The notes below the pieces were generated by a model. The model was not told where the DNA came from, searched no databases, and saw only the letters and a list, made by a program, of their open reading frames with translations. From Chloroflexota bacterium (lineage in GTDB: Bacteria > Chloroflexota > Dehalococcoidia > GIF9 > UBA5629), in contig DAISKD010000001.1 in NCBI GenBank assembly GCA_036821185.1, forward strand, positions 505,934 through 569,933: a stretch of DNA of 64,000 nucleotides, written 5' to 3'. The position numbers and the translations under genes are program-made. Below, piece after piece: positions 1 through 64,000 of the stretch. How positions within the stretch are numbered: the stretch's first letter is position 1; each line of letters opens with the position of its first letter.

Positions 1-612
1 TCGATCACAGTCTCGATGATGGTCTTTGCACTGATGATAGGTTGCATGGCGAACCTTCCTGCCAGCATCGCCGGGGACAGGACGAACGGTCTCCTCGCCA
101 AGCTGATATCAATGCCGATAAAACCCTACAGGGACTTTGTCGGCAGAATCTTAGCTGTGATCGCCATCTCCTGCCTGGCAGCAATCTTAGTTGTGATAGC
201 TGGCGCTGCACTTGGAGCACGCTTTTCAGGCACCCAGGCCCAAGTCTTACAAGGAGTTAATTTCATCTTTCTGGTGATTTGTGCCTCCGCCGGGATAGGA
301 CTCATAGCCGGTACGCTGGTTAAAAATCCCCAGGGCGCAATCATGACAGGCATCGGCATAGCAGTAGTAACATCTGCCATATCAGGTCTATTTGCACCAT
401 ACGAATTCCTACCAGCGCCACTTAAGACGTTTGCACGCTTTTATCCCGTTTCATCAGCGCATACATCAATCATATATTTGATAGTCGGACCGGATGTGGC
501 TGCATATAACCCTTTGACTTTTATTCAGATAATGTCCACCGTAGTTTTCTCTCTTGCATTACTTGCGGCTGGCGTAGTCCTATACTCACGGCTTGGCTGG
601 AAAATCGAATAA
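1..612 (+). CDS. ABC-2 type transporter permease, C-terminal part (frame open to the window start; partial)
   Basis: Frame is open from nt 1. The translation is polytopic and hydrophobic, typical of an ABC-2 permease C-terminus. Confidence 0.45.
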   Translation, partial: SITVSMMVFALMIGCMANLPASIAGDRTNGLLAKLISMPIKPYRDFVGRILAVIAISCLAAILVVIAGAALGARFSGTQAQVLQGVNFIFLVICASAGIGLIAGTLVKNPQGAIMTGIGIAVVTSAISGLFAPYEFLPAPLKTFARFYPVSSAHTSIIYLIVGPDVAAYNPLTFIQIMSTVVFSLALLAAGVVLYSRLGWKIE

Positions 613-632
613 ACGTAGAGAAAGGAGAAACA

Positions 633-2366
633 ATGGAGCTGTATCCTGAGTATAACGTGCACTACCCCTTACTACTGACCACTTTCATGAAAAGACCGGT
701 CAATATGTATCCCGATGATATAGGCATCGTTTATCGAAATGAAACAGGACAGTACTTCAGGTTTACCTGGAGGGAATGGTATGAACGTACCTGTCAGCTT
801 GCTCATGCGCTTAAGGACCTAGGGGTAAAACCGGGAAAACCAGGAGAGCCGGGTGACAGGGTGGCCACAATGGCTTTAAATCACCACCGACACCTCGAGC
901 TCTGTTACGCACCAATTTGTATGGGGGCAATAGCTCACCCCATCAACATGAGGCTTTCTCTAGACCACATGTCACACACCATAAATCACGCTGAGGATAA
1001 GATTATATTCGTCGATGACACATTTATTCCGTTGCTAGAAAATATTTACGACCGGATAAAGTCCACTGTTAAAGCCTTTGTGTATATTTCAGACAGCAAT
1101 GAAAGGCCCAAAACAAGGATCAGACCGCTCTATGAATATGAGGAACTTATCAGCAAGCAACCGAAGGCTTTTGATTGGCCCCTTATGAGCGAGGACAATT
1201 ATGCCGTACTTTACTATACTACGGGAACCACGGGCTTGCCTAAAGGGGTGATGTTCACTCACCGGCAGATTTACGTTAAGACATTGCATCTCCTGGCCGA
1301 CATCCTTTTTGCGCCCAGGCTGCCCAGCGATCCTATTTATCTGGGACAGGATCCCCGGATCAGCGTACCGCTGATCAATGTGCCCATGTATCACATCCAT
1401 GCCTGGGGTGGAACATGGCACTACGTCCTTGCCGCTAGCAAGATTGTCCTCCCTGGCAGATTTACCCCCCAAGGTTTTTGTGAACTGGTCCAAACTGAAA
1501 AGGTTACTACCACAGGGCTGGTGCCCACAATGTTAGCCATGCTCCTGGAATACGAGGACCTTCAGAAATATGACCTGAGCAGCCTTACCAGCATTACAGT
1601 GGGCGGTGGTGCCCTCCCGCTAGGCCTGAAAGCAAAAGCTGAAAAGGTGTTCCCTAACTTCACCGTATCTTCCGGTTATGGAATGACAGAAACAAATGCG
1701 GTGGCAACCTTCGCAGCAATCAAGCGTAATATGGTGAACTGGAGCAAAGAGGAATTGGACAGAGTCCGAGTAAAGACGGGAATCCCCTGGACGGGTGTAG
1801 ACTTACAAGTTATTGGAGAGGATGGAAAACCGGTGCCACACGATAACAAGACCCTGGGGGAGATCGTACTTAGAGGTTCGACTATTATGGGGCAATATTA
1901 CAAAGACCCAGAGAAGACTGCCGCTGCATGGCGTGACGGCTGGTTCCACACCGGTGATATGGCTAAAGTAGATGAAGACGGTTACATAATCATCGCCGAT
2001 AGAATAACTGATGTGATCAGAAGCGGAGCTGAAATGGTACCGACTGTGTTGTTAGAAAACCTGACGGCCACATGTGACTGGGTTTTAGAGGCAACTTATG
2101 TGGGAGTCCCAGACGAAAAATGGGGCGAACGACCAATGGCTTTAGTGAAATTGGTTCCCGGCGCCCGAATATCAGAGGAGGACATTTACCGTTTCCTTGA
2201 AGAAGAAGGCGTAGCTAAAGGTAAAATAACAAAATGGATGCTGCCTGATTTCATCGTCATCTGTGATGATATTCCCAAAACCAGTGTAGGCAAGTTTGAT
2301 AAGATAGCAATACGCAAAAGATTAGACGAGTTCATTTCTAGAGCCAGGAAAATGCGCCTGTCATGA
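633..2366 (+). CDS. Long/medium-chain acyl-CoA synthetase (AMP-dependent synthetase/ligase)
   Basis: The AMP-binding signature YTTGTTGLPKGV and a GYGMTE motif are present. A GGAG ribosome-binding site lies 8 nt upstream of the ATG. The protein is 577 aa. Confidence 0.85.
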   Translation: MELYPEYNVHYPLLLTTFMKRPVNMYPDDIGIVYRNETGQYFRFTWREWYERTCQLAHALKDLGVKPGKPGEPGDRVATMALNHHRHLELCYAPICMGAIAHPINMRLSLDHMSHTINHAEDKIIFVDDTFIPLLENIYDRIKSTVKAFVYISDSNERPKTRIRPLYEYEELISKQPKAFDWPLMSEDNYAVLYYTTGTTGLPKGVMFTHRQIYVKTLHLLADILFAPRLPSDPIYLGQDPRISVPLINVPMYHIHAWGGTWHYVLAASKIVLPGRFTPQGFCELVQTEKVTTTGLVPTMLAMLLEYEDLQKYDLSSLTSITVGGGALPLGLKAKAEKVFPNFTVSSGYGMTETNAVATFAAIKRNMVNWSKEELDRVRVKTGIPWTGVDLQVIGEDGKPVPHDNKTLGEIVLRGSTIMGQYYKDPEKTAAAWRDGWFHTGDMAKVDEDGYIIIADRITDVIRSGAEMVPTVLLENLTATCDWVLEATYVGVPDEKWGERPMALVKLVPGARISEEDIYRFLEEEGVAKGKITKWMLPDFIVICDDIPKTSVGKFDKIAIRKRLDEFISRARKMRLS

Positions 2367-2410
2367 GGATGTTGGAACCGATTTAAGTCGAACTGCACAA
2401 AACGCAGACA

Positions 2411-2435
2411 TTGACTTCGGCTAAACCTGTATAAT
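2411..2435 (+). promoter_or_regulatory. Candidate promoter for the pyrophosphatase gene: TTGACT at 2411–2416 and an extended -10 TGTATAAT at 2428–2435 (the -35 spacing is non-canonical)
   Basis: The hexamer matches are read directly from the sequence. The site lies about 140 nt upstream of the hppA start. Confidence 0.3.
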
Positions 2436-2572
2436 AAAATATCAGCCGCTCATGCTCGACTTCGAATCGCTTTATGAGTACGTCTCTGCTCAACTAACAA
2501 TTATGTACCACCTGGACCATCTCTGGCTTAGCCCGGGGCCAGGGATTTAGAATTTCATCAAAGGAGGTATCA

Positions 2573-4783
2573 ATGGCACAAATTCCTGGAATCTTCTGGG
2601 TAGTGGTAGTGGGCTGCGCTATTGGTATTGTATTTGCGCTGGCACTTATAAGGTACATCCTGCGGGCAGACGCAGGTACACCAGCAATGCAAGATGTAAA
2701 CTCCAGAATTGCAGAGGGTGCCTGGGCATTTATACGCCGCCAGTACTCCACCATCGGTATAACCGCCTTGGTAGTGGCGGCGCTGATTGGATTCCTGCTT
2801 GCCAGATTGAGCAGCCCTGCAGAACTGGAAATGCTTGGGGTCTCGGCAGTTGGCCTAGGCTGGCGTACTGCGCTCGCCTTCCTTGTAGGCGGGATTTGCT
2901 CTTGCGTCTCTGGTATTGTAGGGATGTGGATTGCAGTAAAATCGAATGTACGCTGCGCTGCAGCCTCCCACCGGGGCCTTAATGAGGCTATCAAAGTCGC
3001 ATTGCGGGGCGGAGCTGTTTCGGGGTTCCTCATAGTCACCCTCAGTCTGTTAGGAGTAACGATAATGTTCTTCGCCTACGGCGGAGCTACTCATCCCGAA
3101 ATTGCCCCTCACCTTATCGTCGCCTTCGGCTTCGGTGCCAGCATGGTAGCCCTTTTCGCACAGCTTGGCGGCGGCATCTACACCAAGGCTGCCGACATGG
3201 GCGCTGACCTGGCTGGCAAAGTGGAGGCAGGCATCCCCGAAGACGACCCACGGAATGCTGCTGTAATCGCTGACCAGGTTGGTGACAATGTGGGCGATTG
3301 TGCTGGACGCGGTGCAGATCTGTTTGAGTCCACAGCTGCCGAGAACATAGGCGCCATGATAATCGGCACTGCACTGTACCTCATATCGGTCAAGGCAGGT
3401 ATGGCACCGCTAACTGCTGTGGGCTGGGTGCTCTTCCCCTTGGTCATCCGCGCCTGCGGCATCATCGCCAGTATGATTGGCATACTGGCAGTACATAGCC
3501 GCCGCGAGGGCGAAAATCCGATGGATGCCCTGAACCGCGGATACTACGTGGCATTAGCTTTGTGCGGCGCATCTATGGTAGGCATTTGTAAGGTCATGTT
3601 CGGACCACTGGCATCGGGGTGGCTATGGCTCATGGCAGCAGGCCTTGTCGGCATCATCACCAGTGTGGTCGTAGTCTATATCACACAGTACTATACCGAA
3701 GCAAGATACAAGCCAACAAGAAGCATTGCTGAAGCCTCCCGCACAGGCCCGGCGACAAACTTTGTAACCGGTATGTCCGTTGGCTTCGAGACAATAATGC
3801 CCACTGCACTGGTAATTTGTATTGCCCTAGCACTCACCTACTGGTTCGGCACCCTTTCAGGACTTGACCTGCCCTGGTGGATAAGCGGTGCTTACGGCAC
3901 GGCAATCGCTACAATGGGCATGCTCATGACCTGTCCCTTCATCCTCGCCGAAGACACCTTTGGTCCCATAACTGACAATGCCAACGGGATCAACGAATTC
4001 ACAAAGGCAGGCGACCACATAAGGAAAGTAACTGACCACCTTGACGCCACCGGCAACACCACCAAAGCCTTGACCAAAGGCTACGCTATGGTATCAGCAG
4101 GTCTAGCTGGCTTTTTGCTTTTCCAGGCTTATTTTGACAGGGTGCTGCTCTTCCAGGGCAAAGAGGGACAGTTATTCAACATAAACTTGGTCATCCCCGA
4201 GGTGCTCATCGGCGCTGTGCTGGCGATAATGATGGTATTCCTTTTCAGCGCCTGGGCATTGCGGTCGGTAGGCAATGCAGCCAGCAAGATAATCGACGAG
4301 GTGCTCCGCCAGATAAAGTCAGACCCCGGGATAATGGCCGGCACCTCCCGCCCGGACTACGCCAGGGCGGTTGACATCACCACCCGAGCAGCCCTTAAGG
4401 GAATGATAGCGCCGGGATTACTGCCCGTGCTCTTGCCCGTGCTGATCGGCGTCTTTTTTGCCTATGTCAAGATAAGCGGGTTTAGCGCCCCAGCAGCTGT
4501 AGGGTCCTTCCTTATGGTGGGCACCTTCGCCTCCATCCTTCTTGCATCCTTCATGAACAACGGCGGTGGCGCTTGGGATAATGCTAAGAAATACATTGAG
4601 GACGGACAACTTAAGGATGAAGCTGGGAATATCATCGGCAAAGGCTCACCCACACACGCTGCTGCAGTTGCTGGCGACACAGTCGGCGACCCGCTTAAAG
4701 ACACAGTTGGTCCCTCCCTGCACATCGTCGCCAAACTTATAGCTACCGTGACACTAGTGCTTTGCCCTCTGTGGATCGTCTAG
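2573..4783 (+). CDS. hppA: Membrane-bound proton-translocating pyrophosphatase (V-type H+-PPase), K+-independent type
   Basis: The motifs GGGIYTKAADMGADLAGKVE, DNVGDCAGRGADLFES and DTVGDPLKDT are present. The GNTTKA motif, with Lys rather than Ala, marks the K+-independent clade. A strong AAGGAGG ribosome-binding site is present. The protein is 736 aa with about 16 transmembrane segments. Confidence 0.9.
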   Translation: MAQIPGIFWVVVVGCAIGIVFALALIRYILRADAGTPAMQDVNSRIAEGAWAFIRRQYSTIGITALVVAALIGFLLARLSSPAELEMLGVSAVGLGWRTALAFLVGGICSCVSGIVGMWIAVKSNVRCAAASHRGLNEAIKVALRGGAVSGFLIVTLSLLGVTIMFFAYGGATHPEIAPHLIVAFGFGASMVALFAQLGGGIYTKAADMGADLAGKVEAGIPEDDPRNAAVIADQVGDNVGDCAGRGADLFESTAAENIGAMIIGTALYLISVKAGMAPLTAVGWVLFPLVIRACGIIASMIGILAVHSRREGENPMDALNRGYYVALALCGASMVGICKVMFGPLASGWLWLMAAGLVGIITSVVVVYITQYYTEARYKPTRSIAEASRTGPATNFVTGMSVGFETIMPTALVICIALALTYWFGTLSGLDLPWWISGAYGTAIATMGMLMTCPFILAEDTFGPITDNANGINEFTKAGDHIRKVTDHLDATGNTTKALTKGYAMVSAGLAGFLLFQAYFDRVLLFQGKEGQLFNINLVIPEVLIGAVLAIMMVFLFSAWALRSVGNAASKIIDEVLRQIKSDPGIMAGTSRPDYARAVDITTRAALKGMIAPGLLPVLLPVLIGVFFAYVKISGFSAPAAVGSFLMVGTFASILLASFMNNGGGAWDNAKKYIEDGQLKDEAGNIIGKGSPTHAAAVAGDTVGDPLKDTVGPSLHIVAKLIATVTLVLCPLWIV

Positions 4784-4811
4784 AAGAGCACTGCTGAACT
4801 AGCCCGCAAAC

Positions 4812-4847
4812 AAAGAGGCAACCCCTAGAGAAAGGGGTTGCCTCTTT
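4812..4847. terminator. Bidirectional intrinsic terminator hairpin between the convergent hppA and MBL-hydrolase genes
   Basis: A perfect 14-bp inverted repeat, AAAGAGGCAACCCC-N8-GGGGTTGCCTCTTT, is followed by TTTGTT. It overlaps the last codons of the minus-strand gene. Confidence 0.55.
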
Positions 4848-5448
4848 GTTCCTCGCCTATGGTAGTGGGTGGCCCATGCCCTGGGTAGACGACGGTATCA
4901 TCAGGCAGAGACATCAGCTTACTTTTGATGCTGTGGATAAGCTGCCTGTGGCTGCAGCCGGGAAAATCGCTTCTGCCGACACCATAGTTAAACAGGGTAT
5001 CACCGGTAAAAACCATACCATGACCGTACAGGCATATACCCCCAGGACTATGCCCAGGGGTATGCAAAACGGTAAAACGCAAGCCGCCAATTTCGATGAC
5101 ATCACCGTCTTTAAGTAACCTCTCCGGGTGAGGAGACTTAGAAAAAGACCCGCCGGTCATTGAAGCTATCATCCGGGCAAACGGCCCTATGTGCATCGAC
5201 GCCTCCGCCTCATGTATAGCCAACTGAGCCCCAGTTGCCTCCTTAACCGCAGGCACCGCTCCGATATGGTCGAAATGGGCATGAGTAACCACGATCACTG
5301 AAATGGATAACCCCAGCTCGCCAATAGCTTTGATAATGGTTCTGGCTTCGGCGCCCGGGTCTATAACGATGCCCTGCCTCGAAGCTTCATCGCCCACGAT
5401 ATAACAATTAGCGCCCAATGGGCCGACCACAAGATGTTTGAGAATCAT
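4825..5448 (-). CDS. MBL-fold metallo-hydrolase (hydroxyacylglutathione hydrolase-like)
   Basis: The metal-binding motif HAHFDHIGA and downstream His/Asp ligands are present. The protein is 207 aa. Confidence 0.7.
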   Translation of the reverse strand: MILKHLVVGPLGANCYIVGDEASRQGIVIDPGAEARTIIKAIGELGLSISVIVVTHAHFDHIGAVPAVKEATGAQLAIHEAEASMHIGPFARMIASMTGGSFSKSPHPERLLKDGDVIEIGGLRFTVLHTPGHSPGGICLYGHGMVFTGDTLFNYGVGRSDFPGCSHRQLIHSIKSKLMSLPDDTVVYPGHGPPTTIGEEQRGNPFL

Positions 5449-5489
5449 ATTTTAGCCACCGAGCAATAGCCAGATAATTTGGGTGGGGA

Positions 5490-6440
5490 CTAAGTCGACC
5501 TTATCTCCTCACGCATGAACTTAATATAAGAGGCAGCAAAGCACAGTGCTGTTAGGGCGATCAGACTGGTCACCTGAGGCCACACCACTACAAGACTCTG
5601 CCCCAGGGACAGCGGGGTAGGCATCATACCTGCGGTATAGATGCTTATCAACATTAAGGTAGAACTGGGATTGCTCAACTCTGGCATGAGCAATACCTGC
5701 ACGCTTTCACCGTATAAAGTGCTAGGGGAGATCCTGTTGATACTGCGATAAATCTCGTCATGGCGGGCCAACGTACCAACAGTAGAATTGTAGTCGATCG
5801 GGACAATCGCATTAGCAACAAAGGTTGCGATCATACCGACGAAAAGAAACATAAACAGCCACACGGCGACGGATGCTAACGCTGAAGTAGCCGTGCGATT
5901 GAACAACACCGAGAAAAGCACGGCAAGGGACAACCAGAACCCGCCGTAAACTATGCTGATGAACACAAACACAAAAAGACGCAGTACCTCTTCCGCCGTC
6001 GGAGGTATACCTATCATACGCAGACCCATGCCAGCCACCAATGTTACTATACTCAGCACCAGAATAGACAGGGTCACCAATCCGGCGAGGAACTTCCCAT
6101 TTATCACCGAGTCCCGATAGAGTGGCTGGGAAAGTAAGCGGCTCAAGTTGCCGCTGGTGCGCTCACTATTTATAGCATCAAAACCCAGGGCTATGCCAAT
6201 AATGGGAATAAACAGTGAGAGAAAGAAAGGAAATGAAAACGGGATGTTCTCGCCGGAAAGGATAAAGAGCCTTAAAAAAATAAATCTGGTTGTCGCAGTG
6301 ACATCAGCCCTTATGTTCTCCGCCGCCACATATATGGCAGCCACACCAGCGAGATATACAAGGATGGACAATATGATAAAGCGTAAGCTGCTGAAATGGT
6401 CACTAAGCTCTTTCCAAAAAACAGCCATTAGCCCTTTCAT
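5490..6440 (-). CDS. ABC-2 family transporter permease
   Basis: The protein is a 316-aa polytopic membrane protein. It lies directly downstream of an ABC ATPase in the same operon. Confidence 0.7.
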   Translation of the reverse strand: MKGLMAVFWKELSDHFSSLRFIILSILVYLAGVAAIYVAAENIRADVTATTRFIFLRLFILSGENIPFSFPFFLSLFIPIIGIALGFDAINSERTSGNLSRLLSQPLYRDSVINGKFLAGLVTLSILVLSIVTLVAGMGLRMIGIPPTAEEVLRLFVFVFISIVYGGFWLSLAVLFSVLFNRTATSALASVAVWLFMFLFVGMIATFVANAIVPIDYNSTVGTLARHDEIYRSINRISPSTLYGESVQVLLMPELSNPSSTLMLISIYTAGMMPTPLSLGQSLVVVWPQVTSLIALTALCFAASYIKFMREEIRST

Positions 6441-6442
6441 AG

Positions 6443-7369
6443 CTAGTCCCGAAAATACCTGAGATATATATCGTCCAAACTGTACTCCTCCATTTTCATC
6501 TGGAGGAGCAGGCTATCGCTATCTACTATAGCACGTGCGATCTGTGGTCTTATATCCCCATCACAGCTAATCAACAGCCTGTCACCTTCTACCTCCACGT
6601 TTCCCACACCGGCGATATCTTTTACCGCCTTTAGAAGCCTATCGCTGACCGGCGAAACTTGAGCCTCTATTCTGAACTTCCCTCCGCCAATGATACTCCT
6701 CCCCAGCTCCTCTACCGAGCCCTCGGCCACCAGTCGTCCATTAGCCATGATACCTACCCTGGTGCAGACCTTCTGGACCTGATGCAACTGGTGGGATGAG
6801 ATGAAAACAGTTACATTGCGCCGTGCCATACCTTTAATCAACGCCAGCACCTGTTCAGTACCTTCAGGATCAATGCCAGCAGTCGGCTCATCAAAAAAGG
6901 CTATCTTCGGATCTTTAATCATCACATCAGCGATGCCCAAACGTTGCTTCATCCCATGAGAGAAAGTACCCACCTTATGCTCAGCAACATCACTCAGCCC
7001 CACCAACTCCAGCAACTCGTCGATCTTTTTCTTGGCAACCTCCATAGAAAGACCATTCAAGGCGGCTGTGTACTCCAGATTCTCTCGTGCCGTCATGTCG
7101 TCATAGAAACCGACTTTCTCCGGCAGATACCCGGCAACCCTTTTTACCTTCAATGGCTCTCTCGTCGGATCATAACCGCATACAAGGGCACCACCAGATG
7201 TGGGCTCAGTCAGACCCAGCAACATCAATATCGTCGTCGTCTTGCCAGCACCATTGGGACCCAAGAAACCAAAGACCTCACCCTCACCCACTTGAAGATT
7301 TAGCTTATTAACGGCTATTTTGTTTTTGTAGCTTTTGGTCAGTTCCTTAGTTTCGACAGCATATTGCAT
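6443..7369 (-). CDS. ABC transporter ATP-binding protein
   Basis: A Walker A motif GPNGAGKTT, a signature/Q-loop region and a Walker B motif FFDEPT are present. The gene abuts the permease with a 3-nt gap. Confidence 0.85.
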   Translation of the reverse strand: MQYAVETKELTKSYKNKIAVNKLNLQVGEGEVFGFLGPNGAGKTTTILMLLGLTEPTSGGALVCGYDPTREPLKVKRVAGYLPEKVGFYDDMTARENLEYTAALNGLSMEVAKKKIDELLELVGLSDVAEHKVGTFSHGMKQRLGIADVMIKDPKIAFFDEPTAGIDPEGTEQVLALIKGMARRNVTVFISSHQLHQVQKVCTRVGIMANGRLVAEGSVEELGRSIIGGGKFRIEAQVSPVSDRLLKAVKDIAGVGNVEVEGDRLLISCDGDIRPQIARAIVDSDSLLLQMKMEEYSLDDIYLRYFRD

Positions 7370-7381
7370 AAGTGCAAATCC

Positions 7382-8326
7382 TCATCGCCTACCTAAGCGC
7401 ATAAATAGCACCGCCAATCCGGCGATTACCAGCACTATGATGCCAACCCCCACCCACCCCCACACCGTCGGCACCAACACCGTAACCCTAATGCTAGCGC
7501 TGCCGAAAGCGTTCTTCGCCTCAGTATCAGCCGAAATGCTCACCATATAGTCCCCAGCTATAGTTTTCCGTGCTGGCTTGATATTGACCTGCACCTCCCG
7601 CTCATCACCAACAGCTAGGGAATCAATCTTGCCAGGATTGAAGGTAATGCTCCAACCCTGGGGGCTACCCGTTACACTGGAACTAAAATTGATCTTTTCC
7701 AAAGTTGCTGTACCCGTATTCTTCACTTTGATGGAAAAATAGTTGTCATCGCCAGCAGTGACTTCGGTATTGTACCGCCCTGTGCTTGGCTGGAGGCTCA
7801 TATCATACTTGGCGGTCACAATGGCTTTAAGCTCAATGCTGCTCTTAATGTGTCCAGAGCTGGCATAGACCTTTACCGTATATTCGCCTGGCTCAGGCGT
7901 CAGCCAGACATACGGGCGCACTGTGACCTTTATCGTCTCCGGATAGCCCTTTTCCGGGTCAATGCGTATGGCCGCTATTTCCGTTGTTTCATACCCGGGA
8001 GTAATAGAACAGGTAAAACCGGGGGGTGCTTCAGCCTTAAGATCAAACACCCGAGGCTCTTTGCCGCCGGTGTACTGTAAATCAATACTATATGAGAAAT
8101 AGGTGCCTGCGTAGCTGCTGAGTACAGGATATCTACAGGTCATGGTCAACTCTTCTGTGGCAGGCGACTTCTGGGCGGGAAATTGGCTGCCGGGGATTTT
8201 GCCCAGGACAGTGCTGGCAAGCACCGGAGAGTGAGGCGTCAGTCCAAGGCTTATCACAATCAAAAAAGCAAACAACACCAAGCTCGACCAAATTCTGACT
8301 CTACGCATAACACACTCCTCCAACAA
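7382..8326 (-). CDS. Exported beta-rich protein with an N-terminal signal/anchor and a C-terminal TM helix (NEW3/CARDB-like accessory of the ABC-2 exporter). The true start is probably the internal MRRVRIW.
   Basis: A hydrophobic N-terminus and a C-terminal segment WGWVGVGIIVLVIAGLAVLF followed by RLGRR are present, with Thr/Ser-rich beta repeats between. It is the first gene of the operon 8326 to 5490. Confidence 0.5.
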   Translation of the reverse strand: MLEECVMRRVRIWSSLVLFAFLIVISLGLTPHSPVLASTVLGKIPGSQFPAQKSPATEELTMTCRYPVLSSYAGTYFSYSIDLQYTGGKEPRVFDLKAEAPPGFTCSITPGYETTEIAAIRIDPEKGYPETIKVTVRPYVWLTPEPGEYTVKVYASSGHIKSSIELKAIVTAKYDMSLQPSTGRYNTEVTAGDDNYFSIKVKNTGTATLEKINFSSSVTGSPQGWSITFNPGKIDSLAVGDEREVQVNIKPARKTIAGDYMVSISADTEAKNAFGSASIRVTVLVPTVWGWVGVGIIVLVIAGLAVLFMRLGRR

Positions 8327-8451
8327 AGTAAACTTTGTCGCTAAATAGGCATCACGCAGCCTTTCGAACTTACGCTTCGAGTTAGATATTCTAGACCAAA
8401 CGTCGCCCGTTGTAAAGCTTGCCTAACGAGTATCTTCGCTAACTATCAAAG

Positions 8452-10269
8452 TTAGCGCATCTTTTTCGCCTTGGCAAGAAATTCGTTTAGAGTCTTACGA
8501 ATAGTTATCTTATCGAACTTACCAACACTGGTCTTCGGTATAGCATCACAAAAAGCTATATAGTCTGGCAGCATCCACTTCGTTATCTTGCCCTTCTCCA
8601 CTCCGTGAACCTCGAGAAACTTGTAAATATCATCCTCCGTCGCAGAGGAACCAGGTACGAGCTTGACAATTGCCATGGGGCGCTCGCCCCACTTTTCGTC
8701 AGGAACACCGACAAACGTTGCTTCAAGGACATGGTCACAGGTCGCCGTCAAATTCTCCAGCAACACAGTGGGCACCATCTCAGCACCACTCCTGATCACA
8801 TCGGTTATCCTGTCAGCAATGATGATGTAGCCCTCCTGGTCCACCTTGGCCATGTCTCCGGTATGGAACCAACCATCGCGCCAAGCAGTAGCGGTTTTCT
8901 CTGGGTCCTTGTAATACTGTTCCGTGATCCAGTGTCCTCTAATCACTATCTCGCCCAAAGTCTCATTGTCGTGGGGGACAGGCTTGCCATCCTCGCCAAT
9001 CACCTGCACCTCGATTCCCAATGGTGCCAGCCCCGTCTTGACCCTAACTTCGTCCTGCTTTTCCTTGGGCCAGTCAAGCATATAACGCTTCAACGTAGCC
9101 AAAATAGCAGGACCGGCTGTCTCCGTCATCCCATAGCCTGATCCTGCACGCAGGAACGGGAACACCTTCTCAGCTTTAGCTTTAAGCCCTAACGGTAAGG
9201 CTGCACCTCCCGTCCCGATGGTGCGCAGACTGCTCAAGTCATATTTCTTCAGGTCTTCATACTCAATAAGCATCGCCAGCATAGTTGGCACAAGCGCTGC
9301 AGAAGTGACACGTTCCGTTTGCACAATTTCACAAAAAGCCTGTGGACTGAACCTGCCCGGAAATACTATCTTACTCGCCGAGGCAACACTATACCAGGGT
9401 GAACCCCAGCCATGGATATGAAAGAGGGGGATATTCACCAGGGGTACATTCACCCTAGGTATGTCCTTGACCAGTACATCGAGCAATTCTTGCCACCGAC
9501 CCCCGCCAGCTATCGCTTTGTCAACCATATCAGCCTTTGAAGTCATTACTGTCTCCAGCATCTCAACCATGCTGTTCGTAAGCATCATCCCACCTAAAGC
9601 CAGCAAATGGATGCTCTGGAGATAAAGTTGCCGGTGAGTGAACATCACCCCTTTGGGTATGCCAGTCGTACCAGTTGTATAGTACAGAGCGGCATAGGTG
9701 TCCTCATCCAGCATCGGCCAGTCGAATTCCTCGGGTTGCCCTTTAATTAACTCTTCGTACTCGTATAACGGCTCTACTCGCGTCTGAGGCTTTCCGGGAC
9801 GGTCAGACATGTAGACAAATGCTTTTACCGTTGACTTTATCTGGTCATATATTAGGTCAAGTAGAGGTAGAATAATTTCATCAACAAATATGATCTTGTC
9901 TTCAGCATGGTTTATGGTATGCACCATGTGCTCGCGCGAGAGCACCACATTAATCGGGTGGGACACCGCTCCAATACACGTCCCGGCATAGACCAGCTCC
10001 AGGTGCCGGTGAGAGTTAAGCGCCATGGCTCCTATCCGGTCACCCGGCTCACCCGGCTTCCCCGACTTCACCCCGAGTTGCTTTAACGCGTGGGCAAGCT
10101 GACAAGTACGCTTGTGCCACTGTCGCCAGGTGAACCGATAATACTCCCCAGCCTCATTACGGTAGACAACTCCAATATCGTCCGGGTAGAGTCGCACTGG
10201 TCTATGCATAAAAACTGTCAGTAACAGCGGATAGCGACTACTGAACTCTGGGTATGTCTTGACCTGCAC
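8452..10269 (-). CDS. Acyl-CoA synthetase, paralog of the 633–2366 gene (GTG start with an AAGGAGGG ribosome-binding site; the ORF-track extension to 10335 is probably not translated)
   Basis: The protein is roughly 65–70% identical by eye to the first ACS, for example YPLLLTVFMHRPVRLYPDDIGVVYRNEAGEYYRFTW versus YPLLLTTFMKRPVNMYPDDIGIVYRNETGQYFRFTW. The YTTGTTGIPKGV motif is present. It carries an extra insertion of about 45 aa after the A3 region. Confidence 0.85.
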   Translation of the reverse strand: MQVKTYPEFSSRYPLLLTVFMHRPVRLYPDDIGVVYRNEAGEYYRFTWRQWHKRTCQLAHALKQLGVKSGKPGEPGDRIGAMALNSHRHLELVYAGTCIGAVSHPINVVLSREHMVHTINHAEDKIIFVDEIILPLLDLIYDQIKSTVKAFVYMSDRPGKPQTRVEPLYEYEELIKGQPEEFDWPMLDEDTYAALYYTTGTTGIPKGVMFTHRQLYLQSIHLLALGGMMLTNSMVEMLETVMTSKADMVDKAIAGGGRWQELLDVLVKDIPRVNVPLVNIPLFHIHGWGSPWYSVASASKIVFPGRFSPQAFCEIVQTERVTSAALVPTMLAMLIEYEDLKKYDLSSLRTIGTGGAALPLGLKAKAEKVFPFLRAGSGYGMTETAGPAILATLKRYMLDWPKEKQDEVRVKTGLAPLGIEVQVIGEDGKPVPHDNETLGEIVIRGHWITEQYYKDPEKTATAWRDGWFHTGDMAKVDQEGYIIIADRITDVIRSGAEMVPTVLLENLTATCDHVLEATFVGVPDEKWGERPMAIVKLVPGSSATEDDIYKFLEVHGVEKGKITKWMLPDYIAFCDAIPKTSVGKFDKITIRKTLNEFLAKAKKMR

Positions 10270-10501
10270 GTTACCCTCCTTGTGAAAATTTTTTACTCCC
10301 TCCGCCTGATACAAACATAATGAAATACAGCTCAAAGGAGAACTTCACCCTGATTGACCAGGTGGATAATAGTGTTTATACCATCATACCGCTGTGCTGT
10401 CAAGTAAAACCCGAGCTAATGCATGCCCTTGACCAGAAAATAACCAAGCTGCTAAAATTCGGGTTATCCCCAATGAAATCCACAATTAACATAAAAGGAG
10501 G

Positions 10502-12253
10502 GTGAAGATGACGACCAAAATGTGGTGGCTTTCTACTTTTCTTGTTTGGGTATTAATTGTCGCTTTGTTAAGTGGTAGCTGTGCCCGGGGGGGGGTTGGA
10601 GATAAGGCAGCCCTGGAGAAGGAGAAACCAGAATACGGCGGAATTATTACGCTGGGCGTTACTGCTGACCCTTCAGCATTCGATGATGCCATCCAGCCCC
10701 AAGCATACTGCGCTACCCTAGCCTATACCCATGAGGACCTCCTCACGGGGGACTGGACAAAAGGAAAGGCTGGTGGCTATGGCACTGGAGAGTGCGACTT
10801 TACCGCCTCATCGAATAACCGCCTGAAATATGCAACAGGTTGTCTAGCTGAGACCTGGGAAATAAAGGGAAGAGATACCATAGTCCTTCATATCCGCAAA
10901 GGGGTGAAATGGCATAACAAGCCACCAACAAACGGACGAGAGCTTACAGCAGACGATGTCGTCTTCTCCTTAAAACGCCAGTGCACATTGCCCACGGCAT
11001 ATTTTAAGAGAACATATCCTAAAGCGGCCGCGACCACTGAGATTTCGGCCACCGACCCTTACACTGTCGTCATCAAGTGCACACCTGAGAACTTTGTCGA
11101 TGTAGTTACCGTGATGCTTGACTTTATGAAAATATACCCGCGGGACGCCATAGAGCAATTCGGTGATATGAACAACCCTAAGAACAGCATCGGCAGTGGT
11201 CCGTTCATGCTGACTGAATTTGTACCCAGCAGCGCTGCATCCTATGTACGCAACCCGGACTATTGGGGGAAAAACCCGATCGGTCCCGGAAAAGGTGACC
11301 AGATACCATATGTTGACGGCGTCAAAGTGCTAAACCTTGGTGACGAGTCCGCCATCCATGCCGCTTTTCGCACCGGTCAGCTCGACAGGGTCTCCGCCGA
11401 TTGGGAGCAAGCGCAGGAATATCTGCGCATGCCACAGCTGAAACATATTAGATACATCCCGGACAGCGGCCAAGCATGCATCTACATGAGGACAGACAAA
11501 AAGGACTCTCCGTTTGCCGACAAAAGGGTACGTCAAGCGCTCTGGCTGGCTATAGATAACAAGAGGGTAGTCGATGATTACTACGGTGGTAATGCTGTAT
11601 TGCTCAAATGGCCCATCACACCGGTAAAGGAATTCATGGACATTTATGTGCCTCTGGACCAAATGCCAAAGTCGGTGCAAGAGCTTTTTGAGTACAACCC
11701 GGAAAAAGCAAAACAGCTTCTAGCCGAGGCCGGTTATCCTAACGGTTTCAAAGCCAAGATAATCTGCTACAACAGCCGTGTCTACTTGGACCCGCTGCAG
11801 ATGGTTAAAGACATGTGGGCCAAAGTAGGTGTCGAGCTGGAAATCCAGCCTAAGGACTGGGGCACCTTTACCAGCCTCTCGATACGGCGCGCCTACGATG
11901 AAATGATGTTCGGTGGCTACGCCGGCGCCGGCACTTACCTCAAGGCGATAAACTACACTGGACCTGGTATGTATAACGGTAGCTATGTGAACGACCCAGT
12001 GCTCAACAAGGCACGTGATGAAATGGCAGCGGCTTACCCTGACGAGGCTAAGGTGGCTGAAATACACCGGCAGATGCTGCCCTATCTTTTAGAGCAAGCT
12101 TATGTCATCGCACTGCCAGCCCCATACTATTATACGTTCTGGTGGCCGTGGCTCAAGAACTACAACGGCGAGCTGTCATTAGGTTACTACAATGGCGGGC
12201 TCAGATACGCTTGGATCGACCAAGAACTGAAGAATTCAATGCTGAGTAAGTAA
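10502..12253 (+). CDS. ABC transporter substrate-binding protein, family 5 (peptide/nickel/opine type), probably a lipoprotein
   Basis: A signal peptide with a lipobox-like LLSGSC is present. The 583-aa length and the composition fit a family-5 solute-binding protein. No cognate permease or ATPase genes are adjacent, so it is an orphan. Confidence 0.75.
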   Translation: MKMTTKMWWLSTFLVWVLIVALLSGSCARGGVGDKAALEKEKPEYGGIITLGVTADPSAFDDAIQPQAYCATLAYTHEDLLTGDWTKGKAGGYGTGECDFTASSNNRLKYATGCLAETWEIKGRDTIVLHIRKGVKWHNKPPTNGRELTADDVVFSLKRQCTLPTAYFKRTYPKAAATTEISATDPYTVVIKCTPENFVDVVTVMLDFMKIYPRDAIEQFGDMNNPKNSIGSGPFMLTEFVPSSAASYVRNPDYWGKNPIGPGKGDQIPYVDGVKVLNLGDESAIHAAFRTGQLDRVSADWEQAQEYLRMPQLKHIRYIPDSGQACIYMRTDKKDSPFADKRVRQALWLAIDNKRVVDDYYGGNAVLLKWPITPVKEFMDIYVPLDQMPKSVQELFEYNPEKAKQLLAEAGYPNGFKAKIICYNSRVYLDPLQMVKDMWAKVGVELEIQPKDWGTFTSLSIRRAYDEMMFGGYAGAGTYLKAINYTGPGMYNGSYVNDPVLNKARDEMAAAYPDEAKVAEIHRQMLPYLLEQAYVIALPAPYYYTFWWPWLKNYNGELSLGYYNGGLRYAWIDQELKNSMLSK

Positions 12254-12356
12254 AAATTTTATACGGCTGTCGCCAGACATATCCTTGCAAAACGGGGCTG
12301 AGGGCCTGACGACAATTCTGAAATTTGCGCCGCCGGGGTGACCAGCACGGGCCGCG

Positions 12357-13772
12357 CTATTCAATAGCATACAGACTGCCATCGTCTGTACCGATATAAA
12401 CCACCCCTCGGCTCACACTTGGAGAGGAAGTAACTGGACTGTTAACACGAAACTTCCACAGCACCTCGCCGGTCTCAGTGTTCAAAGCATAAAGGACCCC
12501 TCTCCCGGTGCCCAGATAAATACTGTTCCCACAATTGGCAACACAACCTATGACCACACCATCCGATGCAAACTCCCAACGCTTCTCTTGGGTTGCCAGA
12601 CTAATGGCCACCAGTTTATTCATAGCAGCAATATATAGCGTGTCATCTGTCACCAACGGGGAAGACTCTATTCTGCCCGCTATTCTAGCTCCCCATAGAT
12701 ACCCCGATTGTGGTGGCGGTTCAGGTACAGGAAGCCCGAAGGCATAAGCTTGCAGCCAGTAAGGTTTGAGCTCATGTTCCCAAGGGAAATTGCATGCTTT
12801 GCCATCGAAGGCAAAGATGCGCCCGCTAAAGCTGCTGCAATATACTACGCCACGGCTTACTGCTGGCGAAGAAGGTACCGGTGAATATGCTTTGAAGCGG
12901 AGACGAAGTTTGCCGCTCCGTCCATCTACAGCATAGCAAAAGCCGTCGTTCGAACCTACATACACTATACCATCGGCCACTGCAGGCGACGATGCTACAT
13001 AACCACCGGTCTCCAACTGCCACAGCTTTACCCCCCTTACCGCATGCAGGGCATAAAGCGAATAATCATCAGCCCCAAAATACACCACATCGCCGGCCAC
13101 AGCCGGTGACGACCTGACAGGATAGCCCACCCTGAACTCCCATAGCTTTTCCCCAGTATCTACTTTGACAGCATGTAGTTTGCCGTCGTTTGAACCCACA
13201 TAGACAATCCCGTTGGCAACAGCAGGTGAAGATTCCACCCAGGAGCCAGTCAAATATTCCCAGCGCTTCGTCCCAGTCGCTGCATCTAGGGCGTAGAGTC
13301 TATGGTCTCGGGCGCCAGAATAGACGGTATCACCAGCTATCGCCGGCGACGAGTGGATTGCACCGCCGGCGCGGAAGACCCATTTCAGGTTGCCCGACGG
13401 CAATGTGTTACTCGAAGGAGAACAGCCTGTTCGCGCCAGATTATGACGGAACATAGCCCATTCCCCAGGCGAAGAGTTAGAATTCATCCATGCTGGCGGC
13501 TTGACTATAACATCAGTACAGTAATACAAGACCACACCGACAACCGAGAACATCGCTATGAGTGCGCCGAGACAAACAGCTAATAATCTAATCCGCCTAC
13601 GCGACCTTACCCGTAACGACTGCCGTCTTGCCTCCTCCTCCAGTTCTTCAAGGGACACGACCCTGCCGCGCAACAGCGACCAGCAATGCTGGCAGAAAGT
13701 TCTACCTACCGGCGTGGGCTTTTGGCATAGCGCACAGATCACCACAAATCCGTTTTTAGCCTCTTGTCCCAT
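12357..13772 (-). CDS. PQQ-repeat beta-propeller protein with an N-terminal zinc ribbon and a single TM helix
   Basis: The N-terminus carries CALCQKPTPVGRTFCQHCW (CxxC...CxxC). It is followed by the TM segment LLAVCLGALIAMFSVVGVVLYY and then at least 8 repeats of the form G.VY.GS.DG.LYA. Confidence 0.7.
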   Translation of the reverse strand: MGQEAKNGFVVICALCQKPTPVGRTFCQHCWSLLRGRVVSLEELEEEARRQSLRVRSRRRIRLLAVCLGALIAMFSVVGVVLYYCTDVIVKPPAWMNSNSSPGEWAMFRHNLARTGCSPSSNTLPSGNLKWVFRAGGAIHSSPAIAGDTVYSGARDHRLYALDAATGTKRWEYLTGSWVESSPAVANGIVYVGSNDGKLHAVKVDTGEKLWEFRVGYPVRSSPAVAGDVVYFGADDYSLYALHAVRGVKLWQLETGGYVASSPAVADGIVYVGSNDGFCYAVDGRSGKLRLRFKAYSPVPSSPAVSRGVVYCSSFSGRIFAFDGKACNFPWEHELKPYWLQAYAFGLPVPEPPPQSGYLWGARIAGRIESSPLVTDDTLYIAAMNKLVAISLATQEKRWEFASDGVVIGCVANCGNSIYLGTGRGVLYALNTETGEVLWKFRVNSPVTSSPSVSRGVVYIGTDDGSLYAIE

Positions 13773-14102
13773 ACACTATTATCCTTGCCTGAACCGCCTC
13801 GCGCCATTATAACAAAACCTGATTGAAATTGCTTCCATAATTAGATACTCGGACCATCAAAACTGTCAAAAGAGGGCGCCAGTTTACTCTGAAAAGCAAA
13901 ACTCAACAACATGCTTCAGCTCGCATCATCACCGGACAGTACTAAAAATCTTCTCCTGAACTTTTCCCCGACTTTGTTATGACTTGACAAGAGATATGCA
14001 CAATAGCTAACATTACACTGCCTTTGAGCTATTGCTGACCGGGGAATCCCGCGGCGTCGTCAGCAATGTGTCAAGACCACAACAACAATCAAGGAGGGAC
14101 TT

Positions 14103-15320
14103 ATGACTACTGATACAGCGAAGCTGGAAGCGTTTCGGAAGGAGGTGCGTGCCTGGCTTAGAGCAAATCTTCCCAAAGGATGGGGGACCCCAGAGTATAA
14201 GGCACCAGACCCCTTTAGCCGGGAAGCCCACGAGCTGGGTAAGTGGTGGCAGAAAAAACTGTATGAAGCCGGGTACACCGGTTTCGGCTATCCACCGGAA
14301 TACGGCGGTATCGTCAGACCACTAGAGGAAATAGCCATCATCCGCGAAGAGCTCGCCCGGCATGGGACACCCCCGGGACCACAATCACTAGGCTTTCTGG
14401 TAGCAGCGCCAGCACTTCTGGCGCATGGTCAGGAGTGGCAGAAGAAGCGTTTCATACCCAAAATACTGAGCGGAGAGGAGAGCTGGGCAGAATATTTCTC
14501 TGAACCAAATGCTGGCTCAGACATCGCCAACATTCAGACTACCGCGGTAAAAGACGGCGATGAATGGGTGATAAACGGCCAGAAGATCTGGACAAGCATG
14601 TGGGAGTTTGCTGACTTCGGACTTATAGCCTGCAAGTCAGACCCAAATGCACCACGGCATCGCAATCTGACCTGTTTCATCGTCGATTGTCACAGCCCAG
14701 GCCTCACTAAACTGCCGCTAAGACAAATGACCGGCAACGCAGAGTTCGGCGAGGAATACTTCGATAATGTGCGTGTGCCTGACAAAAACCGGGTAGGAGA
14801 GGTCAATCAGGGCTGGGCTGTTGTGCTCACTGCCCTTATGTCTGAGAGAAGCGGTGGCGGTGCCTTCTGGGGTGGAGGCGCCGCAGCAATGGCTGGCACC
14901 AGCCTAAGTGCCGCCATGGTCAGAGCAGTCGTCGACCTCGCCAAAGAGACACGCCGCTTTGGCAAGGTAGTCTGGGAGGACCCGGCCTTCAGGCAGAAGA
15001 TCGCCCAGATGGCCATAGAGGCTGAAGCTATGAGGTGCAGTGGGCAGCGCATGGTGGCCCGAATGCGCAAGGGATGGAGGCCCACCAACGAAGCATCAAT
15101 AGTGAAGAACTTTCAAGCCGAGATGAGAGTGCGTAACGGCGATATCATCATGGAAATCATCGGCGCCTACTCACAGTTGAACAGAGATTCAAAAAGAGCT
15201 CTTAACGGTGGTGATTGGGTGTACCAGATGCTAAGAGCCAGAGGCGCCACCATCGAGATGGGCACCTCTGAAGTCAACCGCAATATCATTGCCGAGAGAG
15301 TCCTCGGGTTGCCGCGATAA
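14103..15320 (+). CDS. Acyl-CoA dehydrogenase
   Basis: The protein shows the ACAD fold with N-terminal, middle and C-terminal domains. A ribosome-binding site AAGGAGGG is present. The protein is 405 aa. Confidence 0.85.
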   Translation: MTTDTAKLEAFRKEVRAWLRANLPKGWGTPEYKAPDPFSREAHELGKWWQKKLYEAGYTGFGYPPEYGGIVRPLEEIAIIREELARHGTPPGPQSLGFLVAAPALLAHGQEWQKKRFIPKILSGEESWAEYFSEPNAGSDIANIQTTAVKDGDEWVINGQKIWTSMWEFADFGLIACKSDPNAPRHRNLTCFIVDCHSPGLTKLPLRQMTGNAEFGEEYFDNVRVPDKNRVGEVNQGWAVVLTALMSERSGGGAFWGGGAAAMAGTSLSAAMVRAVVDLAKETRRFGKVVWEDPAFRQKIAQMAIEAEAMRCSGQRMVARMRKGWRPTNEASIVKNFQAEMRVRNGDIIMEIIGAYSQLNRDSKRALNGGDWVYQMLRARGATIEMGTSEVNRNIIAERVLGLPR

Positions 15321-15348
15321 GCAAAATAAGGATCAGGATGAAAGGAGA

Positions 15349-16491
15349 ATGACAATGGAATGGGCACTCACTGAAGAGCAGGAAATGCTGAAGACCATGG
15401 CCCGTGACTTCATGGAAAAAGAGTGTACCAGAAGTCATGTGCGGGCAATGATAGAGGATGAGGTCGGCTATTCCCGGGATCTTTGGAAGAAAATGGCGGA
15501 ACTGGGATGGCTGGGGCTCATCTTCCCAGAGCAGTTTGGCGGTCAAGCCATGACCTTCAGAGACCTGACTGTCCTCTGTGAAGAGATGGGGCGCTCGCTG
15601 TTACCTAGCCCCTTCATCTCCACGGTAATACTATGCGGCTTACCTATCCTTTTCGCCGGTTCGGAACAGCAAAAGAAGGAATACTTATCAAAAATAGCCG
15701 AAGGAAATGCCACTTTCGCTCTCGCCGTGCTTGAGGAAGATGGCGATTTCTGGCCAGGTGGCATCAAGATGAGAGCTGAACAACGTGGCAATGAGTATAT
15801 TCTAAACGGCACCAAGATGTTCGTCTGGGATGCCAAAGCTGCGGACTATTTCCTTCTGGCTGCCCGCACCCGGTCCAGCCATGACCCCGAAGATGGTATC
15901 ACCCTCTTTATCGTAGACGCCAAGGAATGGGGCGTCTACGTCAGTCCGCTAAACAATATCGATACGCTTAGAAAACAGTCGGAAGTAGTATTCACCAATG
16001 TACCTGTCCCTGTAGAGAACATTGTTGGCGAACTGCACAAAGGCTGGGAACCTTTGAAGAAAATGTCCCTCTATGCCACTGCGGCTTTGTGCGCTGAAAT
16101 GGTCGGCTGCGGCGAAAAAGTACTTGATATGACTGTTGCTTACGCCAAAGAGCGTATAGCCTACGGCGTGCCCATTGGCAGCTTCCAGGCGATCAAGCAC
16201 AAGTGCGCTGATATGCTCAGCGGACTGGAATATGCTCGATCGCTCATGGAATGGGCCTGTCTGGCACTGAGCGAGGACTCGCCAGAGGCCCCCTTAGCTG
16301 TCTCTATGGCCAAGGCTTACTGTGGCGATGTCTGCAAGAAGGTCTGCGATGAGGGCGTCCAGATCCACGGCGGCATCGGCTTCTCCTGGGAACACGATAT
16401 GCATCTCTACTTCAAACGGGTGAGGACAAACGACACCGCTTTCGGGGGCAGCACCTTCCACCGCGAGCTGGTTGCCCAAATGCTCGAATAG
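15349..16491 (+). CDS. Acyl-CoA dehydrogenase (start trimmed to MTMEW, which has an AAAGGAG ribosome-binding site)
   Basis: ACAD motifs are present (GG.AMT, the C-terminal Glu region and IHGGIGFSWEH). The ORF-track start at 15289 overlaps the upstream gene. Confidence 0.85.
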   Translation: MTMEWALTEEQEMLKTMARDFMEKECTRSHVRAMIEDEVGYSRDLWKKMAELGWLGLIFPEQFGGQAMTFRDLTVLCEEMGRSLLPSPFISTVILCGLPILFAGSEQQKKEYLSKIAEGNATFALAVLEEDGDFWPGGIKMRAEQRGNEYILNGTKMFVWDAKAADYFLLAARTRSSHDPEDGITLFIVDAKEWGVYVSPLNNIDTLRKQSEVVFTNVPVPVENIVGELHKGWEPLKKMSLYATAALCAEMVGCGEKVLDMTVAYAKERIAYGVPIGSFQAIKHKCADMLSGLEYARSLMEWACLALSEDSPEAPLAVSMAKAYCGDVCKKVCDEGVQIHGGIGFSWEHDMHLYFKRVRTNDTAFGGSTFHRELVAQMLE

Positions 16492-16518
16492 AGCAATCGC
16501 ACGTTTACAAAAAATATT

Positions 16519-16550
16519 AGTGCCCGGCCTAATTTGTCAGGCCGGGCACT
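16519..16550. terminator. Bidirectional terminator hairpin between the convergent ACAD and MFS genes
   Basis: A 12-bp stem AGTGCCCGGCCT-N8-AGGCCGGGCACT is present. Confidence 0.5.
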
Positions 16551-16568
16551 ACCTTTATCCCAGCAATT

Positions 16569-17990
16569 TTATATGCCCAGCGCCTTTTCCTGGGGCGACT
16601 TTGGTGGTGTGATCAGCAGAGCAAGCAAGCTGCCTGCAGTAAGTAGCCCTGCAACCACTTTGAAAGCGATCATATAACTACCAGTGGTATCAAATACCCA
16701 GCCAGCCCATATAGGGGCAACTATACCCGCAGGTAACATGAGCAACTGTCCTATGCCCATCATCCGGCCGATTGCCATTCTGCCAAAGAGCCGCACTCTC
16801 ACCGGCATCATTATGCCAAAACCGATGCCAAAGCCAACACCATATAACAGGAACCAGACATATATCATCGCCTCGGTCTGGTGCAACAGAAAGGAACCAA
16901 ACGCTATAGCCTGGAGCGAATATGCAGCAAATATCAAGAAACGGAGGTGTTTTTTCTTCATACGGTCAACGATATAGCCGCCGAAAAACCTGGCAGGTAT
17001 ACTCACCAGCACCATAAGAGAGAGCATCCGCGCCGCCTTAACGGGGTCAAAACCGCTATCTGTCAAGAAGGGAATGCTATGTATGCTTATAACCGGTGCC
17101 GCCAGGAAATGGCACATCCCCGATATGAGAAGAAGCCAGTAAGCCGGTGACTTTAAGATCTGCGTCAGGGTGAAATCGAACTCGCTCACCTCAGCCGCAT
17201 ACCTGCGCCCTTTCTCCACCATATCTTCGCCACCCACTTCGTCAGCACTGGCACCGTCAGGTAACATGCCATAATGCTCCGGTGGGTGCTGCCTGATGAA
17301 AAACCACACCAGTGGAACACCGACGACAAGCATCGTCACGCCACCGATCAAGCAGGTCATCCGCCAGCCTACCACCGTTATCAACCAGGCAACAAGAGGT
17401 AAAACCACCACACCGGAGAGGCCGGAAAATATCAAAAGAATACCATTGGCTACACCACGCCTCCTGACAAACCATCGTGCCACCGTCGCCTGTAACGGTA
17501 TTGCCAGGGCAAGGTCCATGCCGATAGCCAGCAAGACTCCCCACACCACAATGAAGGACCAGAAAGAGTTCACCAAGCTCATTAGAGAAAAGCACACACC
17601 TATAAGGAATACCCCGAAAAGGATCAGCCATCTGGGGCCAAACCTATCGGTAAGCCAGCCAGCAACAATTGCTATAGCCCCGCCTTCTATTCTGCCGATG
17701 CTGGCTGGTATGGTTGTGAATGCACGGCTTAACCCCAGCTCCTCAGAAATCGGCTTGAACAACGCAGAAAAACCATATGCATGATAGCCATATCCCCATA
17801 AGGACAGAAAGCCACCGGTGAGTATTAACCACCACCCGGGAAAAGTGCCCTGAAGTTTTGCTGCCCTCAGTACCGCCGATCTGGCCGCTGGGTCCTGTGT
17901 GTTTGCAGTGGTCCTGTTGAAGTTGAAACGCACTGAATTGTCCCCTTTTGCTAGCCTCATTCCTGGCTCCGGGTGCTTGCTAGAATACAC
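16569..17990 (-). CDS. MFS transporter
   Basis: The protein has 12 predicted TM helices, an MFS-like loop motif and the sequence GRIEGGAIAIVAGWLTDRFGPR. The exact start is uncertain. Confidence 0.75.
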   Translation of the reverse strand: MYSSKHPEPGMRLAKGDNSVRFNFNRTTANTQDPAARSAVLRAAKLQGTFPGWWLILTGGFLSLWGYGYHAYGFSALFKPISEELGLSRAFTTIPASIGRIEGGAIAIVAGWLTDRFGPRWLILFGVFLIGVCFSLMSLVNSFWSFIVVWGVLLAIGMDLALAIPLQATVARWFVRRRGVANGILLIFSGLSGVVVLPLVAWLITVVGWRMTCLIGGVTMLVVGVPLVWFFIRQHPPEHYGMLPDGASADEVGGEDMVEKGRRYAAEVSEFDFTLTQILKSPAYWLLLISGMCHFLAAPVISIHSIPFLTDSGFDPVKAARMLSLMVLVSIPARFFGGYIVDRMKKKHLRFLIFAAYSLQAIAFGSFLLHQTEAMIYVWFLLYGVGFGIGFGIMMPVRVRLFGRMAIGRMMGIGQLLMLPAGIVAPIWAGWVFDTTGSYMIAFKVVAGLLTAGSLLALLITPPKSPQEKALGI

Positions 17991-18195
17991 AGCTTATCCA
18001 GGCAGCACCCTTCAGGCTGGTAAGGCGTGCATATTTTATTCCTTACCTGACCCGTCCTTCAAGTTTCTATACCACCTCTGCTTGTGTAAGCTTTCACCAA
18101 AAGCTATAATTCTCATCACCGGGATGGAAGAGGCTGCTTCGTAGCATTGCCTAAGCAACACCGTTCTTCCACTTCATAAAATGGTGTAAGCACCG

Positions 18196-18885
18196 ATGCC
18201 ACAAAAGGATGTCTGCATAGTCTTGCCCGCCCTGAATGAAGAAGCGACCATAGGCAGGGTCATCGCTGAGATCCCGCGGCAAACACTTGAAGAACAGGGA
18301 TACCGTGTGACCATCGTGGTGGTCGATAACGGCAGCACCGATGGCACCGGACAAATCGCCCGGCAAAGCGGCGCTGAGCTCATAGTCGAACCGCGCAGAG
18401 GTAAAGGCAGAGCAGTTAGGACCGCATTTGAACAAATTAAAGCCGACTTTATTTTTATGCTGGACTCTGACTATACTTACCCGGCGACCTACATTCCCCA
18501 AATGCTAGAACTTCTAGAGCAGGGCTTCCCCGCAGTCATCGGCTCAAGGCTCAAAGGCAAGATAGAGCCAGGAGCGATGAGCTGCCTTAACCGGATAGGC
18601 AACCACCTTCTCGCCTGGCTGGCGAGCGTCCTCTACTGGAAGAAGATCAGCGACCTTTGCACCGGCTTCTGGGGCTTCCGTGGAGAAGTCATTAAGATGC
18701 TTGACTTACAGGCTCACGGCTTCGATCTCGAAGCTGAAATGTTCACACAGCTCGCCAAAAAAGGCTATCGCATAGCTGAGGTCCCCATCCACTACCGTTC
18801 CCGCCCCACAAAGGCTAAACTGAACTCACTTAAGGATGGGATCAAGATCGGTTGGAGACTGCTCACCCGACGCTTTTCTGGTTAA
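18196..18885 (+). CDS. Family 2 glycosyltransferase (dolichyl-phosphate/polyprenol-phosphate sugar transferase-like)
   Basis: The N-terminus carries VLPALNEE, and the DxD-type motifs VVDNGSTDGT and MLDSD are present. Confidence 0.8.
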   Translation: MPQKDVCIVLPALNEEATIGRVIAEIPRQTLEEQGYRVTIVVVDNGSTDGTGQIARQSGAELIVEPRRGKGRAVRTAFEQIKADFIFMLDSDYTYPATYIPQMLELLEQGFPAVIGSRLKGKIEPGAMSCLNRIGNHLLAWLASVLYWKKISDLCTGFWGFRGEVIKMLDLQAHGFDLEAEMFTQLAKKGYRIAEVPIHYRSRPTKAKLNSLKDGIKIGWRLLTRRFSG

Positions 18886-19558
18886 ACTCGCTCCCGATGT
18901 CCAGCCACACCTCAGAGAAAGTGTAAGCCCGCACGTCTTCCCTGCTCACCAGATAGGCAATAAAACTACCTAAATTGTCCTTCTCACCCAGACTGTGATA
19001 CTCCGACAGCACAGAAAACACCCGCGGCGGCAGGACATAGATTGCCGTGGCAACCAAGCTGGACCGCGGCCGGGCCGGTTTCTCTTCAAACTCCACAATG
19101 CGGTTACCATCGAGCCTCACCACCCCGAACTGCGTTGCCCGGCTCCTGTCACCAATATCATGCACCGCCACCAACACATTCCTCCCATCATAAGCAGCGA
19201 TGAACTTAGTCAAATCAAACTCAAAATAGTTGTCCCCGGCGATGACCAATAGGTCGTCGGCAAATTTTTTCTCCTTTACCCAAAAGTCAAGCGAGCCCAC
19301 CGCTCCTTTCTTCTGTTCCTCGCTCCATACGTCCTCGACACAGACCTCAACCCGCCTGCTGATAAATTTCTGCCACTGGCGAAAATCAGCTTCAAACCTC
19401 CGGTTGCAACAGACGAATACCTCCACATCCGTGGGCACCTTCTCCACAATATGAGTCAGCAGCGGCTTGCCTTTGTATTCAAGCAAAGCTTTGGCTTTCT
19501 GGACAGTCAGGGGATAAAGGCGCGTGCCGAAGCCGCTGGCAAGGACCAGACATTTCAT
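18863..19558 (-). CDS. Sugar-phosphate nucleotidyltransferase (short form)
   Basis: The N-terminus MKCLVLASGFGTRLYPLT matches the G-x-G-T-R-L signature. Confidence 0.75.
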   Translation of the reverse strand: MKCLVLASGFGTRLYPLTVQKAKALLEYKGKPLLTHIVEKVPTDVEVFVCCNRRFEADFRQWQKFISRRVEVCVEDVWSEEQKKGAVGSLDFWVKEKKFADDLLVIAGDNYFEFDLTKFIAAYDGRNVLVAVHDIGDRSRATQFGVVRLDGNRIVEFEEKPARPRSSLVATAIYVLPPRVFSVLSEYHSLGEKDNLGSFIAYLVSREDVRAYTFSEVWLDIGSEFNQKSVG

Positions 19559-19605
19559 GTCGTCATATTATAAAAACAATGCACCGCCCTGGTAAACCGC
19601 CAGAC

Positions 19606-20139
19606 TTATGTCTTCCACAGACCCGCCACTGCCAGGGAGCATAACCCCACTCCGGCAATCACTGCCCCAACCCACCCCAAAAGGCAGAGACAGGTGACCA
19701 CCACACCAGCAATAATCACCCCCACTGCGATCGAAAGCAGGGCACGGCTGAACTTGACCCCTAACAGAAAAGCAGCTATCGACCCCGTCCAGGCACCGGT
19801 CATCGGTAGCGGTATAGCAACGAACAATGCCAGCCCTATCCTCTCATACCTTTCAATCATCCTTCCCTGGCGTCGGGTGCGCTGGAATACCCAGTCCACC
19901 AGCCTTTTACCGATGTCCACCCGGCTCACCCATCTGGCTATTGACTCCAGGAATAGCAACAAAAACGGCACCGGCAGCAAGTTGCCGGCTATCGCTAGAA
20001 GGAACGCCTTGTGCCATGGCATACCCATCAGGTTCATCGCCACAGGCAGGGCACCTCTGAGCTCCACCACCGGCAGCATCGAGAGCACGAACACCACCAC
20101 CTCCCGCGCCAACGGTGAGTCCAGTAGCTGTTCGACCAC
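19606..20139 (-). CDS. Small polytopic membrane protein of unknown function
   Basis: It is a 177-aa hydrophobic protein between the nucleotidyltransferase and rmlA. Confidence 0.4.
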   Translation of the reverse strand: MVEQLLDSPLAREVVVFVLSMLPVVELRGALPVAMNLMGMPWHKAFLLAIAGNLLPVPFLLLFLESIARWVSRVDIGKRLVDWVFQRTRRQGRMIERYERIGLALFVAIPLPMTGAWTGSIAAFLLGVKFSRALLSIAVGVIIAGVVVTCLCLLGWVGAVIAGVGLCSLAVAGLWKT

Positions 20140-20263
20140 CTTTACCAGTCCTTTCCAGTCAGCTCAAGCGCAATTATACCATCCAGCCACCGCCCTGCGT
20201 TGCCAGGCGGACAGCCCGACCTGTTTCTTGCGCGGGCAAAAACAAAGATATAATATATAGCCG

Positions 20264-21331
20264 ATGAAAGCGCTCATCCTGTCTGGTGGTAAGGGGACAA
20301 GGCTGAAACCTCTGACCAACACCATAGCCAAACAGCTCCTTCCGGTGGCAAACAAGCCCATCCTCCACTATGTTATGGAGCAGGTGGCTCAAACAGACAT
20401 AAAAGACATCGGGGTCATCATCTCGCCCGAGAGCGGGGACAAAATCAGAGAGTCCCTTGGCGATGGTGCCAGATGGGGCGCTCGCCTTACCTTCATAACC
20501 CAACCCCAGCCACTGGGACTTGCCCATGCCGTAAAGACAGCCCGAAAATTCCTGGGCGATTCCCCGTTTCTCATGTTCCTCGGCGATAACCTCATCCAGG
20601 GTGGCGTCGCAGACTTCGTCGCCGAGTTTGAGAGACACCAGCCCAGCGCTCTGGTGCTGCTCAAAGAGGTGGCAGACCCTCGCCTCTTCGGCGTCGCCGA
20701 ACTTGACGGCTCGGGCAAGGTCGTCCGCCTGGTGGAAAAGCCAAAAGAGCCGAAAAGTAACCTGGCGCTCGTCGGCATCTATCTCTTCTCCCCGGAAATT
20801 CACCAGGCCATAGACCAGATAGCGCCGTCATGGCGCGGGGAGTTGGAGATAACCGACGCCATTCAAAAGCTGCTGGACAACGGTAAGACAGTGCAAACCC
20901 ACATCTTAAAGGGCTGGTGGCTGGATACCGGGAAGAAGGACGACCTTCTGGAAGCCAACCGGGTGGTACTTGACGACCTCCTCGAACGAAATGTTAAAGG
21001 CGAGGTGGACGAGCGCAGCCAGGTCATCGGCAGGGTAGAAATCGGCGAAGGCACTAGGGTCGAGAACAGCACCATCAGGGGGCCGGTTGCCATCGCCGCC
21101 TCGTGCCATATAAAGGACTCATACATCGGTCCCTTCACCAGCATCGGCCCCGGCAGCAAGATCGAAAACTCGAGCATCGAACACTCGGTCATCCTGGAAA
21201 GCTGCTCGGTGTGCCACATCGAGCGGCTGGCAGATAGCGTCATCGGCAGGGGTGCCAGGGTGCTCAAGCAGGAACGGGGCTTCAAGGCCATAAAGCTGTT
21301 CGTCGGCGATGACACCGAGATCATCCTTTGA
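20264..21331 (+). CDS. rmlA: Glucose-1-phosphate thymidylyltransferase (long form with a C-terminal left-handed beta-helix)
   Basis: The N-terminus [18 protein letters not shown] is present. C-terminal hexapeptide repeats are present. The gene is followed by rmlC, rmlB and rmlD. Confidence 0.85.
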
Positions 21332-21867
21332 AAACAAAGGAAAGGAGCACCATGGTTAAAGAGTACCCCCTGGAAGGCGTCAGGACCTACGACCTCAATA
21401 TCCTGCCCGACGAGCGTGGCTTTTTCGCCGAGGCACTGAGGCAGGACTGGAAGGAATTCATTGACGAATGGATCGTCCAGGTGAACCTGAGCTATAGCTA
21501 CCCCGGCATGGTCAGGGCCTGGCACCGGCACCTTCGCGGGCAGGTGGACTATTTTCTGGTAGTACAGGGGGCGATGAAAATCTGCGCCTATGACGAAGGA
21601 ACTCGAAGGCTTGCCGAGGTGATCGCCAGCGCAGCAAAGCCCACCCTGGTCAGAATTCCAGGCCACTATCTCCACGGGACCAAAACAGTAGGCAACCAGC
21701 CATCACTTACCGTCTATTTCGTCACCCGACTTTATGACTACAACGAGCCGGACGAGGAACGCCGCCCCTGGAACGATGCCTCCATCGTCCCCGTCGAGAT
21801 CAACGGCAACAGGAACGACTTGCGTGTGGGCAAGCCCTGGGACTGGTTCTACCCACCACACAAGTAG
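21328..21867 (+). CDS. rmlC: dTDP-4-dehydrorhamnose 3,5-epimerase
   Basis: The protein has a cupin fold and the sequence [13 protein letters not shown]. Its start overlaps the rmlA stop. Confidence 0.8.
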
Positions 21868-22007
21868 CAGTCTAAGGAGGTCAAAATGGGTAAAAAAGTG
21901 CTGGTGACCGGAGGGTGTGGGTATATCAGCCACCATCCGGGGAAGGCGACTCCTAAAGACAAAAACTCGCCCATCTCAAAAAACGCGAGTCTACCAAGAG
22001 GCACGAA

Positions 22008-23012
22008 ATGAGGTTACTTGTTACGGGCGGTGCCGGGTTTATTGGCAGCAACTTCATTCACTACGCCATAAACGAGCATCCAGATTGGCAGATAACCAAC
22101 CTGGACAAACTCACCTATGCCGGTAATCTGGAAAACCTCAAAGATTTAGAGGGCAATGCGCGCTATCGCTTCGTCAAAGGTGATATAGCTAATAGGAGAC
22201 TGATTGACAGGCTACTGGGCGAGGGGGTCGATGTTATTGTGAACTTTGCCGCCGAAAGCCATGTTGACCGCAGCATTTTGGATGCCTCGCCGTTCATCGA
22301 AACCAACGTCAAGGGAACCCAGGTACTTCTCGAAGGTGCCAGAAAATATAGTATAACCAAATTTATCCAGGTGTCCACGGATGAAGTCTATGGCTCAATT
22401 GAGAACGGTCGTTTCACCGAGAAATCACCCTTAGCTCCCAGCAGCCCCTATTCCGCTAGCAAAGCCGCAGCCGACCTTTTGTGCCTTGCTTACTACAAAA
22501 CTCACCGCGTGCCGGTGATCATTACCCGCTGCACCAACAACTTTGGACCATATCAAGTTCCTGAGAAGTTAATTCCTCTGGCTATCACCAATGTCCTGGA
22601 GGATAAGCCCATCCCGGTGTATGGAGATGGGCTCAATGTCAGAGACTGGATTTTTGTCATTGACCACTGCCGTGCCTTGGACGCTGTAATTCAGAAAGGC
22701 AAGCCCGGAGAAATATACAACATCGGTGGCGGTAACGAGAAAACCAACCTGGAGCTCATCCACAGGCTACTGGAGTTATTGAACAAACCACGAAGCCTGA
22801 TACAGTTCGTCGCTGACCGACCAGCCCACGACCGCCGCTATGCCCTGGATTGCACCAAAATAGCCAATGAGCTGGGCTGGCAGCCAGTTTACTCCTTTGA
22901 CAAAGCCTTAAGTGCTACTGTGGACTGGTACCTCAAGAACGAGTCCTGGTGGCGGTCAATTAAAAGTGGCGAGTACGCCAAATACTACAGGAAGATGTAT
23001 CTGAAAAGGTGA
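22008..23012 (+). CDS. rmlB: dTDP-glucose 4,6-dehydratase
   Basis: The N-terminal motif VTGGAGFIGSNF is present. The YxxxK motif YSASK is present. The C-terminal sequence GWQP is present. Confidence 0.9.
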   Translation: MRLLVTGGAGFIGSNFIHYAINEHPDWQITNLDKLTYAGNLENLKDLEGNARYRFVKGDIANRRLIDRLLGEGVDVIVNFAAESHVDRSILDASPFIETNVKGTQVLLEGARKYSITKFIQVSTDEVYGSIENGRFTEKSPLAPSSPYSASKAAADLLCLAYYKTHRVPVIITRCTNNFGPYQVPEKLIPLAITNVLEDKPIPVYGDGLNVRDWIFVIDHCRALDAVIQKGKPGEIYNIGGGNEKTNLELIHRLLELLNKPRSLIQFVADRPAHDRRYALDCTKIANELGWQPVYSFDKALSATVDWYLKNESWWRSIKSGEYAKYYRKMYLKR

Positions 23013-23878
23013 AGATAGCAGTCACTGGTGCCAACGGGCAACTGGGTACAGATCTGTGCCAGGTATTGTCTGATTTCAATGTCATCCCCCTTAGCCATGT
23101 CGATATCGAAATCACGGACATGGTTTCTGTACGAGAAGTGTTCCTGAGACACAAGCCGGACGTCATCATTAACACTGCTGCCTACGTTCGAGTCGACGAC
23201 TGTGAGGACGATCCTGACAGGGCTTTTCTGATAAATGCCATCGGCGCCCGCAACGTCGCCGTGGTGGCGGAGGAGATCGGCGCCAAACTGGTCCATATCA
23301 GCACCGACTATGTCTTCGGTGGCGAGCCTCAAGCCCGCACCACACCTTATACCGAGTTTGACACTCCCGTCCCACCAAACATATATGGCAAGTCCAAGCT
23401 GGCAGGGGAGGACTTCGTCCGCCACCTTTGCCACAGGCACTTCATCGTCCGGGTCTCCGCTCTGTTCGGCACCGCCGGCTCCAGCGGCAAGGGAGGCAAC
23501 TTCATCGAGACCATGATACGGCTAGCAAAGGAACGCCCTCAGCTTACCGTGGTCAACGACCAGGTCTTCTCCCCCACCTATACCAGAGACCTCGCTGGCA
23601 AAATAGCCTGGCTCATCACCACCGAACACTATGGCACCTTCCACATCACCAACAGAGGCACCTGCTCCTGGTACGATTTCGCCACGGAAATACTGAGACA
23701 GACCGGGCTGTCCACACCTGTCGTCCCCATCACCTCAGACCAGTACCCACAGAAAGCCCGCCGCCCCCGCTACTCGGTGCTGGACAACTACCACCTCCGC
23801 CTTCTGGGTGCCGACGACATGAGGCACTGGCAGGAAGCCCTTACCGACTACCTGAAGAACAAGGGGCACATCTCGTGA
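23009..23878 (+). CDS. rmlD: dTDP-4-dehydrorhamnose reductase
   Basis: The N-terminus MKIAVTGANGQLG is present. The YxxxK motif YGKSK is present. The gene is overlap-coupled to rmlB. Confidence 0.85.
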   Translation: MKIAVTGANGQLGTDLCQVLSDFNVIPLSHVDIEITDMVSVREVFLRHKPDVIINTAAYVRVDDCEDDPDRAFLINAIGARNVAVVAEEIGAKLVHISTDYVFGGEPQARTTPYTEFDTPVPPNIYGKSKLAGEDFVRHLCHRHFIVRVSALFGTAGSSGKGGNFIETMIRLAKERPQLTVVNDQVFSPTYTRDLAGKIAWLITTEHYGTFHITNRGTCSWYDFATEILRQTGLSTPVVPITSDQYPQKARRPRYSVLDNYHLRLLGADDMRHWQEALTDYLKNKGHIS

Positions 23879-25026
23879 CAGAGGTTAGGAAAAATACGTC
23901 TGATGTGGTCATCATCGGCGCCGGCGTTATCGGCTGCAGCATCGCCTTTCATCTGGCAAAGCTCGGCTCCTGGGACATAACCGTACTGGAAAAGGACGAT
24001 ATCGGCTCCGGCTCCACTGGCAAATGCGCCGGCGGCATCAGACAGCAGTTCTCAACAGAAGCCAATATCCGGTTGTCCATAGAAAGCGTTCGCTTCTTCG
24101 AACATTTCGAAGAAGAAACCGGTTACCACGCCGACTTCCGCCAGAACGGCTACCTCATGCTGGCGACCACAGAAGAGGAAGTCGAAGCCTTCAAACGGAA
24201 CGTGGCATTACAGCGCAGGCTCGGCGTGGATGTCAGTCTCCTCACCCGGCAGGAGGTCAAGGGGCTTGTCCCCGCCCTCAACACCGATGATGTGCTGACA
24301 GCAAGCTACTGTCCCTCAGACGGCTATGCCGACCCTTACTGCGTGGTACAGGGCTTTGCCCGCGCCGCCAGAGAGATGGGGGTGAAGTTCCGTCGGGAGA
24401 CGGAGGTCACCGTGATCCAGAGACAAGGGCAGTCATGGAAAATCATAACCACACAGGGGGACTACTACTGCTCCATCCTGGTAATCGCTGCCGGCGCTTA
24501 TAGCGGCAACGTCGGCAAAATGCTCGGACTCGATGTGCCCCTTCATCCCCACCGCCGCCACCTGTTTATCACCGCCCCTTCTGACCAGATTCCTAAAAAT
24601 TCGCCGCTCGTCGTTGAATTCCGCACCGGCTTCTGGTTCCGCAGGGAAGGGCTCTGCCTCATCTTCGGCATGCGCAATCCAGACGAACCCCAGGGATTTG
24701 ACACCACCGTTGACTGGGGCTTTCTCCCCGCAATCGGCATCGTCGCCCAGAAACGCCTGCCTCTGCTCAATGAACTCAGCATCACCTCAGCCCAAGCTGG
24801 GCTTCACGATGATACACCTGACAGTAACGCCATCATAGGCAGAGTACCGGACATTGACGATCTTTATCTCGTCTGCGGTTTCAGCGGCCACGGCTTCATG
24901 CACTCACCAGCGGTAGGCAGAATAGTCGCCGATTTAATTGCAGGCAAAGACGCTCCGGACCTCGCCTGTTTCGCCCTGGAAAGATTCAAGCTCGGTAAAA
25001 TAACAACTGAAGGCTGTTTCATTTAG
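23875..25026 (+). CDS. FAD-dependent oxidoreductase (DAO family). GTG start overlapping the rmlD stop; the long ORF-track N-terminal extension is in rmlD's alternate frame and is rejected.
   Basis: The dinucleotide-binding motif VVIIGAGVIGCSIAFHLAK lies immediately after the GTG. The C-terminus has GFSGHGFMHSPAVG. Confidence 0.7.
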   Translation: MTEVRKNTSDVVIIGAGVIGCSIAFHLAKLGSWDITVLEKDDIGSGSTGKCAGGIRQQFSTEANIRLSIESVRFFEHFEEETGYHADFRQNGYLMLATTEEEVEAFKRNVALQRRLGVDVSLLTRQEVKGLVPALNTDDVLTASYCPSDGYADPYCVVQGFARAAREMGVKFRRETEVTVIQRQGQSWKIITTQGDYYCSILVIAAGAYSGNVGKMLGLDVPLHPHRRHLFITAPSDQIPKNSPLVVEFRTGFWFRREGLCLIFGMRNPDEPQGFDTTVDWGFLPAIGIVAQKRLPLLNELSITSAQAGLHDDTPDSNAIIGRVPDIDDLYLVCGFSGHGFMHSPAVGRIVADLIAGKDAPDLACFALERFKLGKITTEGCFI

Positions 25027-25029
25027 ACG

Positions 25030-26238
25030 ATGTCCCCTTTTGAGTCCGCTGCAAGCCCTAAAGATCAAAAGTACCTCCTTATAGCCTTTGTCGGCTCGCG
25101 GGGGATCCCCGGCGCCTACGGAGGCGCCGAGACCTTCGTCGAGGAAATCGCGCCCAGACTGCTACAGCAGGGCTTCCGCGTCTGCGTCACCTGCGAGTCC
25201 GCCGGGTTCGGCGAAGACGATTATCAGGGCATCATCAGGCTGCACATCCCCGCCCCCCAGGGCAAGACGCTCACCATACCGGCGATTAACGATATCCTGG
25301 CTACCATCTGCCTCCTGTGGAAACGTCCGAAGGTCAGCCTGATATACTTTGTGGCGCCGGATGGTGCCCTGGCAGCCGTCCTCCCCCGCGTCCTGGGCAA
25401 AAAGGTGGTGGTCAACACCGACGGTCTGGAATGGAAGCGCCCTACTTTGAGACGCCCCTATTTTTCACCCTTCTGGAAATGCCTCGCACCGCTTACCGCA
25501 TGGTACCTCAAATTTTCCGAATGGCTGGCGGTGAACATAGCCCACAGGGTAATCGCCGACTCCTCAGTCATCAAGGAGTACCTGGAAAAGAGCTACCACA
25601 CCCCCAAAGCCGTTTACATTCCCTATGGCGCTAGGGCATTGCTCACCGCCGGGACCACCATCAGCCAGGAACAGGGGGTGCTCGACAGCTTTGGTCTATC
25701 GCCCCAGGGCTACTATCTCACCGTCGGCAGGGTCGTGGCGGAGAACAACATCCACCTTGGACTGAAAGGTTTCAAAAAGTCGGGCTCGAGCCGCAAGCTG
25801 GTCATCATCGGCAACTTCAACCCCAAAGACGGTTACAACCGCTTCCTGTGGGAACTCAAGGACAATGCCGCAAACATAATATTCCTCGACCCGATATACG
25901 ATAAACAGGTGCTCGGCGCGCTCAGAAAAAACTGCTTCGCCTACATCCACGCCTATGAGCTGGGCGGCACCAACCCCTCACTACTGGAGCAGATGGTCTA
26001 CGGTCGCCCTGTACTGGCGTACGACGTACCCTTCCACCGCGAGGTGCTAGGCGATGGCGGCATTTACTTCAATAGCGAGGACGAGCTGGCACGGCATATC
26101 GCCGCTCTGGAAAGCGGGAGCTACGACCTGGACCGGCTCGCCGCCTCGATGTCCCAGCGGCTTGCCGAAGAGTACAACTGGAGGTCGGTCACCGAGAAAT
26201 ACAGCGCCCTTTTCCGGGAAATGCTGTCACCACCATAA
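25030..26238 (+). CDS. Family 1 (GT4) glycosyltransferase
   Basis: The protein has a GT-B fold. The C-terminal E-x7-E-like region YIHAYELGGTNPSLLEQM is present. Confidence 0.75.
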   Translation: MSPFESAASPKDQKYLLIAFVGSRGIPGAYGGAETFVEEIAPRLLQQGFRVCVTCESAGFGEDDYQGIIRLHIPAPQGKTLTIPAINDILATICLLWKRPKVSLIYFVAPDGALAAVLPRVLGKKVVVNTDGLEWKRPTLRRPYFSPFWKCLAPLTAWYLKFSEWLAVNIAHRVIADSSVIKEYLEKSYHTPKAVYIPYGARALLTAGTTISQEQGVLDSFGLSPQGYYLTVGRVVAENNIHLGLKGFKKSGSSRKLVIIGNFNPKDGYNRFLWELKDNAANIIFLDPIYDKQVLGALRKNCFAYIHAYELGGTNPSLLEQMVYGRPVLAYDVPFHREVLGDGGIYFNSEDELARHIAALESGSYDLDRLAASMSQRLAEEYNWRSVTEKYSALFREMLSPP

Positions 26239-26247
26239 CAACTCCAC

Positions 26248-27156
26248 ATGGGAGACTGGCTCACTAACATGGATGCAAGCATCATTGTGCTCACCAAAAA
26301 CGCCGGCGAAGGCTGGGAGAGACTGCTCCAGCGCCTGTTTTCGCAGAATTTCAACGGCGATTATGAGGTCATCGTCATAGACTCCGGCTCCAGCGATGGC
26401 ACGGTGACCACAGCGCAACGTTTCCCGGTGAGGCTGGTGCAGATACCGACCCATGAATTCCACCACGGCAGGACGAGGAACCTCGGCGCCGGGCTTGCCC
26501 GCGGTAGCATCCTGGTCTACATCACCCAGGACGCCCTGCCACTTCGGGACGACTGGCTCCAAAAGCTTACCGCTAACTTCGCCGACCCCTCGGTAGCCAT
26601 GGTGTGCGGCCGACAAGTCCCCTGGGAAAACACCAAACCGCCGGAGAAGTTCTTCCATCTGTACAACTTCCCCGATTTCAAAATCCGCATCACCTCACAC
26701 GACCCGGACTACTACCACGATAACCTGTTCATCTCCGATGTCAACTCAGCCCTCAGAAAGGAGGTCTGGCAGCAGTCCCGCTTCTCGGACAAAGTCGTCG
26801 TGGCTGAGGACAAAGAGCTGGCAAAGCGCCTGCTCGATGCCGGCTGGACAATTATCTATGACCCTGAAGCCGCCGTGTACCACGCCCACGACCTCACCCT
26901 CCGCAGCGTTTTTGACCGATATGTCCTTTTCGGCATCGCCCTTGCCCAGGGTGCCGGTGGTCTCCCCCGCTCCAGGAACTGGGTTGCCCACCGTCTCGGC
27001 TACATATTCCAGGAGATCAAATTCGTCCTCTCCACAGGACGCTGGTGGTACTGGCTACCCTATTCCATAGCCTACGAGCTGAGCAAGCTCTGCGGCATCG
27101 CCTGCGGCTGGCTGTCCTCTCTTTTAAGGAAATGGCTAACCCGCCGGACAATGTAA
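26248..27156 (+). CDS. Family 2 glycosyltransferase
   Basis: The N-terminus has SIIVLTKNAGE and VIVIDSGSSDGT. The DxD motif TQDA is present. Confidence 0.75.
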   Translation: MGDWLTNMDASIIVLTKNAGEGWERLLQRLFSQNFNGDYEVIVIDSGSSDGTVTTAQRFPVRLVQIPTHEFHHGRTRNLGAGLARGSILVYITQDALPLRDDWLQKLTANFADPSVAMVCGRQVPWENTKPPEKFFHLYNFPDFKIRITSHDPDYYHDNLFISDVNSALRKEVWQQSRFSDKVVVAEDKELAKRLLDAGWTIIYDPEAAVYHAHDLTLRSVFDRYVLFGIALAQGAGGLPRSRNWVAHRLGYIFQEIKFVLSTGRWWYWLPYSIAYELSKLCGIACGWLSSLLRKWLTRRTM

Positions 27157-27286
27157 GCCCCTCGGCTCCCTGCTTACCCTCTTCCTCCATAGACCGTGAC
27201 TATGAACAACGACTGCCTAGTTACCTCTCCCTCAATGCAACGCAAGCCACCCGATTTCCTACTTACCATCTCCTATGGACCTCAAT

Positions 27287-27444
27287 TTTCCCTCTAGGGA
27301 GAGGGTTAGGGTGAAGGTTAGTGAGCCCCTCGATTTACCCTCTCCCTTGAGGGAGAGGGAATAGCTTCTTCTTTTGTGACCCAGCCTTCACGATTTACCC
27401 TCTCCCTTGAGGGAGAGGGTTAGGGTGAGGGTGAAATCAACCCC
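27287..27444. repeat. Three tandem copies of a palindromic, G-rich intergenic repeat, about 45–60 bp each, ending 27 bp upstream of wzm. Core: CGATTTACCCTCTCCC-TTGA-GGGAGAGGG-TTAGGGTGAGGGTGAAA.
   Basis: Copies lie at about 27287–27331, 27331–27390 and 27391–27444. Each contains the hairpin CCCTCTCCC-N4-GGGAGAGGG. The third carries a perfect (G3N3)x4 tract, GGGAGAGGGTTAGGGTGAGGG. Confidence 0.6.
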
Positions 27445-27470
27445 GCAAACAGTTACAATACATACAAAAA

Positions 27471-28223
27471 ATGTGGCAGTACAGAGAACTAATCCAGAAC
27501 CTGACTGTAGCCGAGTTCAAAAACCGCTACCAGAACACCACCCTCGGCTTCTTCTGGTCGCTGCTAAGCCCCCTGCTCCTCTCCATGGTCCTCTGGTTCG
27601 TCTTCAGGAACTTATTCCGCCAGGAGGAGAACTTCGCCGCCAACCTCCTGGTGGGCATAATGGCGTGGCGCTTCTTCGCCACCGCCACCTCATCCGCCCT
27701 GGGGGCGGTGGTGGGCAAGCCCAGCCTGGTGACCAAGGTCTATATCCCGCGGCAGATACTGGTGCTGAGCAATGTACTGGCAAACCTCATCAGCTCCCTC
27801 CTGGAGTTCCTCGTCCTCCTGCCCATCCTCTTCGTCCTGCTCAAGTACCTTCCCATCACCGTGCTACTCTTTCCCCTGGTGCATATCGTCTACCTACTGT
27901 TCATCTACGGCATCGGTCTGTTCCTCTCCGCACTGTACGTCTACTTCCGCGACCTCAACCAGATATGGGAGGTGCTGATAAACATCCTGTTCTTCTGTTC
28001 CCCCATCATCTACCCCCCGTCCATAGTCCCGGCATACCTCATGCCCTACTATGCCCTTAACCCCATGACCCAGTTCATAACCGCCTACCGCGACCTTATG
28101 GTCGCCGGCAGGCTGCCACAAGCCCTCAGCATAGCCGGCCTCATCGTCGTTGCCATCGTCGCCTGGTTCGTGGGCAACCTTATCTTCAACCGTCTCCAGC
28201 GCCGCTTCGCCGAGGAGATATAG
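27471..28223 (+). CDS. wzm: ABC-2 polysaccharide export permease (Wzm/TagG/KpsM type)
   Basis: The protein is a 250-aa six-TM ABC-2 permease. It lies directly upstream of the matching ATPase. Confidence 0.8.
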   Translation: MWQYRELIQNLTVAEFKNRYQNTTLGFFWSLLSPLLLSMVLWFVFRNLFRQEENFAANLLVGIMAWRFFATATSSALGAVVGKPSLVTKVYIPRQILVLSNVLANLISSLLEFLVLLPILFVLLKYLPITVLLFPLVHIVYLLFIYGIGLFLSALYVYFRDLNQIWEVLINILFFCSPIIYPPSIVPAYLMPYYALNPMTQFITAYRDLMVAGRLPQALSIAGLIVVAIVAWFVGNLIFNRLQRRFAEEI

Positions 28224-28282
28224 CCCATGCTTACCGTCGCTAGTGTTCCGCTGAACGCTAAAGCCCGCCACATGCAGGGCAG

Positions 28283-28362
28283 ATGTGAAGGCCCTTCCCT
28301 CTCCCTTGAGAGGGAGTCAGGCGGAGGCATTTCCCTCTCCCGTCAGGAAGAGGGTCAGGATG
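28283..28362. repeat. Two further copies of the same palindromic repeat family between wzm and wzt. The G-rich tail overlaps the wzt ribosome-binding site.
   Basis: The copies TTCCCTCTCCCTTGAGAGGGAG and TTTCCCTCTCCCGTCAGGAAGAGGGTCAGGATGAGGGTGTAAA are present. The second ends immediately before the ATG at 28373. Confidence 0.55.
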
Positions 28363-28372
28363 AGGGTGTAAA

Positions 28373-29107
28373 ATGTCTGCAGTAATTGCCCAAAACATCT
28401 CAAAAAGGTTCCGCATCCCCAAAGAAAAAAAGACCACCCTCTTCCAGAACATCGTCGGGCTGGTCAAAAGACAGTTCGACTACGAGGAGTTCTGGGCGCT
28501 GAAAGGCGTCAGCTTCGAGGTAAACAGAGGCGAGACCTTTGGCATCATCGGCAGGAACGGCTCCGGCAAGACGACGCTGCTCAAGATACTGGCGAAGGTG
28601 CTGTACCCGGACGGAGGCACGGTGACCATAAACGGTAAGGTCGCTTCCTTCCTGGAGCTCGGCGTCGGCTTCCAGCCTGAGCTCACCGCCCGCGACAACG
28701 TCTACATCTACGCCTCCATCCTCGGCATGGGGCGGAAACAGGTGGACAAGGTATACGATGATATCTTCGAGTTCGCCGAGCTTAAAAAGTTCCAGGACAT
28801 GAAGCTCAAAAACTACTCCTCCGGCATGTACCTCCGACTCGCCTTCTCCACAGCCATCCACGCCCGTCCTGAGACCATGCTCGTGGACGAGGTCCTGGCG
28901 GTGGGCGATGAGGCCTTCCAGAAAAAGTGCATGGCTAAGATAAACGAATTCAGAAGGCAGGGCATGACCATCATCCTGGTCTCACATGATCTGGGTATGG
29001 TCAGCGAGCTCTGCCAGCGCTCCCTGCTGCTCGACGCCGGGAGGGTGCTCTCCTTGGGCAATACGGAAAAGGTGATCGCCGATTACCACTCCTTGCTCCA
29101 GCGCTAG
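28373..29107 (+). CDS. wzt: Polysaccharide export ABC transporter ATP-binding protein (short Wzt/TagH/KpsT type with no C-terminal carbohydrate-binding domain)
   Basis: The Walker A motif GRNGSGKTTLLK, the signature motif YSSGM and the Walker B motif MLVDEVL are present. The protein is 244 aa. Confidence 0.85.
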   Translation: MSAVIAQNISKRFRIPKEKKTTLFQNIVGLVKRQFDYEEFWALKGVSFEVNRGETFGIIGRNGSGKTTLLKILAKVLYPDGGTVTINGKVASFLELGVGFQPELTARDNVYIYASILGMGRKQVDKVYDDIFEFAELKKFQDMKLKNYSSGMYLRLAFSTAIHARPETMLVDEVLAVGDEAFQKKCMAKINEFRRQGMTIILVSHDLGMVSELCQRSLLLDAGRVLSLGNTEKVIADYHSLLQR

Positions 29108-29153
29108 TTTCTGACCAGATTATTGACCCCAGATCTGATACATTCTATACTAA

Positions 29154-30352
29154 AATCTAAAATCTGGAGGCATCATAAACAGTGCAGCAACTCCTCAGCA
29201 ACCTACACCCCGGGCTATCATCCTGGTAACGCTGGACGCCCTCCGGGCTGACCACCTGGGGTGCTACGGTTACCCCCCACCCACCAGCCCTTTCCTGGAC
29301 AGCCTGGCATCGGATAGCATCGTCTTCGAATATGCTTTTTCGCCTATACCGCTCACCACTCCCTCCCACACCTCCATCCTCACCGGCGGATATCCCGGGT
29401 TTCACTCCATCGGCTTCCATAACGGCGACCGGCCCCTGAGCAGAGACCAGGAGGTCACCCTTCCCCAGCGCGAACTCAACCGCCCCCACGAGCCCAGGCA
29501 CAGCGCCGACCGTACCACCGCAGCGGTGCTCGACTGGCTTGGCATCCACCACACCTCCCCTTTCTTTCTCTGGGTGCACTACGGAGAGCCGCATGGACCT
29601 TACACCCCACCACCTCCCTACGATAACCTTTTCGTGGGCAATAAACTCTATGGCACCCCCCGTTTTCTGGAAAAAGTCCCCGATTGGGAAACAGGTGGTA
29701 TTCCACATTACCAGGTGCTCAAGCCCCGGCGCGATGCCGATGGCAACCTCATGGACTATGAAAAAGACCTCGCCTACTACTGGTCTTCCACGGTCTCACC
29801 GTCACCCTAGAGCAGGTGTATGTACCGCTGTTGATAAAGCCCCCCTCGCAGAGCCAGCTAAGACCGGTACGGTTCGGCATGCCTGTAAGCACCATCGACA
29901 TCATGCCCACCGTCCTCGCCTGGCTGGGACAGTATGCACAGTACCTGACGCTTCAGGGAATGAACTTGCTGCCGTCCCTTCAGGACAGCCTCATTTCCCT
30001 GCCGCAGCGGTACATATTCTCCGAGATCCCAACCCAGCTTTCGGTAATCAGCGGTCGCCTCCAGCTACTCTACGGCAAGGAAAAAAAGGACATGTCCTAT
30101 CCCCGGGTGCCGGCGGTGGAAGAGCTGAGGCTCATCGACCATACAGCCGACCCACTGGGCAGACGTGACCTTTCCACAGAATGCTCTGAGACCGCAACAG
30201 CGCTCAAGACCGCCGCCGAGTCCTATCTCAAGATTCCCCAGCCATCTTACACCGAAGGACAGCTTCCCCCAGGATGCAGAAGAAATAAGACTGCGATTGA
30301 AACAGCTTGGCCATGTGTATTAACATACTGTGGGAGAGGCAAACAAGGTTAA
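29154..30352 (+). pseudogene. Sulfatase-family gene (PF00884, alkaline phosphatase superfamily), disrupted. It has no canonical start codon, and the reading frame switches at a short poly-A run near 29760, from frame 0 (ORF 29526–29810) to frame 2 (ORF 29816–30352).
   Basis: The N-terminal part reads IILVTLDALRADHLGCYGY, then LTTPSHTSILTG, then WVHYGEPHGPY, in a frame with no ATG/GTG/TTG after the upstream stop at 29151. The C-terminal part reads LLLVFHGLTV...VYVPLLIKPP...STIDIMPTVLAWLG and is open from 29762 in a different frame. Confidence 0.6.
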
Positions 30353-31970
30353 GGCAATGACCCAAGTATGCTCTGTCTGTGGAAGTAGCAACACCGAATT
30401 GGAGGACAAACTTCAGAGTTCCTTCTCCGACGAGTTGCTTGAGCTACATCGTTGCAGATCCTGTGGCACATTGTTTTACCCGCATTCAAAAGGCATTTCC
30501 TACGATGAATGTAGCTTAGGATCCACTAAATTCTATATAGAGTTTAACGCGGGCCTACATGCCCCCTCCCACTTTATAACCAACCTGCGTCAGTTAGCCA
30601 GGGCAAAGCCAAAACCTAGTTTTTTAGATGTCGGCTGCGCCTTCGGTTTTGCACTGGACATGGCCCGATACCTGGGCTGGGATGCCACTGGGGTAGAACC
30701 ATCGCCCATCGCCTTGGAAGGGCAAAGAACGCTGCAGTTAAACATCATACAGGATTACTTAGAGTCAGCCGACTTGCCGTCCGCCTACGACCTCGTCCTA
30801 AGCAGCGAAACTATTGAGCATGTCCCAGACCCGCAGGGCTTCCTCAACCTGATCAACAAATACCTAAAGCCTGACGGTATTCTGTGCCTGACCACGCCGA
30901 ACAGCGAAGCATATGCCTCTGAATCAGTAGGAGAAAAGCTAGCGATGGCCTCCGCAGGGGTTCATCTCAATATCTTTTCACCCTACTCCATCGGGTTGCT
31001 CTTGGAGAGAGCTGGCTTTGCCGACTGTCGAATAGAGACCAGCGGGGGCGTCACAGGGAAAAAAGGGCTGGTGGTTTTTGCCACTAAGACGGGCAGACTT
31101 CCTAATTTTAAATACATAGCACCACTCGACAGCTCTTGCATCAAATTCATGATCGAATATCTCGAATATTTGGTCGAGGCCCGGGAAAAAGAACGGGACT
31201 ACCTGTACGATGGGGCACTATACAGGCTCGTAGAGCTATATACGAACTTAGGGAATCTGGCGCAGGCACACAGGCTCAGCATCAAGTTGGATGAAAGCAT
31301 CAGTGCAAAATATACGGTCGTCAGAGAGGAGTCCATAGATGCTTTTCTTCAAGTAGCCCGGCAAAAAGCAATCGGTTTCGACGATTATATCGCCAGTTCG
31401 CCATCATTCCTATCGCGATATCTCTATTGCAAAGGCATGGTCTGCTTAAACTTGCTGAGCGACTTTGCCAGAGCGGAAAAGCTCTTCACTCTGGCACACG
31501 ATTTGTTTAGCCACGAACAAGACACATTCAGACAATCTTTCGCCTCAAATTGGCAAATGGCCAGCAGGGCAAAATATCATGCGGCCCTCAGTATGTTGTA
31601 TGCCAAAAACAAAAAAGAAGGTCTACGCATTTTCGATCAACTTTTATCGAATGAACATGATTGCCCTTCGGACCTGATTCCGCAGGTCCATCTTTACAAA
31701 GGCATAGCCCATTTGCAACTCGGTGAGATTATCAGCGCACTAAAATCGTTTACACTTGGTTTAAAAAAGGCAACCAAACAAGCTTTTGTCAGACGCGCCA
31801 TCGATTATATAATCCTTGTCCTAAGACAGGGATGGGAGTTATCTCTTTACGCAACCATCACAGATCCCAGTACCTATACTAAGGTACCCCGCTTTAGAAA
31901 ACTCAAGCTCCTGTTCTGGTTCACATTTAGGAGACTCAGGCGACTTCTAACGTTCATGTTCGTCAAATAG
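30330..31970 (+). CDS. Class I SAM-dependent methyltransferase with an N-terminal zinc ribbon and a C-terminal helical (TPR-like) domain of about 280 aa
   Basis: The zinc ribbon reads CSVCGSS...CRSCGT. SAM motif I FLDVGCAFGF and motif II-III LVLSSETIEHVPDPQGFLNLINKYLKPDGIL are present. The start is either 30330 (GTG) or 30358 (ATG). Confidence 0.7.
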   Translation: MGEANKVKAMTQVCSVCGSSNTELEDKLQSSFSDELLELHRCRSCGTLFYPHSKGISYDECSLGSTKFYIEFNAGLHAPSHFITNLRQLARAKPKPSFLDVGCAFGFALDMARYLGWDATGVEPSPIALEGQRTLQLNIIQDYLESADLPSAYDLVLSSETIEHVPDPQGFLNLINKYLKPDGILCLTTPNSEAYASESVGEKLAMASAGVHLNIFSPYSIGLLLERAGFADCRIETSGGVTGKKGLVVFATKTGRLPNFKYIAPLDSSCIKFMIEYLEYLVEAREKERDYLYDGALYRLVELYTNLGNLAQAHRLSIKLDESISAKYTVVREESIDAFLQVARQKAIGFDDYIASSPSFLSRYLYCKGMVCLNLLSDFARAEKLFTLAHDLFSHEQDTFRQSFASNWQMASRAKYHAALSMLYAKNKKEGLRIFDQLLSNEHDCPSDLIPQVHLYKGIAHLQLGEIISALKSFTLGLKKATKQAFVRRAIDYIILVLRQGWELSLYATITDPSTYTKVPRFRKLKLLFWFTFRRLRRLLTFMFVK

Positions 31971-31980
31971 TGGTGGCTAT

Positions 31981-32913
31981 TCACAACATCCGGCTACCCC
32001 TGCTACCATCAGGCACCCATAAGCAACGCCCACTGGTAAGCATTTGGATATAAGCGTCTCCTCTTCTTCTATTCCTTTGAAGAAGTCTCCTCTTGCGCCT
32101 TATGCCCTGATTCACTAACACCTCTTTCAAAAACAAGATTACTCCTATGAGCCATGGTATAGGTGCGGGGCTAAACAAACTACTCGGCCAGAATGCTTTG
32201 ACAAAATTCCCCAACTCCATGTTCTTAAAGTAAGTCAAAAGCATGTTTCTACAAATTCTTATTTTCCTCTTAATGCTCATCCCGTAGGCAACGCCTCCAA
32301 TATGATGGACCACAATGTTAGGGTTATGTACACACCAGTAGCCTTGAAGATTTATCCTGTACCCTAGATCATGGTCTTCCCAATCAGACACAAAATCACC
32401 ATCTAGGAATTCGCCGAGTTCACGCAACACATCGCGGCGATATATAGCAGCAGCACCACAGGGCGCGAGACAGAAACATGGAGTGTAAATAGCCTGACGG
32501 TGGACCGCTATCAGCCCGCTGGCATCAAAAAAAACAGGCGCGTACCTGACAAACGACCCCCTGGTAGCAATACTGCAGGATACGGCTGCGATTTTCGGAT
32601 TCGACTCCAGAGACTCCACTAGCCTTTCGACAAAGTCGCGCGGAACCGAACAATCAGGGTTCAGCAATACGATGTACTTGCCAGCCGCGCAATTCAGCCC
32701 AACGTTATTGGCTCTCACAAAGTCCACATTCTCGGGTAAAGCTATGAGCTTGACTCGGTGATAGTTATCTCGAATGAGCTCCCTAGAGCCGTCTGTAGAG
32801 GCATTGTCCACCACTATGACTTCATGATCGGGGTATGTCTGGTCAAGGACTGTGTCCAGACATTCGGTGATGTACCTTTTGCCATTGTAATTTACAATTA
32901 TGGTGCTGACAGC
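31981..32913 (-). CDS. Family 2 glycosyltransferase. The conserved N-terminus begins immediately after an in-frame TAG (32914–32916), and no canonical start codon lies upstream of the internal GTG at 32814.
   Basis: Hand translation of 32913 to 32815 gives AVSTIIVNYNGKRYITECLDTVLDQTYPDHEVIVVDNASTDGS, a canonical GT2 N-terminus. It is continuous with the ORF-track protein that starts MVDNASTDGS. Confidence 0.65.
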   Translation of the reverse strand, partial: AVSTIIVNYNGKRYITECLDTVLDQTYPDHEVIVVDNASTDGSRELIRDNYHRVKLIALPENVDFVRANNVGLNCAAGKYIVLLNPDCSVPRDFVERLVESLESNPKIAAVSCSIATRGSFVRYAPVFFDASGLIAVHRQAIYTPCFCLAPCGAAAIYRRDVLRELGEFLDGDFVSDWEDHDLGYRINLQGYWCVHNPNIVVHHIGGVAYGMSIKRKIRICRNMLLTYFKNMELGNFVKAFWPSSLFSPAPIPWLIGVILFLKEVLVNQGIRRKRRLLQRNRRRGDAYIQMLTSGRCLWVPDGSRGSRML

Positions 32914-33495
32914 CTATCTTTCCTTACCCTTGGCCGGCGGGATCGTCCAAACGATGAAGAAAGGCTTGACTTTCACTTTTTTTACGCCAAGAGTGACGTG
33001 CTCACTCTCTCTATCTGCCCCTTTCACACAATATACTGCGATGGTGATATCATCAAAATAATCAGAATGTAATGATAGAGCGACCATGAGATTTTGGGAC
33101 GCGCAGTTGCACAGAGGTTCGAAGATAAACGAACATGATTCTTTGTCTTTCACCGCGGACAGATCCACATGACACTGCCGAAGGGGCTTCGCTGAGTACT
33201 CCTTATACAAACCCAGCGTGAGGCGTCCTTCCCCTTCCCGGAAAGACTTCCCGCCAGTGCCGAAAATGAAATCAATCCGGTACAGACCATCTTCTTCGTA
33301 TACGAGAGGTGAGACTATGCTACTATTATTTTTGAGTAGTACTATCTTCGGGCGTGTAAACAGTCGCGCCCATAGTCTTCTGACAAAGTACACAAACCTT
33401 TCCAACTCAGACCAGCCTTCGCCTGCTATAAAGCCGACGCTGTTTGTCCTTGTAGTTGATTGTACCAGATATGTCAAGACACCGCGCGCATGCAA
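32914..33495 (-). CDS. Hypothetical 193-aa ORF, in frame with the downstream GT2 and separated from it only by one TAG codon. It may be an N-terminal domain of a fused two-domain enzyme.
   Basis: The end coordinates 33495 and 32814 differ by 681, which is 227 x 3, so the two ORFs share a frame. No recognisable domain was found. Confidence 0.35.
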   Translation of the reverse strand: MHARGVLTYLVQSTTRTNSVGFIAGEGWSELERFVYFVRRLWARLFTRPKIVLLKNNSSIVSPLVYEEDGLYRIDFIFGTGGKSFREGEGRLTLGLYKEYSAKPLRQCHVDLSAVKDKESCSFIFEPLCNCASQNLMVALSLHSDYFDDITIAVYCVKGADRESEHVTLGVKKVKVKPFFIVWTIPPAKGKER

Positions 33496-33520
33496 CGCAG
33501 TCCACTGTGCAAGCCCACCT

Positions 33521-34290
33521 TAAATCAGCAGCGAACATTCAAGTACCTGCAGATGGCGTAAAATACATCCTGCGGTCTCTCTATTAGGATGGTTGATGTT
33601 GGCGATTATCAGCAGCGCATTTTCGTGGTGGTCACCTTTTATCACACCGTGCTCCGTCTCCCGGGGCAATGTCTGCACCTTAGCCTCACCGAAGGGGCAG
33701 AAGCCGTGGTCGGAGACGATGATCAGTCCATTGGTCCGTCCTCCATAAAGCCGGTGGCAAACAGGAGTTCGCCAATCCTGTCATCCAGCCTGCGGCACCA
33801 TTCCAGGACGGTGTCCTCTCCCCAGTGAAAGTGCTGCGCCCTGTCCAGCAGGGTGTACACCGCGATGAGCAGGTCAGGTCTTCTTAGCAGTAGCGCCCTG
33901 GTCCTGGCAGTCACCGCTCAAGCCCCTCCTGCCATTCCCTCTCATTGATTGATAGCCCGAACCCTACCGGTCGGAAATCCACATTGAAGCAGTAAGGCGG
34001 CACCACAAAGGGTACATTCAATACACAGACCTTCTTCCCCTCCCTCTGCACTATGTCCCAGATGAAGTCAACCTTTATGTCCTCCCGCCTAACTATGTTC
34101 CCCCAACCACAAAGCTGTTGTGTCCGTGTTCCCGTTATGTCCTGCCGCAGAATATACCACACCATATCGAAGGCGAGACCGGCTTCTCCCTGATGACCAG
34201 CTCGCGGCAATCAGCGGTCTGGCTCAGCTTTTTGAACGAAGGCAGGAAGTCCAGGTTCGGCCTTACCACCGTCCAGGTGGCACCGTCTAT
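33521..34290 (-). pseudogene. Type I phosphodiesterase / nucleotide pyrophosphatase family gene (PF01663, alkaline phosphatase superfamily), shattered over at least 3 reading frames
   Basis: The frames are ORF 33911–34210, ORF 33723–33914 and an unlisted frame at 33521–33720. The fragments read DLLIAVYTLLDRAQHFHWGED and ...FMEDGPMD(stop), with the next frame reading NGLIIVSDHGFCPFGEAKV...HGVIKGDHH. Confidence 0.55.
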
Positions 34291-34304
34291 CCCCAGGACG
34301 AATA

Positions 34305-35138
34305 TCAATATCTGACCTCCAGCACTATGCCCGCGCCGATGTTTTTGCCCCGTGACAGGACAAACCTGCCCAGCTCCGGTATTTCACAGAACCTCTCCAC
34401 CACCAGCGGCTCGGTGTCAAAAACGATGGTCGCCGCCTCGTGTTCGCCAATGTGGTCAGGACGCTCCATCAGTACCTCACCGGTCTCCGAGTCGATCTTC
34501 TGACAAAACTCTCTGATACAGCACCTGACCCGTCGTGTACCGCATCTCAATTCCAGCGTGTCGCCAGTGCTCAGCCTGCCATCAAGCAGCACCGCCTCGC
34601 CAAGGAACCTGGTGGTCACCACCGGAGCACTGTCGACCAGCCCACCGACCTCGCCGCGCACTGCCCTACAGGTGGTAACAAGTCCCACGCTGTCTCCTTC
34701 CTCTGCTTCCTCAAGTTCACCCTCGAACCTCCTTATTTGCTGCACCCTCCCTCTGGACCCGGAGGGATAGAATACCAGTTCATCGCCTTTACACAGTTTG
34801 CCCGATTCCACCCTGCCCACCACGATTTCCCGCCCATCAACGGTATAAATATCCTGGACCACAAACCTCAACGGTCTGGTCTGCCGTCTTATCTCCATGC
34901 TGTCCAGCGCCTCTATAAGGGTAGCCCGTTATACCAGGGCATCCTTCCCGATTTGCGGTAAATGTTGTCCCCCCATGGCTGACCCCGGGATGAACGTAAC
35001 TCCATGATAACCGAACGAGTCCAGCAGGGCGGCGACTTTTTCCCTGACATCATCGAAGACCTCCTGCTGGTAGCCTACAGCGTCCATCTCGTTCACCACC
35101 AGCAGTTCCTTCAGCCCGAGCATCCGTGTCAGGAACAC
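34305..35138 (-). pseudogene. Sulfate adenylyltransferase large subunit-like GTPase (CysN/NodQ-like). It lacks the N-terminal P-loop region and is interrupted by an in-frame TAA at 34929–34931.
   Basis: The fragments LGLKELLVVNEMDAVGYQQEVFDDVREKV...IPGSAMGG and TLIEALDSMEIRRQTRPLRFVVQDIY...VVGRVESGKLCKGDEL...GRFVLSRGKNIGAGIV align by eye to the CysN G-domain end and domains II/III. ORFs 34929–35138 and 34305–34898 share a frame. Confidence 0.6.
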
Positions 35139-35182
35139 GTACCTCAGAGCTGGTTCAGATAGATCAGCGGTACCGACTGACT

Positions 35183-35235
35183 CCCTCCCATAATGGGAGA
35201 GAGTATGATGGGAGAGGGTGAAAACAAGCAGAGAA
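35183..35235. repeat. Degenerate copy of the palindromic G-rich repeat family (third locus)
   Basis: The sequence CTCCCTCCCATAATGGGAGAGAGTATGATGGGAGAGGGTGAAAAC shares the CCCTCCC...GGGAGAGGGTGAAA core. Confidence 0.4.
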
Positions 35236-35352
35236 GGAAGCCTGCTGTTCTGGCCTCAGGACTGAAGACCAAAGTGTCACCGGTCTACTGGACGGGTACC
35301 ACCTATTGACAGGACGACACCCGGAGGGGTAAATTCGGTCCCGGAGGTCGGT

Positions 35353-35811
35353 ATGAAGCTGGTCAGCGCCTGTCTGCTTGGGGTGAGGTGCAACTGGCGC
35401 GGGGATGAAAGCTACCTCGACGGGAATGTGCTGAAGCTGGCAGGGGCAGAGCCAGTGCTGCCGGTGTGTCCGGAGCAGCTCGGTGGGCTGCCCACGCCGA
35501 GGGTCCCGCAGGAGATACACGGAGGCAGCGGCGAGGACGTGCTCGTCGGCAGGGCTAGGGTCATCAATAAGGAAGGCGTGGACGTTACCGCACAGGTCAT
35601 CAGAGGTGCCGAGGAGACGCTGAAGCTGGCAAGGCTCGCCGGCATCACGGAGTTCATCGGTAAATCGGGAAGTCCCTCCTGCGGCTGTAACTGGATATAC
35701 GACGGCTCGTTTTCGGGAAAACAGACATCGGGCAAAGGGGTCACCGCAGCACTGCTGGAGAAGCACGGCATCAGCCTAATCCCTCAGGAGGAGCTGGCAG
35801 CACAGGGGTGA
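35353..35811 (+). CDS. DUF523 family protein (TudS-like Cys-rich protein)
   Basis: The N-terminus MKLVSACLLGVRCNWRGD and the later GSPSCGC match the DUF523 signature. Confidence 0.7.
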   Translation: MKLVSACLLGVRCNWRGDESYLDGNVLKLAGAEPVLPVCPEQLGGLPTPRVPQEIHGGSGEDVLVGRARVINKEGVDVTAQVIRGAEETLKLARLAGITEFIGKSGSPSCGCNWIYDGSFSGKQTSGKGVTAALLEKHGISLIPQEELAAQG

Positions 35812-35812
35812 T

Positions 35813-36772
35813 TCAGGAGTGCATTTTGTGGCTGACCACCACCCGGTATTCGCCATCACTGCGGCACTCCACCGGCACCTCCCCCTGGGGAGCATCGGAA
35901 TAGCGGGCGGTGAGCCTGGCAGCAAGCTCCACCGCTTCGGGCGTTTTGTCGCCGCGAAGAAGCCCCAGCGGACCGGGATAGCCTTTCACCTCCAGCACAT
36001 AGTCCCCGGGCTGCCTTAGCTCTAGAAGCAGGCTGTTCTCGCGTTCGTTCCTGCCGATCACGATGTGGGCATTGCCCTGGAAGAAATGTCTGCCGATCTT
36101 GAGCAGCTCGATGTCTTTTACGGTCACCTTCTGCTGCAGATGGAACAGTCCTCTGAGCCGCGCCGAAAATTCTTTGTTGGTGAGCAGACAGCCACCGCCG
36201 GGCGTGTGGTAGCCCATGATGCCGAACTTTTGTGCCAGCTCAAGCTGCGGTCTGCGGCCCCTGCCCTCAATAGCCAGCAGGCGTCCCCTGTCCACCCACC
36301 CCTCCCGCTCGGGCACCGTCTCAGGTAGCAGCTTCGCCGAGAGCGGGCGCAGGATGAGCCCCTCAAGCCCGGACCTCCTCTCCTCAAGGTGCAGCGCCGC
36401 CCGGTGCTGGGTCATCGGCCTCTCCCCGAGCACATCGCCGGTGACCAAAAAACGGGCACCCACCCCCTGTGCCACCTCCCAGGCACGCTTGAGCATGTAA
36501 ATGCGGCAGTCAATGCAGGGGTTCATACCGCTGCCATAGCCGTGGCGCGGGTGCCTCACCAGCTCGATGTAGTCGTCGCCCGCCTCTATCCTGATAAGAG
36601 GGACATCGAGCTGACGGGCAAGATGGGCGGCATAGTCCCTTTTATCGTCGGAGAAGGGAAGTAGCAGGTTCACCGCCACCACCTCCACACCCTGCTCCCT
36701 GACCAGCTTTATCGCCAGTGCTGAGTCGACGCCGCTGGAGAGCAGACCTATAGCTTTGATGCGTTCCACCAT
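35813..36772 (-). CDS. PP-loop superfamily ATP pyrophosphatase (ThiI/MnmA/LarE-like; possibly a thiolation-type enzyme)
   Basis: The N-terminal PP-loop variant GLLSSGVDSALA is present. The motif CIDCRIYM and a conserved GG...C region follow. Confidence 0.55.
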   Translation of the reverse strand: MVERIKAIGLLSSGVDSALAIKLVREQGVEVVAVNLLLPFSDDKRDYAAHLARQLDVPLIRIEAGDDYIELVRHPRHGYGSGMNPCIDCRIYMLKRAWEVAQGVGARFLVTGDVLGERPMTQHRAALHLEERRSGLEGLILRPLSAKLLPETVPEREGWVDRGRLLAIEGRGRRPQLELAQKFGIMGYHTPGGGCLLTNKEFSARLRGLFHLQQKVTVKDIELLKIGRHFFQGNAHIVIGRNERENSLLLELRQPGDYVLEVKGYPGPLGLLRGDKTPEAVELAARLTARYSDAPQGEVPVECRSDGEYRVVVSHKMHS

Positions 36773-36855
36773 GCCGCCTGAAGAAAATGCTAATCAAAAG
36801 GCTGGGCGTTCCTACGGGGACGCCCAGCCCTTTGGTGGGGTTTAAGAGCCCGGGA

Positions 36856-36996
36856 TTATCCCTTGCCGATGCGGAACATTTTGGTGCCGCATACCGGGCA
36901 GACACCCTGGGTAGCGGGCTTCCCGTTCTTCATCCGGATGTTTCGGGCGTCCTTCATCTCCCTCTTGGTGCGGCACTTCATGCAGTAGGCTTGCAT
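36856..36996 (-). CDS. Small zinc-ribbon protein (46 aa, DUF5679-like), absent from the ORF track
   Basis: Translation of the minus strand gives MQAYCMKCRTKREMKDARNIRMKNGKPATQGVCPVCGTKMFRIGKG. It has two CxxC pairs and a strong AAGGAGGTG ribosome-binding site 5 nt upstream. Confidence 0.55.
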   Translation of the reverse strand: MQAYCMKCRTKREMKDARNIRMKNGKPATQGVCPVCGTKMFRIGKG

Positions 36997-37163
36997 CTAC
37001 CCACCTCCTTGTTTGATGGTTGCCAATACGATAAACCATTCTATCTCGTGTTGTCAATAGTACTAAGGTGATATTTGCACCAATTTTTGAATTTTTGCCT
37101 TCTCCCCCCAGGACTGCTAAAATGGGGGCTCACAAGGAAATAAAACAAGAGGAACATCACTAC

Positions 37164-38564
37164 ATGACAAAACACCCCAGACCCAAGACGCTCGGCGCAC
37201 TTAAAGCCTCCGGCTACCAGCCGCTTACCGTCAGGGAGGAGATGAGGCGCAACCTCATTGCCATGATAAAGCAGGGGAAGACCGTTTTCCCCGGGATTAT
37301 AGGCTACGATGAGACGGTGGTCCCCCAGATAAAAAATGCCATCATTTCTGGCCAGGACATCATCTTCCTCGGCGAGCGCGGGCAGGCAAAATCGCGCATC
37401 ATGCGGCTTATGGTGAACCTGCTGGACGAGGAGGTGCCCTATGTCAAGGGGTGTGAGATCAACGACCAGCCTCTGGCGCCTATCTGTAAGCGCTGCCGCG
37501 ATAAGCTGGCAAAGGAGGGTGACTCCCTGGAGATAGACTGGCTCCCTCGCTCGGAAAGGTACGGCGAAAAGCTGGCTACGCCCGACATCACCGTCGCCGA
37601 CCTGATCGGCGATATCGACCCCATCAAGGTGGCTGAGGGCAGATACCTCTCCGATGAGCTTACCATCCACTACGGGCTCATCCCCAGGACCAACCGCGGC
37701 ATTTTTTGCATCAACGAGCTCCCCGACCTCAGCGAAAAGCTCCAGGTGAGTCTGTTCAACCTGATGGAAGAGGGCGATATACAGATAAGGGGCTACCGGG
37801 TGCGCCTGCCCCTGGATATATTGCTCGTTGCCAGCGCCAACCCTGAGGACTATACCAGCCGCGGCCGTATCATCACCCCGCTCAAGGACAGGTACGGAGC
37901 CCAGATACGCACCCACTACCCCACCACCATCGAGGACGAGATCGCCATCGTGGAGCAGGAGCGCAGGCGCTTCCGCGATGGCGACATCGAGGAGTATGTC
38001 CCTCAGTATATGAAGGAGATCATCGCCGAGATAACCCAGCTCGCCAGAAAAAGCCCTGAAATAAACCAGCGCTCCGGGGTCAGCGTCCGCGTCTCCATCG
38101 CCAACTACGAGACCGTGCTCTCCAACGCCATCAGACGGGCAGTAATGCTCGGCGAAAAGCTGGCAGTCCCCCGCATCAGCGATCTGCCATACATTATGTC
38201 ATCAACCATCGGCAAGATCGAGATGGAAGGCTACGAGGATGCCAAGGAAGAGAAGACGATAGAGCAGCTAATGAAACGGGCAGTGCTCACCACCTTCAAC
38301 CGCTGTTACCGCTCATATAACTTCGATGATGTGGTCTCTCGCTTCAATGAGGGCGTCACCTTCGAGACCTCGGATATGATGAGCGCTGAGAAGTACCTGC
38401 GCCAGGCGAAGTCGCTGGGTGGCATGATGCAAGCAGTGAAAGCAGTGATTGATTCCGAAAGACCGGAGATGGTAGCCTCGGCGGTGGAGTTCATCCTGGA
38501 AGGACTGCACCTCAACCGGAAGCTGAACAAGGAACAGGTCAAAGGAAAAACTATATATAAGTAA
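37164..38564 (+). CDS. ChlI/BchI-like AAA+ ATPase (start trimmed to MTKHPRP, which has an AAGAGGAA ribosome-binding site)
   Basis: The sequence GIIGYDETVVPQIKNAIISGQDIIFLGERGQAKSRIMR resembles the ChlI Walker A region. A sensor/arginine-finger-like region IFCINELPDL...NLMEEGDIQIRGY is present. Confidence 0.75.
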   Translation: MTKHPRPKTLGALKASGYQPLTVREEMRRNLIAMIKQGKTVFPGIIGYDETVVPQIKNAIISGQDIIFLGERGQAKSRIMRLMVNLLDEEVPYVKGCEINDQPLAPICKRCRDKLAKEGDSLEIDWLPRSERYGEKLATPDITVADLIGDIDPIKVAEGRYLSDELTIHYGLIPRTNRGIFCINELPDLSEKLQVSLFNLMEEGDIQIRGYRVRLPLDILLVASANPEDYTSRGRIITPLKDRYGAQIRTHYPTTIEDEIAIVEQERRRFRDGDIEEYVPQYMKEIIAEITQLARKSPEINQRSGVSVRVSIANYETVLSNAIRRAVMLGEKLAVPRISDLPYIMSSTIGKIEMEGYEDAKEEKTIEQLMKRAVLTTFNRCYRSYNFDDVVSRFNEGVTFETSDMMSAEKYLRQAKSLGGMMQAVKAVIDSERPEMVASAVEFILEGLHLNRKLNKEQVKGKTIYK

Positions 38565-38565
38565 T

Positions 38566-40590
38566 ATGGCTGTATATCGCTACTCGGAATGGGACGGCAC
38601 CCAGGATATTTTCGACCTGGACGCCGATGAGTTGATGAAACATCTGGAACGCTATTTGATGCCCTATGGCGACCTATCCTACGCCCTGCGCTCTTTACAA
38701 CGCGGCGGAATCACCGATAGCCAGGGACGGCGTCTCCCCAGCCTGGAAGACTTGCTGGACAGGTTGCGACAAAGGCGCCAGCAGCAGTTGGACAGGTATA
38801 ACCTGGGCTCAATACTGGACGATATCCGCAAGAGGCTGGACAACATAGTCAATACGGAGAGGGAAGGTATCTCACGGCGCCTCCAGGAGGCAAGACAGCA
38901 GGCAGCAGAAGGTCCCTCAGAACTGAGCCAGGAAGAACGGGAAAGGTTGCTCAAAGCTCTGGAGGATAGGGCGGTGCGGAACCTGGAGAAACTGGATGCG
39001 CTGCCACAGGACATCGGCGGTCAGATAAGAGAGCTCTCCCAGTACGATTTCATGGATGACGACGCCAGGCAGCAGTTCCAGGAACTTATGGACATGCTGA
39101 AGAAGTACGCCATGCAGCCCTATGCCCGGAACTTAATCCAGCAAGTCAAGAATCTGCAGCCGGGCGATATGGCCGCCATAAGGCAACTGCTCCAGGCGAT
39201 TAACCAGATGCTGGAACAGCGCCTTCGGGGTGAACAGCCGGACTACCAGGAGTTCCTCCGCAAGTTCGGACACTTCTTCGGACCCCAACCGCCGCAAAGT
39301 CTGGACGACCTCATCGAGTACCTGCAGGAGCAGATAAGGCAGGCGCAGTCACTGCTGGAAAGTCTCTCGCCTGAGGACAGGCAGGCACTCGAGGAGATGC
39401 TGGACTCGGTGACCGATGCTGCCACCCGCAGGGAGCTTGCTCGCCTTAGCGCCAACCTCCAGGCGCTAAACCCCGACTTTCCACTATACCAGCACTACCT
39501 CTTTTCCGGTGAGGAGCCGATCTCATATCAGGAAGCCCTCAAGCTGATGGAAATGTTGCACAAAATGGACAGGCTTGAGGCGGAGATGGAAAATGCGCGG
39601 TACAGTCGCTCCATGGAGACCATCAACGAGGAACTGCTGAGAGAGCTGCTCGGTGAGCGAGCCGCCAGAGAGCTGGAACAACTGCGCAACATCGCCCGCG
39701 TGCTGGAGGAGGCCGGCTATATCCAGCAAAACGAATATGGCTATGAGCTAACGCCACGCGGCATCAGGAAGATCGGGCAGAAAGCACTTCAGAACATTTT
39801 CGAAAAGTTGAAAAAAGACGTCTTCGGTGGACATAACCTGAGACGAAAGGGACAGGGCGGCGAGCAGACCGGGGAGACCAGAAGGTATCAGTTCGGTGAC
39901 GAGTTCCAGGTCCACATTCAGAGGACAGTAATGAACTCCATCTACCGTGAGCCCAAGGCTCCACCATTACACATCGCTCCGGAGGACTTTGAGGTCTTTG
40001 AGACCGAAGCCCTCACCCGCTCTGCCACGGTACTGATGCTAGACTTAAGCCTGTCCATGCCCATGAGAGGCAACTTCGAAGCGGCAAAAAGGGTTGCTAT
40101 CGCCCTCGATAGCCTCATCAGGAGTCAGTACCCCAGAGACATCCTTCACATCATCGGCTTCTCCACCTATGCCCGCGTGATCAATAAGGACGAGCTGCTC
40201 TATATAAGCTGGGACGAGTTTGACCCATACACCAATATCCAGCAGGGCCTGGCTCTAGCCCGGCATTTGCTGAGCAAGGCAAGAGCTGCCAACAAGCAGG
40301 TGATACTGATAACCGATGGCGAGCCCACCGCCCATATTGAAAATGGACGCCTGTTCCTGCAGTACCCACCCAGCCTGCGCACTCTGCAGCTAACGCTCAG
40401 AGAGGCGAGAAGGTGTACCCAGAGCGACATCGTAATCAACACCTTCATGCTCGATACTTCCCAGCTTTATACCTCGTTCGTCACCCAGATGGCAAAGATA
40501 GGTAAAGGGCGTGTCTTCTTCACCAGTGCTAATAGCCTGGGACAGTATATACTCGTGGACTACATCACTAATAAGAGGCGTCGAATATAG
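38566..40590 (+). CDS. vWA-domain protein with a long N-terminal charged, Q/E/R-rich coiled-coil region. It is the partner of the AAA+ ATPase (CobT/ChlD/NorD-like architecture).
   Basis: The ATG lies 2 nt after the upstream stop. The C-terminal vWA has a MIDAS-like motif in VLMLDLSLSMPMRG...ILITDGEPT. Confidence 0.75.
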   Translation: MAVYRYSEWDGTQDIFDLDADELMKHLERYLMPYGDLSYALRSLQRGGITDSQGRRLPSLEDLLDRLRQRRQQQLDRYNLGSILDDIRKRLDNIVNTEREGISRRLQEARQQAAEGPSELSQEERERLLKALEDRAVRNLEKLDALPQDIGGQIRELSQYDFMDDDARQQFQELMDMLKKYAMQPYARNLIQQVKNLQPGDMAAIRQLLQAINQMLEQRLRGEQPDYQEFLRKFGHFFGPQPPQSLDDLIEYLQEQIRQAQSLLESLSPEDRQALEEMLDSVTDAATRRELARLSANLQALNPDFPLYQHYLFSGEEPISYQEALKLMEMLHKMDRLEAEMENARYSRSMETINEELLRELLGERAARELEQLRNIARVLEEAGYIQQNEYGYELTPRGIRKIGQKALQNIFEKLKKDVFGGHNLRRKGQGGEQTGETRRYQFGDEFQVHIQRTVMNSIYREPKAPPLHIAPEDFEVFETEALTRSATVLMLDLSLSMPMRGNFEAAKRVAIALDSLIRSQYPRDILHIIGFSTYARVINKDELLYISWDEFDPYTNIQQGLALARHLLSKARAANKQVILITDGEPTAHIENGRLFLQYPPSLRTLQLTLREARRCTQSDIVINTFMLDTSQLYTSFVTQMAKIGKGRVFFTSANSLGQYILVDYITNKRRRI

Positions 40591-40606
40591 TTTAAAGGAG
40601 GTAACG

Positions 40607-41629
40607 ATGCGTGCAGCTATTCTGGTGGGCGACAAGCTCGAAATCAAAGATGTGCCCAAGCCCACACCCAAATATGAACAGGCTTTGGTCAAGCTAACAG
40701 TTGCCGGCGTCTGCCACTCGGACATCCATATGGTCAAAAGGGACTGGGCCAGGATGACCGCAACAGTCCAGATCCCTATAGGACATGAAGGCATAGGTAT
40801 AGTGGAGGAGCTAGGTCCCGGTGCAGAGAGGTCTGTGCAGGTCGGCGACAGGGTGATATTGGGACTGGGAGGGTTTACCGGATACTGGTGCGGCGCCTGC
40901 GAGTATTGTCTCAGTGGTAGACCGAGGCTATGTCGGCAGGCGGTGCCTATCATCGGCACTTACGCGGAGTACATCGTTGTCTGGGCAAAATCGCTGGTGA
41001 AACTGCCCAACGAGGTGAGCGACAACGAAGTGTCGCTGGCTTGCGGCGGTCTCACTGCCTATGGCGCGGTGAAAAAGCTCATCAAATATGCGGTAACGCC
41101 GGGGAAGCCCGTAGCCATCGTTGGCGCTGCCGGTGGACTCGGGCATTACGCCATCCAGATAGCTAAACTCTTCGGTTACCAGGTGATCGGGATAGATATC
41201 GGCAAAGAAAGGCTCGATTTCGTAAAAAGCATGGGGGCGGATTACGCTGTAGATGCCAGCGAGGCAACCCAGTTTGTTCGCGAAAAGCTGGGCGGCGCTT
41301 ACGCCAGCATCGTATTCACACCCAAGGTCGCCGGTTTCGAGCTGGGACTGACCCTGCTCAGGCGCGGTGGCATATTCATCGGCGTGGGTATGCCTGCGGT
41401 GAGCGAAGGCGGAATAACCTTAATGCCACTGGATGTGCTGAACAGGGACTTATTGATAATGTCCTCAGGCGCAGGCACGGTGGAGGATATGAGGGAGCTC
41501 GTCCAGCTGGCTGCTGCCGGCAAGGTCAAGAGCCACGTGGCTAGAGTCGCCACCCTCGAGCAGGCCCCTCAGGTGCTCGAGGAACTGGAACAAGGGAAAT
41601 TTACCGGCAGGGCAATTCTGAAAATATAG
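40607..41629 (+). CDS. Zinc-dependent alcohol dehydrogenase (MDR family)
   Basis: The catalytic-zinc motif GHEGIGIV is present. The structural-zinc motif CGACEYCLSGRPRLC is present. The Rossmann motif GAAGGLG is present. The start at MRAAILVG has an AAAGGAGGT ribosome-binding site. Confidence 0.85.
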   Translation: MRAAILVGDKLEIKDVPKPTPKYEQALVKLTVAGVCHSDIHMVKRDWARMTATVQIPIGHEGIGIVEELGPGAERSVQVGDRVILGLGGFTGYWCGACEYCLSGRPRLCRQAVPIIGTYAEYIVVWAKSLVKLPNEVSDNEVSLACGGLTAYGAVKKLIKYAVTPGKPVAIVGAAGGLGHYAIQIAKLFGYQVIGIDIGKERLDFVKSMGADYAVDASEATQFVREKLGGAYASIVFTPKVAGFELGLTLLRRGGIFIGVGMPAVSEGGITLMPLDVLNRDLLIMSSGAGTVEDMRELVQLAAAGKVKSHVARVATLEQAPQVLEELEQGKFTGRAILKI

Positions 41630-42997
41630 CTAAGCCGCCGGGGCATCCTTGGGCGAAGCCGGCATAACAAAAATAGCCGGTATGGTGATAAGCATCAACA
41701 ATACCAGACCGGTAAATACCATAAAAAAGCCGTGCGCCATGCTGTCTGCCTTTTGCAGGACTAGAGAGGTCACTGCCACACTGACAGCCCCACCGATCTG
41801 ACGGAACATCCCCCTCACCCCGGTGATGGTGGCTACACGGTCTGGCATAAGCTCAATGCAGGCGTTGTTCGCCGCCGGGGCAGATATACCCATGCCGAGA
41901 CCGGCAAATAACATTATCCCCGATACCAGGGCTACATCGTTGCTCTGCCACCAGGTAGTGCCCAGACCTACGGCGCTGGCAGCCAGCAGAATGAGGTTGA
42001 CCATCATCAGCACCGTGCCGATGAGCATCGGTTGACGATAGCCCCATTTCACCAGGAACATGCTGGTGACCGTGGAAGCTATAATCATGCCCACCGACCG
42101 CGGTGTAAGCACAAACCCGCTCTGAAATATCGTCATGCCATGCACAGAGACAGCATAAAGGGGAATAAATGCCATCACCCCCATAACACAGGCACCAAGC
42201 ACAAAATTATATATGTTCGCCGCCACAAAAGGTCTGTCCCTGAGTACCTCCAGGTCTATTATCGGCGTTTTGGCCCTCTTCTCATACCAAACAAATGTGG
42301 TTATCATCGCCCCGCTGGAAACAAACAGTACCCCCGACGCCAGCCATGATCCGCCACCATTGCCTATCTGGGTCAGCCCTGATAACAGGGCGAAAAGCGA
42401 AGCTGTTAAAAGCCCCGCCCCCACCAAGTCCATCTGCCCCCCTTCTCTCTCATCGCCTTTCAAAAGGATAGCGGCTACTGCAATGGCAAGAACGCCGAGC
42501 GGGACATTGCACCAGAAGACAGACCGCCATCCGAAAGTCTCAACCAGCCAGCCGCCAAGGTTAGGACCTATTATCTGACCGATAGGGAAGATACTGGTAA
42601 ACAGCCCGATCGCCTGCTGTCTCGACCCGGGGAATTCCCTGGCAGCTATGCTGGTTGCCACCGGCAAAAAACTGCCCGCACCTATTCCCTGAATAGCCCT
42701 GAAGAGGATAAGGGACTCGATATTCGGAGCTATGGCACAAAATAAGGAGCCAAGAGTAAACGATGATAAAGCCACCATGAAAATCAGCTTCACCCCGAAG
42801 ATATCCCCAGCTTTCCCTGCCAGGGGCATGGTCACGATGGAAACCAGTTGAAAAATCGTCAGCACCCAGCCAGCAACAACCAGCGAAACGCCAAAAGAGT
42901 CTGTGATTATGGGAAAAGCAACAGAGACCGCAGTGCCACTTATCGCCACCATCAACAGCCCTAAAGAGATCACCACGAAGATAAAGTATCTGGACAT
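41630..42997 (-). CDS. MFS transporter (14-TMS DHA2-like drug:H+ antiporter)
   Basis: The protein is a 455-aa polytopic membrane protein with MFS motifs. Confidence 0.8.
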   Translation of the reverse strand: MSRYFIFVVISLGLLMVAISGTAVSVAFPIITDSFGVSLVVAGWVLTIFQLVSIVTMPLAGKAGDIFGVKLIFMVALSSFTLGSLFCAIAPNIESLILFRAIQGIGAGSFLPVATSIAAREFPGSRQQAIGLFTSIFPIGQIIGPNLGGWLVETFGWRSVFWCNVPLGVLAIAVAAILLKGDEREGGQMDLVGAGLLTASLFALLSGLTQIGNGGGSWLASGVLFVSSGAMITTFVWYEKRAKTPIIDLEVLRDRPFVAANIYNFVLGACVMGVMAFIPLYAVSVHGMTIFQSGFVLTPRSVGMIIASTVTSMFLVKWGYRQPMLIGTVLMMVNLILLAASAVGLGTTWWQSNDVALVSGIMLFAGLGMGISAPAANNACIELMPDRVATITGVRGMFRQIGGAVSVAVTSLVLQKADSMAHGFFMVFTGLVLLMLITIPAIFVMPASPKDAPAA

Positions 42998-43178
42998 GGC
43001 GATTATTTTAGCAGGCTAGCCCTGGCAGCAACAAAACAGGGAGCGTCCGAAAACGGCTATAGATATTGCTGGGCTGCCCCCGGTATAAGACCAGTAGCTT
43101 TGCACAGAGGTTGACAGCCCGCAAAATCGGGGGTTACACTATGGCACCTGGACAAAAATCATAAAAGGAAGGTGAACT

Positions 43179-44012
43179 ATGTGCGAAAACTGCCATAAAC
43201 ACGGAGAGGGGAAAATATGGTATTTACAGGCTAAGAATTACTCGCTCGATCTACGAAGCGACCTTAAAAGGCGTGGCATAGTTTTCGATAATAAACTCTA
43301 CCGGCAAAGCCTGCAGAAATGGGAGGAAATGAAGAAAAAACCGTTCTTGATAAGAGCCATAATGGAACCTGGCATCAGGAGGCGTGCCAGGCAACAGCAC
43401 TCCGGTCAGGTTCTCCCCATCGAAGACGTGGAGAAGGTCTTCCAGATTGTGAACAGTGTGGTGTGCGTGGACTGCTGGTGCCGCAAGGCCAAAAACGTCA
43501 AGGACCTGCGTTATTGCTACGGACTGAGCGTGTTACCGCCGGACGAACACGTCCAGAGAGTGGCACGCAGGCCTGGCTCCGGGTTCCTCTCGGGCGCCGA
43601 GACCACAGGCTTGGAAAAGTTGACCAAGGAAGAGGCGCTTAACAACATGAGGGAATACGAGAAGGATGGCTTGGTCCACTCCATCTGGGTGGCGCCAGAG
43701 CCTTTTATTATTGGCATCTGCAACTGCGATCGCTCAGACTGCGGTGCCCTTTCGCGCACGGTGATGGCAGGAATAGACACCCTAACACGCGCTGAATACG
43801 TCGCCGAGATAGACCCGGAACTGTGCAACGGCTGCCGTAACTGCATGCGCGTCTGCCAGTTTGGCGCCATCGGCTACAGCGCCGCCACTAAGAAGGTGTT
43901 TATCGACCTGACCCGATGCTTTGGTTGCGGGATCTGCCGCTCAGTCTGCACCAAGAACGCTATCCACCTACATGACCGTGCCAGCGTACCGGTAGCTGCC
44001 AACTTGTGGTGA
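43179..44012 (+). CDS. Cys-rich iron-sulfur protein with a C-terminal 2x[4Fe-4S] ferredoxin domain
   Basis: The N-terminus carries CENCHKHGEG. The C-terminus carries CNGCRNCMRVC and CFGCGICRSVC. Confidence 0.6.
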   Translation: MCENCHKHGEGKIWYLQAKNYSLDLRSDLKRRGIVFDNKLYRQSLQKWEEMKKKPFLIRAIMEPGIRRRARQQHSGQVLPIEDVEKVFQIVNSVVCVDCWCRKAKNVKDLRYCYGLSVLPPDEHVQRVARRPGSGFLSGAETTGLEKLTKEEALNNMREYEKDGLVHSIWVAPEPFIIGICNCDRSDCGALSRTVMAGIDTLTRAEYVAEIDPELCNGCRNCMRVCQFGAIGYSAATKKVFIDLTRCFGCGICRSVCTKNAIHLHDRASVPVAANLW

Positions 44013-44388
44013 GGCGTCTGCTGCAATACCGTAACAGAAAACTTTCTTTGTCAGCAAAAGAGACTGCATAAGTTTCTAAACTTCACACCTTGCCTGGTGC
44101 AGCTCAAAAGCTAACCAGGCAGGGTTCATTGCCTATTTAGCTACCCCCAAGCGCTATCAGCCAACAACTACAAGGAAAGCTGGTTCACATCTCACTGCTC
44201 GCCAGAAGACAACCACATTATCTCTTTCGGTCACTGCATTTGGCCGTTTGGTACTTCCTCAGACAAGCCGTGAAAAACGACAATTTTCTTAGGTCTTGGC
44301 CGTAACTGCGGTGCCACCTCGCCTGAGGATAGACGCACTGTCGTTTATTGGCCAACTTTGTCACTAGCAGGTTTAAAGGGGGTAAAAA

Positions 44389-47300
44389 ATGAAAAAATGG
44401 AATGACCTGAAGATAGGAATTAAGCTGCTCATAGGTTTCCTAATAATCGTGGCATTGGCTGGTGCACAGAGCTACGTCGCCATCAGTTCACTTGCCTCCA
44501 TAAATAAAGCGAAAGAGGTCCTGATCGCCGTCCATGAAGCACAACATGAACTGCAGGAGATCTCCGAAAACAGGCACCAGTACATGGCTGACAGCGATAC
44601 CAGTCATGGAAGCCACATAAGGACTGCAATAGCAAACTTGAAACACTATCTCCGAGTTATCGATGACCAGTCTAGTAACTCGCAGGCCTCTCAAGTTTGC
44701 AAAGAGCTAACCGAGCATCTTGGTACCTATGAGACAACTTTCGCTACTTATTTGAATGCCACCGAATCAAACGAGCTGGTGCTACAGGACTGGAGAAAAA
44801 TCGGTGACGAGTTTCCCAAGCTGACCAGTAGCTTAAAAGAGAAGGTAAAAAGAGGTGGTGACGAGTTCATCCAGGCAGACGCACTTGAGAAAAAGTTCCT
44901 GTTCATGAGGGTACAGGCACTCTACTTCATAAAGAACAGGAATGAGCAAAGCTGGCGTGACTTTATAGCGGCGATGTCAGATACAGAGACCGAAGCCAGG
45001 AACCTGGTAGCAATGACCAAAAACAGCCAGGAGCTAGCCCCCATCGCCACAAACATCATGGACCACATAAATAAGTACATCAGCCAGGCAGACATCTACC
45101 ACGGTAATGTACTTAAACAGCATGCTTGCGAAGCTGCACTGGCAAAATTGGAACAGCAGATCCGTGGCAACGCCGACAAGACGAGTCAGAATTACGGCGG
45201 CATAAGTCTGCTGGTAGCCATGGCAAATGAACGTATGGAAACTACCAGCAGGTCAGCCCTGGTGGTTACCGTTGCCTTCGTGATAGCCGCCATCCTCGCC
45301 TCCGTATTCATCATCTTTATGCTGATGCGGAGCATAACTCGCCCAATGAAGCAAGTTGAGAAAGCACTGAAAAAGATTGCTGTCGGAGATATCACCGAAA
45401 AGGTGGATTACGCCTCCAAAGACGAGGTTGGACAGATGGCACAGGCATATAGAGAGATGCAGGTCTACCTCGAGGAGATGGCAGATATAGCCGACAAGAT
45501 AGCTAAGGGACAACTTAATGACATCAACGCCCAACCGAAGTCTGAAAAGGACTTTTTAGGCAATGCCCTCAGCCAGATGGTCAAGTATCTGCAGGACGTA
45601 GGTTCCCAGCTCCGTAAAGCCGCCTTCGAGTCCGGAGCCAGAGCTATGTACCTGAATAAGCTCCCAACGCCGGTAATGGTGATGGACAATGAACTCAACG
45701 TAATCTTTGCAAATCTGGCCGCCGCCCAAGCAGCCGGGAAAAAACCTGAAGATTGCATCGGCAAGAAGTGTTACACCTTATTTAACGCCACCGATTGTCA
45801 TACTGAAAACTGCCAGTTAGCTAAAGCGCTCAAAACCGACTCCGTGTGCGTTGGTGAAACGGTCGCCAACCTGCCTTCCGGACAGCTTCCGATCCGTTAC
45901 TACTGCGCCCCGCTCAAGGATGATAAGGGTAAGCTCATCGGTGGCATGGAATATATCATCGACATCACCGACGAAAAGAAGAGCATTGACGGAGTGCTGG
46001 AACTGGTCAAAGCTGCCCAAGAGGGCAAACTCAGCATTCGCGCCGACGAAGCAAAATACAGCGGCAACTTCCGCAAGATCATCAGCGGTATCAACAAGCT
46101 GCTGGACACCATTACAGAGCCGATAAACGAGGCTGCCCAGGTGCTGGCACGCATGGCGGAGAAGGACTTCACCGTCAAAGTGATGGGTGACTACAAGAAT
46201 GACCTGGCAAATATTAAGGAGTCGGTCAATAAGGTTATCGACAGCGTCGGTTCTTTGATTGCACAACTCAAGGACAATGTGGATGAACTCTCCGGCTCCA
46301 GCAACCAGCTATTCAGCGCCGCCCAACAGTCCGGCTCGGCGACATCACAAATAGCCAACGTCAGTCAACAAATTGCTAAGGGCGCAGAAGAGCAGTCCAG
46401 AGGTATCGGCAAAGTGAGGGTATCTCTGGAACAGCTGTCCAGGGCCATAGATATGGTAGCCAAAGCCGGCCAAGAACAGATGAAATCGGTGGGGCAGGCC
46501 TCCCTGATAGTCCAGCAAGTAAGTAAGGCTACAGAGCAGTCCGCTGCCAACGCGCGGGAGGCTGCTGTAGGTGCGGAACAGGCAATGCAGCTCGCCAAGG
46601 AAGGTAGTCTGGCTGTAGATGCCAATATCAAAGCGATGTACAAGATCCGCAACGTGGTCAACGAAATGAGCGACAAAATAAATGAACTTGGCCGCCACTC
46701 CGAGGAGATCGGCAGAATGATATCGGTGATCGAGGACATAGCAGCACAGACCAACCTCCTCGCCCTTAACGCAGCCATCGAAGCCGCCAGAGCAGGTGAA
46801 CAGGGGCGCGGTTTCGCCGTAGTAGCTGACGAGGTAAAGAAACTCGCTGAACGCACCGCTAAAGAGGCCAAGGAAATCGCCAGCCTCGTCAGCACTGTCC
46901 AGAAAGGCGTCACCGAGTCCATCAAAGCTGCCAGGGAAGGTGCCAGCCAGACCGAGGAAGGCGTCAGTATAGCCAACGAAGCTGGTCAAGCCCTGAACAA
47001 AATACTCGATGCTGCCAAAGCGGTGGCCAAGCAAATTGAACAGATCTCGGCGGCAGCCCAACAGGTGAGCATTTCAGCTACCGAGATGGTGAAGGTTATC
47101 GACAGCGTGAGCAAGTCCGCCGAGGAGAACTCCGTCGCCGCCACCCAGATGGTGACAACCAAAGAGGAAGTCCTCGACAGCGTCAGCAACGTGGCTGGGG
47201 TGGTCGAGGAGAACAGCGCTGCCGCTGAGGAAATGTCGGCATCAGCAGAAGAAATGAGCGCACAGGTGCAACAGGTGGTGGCCGCATCTCACCTGCTTAC

Positions 47301-47457
47301 AGAAATGGCAAAAGAACTGCACGATACCGTTTCCCTGTTCAAAGTGAGCAGTAACGGGGGTAATGGGGGCGGTCGAAAGTCTAGAGAGAAACTGCTCAAG
47401 GAAACAATCGTCGGTGTTAAGGTTGAGCCCAGCGCGGCAACACCGACCAAAAACTAG
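44389..47457 (+). CDS. Methyl-accepting chemotaxis protein (1022 aa) with TM segments, HAMP domains, a Cys/His-rich PAS-like domain and a C-terminal MCP signalling domain
   Basis: The signalling-domain sequence [44 protein letters not shown] is present. The PAS-like segment reads [22 protein letters not shown]. The ribosome-binding site is AAAGGGGG. Confidence 0.9.
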
Positions 47458-47475
47458 CTTGGCAAGGGGGTTAAA

Positions 47476-48030
47476 ATGCCTGCAAACGGCCAGACAAGTG
47501 AAAAGCATCTCGTCCTGTTCACCATAGCCGGAGAGAAATATGCCGTTGACATCAATTCCGTCTATGAGATCATCAGGCCACAGCCGATTACCAGAGTTCC
47601 CAAGGCGCCGTTCTTCGTAGAAGGTATCATCAACCTCAGAGGTAAAGTTGTTCCTGTCGTTGACATGCGCAAAAGGTTCGGGCTGGCAGACACTGAACAG
47701 ACCAAGGACAGCCGCATCATGGTCGTGGACAGCAACGGCGAAAGCGTGGGCATAATCGTTGATGCCGTCACCGAAGTGTTGCGCATACCTGCCGATTCTA
47801 TAGAGCCGCCTTCAAATATCATCATCTCCACGTCATTAGACTATATGCTCGGCATCGCCAAGCGCAACGGTGACATGATTGTGCTGCTCGATCTCAATAA
47901 AGTCCTTTCCAAGGAACAGGCACTTGCATCCTCTTCGCTTGAGGACAAAAGGCTAGAGCATAAAATGGCCCCGCTGACTGTAGGATCGAGAGAGGAGGGA
48001 CTGGAAACAACAGGCACACCAACCGACTAG
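47476..48030 (+). CDS. cheW: Chemotaxis coupling protein CheW
   Basis: The CheW-like domain sequence FTIAGEKYAVDINSVYEII...VEGIINLRGKVVPVVDMR is present. Confidence 0.85.
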   Translation: MPANGQTSEKHLVLFTIAGEKYAVDINSVYEIIRPQPITRVPKAPFFVEGIINLRGKVVPVVDMRKRFGLADTEQTKDSRIMVVDSNGESVGIIVDAVTEVLRIPADSIEPPSNIIISTSLDYMLGIAKRNGDMIVLLDLNKVLSKEQALASSSLEDKRLEHKMAPLTVGSREEGLETTGTPTD

Positions 48031-48163
48031 AGCGCCATGCTGCTAGAGCTAAGGGGCAATATTTACATTCAAATCAGGGAGACATACGACCATACTCCGA
48101 AACGGCCTCCCTGCTTAGGAACAGCGCCTCAGTGGTTCATGGGGCAAAATACGGAGGACCGGG

Positions 48164-50254
48164 TTGGAACTGGCGTCTAATATGTCAAAAGAAGACCTGA
48201 CCATATTTTTACAGGAGACAGAGGAACTGCTCCAAGTGCTCGATGAAGACATACTGAAGCTGGAGCACGATGGAGTAAGCAGCGAACTCCTAAACGAAAT
48301 CTTTCGTGCTGCCCACACCATAAAAGGTTCGGCAGCTATGATTGGGCATCAGCGCATGTCCGACCTTGCACATGCTATGGAGACTGTTTTCGATCAGCTG
48401 CGTAAGGGAACCCGCTCGGTGGACGCAGAGCTGATCGATACGCTTTTGACCAGCCTCGATACATTGAGAGCGCTCAAGGGGGAGCTGATCTCACCTCAAA
48501 GCGGTGAAGTGGATGTCTCGCTGGCTATTTCTATGCTGCACAGAATTTCCACGAACGGTGACATGGACACAGCACGGGAACACCAGCCACGTGCTGCTAT
48601 AGAGGAAGCACTCTTCGACGAAGAGACTGGCCAAGAAGTGCAGTCGGCGCTCATGAAGGGTGACAAAGTATTCCTTATTAGCACCGAAATAGACAAGAAC
48701 AGCTCTTGGAATGCAGTGCGCTGTTTCCAAATACTCGCGGAAGCATCCCAAATGGGAAGAATTATCCGCTCCATACCGGCACAAAAAGAGGTCGAAGAGG
48801 GAAAGGCAGGCTACAACCTCAAATTGCTGCTTGCTACCCGGTGCGAAAGCACCGAACTGAAGAAAAAAATAGCCGCCATCCCGGAGCTGGTCAGCGTACA
48901 CATTATTCCTTTCGACCACCGCGTACAAGAGAAGCCCGCTAAAAGTAGCCCTGTGCCGACGAGCAACAAATTGGCACCAAAAACGTCGGGCAAGGCACGA
49001 CAGAGTGTCAGAATAGACATCGAGCGCCTCGATAGCTTGATGGAACAAATAGGAGAGCTGGTGGTGAATCGTAACCGCCTCGCCCAGCTAAGTCGGCTCC
49101 TGGAAGCCAGGTACAGAGGTGACCAGGTCATTGACGAATTGGAGAGGAGCATGATCCAGACGGGAAAAGTGGTCAACATGCTGCAGCAGGACATAATGAA
49201 AATCAGGATGCTCCCTCTGGAAACAGTCTTCAACGGATTCCCAAGAATGGTCAGGGATCTGGCGCGAAAAGCCGGCAAAAAGATTGAATTCGTCATCGAG
49301 GGGCAGGAGACCGAGATAGACCGGAGTGTTATCGAGCACATCAAAGACCCTCTGGTGCACCTGCTAAGAAACGCTGTTGACCATGGCATCGAGCCACCAG
49401 AGCAGCGAATAGCGTCGGGCAAGCCTGAGACCGGCAGAATAGCCCTCTCAGCCTATCATGAACAGAACCATATCGTAATCACTGTATCAGACGATGGTAA
49501 AGGGCTGGATCCGGCAAATATCAAGCGCTCTGCGGTGGAGCGGGGCATCATCACCGCCGAAAGAGCAGCACGTCTGACCGATACCGAAGCCATCGACCTG
49601 ATATTTCTACCGAGGGTTTCGACAGCGCAGAGGACCACCGAGGTATCGGGGAGAGGCGTCGGCCTTGATGTGGTAAAAACAAACATAGAGGCGCTACGCG
49701 GATCGGTCACAGTAACCTCAGAAAAAAACAAGGGCACACGGTTCACCCTGAGGCTACCACTCACCCTGGCAATTCTGCCAGCCCTACTGGTCGAAGCCAG
49801 CGGCACCCTGTGCGCTATACCCCTGGCAGATGTAGTGGAGGCAACGAAATTACCTACCGAGCACATTAGGACTATCAGGGGTCATAAAGTCGTAATGTGG
49901 CGGGATACCGTCCTGTCAGTGCTCGACCTGGCTATGATGTTCGGCTGGAGAAGGTCAGAAACCAGCAAGAACGGTGAAAAAGCGAGCGTTGTCGTCAAAG
50001 CTGGAGACCTTAAAGCATGCCTGACAGTGGACTCGCTGAAAGGGCAACAGGACATCGTACTAAAGACACTGGGCAACTATCTCCGTGATGCCAGGGGAAT
50101 AGCAGGTGCCAGTATTCTGGGTGACGGCAGCGTCACCCTAGTGCTGGACATACCCACCCTTCTTAAAACAACCATCGGCGATAAACGCTTTTGCCCGGAC
50201 TACACCTTATCAACTGGCAAGAAGCAAGAGGAAATGATGGCAAGAGTGAGCTGA
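48164..50254 (+). CDS. cheA: Chemotaxis histidine kinase CheA
   Basis: The Hpt motif HTIKGSAAMIGH is present. The HATPase_c motifs DDGKGLD and GRGVGLD are present. The C-terminal CheW-like domain is present. Confidence 0.9.
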   Translation: MELASNMSKEDLTIFLQETEELLQVLDEDILKLEHDGVSSELLNEIFRAAHTIKGSAAMIGHQRMSDLAHAMETVFDQLRKGTRSVDAELIDTLLTSLDTLRALKGELISPQSGEVDVSLAISMLHRISTNGDMDTAREHQPRAAIEEALFDEETGQEVQSALMKGDKVFLISTEIDKNSSWNAVRCFQILAEASQMGRIIRSIPAQKEVEEGKAGYNLKLLLATRCESTELKKKIAAIPELVSVHIIPFDHRVQEKPAKSSPVPTSNKLAPKTSGKARQSVRIDIERLDSLMEQIGELVVNRNRLAQLSRLLEARYRGDQVIDELERSMIQTGKVVNMLQQDIMKIRMLPLETVFNGFPRMVRDLARKAGKKIEFVIEGQETEIDRSVIEHIKDPLVHLLRNAVDHGIEPPEQRIASGKPETGRIALSAYHEQNHIVITVSDDGKGLDPANIKRSAVERGIITAERAARLTDTEAIDLIFLPRVSTAQRTTEVSGRGVGLDVVKTNIEALRGSVTVTSEKNKGTRFTLRLPLTLAILPALLVEASGTLCAIPLADVVEATKLPTEHIRTIRGHKVVMWRDTVLSVLDLAMMFGWRRSETSKNGEKASVVVKAGDLKACLTVDSLKGQQDIVLKTLGNYLRDARGIAGASILGDGSVTLVLDIPTLLKTTIGDKRFCPDYTLSTGKKQEEMMARVS

Positions 50255-50286
50255 AAGAAAGTTAGCAGCCATGTACGGAGGGGAAA

Positions 50287-50835
50287 ATGTCAGCCGAGAC
50301 TAGCAAGCTTGTAAGTAAAGCGGTGACCAATGCTGTATCAGGGCTTTCAGGAATGGTTGGCAGAGAGGTTCAGATTTCTGATTTCGATGTCAAAAAAGTG
50401 AAGGTGAAGGACGTGCCCTGCGAGTTCGGAGGGCCCGAAGCTCTAATAGTTGGGGTATACCTACAGATTAAAGATAGAACGGGACACATGTTTGTCGGCT
50501 ACGAACCAGAAGTGGCCGCTAAGTTGATAGATATACTGCTGGGGCAAGCCCCGGGTTCAACACTCCAACTTTCCGAAATGGAGCAGTCAGTCCTGGGGGA
50601 GATAGGTAACCTCATGGGTTCGTTTTTCCTTAATACCCTGGCTGAAGGGGCGGGGACATCTTTGCTCCCCTCACCACCAGCAGTAATGGTAGACATGGCA
50701 GGTGCAATTCTGGACATATCCCTGTCACGCCTTCTGGAAGAGGGGGAAGAAATACCAATCGTAACAGCACGTTTTGGTACCCAGGATAGGCAGATTGATG
50801 GTAAGTTCCTGATAGTACCAATCCCAGCTATCTAA
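50287..50835 (+). CDS. CheC/CheX-family CheY-P phosphatase
   Basis: The motif VLGEIGNLMGSFFLN fits the E-x2-N consensus. The protein is 182 aa. Confidence 0.65.
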   Translation: MSAETSKLVSKAVTNAVSGLSGMVGREVQISDFDVKKVKVKDVPCEFGGPEALIVGVYLQIKDRTGHMFVGYEPEVAAKLIDILLGQAPGSTLQLSEMEQSVLGEIGNLMGSFFLNTLAEGAGTSLLPSPPAVMVDMAGAILDISLSRLLEEGEEIPIVTARFGTQDRQIDGKFLIVPIPAI

Positions 50836-50859
50836 AACTATAAGGCAGGTAGAGGACAA

Positions 50860-51381
50860 ATGGAACAGAGAGCCGACACCAACAAGCAGGCCCAAGACAG
50901 CAATGAGATCATCGTTGGCATGGGCGAGCTTGCGGTCAGCAATAAGCCCTCAGCAGTGCTCACCTGCCTGGGCATTGGTTCATGCGTCGCCATATGCGCC
51001 TTTGACCCGGTATCCAGGATCGGTGGCATGGCACACGTGGTGTTGCCCTACGGGGAAAACGCCAGCACCACCACCCCCTCTAAGTACGCCAATATTGCCG
51101 TCCCCGCCCTGCTCAACGAGATAACCAAGCTCGGTGGGAACAGAGCGCGGCTGGTGATAAAGGTCATTGGAGGTGCTCGCATATCTACGGCACCGGGCTT
51201 CGACGGCACCTTCAAGATCGGCGACAAAAATGTGGAAGAGGTGCTAGCTGCCCTAAGCAGGGAAAAGCTTTCCGCCTCCGCCATGGACGTCGGTGGGGAG
51301 CGAGGGCGTACCGTACGTATGTATCTTGATACCGGTACAGTCGTGGTGCAAAGCGTAGGCACAAGGCCAAAAGAGTTGTGA
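50860..51381 (+). CDS. cheD: Chemoreceptor glutamine deamidase CheD
   Basis: The sequence CLGIGSCVAICAFDPVSRIGGMAHVVLP includes the catalytic Cys-His region. Confidence 0.8.
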   Translation: MEQRADTNKQAQDSNEIIVGMGELAVSNKPSAVLTCLGIGSCVAICAFDPVSRIGGMAHVVLPYGENASTTTPSKYANIAVPALLNEITKLGGNRARLVIKVIGGARISTAPGFDGTFKIGDKNVEEVLAALSREKLSASAMDVGGERGRTVRMYLDTGTVVVQSVGTRPKEL

Positions 51382-51445
51382 AACGTTATGAAAACACCGA
51401 TACCAAAAATTATAACCGAAATTAGTCCAACGAGGAGGGCATGCC

Positions 51446-51802
51446 ATGGCTACGATAATGGTTGTTGACGACGCCGCATTTATGCGCCTGAGATGCTCTC
51501 AGCTATTGACTCAAAATGGATACCAGGTGATCGAAGCATCAAACGGCGCCGAAGCACTGGCTAAGTACAAGGAGCTCAGACCAGATGGAGTCCTGCTCGA
51601 CATCACCATGCCCGACATGGACGGATTGACCGCCTTGAAGGAACTCATAACCCTGGACAGCAACGCCAGGGTATCCATGGTCACAGCCATGGGACAACAG
51701 TCCATCGTCATAGAAGCCCTCAAATTAGGGGCCAAGGACTTCGTGGTTAAACCGTTCGACCCGGAGAGAGTGCTGGCAGCAGTTAAAAAAATGCTAAGCT
51801 AG
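51446..51802 (+). CDS. cheY: Response regulator CheY
   Basis: The receiver-domain motifs VVDD, D54 in VLLDITMPDMDG and KPF are present. Confidence 0.85.
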   Translation: MATIMVVDDAAFMRLRCSQLLTQNGYQVIEASNGAEALAKYKELRPDGVLLDITMPDMDGLTALKELITLDSNARVSMVTAMGQQSIVIEALKLGAKDFVVKPFDPERVLAAVKKMLS

Positions 51803-51841
51803 GTCACGGCCCAATAAATGGAGCGACGAAGGTGAAAGGTT

Positions 51842-52924
51842 ATGGGCAATAAAATAAGGGTACTGGTGGTAGACGACTCAGGGTTCGCACGTTCAGTCAT
51901 ATCTCAAGAGCTGGGAACTGACCCGGAGATAGAGGTCATCGGATCAGCAAAAGACGGCTTCGACGCCATAGAAAAAGTAAGGAAACTGAGACCCGAAGTA
52001 ATTACCATGGATATCGTTATGCCGGGAATGGATGGCCTTACAGCACTGGAGCACATAATGAAAGAGTGCCAAACCCCCGTCATCATGCTCAGCGCACTCA
52101 CCACCAGCGGTGCGGAGGTCACTGTAAGGGCTCTGGAACTGGGCGCCGTAGACTTTTTCCTGAAACCATCCGTGCTTAGCCCGTTGGGCGATGCCCAATC
52201 AAAAGGAGAACTGATCGCAAAGATAAAACTGGCAGCCAGGACCACCGTCCCAAAGGGCCCTGCGCCACTTCTGCAAACCGCCGCCCGGACCACCAGGGCT
52301 ACCCAGAAAACACACAGCAGGAAAAGGCCAAACCACGTGGTGGTCATCGGGTCGTCCACAGGTGGACCGCGGGCTTTGATGCAGGTTATTTCCAGCCTGC
52401 CAGCAGACATCGACGCAGCCGTTTTGGTGGTGCAACACATGCCATCACTGTTCACCAAATCACTTGCCGAACGACTTGAGAGCTTGTCTGAGCTGAGCGT
52501 CGCAGAAGCACAGGACGGCGATGAGATACAGCGATCCCGGGTGTTGGTAGCACCAGGTGACCACCACATGTTGGTGAACGACGGACATATAAAACTACAC
52601 AGAGGGCCCCCTGTGCTCGGCGTACGTCCGTGCATCGATGTTACCATGGAATCGGTAGCCAAGGCCTTTGGCAGCCGCTCGCTGGGTGTAGTCCTGACAG
52701 GCATGGGCACAGATGGCACCAGAGGGGCAGCCCTGATCAAAGCAGCCGGGGGAAAGATCATTGTGGAAGACGAATCGACATGCGTGGTCAACGGAATGCC
52801 AACGAGCGTCATCAAGGCAGGTTATGCTGACTATATAGTACCTATCTATGACATCGCCTCGAAAATCGCGGATATCTGTCAGGAAAAAGTACCGATACAG
52901 AAGACCACAGCGAGAAGACTATGA
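51842..52924 (+). CDS. cheB: Chemotaxis methylesterase/deamidase CheB (receiver plus catalytic domain)
   Basis: The receiver domain is followed by VVIGSSTGGPRAL. The Ser-His-Asp triad region is present. Confidence 0.9.
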   Translation: MGNKIRVLVVDDSGFARSVISQELGTDPEIEVIGSAKDGFDAIEKVRKLRPEVITMDIVMPGMDGLTALEHIMKECQTPVIMLSALTTSGAEVTVRALELGAVDFFLKPSVLSPLGDAQSKGELIAKIKLAARTTVPKGPAPLLQTAARTTRATQKTHSRKRPNHVVVIGSSTGGPRALMQVISSLPADIDAAVLVVQHMPSLFTKSLAERLESLSELSVAEAQDGDEIQRSRVLVAPGDHHMLVNDGHIKLHRGPPVLGVRPCIDVTMESVAKAFGSRSLGVVLTGMGTDGTRGAALIKAAGGKIIVEDESTCVVNGMPTSVIKAGYADYIVPIYDIASKIADICQEKVPIQKTTARRL

Positions 52925-53769
52925 CCGATGCAGAATATCTCGAACTTATAAGAGAAATTGGAAAGCTTACCGACATCGACTTAAACAAGTACAAAATCAC
53001 CCAGATGCGTCGGCGCTTGGAGCATTTTATGTTGAATTTGGACTTCAACGACGTGACATCATTTTGCTCCGAGCTGAAGCAGGACTTCACCCTGGTAGAA
53101 AAACTCAAAGACTTCCTGACAATAAACGTGTCTGAGTTTTTCCGTGATCCAAAATATTTCAGCCTGTTGACGACCGAGGTCTTCCCTGGGATGCTGAAAC
53201 ACCGCAACAGACTGAATATTTGGAGCGCTGGTTGCTCAAATGGCGCCGAGGCGTACTCTGTCGCCATGATCCTTGACCGTCTCTCACCGCTTTCTTGTCA
53301 CCGGATATTGGCCACCGACATCGACCAGAAATGCTTGGAGAAGGCTAGAGATGGTGGTCCCTACAATATCACCGAAGTCAGAAATGTACCCACTGAATTC
53401 CTAGAAAAGTATTTCGTCACCACCCAAGACGGCTACAGAATGGTAGAAAAAATCCGTCAGAGCGTCACTTTCAAACAGCACGACCTGCTGAAGGACTTCG
53501 TCGGTGTGGGGTTTGACCTTATTATCTGCCGTAATGTACTCATCTACCTCACCGAAGAGGCAAAGTCTGAGCTCCTACTCAAGTTCCACCATGCCCTGAG
53601 AGAGGATGGTATTCTATTCCTGGGTGCGACTGAGATCATCTTAGACGCGACACGATTCGGTTTTACCCTTTACAAAACCTGTTATTATCGAAAGGTAACC
53701 ACCAGCAAAAGCCTGCCGGTAACTTCAAAAACGCCGGCGCTAGCATCAACCGGGGAGAAAAATACATGA
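52921..53769 (+). CDS. cheR: Chemotaxis methyltransferase CheR
   Basis: The sequences FFRDPKYF and IWSAGCSNGAEAYSVAM match the SAM-binding site. The gene is overlap-coupled to cheB. Confidence 0.85.
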   Translation: MTDAEYLELIREIGKLTDIDLNKYKITQMRRRLEHFMLNLDFNDVTSFCSELKQDFTLVEKLKDFLTINVSEFFRDPKYFSLLTTEVFPGMLKHRNRLNIWSAGCSNGAEAYSVAMILDRLSPLSCHRILATDIDQKCLEKARDGGPYNITEVRNVPTEFLEKYFVTTQDGYRMVEKIRQSVTFKQHDLLKDFVGVGFDLIICRNVLIYLTEEAKSELLLKFHHALREDGILFLGATEIILDATRFGFTLYKTCYYRKVTTSKSLPVTSKTPALASTGEKNT

Positions 53770-54851
53770 GACGAATATCCATAAAATATGCCAGACCCGG
53801 CATGATGCTGGGCTATCCAGTATTTGACCCCTACGGAGTCAAACTGCTCGACGCCAACGTCAAATTGGACGAGCACAATCTGAAAATGCTCCTCAAGATG
53901 AAAGTCAACGAAATATTCATTCAAGACAGCCGCGTTTACGATGTCATCTCTATACCACTCATCCCTCCCGAAATCGAGGGGAGAGCTTCCGCTGTGCTGC
54001 GGCAGCTAATGATCGAGACCCGAATAAGCGGCCGACTGACAGCGGAGGGGATGCGCAACATCAGCAGCGTGGTAAATGCCATGGTGAGCCACTTTTCCTT
54101 TTCCAATATGGGAGAGCCCTCCGTGGCAGGCATAATATCCCGCGAAGACTTTATCTACATTCAGCCGGTTAAGGCTGCTATCCTTGCACTGATAGTCGCC
54201 CACAAACTGAAGTGGGACAAAAACCAGCTGTCCACTCTGGGCATCGCCACCATGCTTAAAGATATCGGCTATGCCGAACTGCCCGAGGAAATCCTTCGTA
54301 AATCGGACGGACTAACAAAAGAGGAGCTAGCAAAAATTAAAGAACACCCAGCACGCGGTCAAAAACTATTAACACAGTTCGATGGCAAGGACGCCAGCAT
54401 CGCTACCGCCATCGTACAACACCACGAACGGTGGAATGGAAGCGGCTACCCTCTAGGGATAAGAGGCAACAGAATATCGCCACTGGCACAGATAATCGCA
54501 ATCGCTGATAGCTACACTGAACTGATCTCGGTAAGCCCCGGGCGCTCCAAGGTGTACATGCCACACGAAGCTATCGAGTTCATCATGGCATTCAGTGGCG
54601 AGTACTTCAACCCAGAAATGGTGGACGCTTTTGTCAGACAAATACCCTGTTACCCCGCAGGACTCACCGTCGAACTAAACACTAAAGAAGTAGGTATCAT
54701 CTCAGACTCTAAACGCGGCCTCGTGGGCAGACCGGTAGTGCGCGTTTGCTATCACCCAAAGGAAGGTATTCTGCAGCAACCGTACGACCTTGACCTGTCA
54801 AAGCCGGAATTCCAGTCCAAATTCATAGTCAAAATTCTGGATTACTTCTAA
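53766..54851 (+). CDS. HD-GYP domain protein with a degenerate HD dyad (LKDIGY instead of LHDIGK)
   Basis: HHERWNGSGYP is intact. The upstream metal-binding His is present in IVAHKLK. The canonical HD histidine is replaced by Lys. Confidence 0.75.
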   Translation: MRRISIKYARPGMMLGYPVFDPYGVKLLDANVKLDEHNLKMLLKMKVNEIFIQDSRVYDVISIPLIPPEIEGRASAVLRQLMIETRISGRLTAEGMRNISSVVNAMVSHFSFSNMGEPSVAGIISREDFIYIQPVKAAILALIVAHKLKWDKNQLSTLGIATMLKDIGYAELPEEILRKSDGLTKEELAKIKEHPARGQKLLTQFDGKDASIATAIVQHHERWNGSGYPLGIRGNRISPLAQIIAIADSYTELISVSPGRSKVYMPHEAIEFIMAFSGEYFNPEMVDAFVRQIPCYPAGLTVELNTKEVGIISDSKRGLVGRPVVRVCYHPKEGILQQPYDLDLSKPEFQSKFIVKILDYF

Positions 54852-55225
54852 TGTCCGACGATAGATTGCTGTCACAAAGTGATATAGATGCGCTGGTGGA
54901 ATCGGTAGCTCCTAAACTAGGAGGCACCAAGGAAAAAGACGCTGCCGGCAGGACCAGCACAGCCCACTCCCAGCCAGCACATGCACCCCCAACTCAAGAC
55001 ATAAAATCGCTATCCGAAAAGATAGCAGAGTTGGCAGACCGACTTGATAAGCTTGAAAAGACAGTCAGCAAACTCAAACAACCAACAAATAGCAGCTCCG
55101 GAATGGCCCATTTCGCTCAAAATTTCCGCTGTACTTCATGCAATAGTCAGGGGTTCCTCGCCTTTTTCGTCAAATGCACCCGGTGCGGGCAGATCAAGCT
55201 CTGGGGCTCCTGGCCTCCAAAGTAG
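54851..55225 (+). CDS. Small protein with a FliM/FliY-like N-terminal CheY-P-binding peptide (LSQSDIDALV), a coiled-coil and a C-terminal zinc ribbon
   Basis: The ATG overlaps the upstream stop as TAATG. The N-terminus MSDDRLLSQSDIDALVESV matches the LSQxEIDALL motif. The C-terminus reads CTSCNSQ...CTRCGQ. Confidence 0.5.
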   Translation: MSDDRLLSQSDIDALVESVAPKLGGTKEKDAAGRTSTAHSQPAHAPPTQDIKSLSEKIAELADRLDKLEKTVSKLKQPTNSSSGMAHFAQNFRCTSCNSQGFLAFFVKCTRCGQIKLWGSWPPK

Positions 55226-55404
55226 CCCCCCTTCCTCTCTCCATCCATCAGCTAGCGGTTTCATTCCCTGACCAGCAGCAGCTTTCCATTACTATCCTGC
55301 TACACAACAGGCGCCAGAACATTAATCGCCCCGGTTGACTTTAGTATTATCCAGGCGTATATTAAATAGTACAGTCCACATTAATTATTAAGGTGATATG
55401 AATC

Positions 55405-55861
55405 ATGGTCAATCTGGACTTGTTGGCAGAAGTGCTGGAGCTTGAACACCGTGCCCACCAGCTAATGAGGCAATATTCACTGGATGCCTGGATGGGGTTA
55501 AGTCTGACTGTACCTCAGCTTAAAAGCTTGTTCTTTATTGCTACGCACCCCGATACGAGTCCTGGCAAACTGGCAGCAGCCCTGGGAGTAACGCCATCAA
55601 ATGTGACTGGAATCGTTGACCGCCTGGTGGAGCAGGGACTGGTGCACCGCGAAGAGAACCAGAGTGACCGCCGCGTCCTGGTGCTCAAGCTAACTGAGAA
55701 GGGAAAGACCATCCTTGCTAATCTTAGAGAGAGGAGATCGAACAGGGTGCAGGAAATAATGAGCAAACTCAGTGAGCAAGAACTCAACTGTTTGGCCATC
55801 GGACTCAGGGCACTGGTGGCGGCTGCCGAAGAAACAGATAGACGAAAAGACAGCACAGATA

Positions 55862-55869
<8 letters not shown>
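55405..55869 (+). CDS. MarR family transcriptional regulator
   Basis: A winged-helix motif LTVPQLKSLFFIA...GKLAAALGVTPSNVTGIVDRLVEQGLV...QSDRRV is present. Confidence 0.8.
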
Positions 55870-56842
<973 letters not shown>

Positions 56843-56850
56843 CAGCAGCG

Positions 56851-57612
56851 ATGAGATTGATAAGCGGTGTCCTTACCATAACTGAATTTGAGCTACGAAA
56901 AGTGCTCCACGACAGCTCCCAGGTCTTTGTCAGGGCAATACAGCCCCTCCTCTGGCTGTTGGTCTTCGGTGGCGTATTCGGCAGGCTCAGGGTGCTGCCT
57001 ACCGGCAATTACAGCTATCTACAGTTCCTTACCCCGGGTGTGCTGGCACAATCGGTCATCTTTATAGCCGTTTTCTATGGAATCACATTGGTATGGGAAC
57101 GGGACGTTGGCCTGCTCAACAAACTGCTCTCTACACCGGTGCCCCACTCCAGCATCGTCCTGGGCAAGACCCTTGCCGCCGGCGCGCGCTCCATCCTTCA
57201 GGCAGTACTGATATTCCTCTTAGCCTTAGCCATCGGCATTCAACTTCACATAGACTTGGTCAGCGTCCTCGGCGTGGTCCTGGTCATAGTCCTCTCCGGC
57301 ATGTGTTTCTCCAGCCTCTCCATTTTCCTGGCCTCAATGCTCAAAACCCGGGAACGCATGATGGGCATCGGACAGGCAATCACCATGCCGTTGTTCTTTG
57401 CCAGCAGCGCCATCTATCCAATGGAACTCATGCCCAATTGGTTGAAGATAATAGCAATCGCCAACCCCCTCAGCTACACTGTAGATGCACTGCGTGCACT
57501 GCTGGTAACCGGCGACTTTAGCCGTCTTCCCCATGACCTTGGCGTACTGGTCCTGGCAACCGCTATCCTGGTATCCTTAGCCACCACCTCGCTCAAACGA
57601 ATTGTAGATTGA
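56851..57612 (+). CDS. ABC-2 family transporter permease
   Basis: The protein is a 253-aa six-TM protein directly after the ATPase. Confidence 0.75.
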   Translation: MRLISGVLTITEFELRKVLHDSSQVFVRAIQPLLWLLVFGGVFGRLRVLPTGNYSYLQFLTPGVLAQSVIFIAVFYGITLVWERDVGLLNKLLSTPVPHSSIVLGKTLAAGARSILQAVLIFLLALAIGIQLHIDLVSVLGVVLVIVLSGMCFSSLSIFLASMLKTRERMMGIGQAITMPLFFASSAIYPMELMPNWLKIIAIANPLSYTVDALRALLVTGDFSRLPHDLGVLVLATAILVSLATTSLKRIVD

Positions 57613-57709
57613 CTATTTATAGGTGACTATAAAGCAACCGCGTAAGCTAAGCGCGTCTGTGACCTGGCTTTGGACGGGAGCAATATTGCTGGAACAGAAG
57701 TTAAGAGGT

Positions 57710-57785
57710 GGTGGAGCTGATGGGATTCGAACCCACTACCTTTTGACTGCCAGTCAAACGCTCTCCCAATTGAGCTACAGCCCCG
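57710..57785 (-). tRNA. tRNA-Ala (anticodon GGC), with an encoded CCA end
   Basis: The reverse complement folds as a cloverleaf: GGGGCTGTAGCTCAATTGGGAGAGCGTTTGACTGGCAGTCAAAAGGTAGTGGGTTCGAATCCCATCAGCTCCACCA. The anticodon loop is CTGGCAG. The G3:U70 alanine identity pair and the GGTTCGAATCC T-arm are present. Confidence 0.85.
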
Positions 57786-57831
57786 TTAACAATATAAAGT
57801 CTAACAAAAACAGCAGCCGGACTCAAACATC

Positions 57832-58047
57832 TCAATGCTTTAAAGGACGACCCCAGGCGTCTTTGCGATAATCGCTGGCAATCAAAATAAGATCGCTCAA
57901 CCACCAGATACCAAACATACCCAGGGTGAGCATCTTGGCGAACGCCGAACGGGTCCTGCCGATGTAGAAACGGTCGGCACCCAAAAAGCCCAAAAAGAAC
58001 GATAGAAGAAACGCCACTAACCAGCTTTTTTCTTTCGGCTGATCCAT
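57832..58047 (-). CDS. TM2 domain-containing small membrane protein
   Basis: The sequence FLGFLGADRFYIGRT matches the TM2 signature. The protein is 71 aa with two TM helices. Confidence 0.6.
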   Translation of the reverse strand: MDQPKEKSWLVAFLLSFFLGFLGADRFYIGRTRSAFAKMLTLGMFGIWWLSDLILIASDYRKDAWGRPLKH

Positions 58048-58052
58048 GTGAC

Positions 58053-58640
58053 CTATAGCCCCATCATTATACCTGCCCAGCGCAGCAGCGAACGCAAGCC
58101 GAAGAAACCGGCATAGGCAATCATCATGTTCTTCACCGATTTGCCACCCCAGCAGAGAAAAAAGAACCTCACCAGTCCGAACCTGAGCATACCGGCTATC
58201 GCCGTAAACGGGTAAAATAGCGGGTTCAGTATCGCTGACATAAGGAAAACCGCCACGCTGCCGCGCCTGCGTATCCAGTCGCTGAACCTGGCAAAAATTC
58301 GGTAGTTGTCCAGGCCCTGTATCGCCCGCTGTCCACTGTAGCCGCTAAGATATATACCGATGCTCCCCACAGCTTCGCCCAGCCCCGAGACCAGCCCCAC
58401 AAGCGCCGGGTGGAGAATACTCCCCATAGTAAATACGACCAAGATGCCTGGTATCGGAACAAGCACCGTGGCGCCGGCAAATATGCTGATAATGAACACC
58501 CCGAGATAACCATAATGGGATACATTCTTGATGTACTCCCAATAAAGGACTGCAACCACACAGAGAGCGATGGTCAGCGCTATTGCTAGACCACCGATCA
58601 CATATTGAGCCTTCCCGGTCCCGGTTTTTGCTTCCTGCAT
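58053..58640 (-). CDS. DedA/TVP38 (VTT-domain) family membrane protein
   Basis: The sequence YGYLGVFIISIFAGATVLVPIPG is typical of the DedA family. Confidence 0.5.
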   Translation of the reverse strand: MQEAKTGTGKAQYVIGGLAIALTIALCVVAVLYWEYIKNVSHYGYLGVFIISIFAGATVLVPIPGILVVFTMGSILHPALVGLVSGLGEAVGSIGIYLSGYSGQRAIQGLDNYRIFARFSDWIRRRGSVAVFLMSAILNPLFYPFTAIAGMLRFGLVRFFFLCWGGKSVKNMMIAYAGFFGLRSLLRWAGIMMGL

Positions 58641-61087
58641 CAGTCCGTCTTGCCTACGGGGACTTTGTTTTTCTTTCTAGTCTGGAAGGTTAACCCACCT
58701 TCTTTAACATCCACAACCACATTATCGCCATCGCTTAGCTCGCCGCTCAATATCCGGCCTGAGAGTGGGTTTTCCACAAAACGCTGGATCGCTCGCCTCA
58801 ATGGGCGCGCCCCATAAATTGGCTCATACCCCTCTTTTAGCAACCACGACCTCGCCTCCTCGGTGAGCTCCAGGTGTACATTGCGGTCACTCAGCCGCTT
58901 TTCAACTTCCAGAACCAGCAGATCTACTATTTTCTTTAAGTGCTCCTCGGTCAAGGGCTGGAAAATTATAACGTCATCGATCCTGTTGAGGAACTCGGGG
59001 CGGAACGTCCGCTTTAACTCACTCTCTATTGCACTGCGCAGCCGCTGTTGTTCGCTCTTCTCCTGGCGCGAAAAACCAATAGCCTGCTTCTGGAATTCCT
59101 GAGTGCCCAGGTTGCTGGTCATTATCACTACGGTGTTCTTGAAATCAACCGTCCTGCCGTGCCCATCGGTCAACCTTCCATCTTCAAGTATCTGAAGCAT
59201 AATGTTGAATACATCGGGATGCGCCTTCTCAATCTCATCGAACAGAATAACGCGGAACGGACGCCGCCGTACCGCCTCGGTAAGCTGCCCTGCTTCTTCG
59301 TAGCCAATGTAGCCAGGTGGCGCACCGATGAGCCGCGATACGGTATGCTTCTCCATAAACTCGGACATATCTAGCCGTATCATCGCATCCTCATCGTCAA
59401 ACAGGAACTCCGCCAGAGCTTTCGCCAGCTCAGTCTTGCCCACACCGGTGGGACCGAGAAAGATGAAACTGCCTATCGGCCTCCTGGGGTCTTTAAGCCC
59501 TGCCCGCGCCCGCCGGATTGCCTCGCATACCGCTTTGACCGCTTCGTCCTGATTCACAATCCTCTGGTGTATTCTCTCCTCCATGTGAAGTAGCTTTTCC
59601 GCTTCGCCCTCCAGCATACGGGCCACGGGGATACCCGTCCACTTAGAGACAAGCTCAGCTATGATTTCCTCGCCCACCACACTTTCGATCTTTTTCCCTT
59701 TGCGCCACTCTGCCTCCGCCTGCTCACGCTCTTGCTCCAGCTTAAGCCTTTGCGATTTCAGCTCTGCAGCTTTCTGATAGTCAGCGCGCTGCGAAGCCGC
59801 CTCCTCTTCCTCTTGCAGGTGTCTTACCTCATTGTCCAGCGCCTTTATATGCGCCGGTTTGCTCTCCATGTCAATGCGCAGTTTGCTTGCCGCCTCGTCG
59901 ATCAAATCAATCGCCTTGTCGGGCAGAAACCGCCCCGAGATATAACGGTGACTCAACCTAGCAGCCGCCACCAGCGCTGAGTCATCAATTTTTATTTTGT
60001 GATGGGCTTCATATCTGGGACGTAGCCCACGGAGCATATCAATTGTTGCTTCAATGCTAGGCTCATCAATAAACACTGGCTGAAGACGCCGCTCAAGTGC
60101 CTTGTCCTTCTCAATATGCTCCCGGTACTCATCCAGGGTAGTAGCACCTACGCACTGTAGCTCACCACGGGACAGCGCCGGCTTTAACATATTGCTGGCA
60201 TCAATAGCCCCCTCCGCAGCACCAGCACCGACCACAGTATGTATTTCATCAATAAACAGGATGATTTCCCCATTGGACTGACGCACCTCGTCCATCACCG
60301 CCTTGAGTCGCTCTTCAAATTCCCCTCTGAACTTGCTCCCAGCTACCAATGCCCCCATGTCCAGCGCTATTATCCGCCTGTTCCTTAAAGAGTCTGGCAC
60401 ATCCCCGGATGCGATCTTCTGTGCCAGCCCTTCAGCAATGGCTGTCTTGCCTACACCTGCCTCACCGATTATCACCGGATTGTTCTTCGTCCGACGGGTA
60501 AGAATCTGCATCACCCGCTTTATCTCCTCGTCACGGCCGATCACCGGGTCGAGTTTGCCCTGACGCGCTAACTCAGTGAGGTCTCGCCCATACTTCTCCA
60601 GAGACCGGTACTTCGCCTCGGCGGTAGGGCTATCAGCCCTATGTCTTCCCCTTATGCTCTGCAAAGCCTGATATATTTTCTCCTGGTCCACGCCAAACTC
60701 TTTCAAAATCGCCGCCGCTTCACCTCTTCCCTCGCTGGCAATAGCCACCAGCAGGTGCTCCACACCGATAAAATCGTCCTTCAGTCGGTTTGCCTCGCGG
60801 GCAGCATTCTGCAACAGATGGCGGAAACGGGGGGTCTCGAATACCTGCAACACCTCGAGGGACATCTTTGGTGCCGAATCGAGTACCATCTCCAGGCGTT
60901 TCCTCAGCGCACCTGTATTCACGCCGATCCGTTCCAGCAATTGCACCGCCAGCCCACTTTCTTGTTCCAACAGGGCTAGGAGCACATGTTCCACATCAAG
61001 CTGACTGTGACGGTAACGTCGCACCAGCACCAGCGAGCCAGCCAGCGCTTCTTGTGCCTGTTCGGTGAACCTTTCCGGCCTCATCAC
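58640..61087 (-). CDS. clpC: Clp ATPase chaperone, ClpC-type (two AAA+ modules, short middle domain, IGF loop)
   Basis: The N-terminal Clp_N repeats are present. The D1 Walker A motif GEAGVGKT and the D2 Walker A motif GPTGVGKTE are present. The sequence AIGFSRQ matches the ClpP-docking loop. A middle domain of about 70 aa and a total of 815 aa fit ClpC/ClpA better than ClpB. Confidence 0.85.
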
Positions 61088-61126
61088 ACTATCCTTGGAG
61101 CTAAACTAAGACCACCTCCCCCAAAA

Positions 61127-61405
61127 CTACCCGCTACCGAATTCTTCCGCTACCAATTTGTCCCGGTACCCGATAACCAGGTTGCACTCCGGACCCACGC
61201 AGCATTCGATCCTCTTCCTGAGCTCAGCATCCAGCCTGCGCTTACCTGCATTTGGCGCCTCTCTTTTGTACCGGTTGTACCAGGCACAACTTGCTGACCA
61301 GTCTTTGTTCACCATTATAGTGACAAAATCACCGACCCGCTCACATTTTACTGTGGTAGCCGTGACTTGCCATCCAGCCGGTCTAAGTCCGATATTCTCA
61401 GTCAT
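61127..61405 (-). CDS. Hypothetical Cys-containing protein (start trimmed to MTENIG)
   Basis: It is an ORF of about 93 aa between hspR and clpC on the same strand. There is no recognisable domain. Confidence 0.3.
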   Translation of the reverse strand: MTENIGLRPAGWQVTATTVKCERVGDFVTIMVNKDWSASCAWYNRYKREAPNAGKRRLDAELRKRIECCVGPECNLVIGYRDKLVAEEFGSG

Positions 61406-61733
61406 TGCTCTCCCCGACCCCTTTGGCAAGTTGTCTTAGACGCTCCAGCTCTGCTTCCAACTCTAGCAACCTCTGCTGCATCTCAGCCATCCTCTCTGCC
61501 ATACGCATCACCACCTCCACGCCAGCCAGATTGATCCCTAGGTCATCCATTAGGGACTTGATATGGCGGACACAGGCGATATCCCTCTCTGAATAGTAGC
61601 GGATGTTCCCCTTAGAACGATACGGGCGGACAAGACCTAACCTTTCATAGTACCTTAAGGTATAGGTCTCCACACCCGCTATCCTGGCAGCCACACTTAT
61701 CACATATTTGGGCTCCGAGTCCTGCGAAGTCAT
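61398..61733 (-). CDS. hspR: MerR-family transcriptional regulator, HspR-like heat-shock repressor
   Basis: The helix-turn-helix YVISVAARIAGVETYTLRYYERLGLVRP is present. It sits directly downstream of the dnaJ-like gene and upstream of clpC, which is the classic hspR context. Confidence 0.7.
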   Translation of the reverse strand: MTSQDSEPKYVISVAARIAGVETYTLRYYERLGLVRPYRSKGNIRYYSERDIACVRHIKSLMDDLGINLAGVEVVMRMAERMAEMQQRLLELEAELERLRQLAKGVGESND

Positions 61734-61769
61734 CCTATCTTATCACCCCTCCAGCCAATTGACAATATC

Positions 61770-62759
61770 CTAACTCGCTCCGGAACGAAGCAACTTGAGC
61801 TGTTGAAAGAGTTGCTTCTCCTGCGATGACAGCCCTGTGGGCAATACCACCTTCACCTTGGCGAAAAGGTCCCCATAAGCGGAGTTTCCAAGTTGCGGCA
61901 TCCCTTGACCTGCTAGCCGAAATACCATCCCGTTCTGGGTTTCCGGAGGCACCTTAAGCACCACCTTGCCCTTCAGCGTCGGTACCTCCACCTCCCCACC
62001 AAGTACGGCAGTAAACAACGGCACCGCCACTTCGAGATAAAGGTCATCGCCCTTCCTCTCAAAAACATGGTGCGGCAGCACTTTCACCACAAGGTAAAGG
62101 TCACCTCTGCTGCCATCCGGGCCTAAGCACCCCTGACCGGCAACGCGAACCCTGGAACCATCCTTCACCCCCGGCGGGATTTTGACTTCCAGCCTTCTCG
62201 CCCGCCGTTCCCAGCCAGACCCATTACAGCCGGAACAGTGTTGGCCGATAGTTCCTTTATACGCCACCCTGCCCCTACCTCCACACAGGGCACACGGGAC
62301 CTCATCCCAGACCTCAATTACACGTTTCGCGCCCTGATACGCCTCTTCCAATGTCACCTCAACAGGATATTTCAGTATGCCGGGCTTTCTCGACTGGCGA
62401 AAAGTGCCACCACCATACGAAATATCCCGTAAAATGTCTTCAAGGATGCTCCCCAGACCCTCGAACTCAATGGTGGTATAAGCCGAATCACCGGGAGTTG
62501 AACCTCCCATTCCCCCGACATTGCCTAAATCGGTGGCATATTGCCACTGCTCTCCGAAACGGTCGTATTTTCCCCGTTTGGCCGGGTCGGAAAGCATTTC
62601 GTAAGCCTCGTTTATCTCCTTGAACTTGGCTTCAGCTGCCTTATCGCCAGGGTTGACATCTGGATGGTACCTTCGCGCCAGCCGGCGATAGGCCTGCTTT
62701 ATCTCTTTGTCGGTAGCATTACGGCTTACACCCAATATGGCATAGTAGTCCTTCGCCAT
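61770..62759 (-). CDS. dnaJ: DnaJ-like co-chaperone (J domain plus a reduced zinc-finger region with two CxxCxGxG repeats). True start is MAKDYY, not the ORF-track 62807.
   Basis: The J domain reads DYYAILGVSRNATDKEIKQAYRRLARRYHPDVN. The zinc-finger repeats are CALCGGRG and CSGCNGSG. A GAGGTG ribosome-binding site precedes the ATG at 62759. Confidence 0.85.
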   Translation of the reverse strand: MAKDYYAILGVSRNATDKEIKQAYRRLARRYHPDVNPGDKAAEAKFKEINEAYEMLSDPAKRGKYDRFGEQWQYATDLGNVGGMGGSTPGDSAYTTIEFEGLGSILEDILRDISYGGGTFRQSRKPGILKYPVEVTLEEAYQGAKRVIEVWDEVPCALCGGRGRVAYKGTIGQHCSGCNGSGWERRARRLEVKIPPGVKDGSRVRVAGQGCLGPDGSRGDLYLVVKVLPHHVFERKGDDLYLEVAVPLFTAVLGGEVEVPTLKGKVVLKVPPETQNGMVFRLAGQGMPQLGNSAYGDLFAKVKVVLPTGLSSQEKQLFQQLKLLRSGAS

Positions 62760-62778
62760 CGCGTTCACCTCATAATTT

Positions 62779-62807
62779 ATTATAGTAGTCTCAAAAAAAT
62801 ATGTCAA
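62779..62807 (-). promoter_or_regulatory. Sigma70-like promoter for dnaJ-hspR: -35 TTGACA (62807–62802), 17-nt spacer, -10 TATAAT (62784–62779)
   Basis: Both hexamers are perfect consensus with a 17-nt spacer, read on the minus strand. Confidence 0.45.
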
Positions 62808-62846
62808 TTACGTGGCATATATACTAACACAGTTATATAAATGCTC

Positions 62847-62875
62847 TTGACAAAATTGTGTCAACTTTCTATAAT
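62847..62875 (+). promoter_or_regulatory. Sigma70-like promoter for hsp20: -35 TTGACA 62847–62852 and -10 TATAAT 62870–62875, with a palindromic operator TTGACA-N6-TGTCAA (62847–62864) overlapping the -35
   Basis: Perfect hexamers with a 17-nt spacer. The inverted repeat is perfect and covers -35 and the spacer. Confidence 0.5.
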
Positions 62876-62938
62876 TGTTATTGGTGAGTGGGATCCAGCA
62901 GGCTGACGAAAGGCGAATAAAAGAAAGGAGGTGAGATA

Positions 62939-63406
62939 ATGACAGCTTTAGCGCGATGGGAACCACTGCGTGACATTATTAGTCTGAGGGATGCCATGGA
63001 CAGGCTATTTGAGGATAGCTTTGTCCGGCTTTCCCGCCTCTGGCCCACGCTCGGCGAGTGGCAGCTTCCTATCGACATGTATCAGACTGAGAATGAGGTC
63101 GTGGTAAAGGCTGCTGTTCCCGGCTTCAAGCCAGAGGAGATCGATATCTCTATAACCGGTGACACCCTTACCATAAAGGGTGAACATAAAGAGGGCAACC
63201 AGGTAAAGGAAGAGGACTACTTTTACAGGGAATGCCGTTTCGGTGCCTTCAGCCGCTCACTGACCATCCCGGTCAAAGTAAAGACCGACAAGGCTGAAGC
63301 GGTTTTCGAAAACGGCATGCTCACCTTGACTTTGCCCAAAGCTGAGGAGGTAAAACCTAAACAGATCAAGGTCAAAGTCAAGGCTGAGAAAGAGTCTAAG
63401 AATTGA
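62939..63406 (+). CDS. Hsp20/alpha-crystallin family small heat-shock protein
   Basis: The alpha-crystallin domain and the sequence GVLTLTLPKAEE are present. A strong AAGGAGGTG ribosome-binding site is present. The protein is 155 aa. Confidence 0.9.
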   Translation: MTALARWEPLRDIISLRDAMDRLFEDSFVRLSRLWPTLGEWQLPIDMYQTENEVVVKAAVPGFKPEEIDISITGDTLTIKGEHKEGNQVKEEDYFYRECRFGAFSRSLTIPVKVKTDKAEAVFENGMLTLTLPKAEEVKPKQIKVKVKAEKESKN

Positions 63407-63416
63407 CCATAAATAA

Positions 63417-63992
63417 TCACTGCTGGATCCCACTCGCCTGCTGCCACACATCCAGGAACTGTTGCACAATGCGGGCAGTAGCACCCCAGATGATACGGCC
63501 CTCATATTCATAGACATAGCCAACAACGGACTGGTCGCCGAAAATATAACTCTCTTCCCTACGCCCCACACCAGATAGCAGAAAGGATATGGGCACCCCG
63601 AACACTTCGTCTATCTCCGCCCTATTGATGGTAAACTCGTAAGGATATGGGACAAAAGCCACAAACGGCGAGATGCTAAAGTTGGAGGTCGTTGTCGGCG
63701 TATCATCTAACTCGCCCACCACCTCTACATCTCGAGCCCTTAGTCCGATCTCTTCCCAGCTTTCCCTCAGCGCCGTGTCTTTAAGACTAACATCAGCCTC
63801 ACTCCTCGCTCCTCCAGGAAAGGAGACTTGCCCTTTATGGTAAGCAACAAGCTGACTCCGCCTCGTAAACAGAAGATAGTAATCCCCTGCTTTATCGAAA
63901 ATGGGCACCAACACAGCAGCTTCAGCTAGCCCGCTGCCACTGAGACGTCTTTTGCGACGCAACGACAGCACCTGCCTAAGCCTGTCCTTCAT
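63417..63992 (-). CDS. NUDIX hydrolase, CoA pyrophosphatase (NudL-like)
   Basis: The Nudix box GQVSFPGGARSEADVSLKDTALRESWEEIGL is present. The upstream motif LLFTRRS is typical of CoA pyrophosphatases. Confidence 0.7.
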   Translation of the reverse strand: MKDRLRQVLSLRRKRRLSGSGLAEAAVLVPIFDKAGDYYLLFTRRSQLVAYHKGQVSFPGGARSEADVSLKDTALRESWEEIGLRARDVEVVGELDDTPTTTSNFSISPFVAFVPYPYEFTINRAEIDEVFGVPISFLLSGVGRREESYIFGDQSVVGYVYEYEGRIIWGATARIVQQFLDVWQQASGIQQ

Positions 63993-64000
63993 CCGTGAGC

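Follow-up and report, generated by a model that had tools for sequence, protein, structure and literature searches.

BoxC repeats in the polysaccharide exporter operon of a Chloroflexota bacterium and at the orthologous junctions of its relatives

A short, palindromic and G-rich sequence recurs around the genes of a polysaccharide exporter in a 64,000-nt stretch of Chloroflexota DNA (GCA_036821185.1, DAISKD010000001.1:505934-569933; this whole stretch is called the window below), which raises the question of whether it controls the exporter or is a repeat that came to lie between its genes. The original prediction described a dispersed palindromic repeat with three loci, either REP/MITE-like or regulatory (an attenuator, an RNA thermometer or a G-quadruplex (G4) switch of polysaccharide export), which no list of standard feature types explains. 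Our analysis identified the repeat as BoxC, an element known from Escherichia coli. Its copies were probably inserted into two junctions at which most relatives have the genes closely packed, and they did not belong to the ancestral regulation of the exporter operon. The host appears to be an uncultured Dehalococcoidia-like member of the Chloroflexota; the best named homologues of the ClpC protein encoded in the window come from Chloroflexota or Dehalococcoidia (~80% identity). The window corresponds to a part of a JGI metagenome contig of 251 kb (3300010288, Ga0116210_1000003).

The two clear repeat loci of the window lie between three genes of the + strand: a gene encoding a family-2 glycosyltransferase (GT2, 26248-27156; Pfam PF00535, 1.2e-17), wzm, encoding the ABC-2 permease of a polysaccharide exporter (27471-28223; PF01061, 2.7e-22), and wzt, encoding the ABC ATPase of this exporter (28373-29107; PF00005, 3.1e-21). 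Three copies (A1 to A3) are found in the spacer between GT2, their upstream neighbour, and wzm (27157-27470), and two (B1 and B2) in the wzm-wzt spacer (28224-28372), as had been predicted for the wzm leader and the wzm-wzt spacer. A sixth, marginal copy (C) lies further downstream. All copies are intergenic, i.e. located between genes called by JGI and confirmed by Pfam, B1 and B2 being included in a short non-conserved ORF (28227-28385).

The hairpin pattern CCCTCTCCC-N4-GGGAGAGGG has three matches in the window compared to 0.06 expected, a number that none of 100 shuffles attained; two of these matches are perfect (27338-27359 and 27398-27419) and one carries one mismatch (28333-28354). The G-rich tail GGGAGAGGGTTAGGGTGAGGGTG likewise has three matches, starting from 27297, 27411 and 28346, when up to three mismatches are allowed (0.00 expected), and the 9-mer CCCTCTCCC occurs nine times (0.95 expected). 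Furthermore, a family profile based on 159 non-redundant copies, all from other genomes, was run on the window with nhmmer and detected A3 (E = 1.3e-13), A1 (1e-7), B2 (6e-7) and A2 (1e-5); B1 was marginal (0.6) and copy C was undetected (E > 10). Both the match statistics and the profile thus bear out the dispersed, palindromic, REP-like repeat that had been proposed. One unit of the six is intact (A3), three are significant and partial or degenerate (A1, A2, B2) and two are marginal (B1, C).

All the copies are in direct orientation on the + strand. A3 (27398-27435) is an intact unit of the class described as BoxC/TMECO type A: it consists of a C-arm, a TTGA loop, a G-arm, a TTA loop, a second G-arm and a TGAA tail, and its predicted hairpin has an energy of -19.8 kcal/mol. 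A2 (27338-27359) is the perfect 9-bp hairpin CCCTCTCCC-TTGA-GGGAGAGGG alone, an exact match devoid of the third, G-rich arm, with a predicted RNA hairpin of -18.7 kcal/mol (z = -4.8). A1 (27289-27317; profile match 27287-27314) is a partial unit, TCCCTCT-A-GGGAGAGGG-TTA-GGGTGAAGG, whose left arm and loop are truncated and whose third arm and tail have one and two mismatches, respectively; its predicted hairpin is weak (-10.8 kcal/mol, z = -0.6). B1 (28295-28328; profile match 28295-28310) reads CCCTCTCCC-TTGA-GAGGGAG-TCA-GGCGGAGGC and is degenerate apart from its exact C-arm; not significant by itself, it is called a copy because of its position and of its homology with the tandem arrays of relatives. 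B2 (28329-28372; profile match 28329-28370) is also degenerate, CCCTCTCCC-GTCA-GGAAGAGGG-TCA-GGATGAGGG-TGTAAA. Copy C (35182-35224), located in a divergent intergenic region according to the JGI gene calls, reads TCCCTCCC-ATAAT-GGGAGAGAG-TATGAT-GGGAGAGGG-TGAAAA and is strongly decayed. Since it keeps a 13/14 match to GGGTGAGGGTGAAA (also given as GGGAGAGGGTGAAA; 0.03 expected) but forms only a weak hairpin and is missed by the profile, it is a plausible, unproven decayed copy. Therefore, two of the three proposed loci stand and the third is doubtful. Likewise, the description of each unit as a perfect 9-bp hairpin followed by a G-rich tail fits A3 only: the perfect hairpin is present in two of the six copies (A2 and A3), and the others are degenerate.

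On the side of copy C lie the ORFs 34305-34898 and 34929-35123, both on the - strand. A 197-aa ORF has only an EF-Tu domain 2 and an eEF1A-like C-terminal domain, devoid of the GTPase domain, consistent with the "CysN remnant" reported there. Several short ORFs without Pfam match are found in the region 29157-35800.

The second loop is TTA in A1 and A3, which therefore belong to type A, and TCA in B1 and B2; there is no inverted pair of type A and type B units in the window. The number of G3 tracts decreases from four in A3 to three in A1, two in B2, and two or fewer in A2 and B1. The canonical G4 motif, (G3+N1-7)x4, is present only in A3 (GGG-AGA-GGG-TTA-GGG-TGA-GGG, 27411-27431), on the coding strand as predicted. 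A search with the exact Wzm protein gave only the source contig and an identical Logan contig. In this independent assembly of the same strain, the contig (Logan SRR5214706, L002, 1-81) starts exactly inside A3; tandem repeats disrupt short-read assembly, which accounts for a break at this point.

The identity of the family was established from A3. Over 38 nt, it is identical to the copy found between hrpB and mrcB in E. coli K-12 (NC_000913) and to two copies from Dehalococcoidia MAGs; the 38 invariant consecutive bases are CCCTCTCCCTTGAGGGAGAGGGTTAGGGTGAGGGTGAA, and the flanks are unrelated. The sequence of A3 equals that of TMECO no. 2 of E. coli K-12, listed as CCCTCTCCCTTGAGGGAGAGGGTTAGGGTGAGGGT in Table 1 of Holder et al. 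2015 (PMC4666352). The general pattern of these authors, 5'-CCCTCNCCC-N3-6-GGGNGAGGG-N3-GGGNGAGGG-3', is matched exactly by A3 (27398-27431), the other five copies requiring mismatches or indels. A3 is a BoxC element, i.e. a dispersed, non-coding, hairpin-forming sequence of 35-42 nt. BoxC was described in the 1990s and rediscovered as PIT, TMECO and then HPGQ (PMC4666352, PMC5100583), the name PIT going back to Hoyne/Maher 2000 as these two papers report it and HPGQ being the "G-quadruplex-hairpin-duplex switch" motif of Kaplan et al. 2016 (PMC5100583). The repeat had been thought to escape every standard feature type, but it has a name, indeed four of them, and Enterobacter sp. 638 carries about 100 copies of the same hairpin (Taghavi et al. 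2010, PMC2869309). A scan of the window against Rfam at the gathering threshold found only a tRNA (57712-57784); at permissive settings, the repeat region gave sub-threshold miRNA-like noise.

The core of the element is present in 4575 of 5426 complete E. coli genomes, and Holder et al. found their pattern in 262 proteobacterial genomes (PMC4666352). In E. coli K-12, the element is always intergenic (PMC4666352, PMC5100583) and is not associated with a functional class of genes (PMC4666352). It blocks DNA polymerase in vitro (PMC4666352, PMC5100583), and the loci that carry it are unusually variable between E. coli strains (PMC4666352). Neither a function nor a mobilizing enzyme is known for it according to these two papers (PMC4666352, PMC5100583).

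Our search reveals that the element extends far beyond this group. The exact type-A core was scanned over one genome per GTDB species and gave at least 120 matches, from many Dehalococcoidia MAGs and at least eight other phyla. The matches listed include about 31 from Chloroflexota (mostly Dehalococcoidia MAGs), about 21 from Enterobacterales and 12 from Azospirillum, besides matches from other Alpha-, Beta- and Gammaproteobacteria, Desulfobacterota, Myxococcota, Planctomycetota, Elusimicrobiota, Ignavibacteriota, Caldithrix, Zixibacteria, Acidobacteriota and Methylomirabilia. The Chloroflexota consensus is atC-CCCTCTCCC-TTGA-GGGAGAGGG-TTA-GGGTGAGGG-TGAAA, with flanks that are unique at each site. 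The looser pattern of Holder et al. also matches at least 120 stretches of IMG/VR contigs. In these viral matches (L003-L122), the second loops are more varied (CCG, TTG, CTG), and the arms show mostly T:A pairs, frequent G:A mismatches and only four compensatory C:G pairs, too small a basis to speak for or against selection on the hairpin. In one Dehalococcoidia MAG (L201, OZ244908.1, 1624001-1632000), 8 kb contain at least 20 BoxC units, which take up most of the space left between the longer ORFs; many of them are composite units of 105-123 nt in which an inverted type-A unit is paired with a direct type-B-like unit (CTG loop), the same pairing as that described for E. coli. A literature search for the motif in Chloroflexi or Dehalococcoidia found no paper, so that, within the literature searched, its abundance in the latter group seems not to have been documented.

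To what extent the copies belong to the operon can be judged from the orthologous junctions, which were compared in 80 metagenomic loci encoding relatives of Wzm (60-86% identity), wzm, wzt, GT2 and BoxC being located in each. In about 45 of the approximately 70 loci that have both genes, the wzm-wzt spacer measures -3 to +3 nt, i.e. the stop and start codons are adjacent or overlapping. Such an empty junction reads ...GCCGAGGAGGTATGATGAGCGCC (also shown as ...GAGGAGGTATGATGAGC), and the Shine-Dalgarno (SD) sequence GAGGAGG lies inside wzm. The filled wzm-wzt spacers of the closest relatives measure 185-452 nt and contain two to seven BoxC units: two in L246 (185 nt), three in L245 and L253 (218 nt), at least six in L243 (370 nt) and seven, with a tandem period of 69 nt, in L244 (452 nt). 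Four relatives that are 80-82% identical (L249, L250, L294 and L295) have neither a wzm-wzt spacer nor a BoxC copy at this junction. The GT2-wzm spacer measures about 10 nt in L243, L244, L245, L249, L250 and L253, and contains repeats in L246 (272 nt, with orthologous BoxC copies) and in the window (314 nt). On the Wzm tree, filled and empty states of the junction interleave. Moreover, the pair L264/L265 is polymorphic for the insertion: the last 113 nt of wzm are 100% identical and L264 has a clean insert of 138 nt (L264 3753-3890 compared to L265 3753). These empty junctions, the variation from zero to seven copies, the interleaving of states and the L264/L265 insert identify the BoxC copies as lineage-variable insertions and expansions rather than as a conserved control element.

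Several substitutions also distinguish L264 from L265, all of them within the first ~40 nt of wzt. Because this diverged patch accompanies the insert, the polymorphism points to homologous recombination of the spacer rather than to de novo insertion, and looks like an exchange of a "spacer cassette" between strains. Other repeats use the same junction: an unrelated palindromic repeat, GTCATTGCGAGTCCCGATTCATCGGGACGTGGCAATCT, occurs in the wzm-wzt spacer of L252 (1394-1594) and in L288, L254, L264, L273 and L281, flanked by a direct duplication of ~25-30 nt of the 5' end of wzt (ATGAGCGCCATAATCGTTGACAAC...), and a further repeat, GCTGTCATCCTGAGCGTAGCGAAGGAGCTCGCC, is present in L257 and L261. 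The duplication of the 5' end of wzt was considered as a target-site duplication of BoxC and rejected, since the insert between its two copies is composite and has another palindromic repeat, GTCATTGCGAG...GCAATCT, as its constant part, and since the L264/L265 case looks like recombination of a cassette; it was thus not used as evidence for transposition of BoxC. In L244 (3795-4204), a further, isolated CCCTCTCCC arm precedes the hairpin by 12 nt in each period of the seven-unit array.

The last BoxC unit of the wzm-wzt spacer occupies a particular position. In the window, the SD sequence of wzt, GAGGG (28362-28366), is the third arm of B2 and is located 6 nt before the ATG (28373). The last unit abuts the wzt ATG (GGGTGAGGGTGAAATG) in L243 to L246, L253, L257 and L261 and lies about 10 nt upstream of it in the group of L252, which supports the use of the G-rich tail as the wzt ribosome-binding site already noticed in the window. 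The wzm ATG, for its part, is preceded by an A-rich leader without SD sequence, and the same holds for L244, which has no GT2-wzm insert.

The filled spacers also contain an ORF that runs from the end of wzm to the start of wzt, hereafter the relay ORF. In the window, its 52 codons (28227-28385, + strand; ORF list and translation) extend through B1 and B2, beginning 3 nt after the wzm stop and ending 12 nt inside wzt. Of 22 filled spacers in relatives, 21 contain a corresponding ORF, L272 being the exception. This ORF starts at the wzm stop or overlaps it; its start is, in many relatives, the old wzt start codon retained as a duplicate of ~25-30 nt. Relative to the functional wzt ATG, its end falls in the range from -21 to +12 nt (-65 in L243). 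In the frame used in the window, translation of a canonical unit would meet a TAG stop at the TTA loop, but this loop is TCA in both B1 and B2. Both tandem periods, 69 and 39 nt, are divisible by three, and the whole array of L244 forms a single open frame (...PSPLRERVRVRVPAVLPSPC...), about 146 codons long, from a GTG just after the wzm stop. At each locus taken alone, the pattern is weak compared to shuffles (P ~0.05-0.2), and the loci are phylogenetically non-independent. Given this significance and shared ancestry, we infer, rather than observe, that ribosomes translate the relay ORF, that it is under selection and that it preserves the translational coupling of wzm and wzt.

The following scenario best accounts for these observations. 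BoxC copies probably entered the GT2-wzm junction (~10 nt) and the wzm-wzt junction (stop and start adjacent or overlapping), and were then amplified in tandem and decayed. Two features would make them tolerable to the operon. The GAGGG tail of the last unit would have replaced the SD sequence formerly provided by the 3' end of wzm, and an ORF starting from the wzm stop would have been kept open through the insert up to the wzt start. With the SD sequence replaced and the relay ORF open, ribosomes would continue to reach wzt and would unfold the hairpins on their way. As modes of spread, replication slippage and the exchange of whole spacer cassettes by homologous recombination are compatible with the data. 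Any effect on expression would probably be a by-product of stable RNA hairpins of about -19 kcal/mol and of the uncoupling of wzm from GT2; effects of the hairpins on mRNA stability or processing are possible, and a secondary regulatory effect on the wzm/wzt ratio may exist.

A purely passive, junk-like view of BoxC fails to explain its extreme identity across phyla, which argues for something sequence-specific acting on it. One could go further and regard BoxC, given the 38-nt identity and the presence of its core in many phyla and in viral contigs, as a single pan-bacterial element that moves horizontally and would be recognised by a sequence-specific machinery; in coupled operons, moreover, its inserts would be domesticated through a repeat-encoded relay ORF. 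We consider this conjecture as conceivable and rather doubtful. If true, Dehalococcoidia genomes, some of which have BoxC in nearly every intergenic gap, could reveal this machinery by phylogenetic profiling.

The alternative that survives best considers the copies as recent transposition products of an active mobile element, REP/REPIN- or MITE-like, moved in trans by a dedicated enzyme and exchanged across phyla. It draws on the 38-nt identity between Chloroflexota and Enterobacteriaceae, on the exact core found in Pseudomonadota, Desulfobacterota and the other phyla listed above, on the IMG/VR matches, on the unique flanks of each site, on the presence/absence polymorphism of the near-identical strains L264 and L265 and on the density of copies in the 8 kb of the Dehalococcoidia MAG. 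However, an association with a transposase or a RAYT has not been reported (PMC4666352), nor was it seen here, and our analysis identified no mobilizing enzyme; comparison of filled and empty junctions found neither terminal inverted repeats nor a short target-site duplication. MITEs, which these two features would characterize, measure ~100-400 bp compared to ~40 nt for the unit studied here. In addition, the L264/L265 difference points to recombination of a cassette, and the flanking duplication of ~25 nt belongs to the other repeat. Recent transposition is thus rather unlikely as the origin of the copies in the window.

Another explanation is that the repeat adopts a non-B-DNA structure, either an intrastrand purine-motif triplex or a G4 on single-stranded DNA, which stalls replication or repair and creates a local hot spot of rearrangements, explaining the nearby "pseudogene zone". 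As read from the sequence, the arms of A3 permit nine G.GC, A.AT or T.AT triads, i.e. a perfect purine-motif triplex, and oligonucleotides of TMECO type A fold as an intrastrand triplex in vitro (PMC4666352). The greater rearrangement of TMECO loci among E. coli strains (PMC4666352), the hypervariable spacer length and copy number among relatives and the assembly that breaks within the repeat go in the same direction. However, DMS footprinting gave no sign of the triplex in vivo in E. coli (PMC4666352), triplex-compatible arms are lost in five of the six copies of the window, and copy C, on which a link with the decayed region (29-35 kb) would depend, is a marginal match only. We regard this explanation as unlikely.

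The regulatory reading, a dedicated cis-acting switch of wzm and wzt (attenuator, RNA thermometer or G4/hairpin switch), fares worse. It would be consistent with the sense-strand copies found in both the wzm leader and the wzm-wzt spacer, with the four G3 tracts of A3, with the stable hairpins, with the overlap between the tail and the wzt SD sequence and with the ion-dependent change between hairpin-like and G4 signatures displayed in vitro by oligonucleotides of the same class (PMC5100583). There is also a promoter-like site (27431-27459, + strand) whose -35 box, GTGAAA, is the tail of A3, separated by 17 nt from a -10 box, TACAAT (27454-27459), that ends 11 nt before the wzm ATG. The scan for the sigma-70-like consensus found this one site compared to 0.6 expected, and L246 has a -10-like TAGAAT at the equivalent place; a sigma-70-like promoter using the A3 tail is a lead only. 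However, the element is missing at most orthologous junctions and varies from zero to seven copies among close relatives, the G4 motif is kept in one copy of six, and no Rfam family matches. An intrinsic terminator or attenuator was rejected because no GC-rich hairpin directly followed by a U-run (T-run in the DNA) was found on the sense strand (+) between 26900 and 28600. An RNA thermometer or another sequestration of the SD sequence was rejected because GAGGG is essentially unpaired in the predicted minimum-energy fold of B2 and because the element is absent from most orthologous junctions. In E. coli, moreover, the element has no functional gene class association and, according to the work of Maher's group as it is cited in Holder et al. 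(PMC4666352), neither promoter nor terminator activity. The proposal of a switch for polysaccharide export is accordingly very improbable. Finally, chance similarity of G-rich, low-complexity DNA, which could be invoked for B1 and copy C as individually weak matches, has practically no probability left and is refuted for A1, A2, A3 and B2 by the match statistics, the shuffles, the profile and the 38-nt identity to other genomes.

Insertion of BoxC copies into junctions that are tight in most relatives is thus the reading that we retain. The repeat family itself was already known; what is new is its occurrence in an unexpected phylum. BoxC has been known for about 30 years without an accepted function or a known way of spreading. 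The presence of the same 38-mer in uncultured Dehalococcoidia, and of its core far beyond Proteobacteria, sharpens the question of what holds this sequence invariant. The wzm-wzt junction provides a natural allelic series (0, 1, 2, 3 and 7 copies), in which some filled and empty alleles are near-isogenic and which could serve for testing the effects of BoxC on expression and stability. For genome annotation, such spacers and the ORFs that they contain (PSPLRERVRVRV-type "proteins") should be considered as repeat-derived, neither as genes nor as riboswitches.

The copies found here resemble BoxC of E. coli by the 38-nt identity of A3, by their three-arm architecture and TTA second loop, by their intergenic location in multiple copies with unique flanks, by frequent duplicates or triplicates and by local indel variability. 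They differ by their host, an apparently Dehalococcoidia-like Chloroflexota compared to the 262 proteobacterial genomes of Holder et al., and by the exclusively direct orientation of the copies of the window, most of them decayed and none forming an inverted type A and type B pair. They also differ by their location within an operon, at formerly coupled junctions, one copy doubling as a ribosome-binding site. The repeats of Enterobacter sp. 638, described as CCCTCTCCCXX(X)GGGAGAGGG, have the same 9-bp arms and are often duplicated or triplicated beside genes (PMC2869309). Their loop is mostly 2-3 nt long (TGT/ACA) compared to TTGA here, and the authors presumed a role as terminators (PMC2869309), whereas the copies of the window have no terminator-like tail. 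REP/BIME sequences and REPINs are likewise short, GC-rich extragenic palindromes, dispersed, often clustered and located within operons, that form stable hairpins in mRNA. However, BoxC has neither their GTAG-type 5' tetranucleotide (none was found beside the palindrome, the flanks being atC and TTA) nor a known link with RAYTs, and its third, G-rich arm is foreign to REP sequences. Lastly, the empty junctions of relatives (...GAGGAGGTATGATGAGC) are of the type known from termination-reinitiation coupling (ATGA/TGATG), and the relay ORF likewise leads from the wzm stop to the wzt start. In the filled spacers, by contrast, coupling would be maintained through an intervening ORF of 35-146 codons that consists largely of repeat sequence.

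Follow-up and report, generated by a model that had tools for sequence, protein, structure and literature searches.

A glycosyltransferase gene of an uncultured Dehalococcoidia bacterium is split by an in-frame TAG, and this stop is likely to be a recent amber nonsense mutation, located in the linker between the two domains of an enzyme that forms part of a decaying accessory module. The gene was analysed within a 64,000-nucleotide stretch of DNA, referred to as the window. A first-pass annotation had offered three readings of the TAG, namely a nonsense mutation in a two-domain protein, stop-codon readthrough, or a separate family 2 glycosyltransferase (GT2) gene using a rare ATA or ATT start. 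Support was found for the first of these, as the complete close relatives of the gene are single open reading frames (ORFs) with a sense codon at the site of the TAG. The amber stop would have arisen through a single base change in a glycosyltransferase gene of about 474 codons, in whose ancestral product an N-terminal beta-sandwich was probably joined by a disordered linker, now the site of the stop, to a GT-A catalytic domain followed by a C-terminal helical region. Translation from TTG 33405 would now end at the TAG and release a 163-aa N-terminal domain only and, with no usable start for the catalytic domain, active enzyme would be scarce or absent. The likely order of events is relaxed selection on the glycosyltransferase followed, recently, by a first inactivating mutation.

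An in-frame TAG directly precedes a GT2 domain that has no canonical start of its own

The minus-strand codons at the junction are AAG GGT AAG GAA AGA TAG GCT GTC AGC ACC ATA ATT GTA AAT TAC AAT GGC, with the conceptual translation KGKER*AVSTIIVNYNG, and a read-through product would span KGKER-X-AVSTIIVNYNGK at the TAG. The first-pass annotation had placed this codon in frame just before the GT2 N-terminus, which is where it lies: the GT2 half matches Pfam PF00535 (110.5 bits against a cutoff of 23.3; 1.1e-31) with residues 3-166 after the TAG aligned to profile positions 1-167 of 168, and GT2 chains in the PDB align from residues 2-4 after the TAG. The nucleotide-sugar and metal-binding motifs VVDNxS, NPD and WEDHD are kept, and the window sequence shares the invariant alignment columns D200, N201, S203, N249, P250, D251 and W342-D346. 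With a profile match from the first position and the conserved motifs both in place, the GT2 half belongs to the GT2 family.

Past the TAG, the frame contains no ATG, GTG or TTG until the GTG at 32814, which lies 34 codons into the GT2 domain. The earlier claim that this is the only in-frame start and that its use would delete the nucleotide-binding N-terminus is borne out, as such a product would lack 34 residues at the beginning of the nucleotide-binding core. The GTG corresponds to VVDNAS at residue 201 of the intact homologue P0004, located after beta1, alpha1 and most of beta2, and the truncated 277-aa 'GT2' that public annotations start at this codon is therefore devoid of these elements. 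No well-placed Shine-Dalgarno sequence can be read after the TAG, and no convincing promoter or terminator signal for independent expression of the GT2 half was seen in the window sequence. Judged as a translatable gene, the GT2 half is preceded by a premature stop and has no start upstream of beta1. The coordinates of these elements and of the neighbouring genes are collected in Table 1.

Table 1. Features of the interrupted glycosyltransferase locus and its neighbours, in window coordinates.
Feature	Position	Strand	Remarks
Sulfatase-like pseudogene	29196..30265	+	Compared with 472-aa L085 orthologue
SAM-dependent methyltransferase, convergent with the glycosyltransferase	30330..31970	+	Appears intact
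GT2 (GT-A) catalytic domain and C-terminal helical region	31981..32913	-	310 codons, TGA stop, no canonical start of its own
GTG, first canonical in-frame start past the TAG	32812..32814	-	
ATA ATT, in-frame near-cognate codons within beta1	32896..32901	-	
In-frame TAG (amber)	32914..32916	-	Interdomain linker, two codons ahead of GT2 beta1
N-terminal domain segment	32914..33405	-	163 codons, from TTG 33405 (most likely start) to the TAG
Phosphodiesterase/nucleotide-pyrophosphatase-family pseudogene	33531..34308	-	Compared with 261-aa L085 orthologue
CysN-like GTPase remnant	34314..35162	-	Compared with 402-aa L085 orthologue

Two further accounts of the junction were considered and set aside. 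As a Shine-Dalgarno sequence, the AAGGAA ahead of the TAG is not credible, there being no start at a usable distance, and it simply encodes K-G-K-E. A destroyed start codon (an insertion turning ATG into ATAG, or TTG changed to TAG) was rejected on the grounds that the upstream frame shares homology with the fused N-terminal domain of the relatives.

The upstream frame corresponds to the N-terminal domain of intact two-domain glycosyltransferases

Upstream of the TAG the frame is open for 201 codons, a length expected by chance with a probability of about 3e-5 according to our own estimate from base composition. The mechanically defined upstream ORF extends to TTG 33495 (193 codons), and public gene callers placed its start at 33477 or 33393. 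This ORF aligns over its full length with the N-terminal extension of GT2 relatives of 471-481 aa, with aligned pairs such as EDGLYRIDFIF against ERDGLYRLDILL and FIFEPLCNC against FTFEPLRDC. The N-termini of the homologues (MVNRLV..., MINRVLNFVKRLL...) align with MERFVYFVRRLW at TTG 33405, and the true start is therefore most likely this codon, as judged from the alignment, and not TTG 33495. The upstream ORF of the first-pass annotation is thus confirmed as sharing the GT2 frame; its extent of 193 aa is probably overstated, 163 codons being the likely length.

A profile search of the upstream segment, proposed at the same time, gave no match in Pfam or NCBIfam, and a word-indexed search recovered the ORF itself only. 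An exhaustive phmmer search of 1.84 billion representative proteins did find fused GT2 relatives. It returned six matches in total, among them P0004 (E = 6e-20, residues ~7-154), P0003 (3e-8) and P0248. Two others, P0249 and P0250, are repeat-rich proteins and were judged spurious. P0248 is 143 aa long, stops within the N-terminal domain and was judged to be an incomplete prediction. The N-terminal beta-sandwich domain is consequently very rare and unannotated, with a handful of relatives among the 1.84 billion proteins, and apart from the split locus and the partial match P0248 it occurs only fused to GT2.

Comparison with orthologues, also called for by the first-pass annotation, gave the same picture: in every complete close relative the upstream region is fused to GT2. 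These relatives are single ORFs (P0003, 481 aa; P0004, 471 aa; P0005, 472 aa; P0013, 478 aa; P0124, 497 aa), all five of which join the same N-terminal domain to a GT2 domain, and, compared with plain GT2 proteins, the nearest relatives of the GT2 half have about 165 extra residues. One tblastn high-scoring segment pair (HSP) spans residues 2-470 of P0004 straight across the TAG at 48.5% identity. Identity to P0003-P0005 is 55-60% for the GT2 half and 29-38% for the N-terminal domain. At the TAG position the intact homologues carry Pro (CCT, CCA) or Ser (TCC), and the surrounding interdomain linker is poorly conserved. The five uncharacterised relatives have the same domain order as the window gene, which carries the N-terminal domain and GT2 collinear in one frame; they differ from it in being uninterrupted, the window copy having a TAG in the linker. 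Based on these alignments, we conclude that the upstream frame is the N-terminal domain, of about 165 aa, of one ancestral gene rather than a separate gene, and that this ancestor was a single ORF of about 474 codons. A profile search of genome contigs with the family alignment was swamped by generic GT2 motifs, and the matches listed were all distant single-domain GT2 loci, with no additional fused orthologues among them. One of the five relatives, P0005, carries the label Candidatus Methanosuratincola.

The fused orthologues also bear on the idea of an independent GT2 gene. All complete single-domain GT2 relatives keep the entire beta1 strand plus 1-17 residues ahead of it and none begins inside beta1, where the ATA and ATT codons are found, and the proposal of a separate GT2 with such a start was therefore abandoned. 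A stable fission, in which the locus would now encode a small beta-sandwich protein and a GT2 initiating at the rare ATA or ATT, is extremely unlikely, even though multidomain enzymes do undergo gene fission and public gene callers annotate two genes here. No relative is split once P0248 is taken as an incomplete prediction, the second half has neither a start nor a ribosome-binding site, and the split point possesses no new start or overlap motif.

Structure models suggest a three-part architecture resembling that of GlfT2

The AlphaFold model of the window N-terminal domain consists of one helix followed by about 10 strands (pLDDT 71.7) and resembles PDB entries only weakly, namely jelly-roll and carbohydrate-binding-type domains. 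For P0004, an intact homologue, the GT-A domain of the model is confidently predicted (beta1, 169-175; alpha1, 179-190; beta2, 197-203) and is preceded by a low-confidence linker (residues 129-164, pLDDT<50). The residue equivalent to the TAG, P167, is located at the end of this linker just ahead of beta1. Foldseek returned GlfT2 structures (4fix, 9dtp and 9nj1) as the best whole-protein PDB matches of the P0004 model, with ~490-498 aligned columns, 12-13% identity, a TM score of ~0.45 and an rmsd of ~13 Å, the confidence of the N-terminal domain model being modest. An alignment of this length takes in the N-terminal domain. GlfT2 proteins are polymerising galactofuranosyltransferases with what we take to be an N-terminal beta-sandwich, a GT-A domain and a C-terminal helical domain, and we read the same layout in the P0004 model. 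The models thus suggest that the two-domain family may have a GlfT2-like three-part architecture, which represents a resemblance and not membership. Among the cluster proteins scanned for a UDP-galactopyranose mutase, no GLF-family match was found, and the 383-aa FAD protein of the cluster matches DAO-type families.

Neighbouring accessory genes are wrecked while the polysaccharide core is intact

The homologue P0004 lies in a reference cluster (L085, GCA_034433775.1) in which every gene is intact and the order is the same. This cluster starts with two epimerases, an FAD oxidoreductase, a GT4, a GT2, an ABC-2 permease and an ABC ATPase, followed by a sulfatase-like gene (472 aa), the two-domain GT2 (471 aa), a methyltransferase and a phosphodiesterase-like gene (261 aa), and ends with CysN (402 aa), CysD and TauE. 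A second cluster, L088, has the same local gene order, and P0004 and P0005 have the same neighbours, namely sulfatase-like, methyltransferase and phosphodiesterase-like genes. Using tblastn with the L085 proteins as queries, the core cluster genes of the window were found to be intact and 71-87% identical to their L085 counterparts. The interrupted locus is an accessory module of this ABC-transporter-dependent cell-surface polysaccharide cluster.

In intact relatives the module comprises the sulfatase-like, glycosyltransferase, methyltransferase, phosphodiesterase-like, CysN, CysD and TauE genes, most of which have already been destroyed in the window. The sulfatase-like pseudogene has a 37-aa internal deletion, has lost residues 240-286 with a change of frame, and contains no ATG, GTG or TTG before 29526. 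The phosphodiesterase-like pseudogene is in pieces in three frames with at least three frameshifts and has a TAA at 34135-34137 in place of Tyr, its fragments being 75-84% identical to L085. The CysN-like remnant keeps only residues 115-400 of its 402-aa orthologue, and its G4 motif is changed from NKMD to NEMD in addition to an in-frame TAA at 34929-34931. No tblastn match to the CysD or TauE of L085 was found anywhere in the window at E<=1e-3. The impression that the glycosyltransferase was the third disrupted gene in the region is thus well founded, with wrecked sulfatase-like, phosphodiesterase-like and CysN-like neighbours when compared with L085. As the stop lesions of these neighbours are TAA, premature stops in the region are not specific to TAG. 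With its neighbours already wrecked, the glycosyltransferase looks like a case of ordinary recent gene loss and not of recoding or an exotic start.

The TAG is found in several public assemblies

The region is 100% identical in JGI 3300010288, ENA ERZ1744544 (coverage ~12.7x) and Logan SRR5214706, the last being a South African 50 °C thermal-spring metagenome. Two of these assemblies show 1 mismatch over 19.9 kb, and cluster records give the same split gene calls on a further JGI contig (621 kb) and a further NCBI contig (1.13 Mb). The identity across assemblies argues against an assembler artefact and falls short of read-level support; the agreeing public assemblies may share reads or samples, which limits their independence. 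Origin from the same or related samples would leave some room for a sequencing or consensus error, or for an assembled minority allele in a population that has a sense codon at this position. This is very unlikely considering that the sequence is identical across three assembly pipelines, that coverage and mismatch rate are as given above, that substitution errors are rare in short-read consensus sequences and that the many nearby lesions represent real gene decay.

TAG is the most common stop codon of the window and no decoding machinery is found there

In the set of 51 non-overlapping ORFs of at least 150 aa in the window, TAG is the stop codon in 20 cases, TGA in 19 and TAA in 12. At least three genes ending in TAG (the FAD oxidoreductase, the ABC-2 permease and the ABC ATPase) stop no more than three residues from the ends of their L085 orthologues. 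Moreover, three adjacent gene pairs share a frame with little more than one TAG between the two genes, so that efficient decoding of TAG would fuse them. The RNA surrounding the TAG, folded as a 161-nt segment, is unstructured (z = -0.01, with 93 of 200 shuffles folding equally well). ARAGORN detected tRNA-Ala only in the window, and together with family scans it revealed no tRNA-CUA, Pyl or methylamine methyltransferase genes in the 64 kb. None of the orthologues has a TAG at the site, where sense codons are found instead. The stop is therefore unique to the window lineage and not accompanied by a stimulatory RNA structure, contrary to what programmed readthrough would call for, and the readthrough reading of the first-pass annotation gains no positive support from TAG usage or RNA folding.

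Avoidance of TAG as a stop is typical of archaea that decode pyrrolysine and is not required in bacteria that do so; such avoidance is absent here, TAG being the commonest stop. The label of P0005 had opened an archaeal pyrrolysine lead, which was dropped as the main reading because TAG is the commonest stop of the window and because ClpC homologues with 79-92% identity, which carry the annotation of Chloroflexi or Dehalococcoidia MAGs, assign the host to Chloroflexota/Dehalococcoidia. Thg1 of Methanosarcina acetivorans reportedly contains a UAG-encoded pyrrolysine outside the methylamine methyltransferases, and it likewise has an in-frame TAG at a substitution-tolerant position of an otherwise intact gene. 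Both this case and the Pyl systems of Chloroflexi (PMC5424206) come from hosts with a demonstrated Pyl system, whereas none was seen in the window.

Deliberate decoding of the TAG, by pyrrolysine or a suppressor tRNA, would yield a full-length enzyme, possibly conditionally. The host phylum lends this some plausibility, as Chloroflexi-type pylS genes and a Dehalococcoidia lineage bearing PylRS have been reported (PMC5424206), and the frame is preserved across the TAG. It is nevertheless highly improbable in view of the prevalence of TAG as a stop, the orthologue-matched gene ends, the three gene pairs that would fuse, the restriction of the TAG to the window copy and the lack of decoding genes in the 64-kb window, as well as adjacent pseudogenes that are broken by frameshifts and TAA stops. 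If true, UAG decoding would gate a surface-glycan glycosyltransferase and represent UAG-gated expression in bacteria outside the methyltransferases.

The glycosyltransferase carries a single lesion and retains conserved sites

At positions invariant in four intact homologues, the window glycosyltransferase keeps 84 of 88 GT2 sites and 8 of 10 N-terminal domain sites, a retention on par with that of intact homologues scored against one another. The ratio of N-terminal domain to GT2 identity is also within the range of intact pairs. The TAG is the sole lesion in the gene, with no further decay. One lesion combined with 84 of 88 retained GT2 sites points to a recent mutation, and a single lesion could also mean that the gene is still useful. 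With no more than one lesion in the glycosyltransferase itself, its loss of function is deduced from context rather than from visible decay.

Besides the single lesion and the reported use of Pyl in Dehalococcoidia, the position of the TAG and the intact state of the methyltransferase partner count against a nonsense mutation, the TAG lying in the one place, a disordered linker immediately ahead of beta1, where any added residue would do no harm. This position and the intact partner would also suit a gene that remains under selection because leaky UAG readthrough, or reinitiation at the ATA or ATT, yields enough enzyme, as would the single lesion with its conserved sites retained and the poor conservation of the linker. 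Single-domain GT2 relatives lacking the N-terminal domain exist, so the catalytic domain could in principle work alone. We consider such leaky expression unlikely, given that basal UAG readthrough and non-canonical initiation typically amount to 1% or less, that a stimulatory RNA structure is absent, that neither a canonical start nor a well-placed Shine-Dalgarno sequence follows the TAG, and that an ATA or ATT start would cut into beta1, where no complete relative begins. In addition, the surrounding pathway genes are dead.

An accessory module for glycan modification is probably being lost step by step

The two public gene calls at this locus, a hypothetical protein of 159-193 aa and a truncated GT2 of 245-277 aa, represent one amber-interrupted gene of about 474 codons, and the annotation should be corrected by flagging the locus as a pseudogene. 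More broadly, the locus shows an uncultured Dehalococcoidia bacterium of a hot spring losing, step by step, an accessory module for glycan modification. Genes for sulfate activation have been lost or damaged, as have the glycosyltransferase and the sulfatase-like and phosphodiesterase-like genes, and the core ABC-transporter polysaccharide genes are intact. This poses no challenge to current understanding. Comparable cases are known from Yersinia pestis and E. coli K-12, whose O-antigen clusters contain surface-polysaccharide genes inactivated by point mutations or insertions, and there too a simple mutation knocks out a glycosyltransferase alongside other pseudogenes with the cluster core kept. 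The present case differs from these in its host, an uncultured Dehalococcoidia bacterium, and in its lesion, a single amber codon in a linker.

The methyltransferase of the module has a Methyltransf_23 match (1e-24) and aligns in one tblastn HSP with residues 12-514 of its 520-aa L085 orthologue at 46% identity. Together with the glycosyltransferase it forms a block that is inverted relative to L085 and L088, has a GC content of 0.47-0.49 compared with 0.55-0.58 in the flanks, and is far more diverged from L085 (46-48% identity) than the rest of the cluster (61-87%). No inverted repeats were found at the borders of the block, and the intergenic DNA upstream fails to align with its counterparts in L085 and L088. 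We interpret the glycosyltransferase-methyltransferase block as a swapped or rearranged cassette.

A low-identity block lies among pseudogenes

The methyltransferase/two-domain-GT2 block appears to be a cassette that has been swapped or rearranged. Its orientation is opposite to that in the intact clusters L085 (the syntenic reference cluster of GCA_034433775.1) and L088, and its GC content is lower, at 0.47-0.49 versus 0.55-0.58. Identity to L085 is only 46-48% in the block, whereas the flanking genes, dead ones included, retain 61-87%. No inverted repeats were found at the borders of the block. The sulfatase-like pseudogene carries a 37-aa deletion and lacks residues 240-286, a loss accompanied by a frameshift; before 29526 it offers no start codon in frame. 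In the phosphodiesterase-family pseudogene a Tyr codon has become TAA (34135-34137). The CysN-like GTPase remnant contains an in-frame TAA at 34929-34931 and its G4 motif reads NEMD instead of NKMD, while CysD and TauE, which follow CysN in L085, have no match within the window.

Features of the window discussed in this section
Feature	Position	Strand	Remarks
Methyltransferase/two-domain-GT2 block	30330-33520
N-terminal beta-sandwich domain	32917-33405	-	Proteins P0003, P0004, P0005, P0013, P0248
Public split-locus proteins	31981-33495		P0001, P0002, P0122, P0123, P0125-P0127
Sulfatase-like (alkaline-phosphatase superfamily) pseudogene	29196-30265	+	Deletion, frameshift, missing start
Phosphodiesterase-family pseudogene	33531-34308	-	TAA; leftover pieces in three frames
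CysN-like GTPase remnant	34314-35162	-	First 114 residues missing
FAD oxidoreductase/GT4 pair	TAG 25024-25026
MCP/CheW pair	TAG 47455-47457
19694-20260/RmlA-like pair	TAG 20258-20260
29-nt repeat	27331-27359, 27391-27419		Two identical copies, plus weaker copies

Public annotation and same-frame TAG codons

In the annotations of four pipelines (JGI, ENA, NCBI and Logan), the split GT2 locus consists of a 159-193-aa hypothetical protein and a truncated 245-277-aa GT2. The chosen starts differ and are arbitrary, and none of the four pipelines flags a pseudogene. Elsewhere in the window, three adjacent gene pairs share a common frame with little more than a TAG between the ORFs. Each of these TAGs is a normal intergenic stop, and a proper ATG start follows shortly after it, which argues against efficient TAG decoding.

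The N-terminal domain is extremely rare

Across 1.84 billion representative proteins, the N-terminal beta-sandwich domain has four credible relatives. Neither Pfam nor NCBIfam has a model for it. Except at the split locus and in the 143-aa, possibly incomplete match P0248, the domain has been found only as a fusion to GT2. The two-domain homologue P0005, labelled 'Candidatus Methanosuratincola sp.', is carried by L088, a 5.5-kb contig of GCA_038825825.1. The gene order of this contig (sulfatase, GT2, methyltransferase, phosphodiesterase) is that of the Dehalococcoidia cluster, which suggests that the contig was mis-binned or that the module moved between domains of life.

Intergenic hairpin repeats

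The 29-nt repeats occupy the intergenic region 27170-27420 between a 302-aa GT2 and an ABC-2 permease. They contain the palindrome ACCCTCTCCCTTGAGGGAGAGGGT and represent REP-like hairpin repeats.
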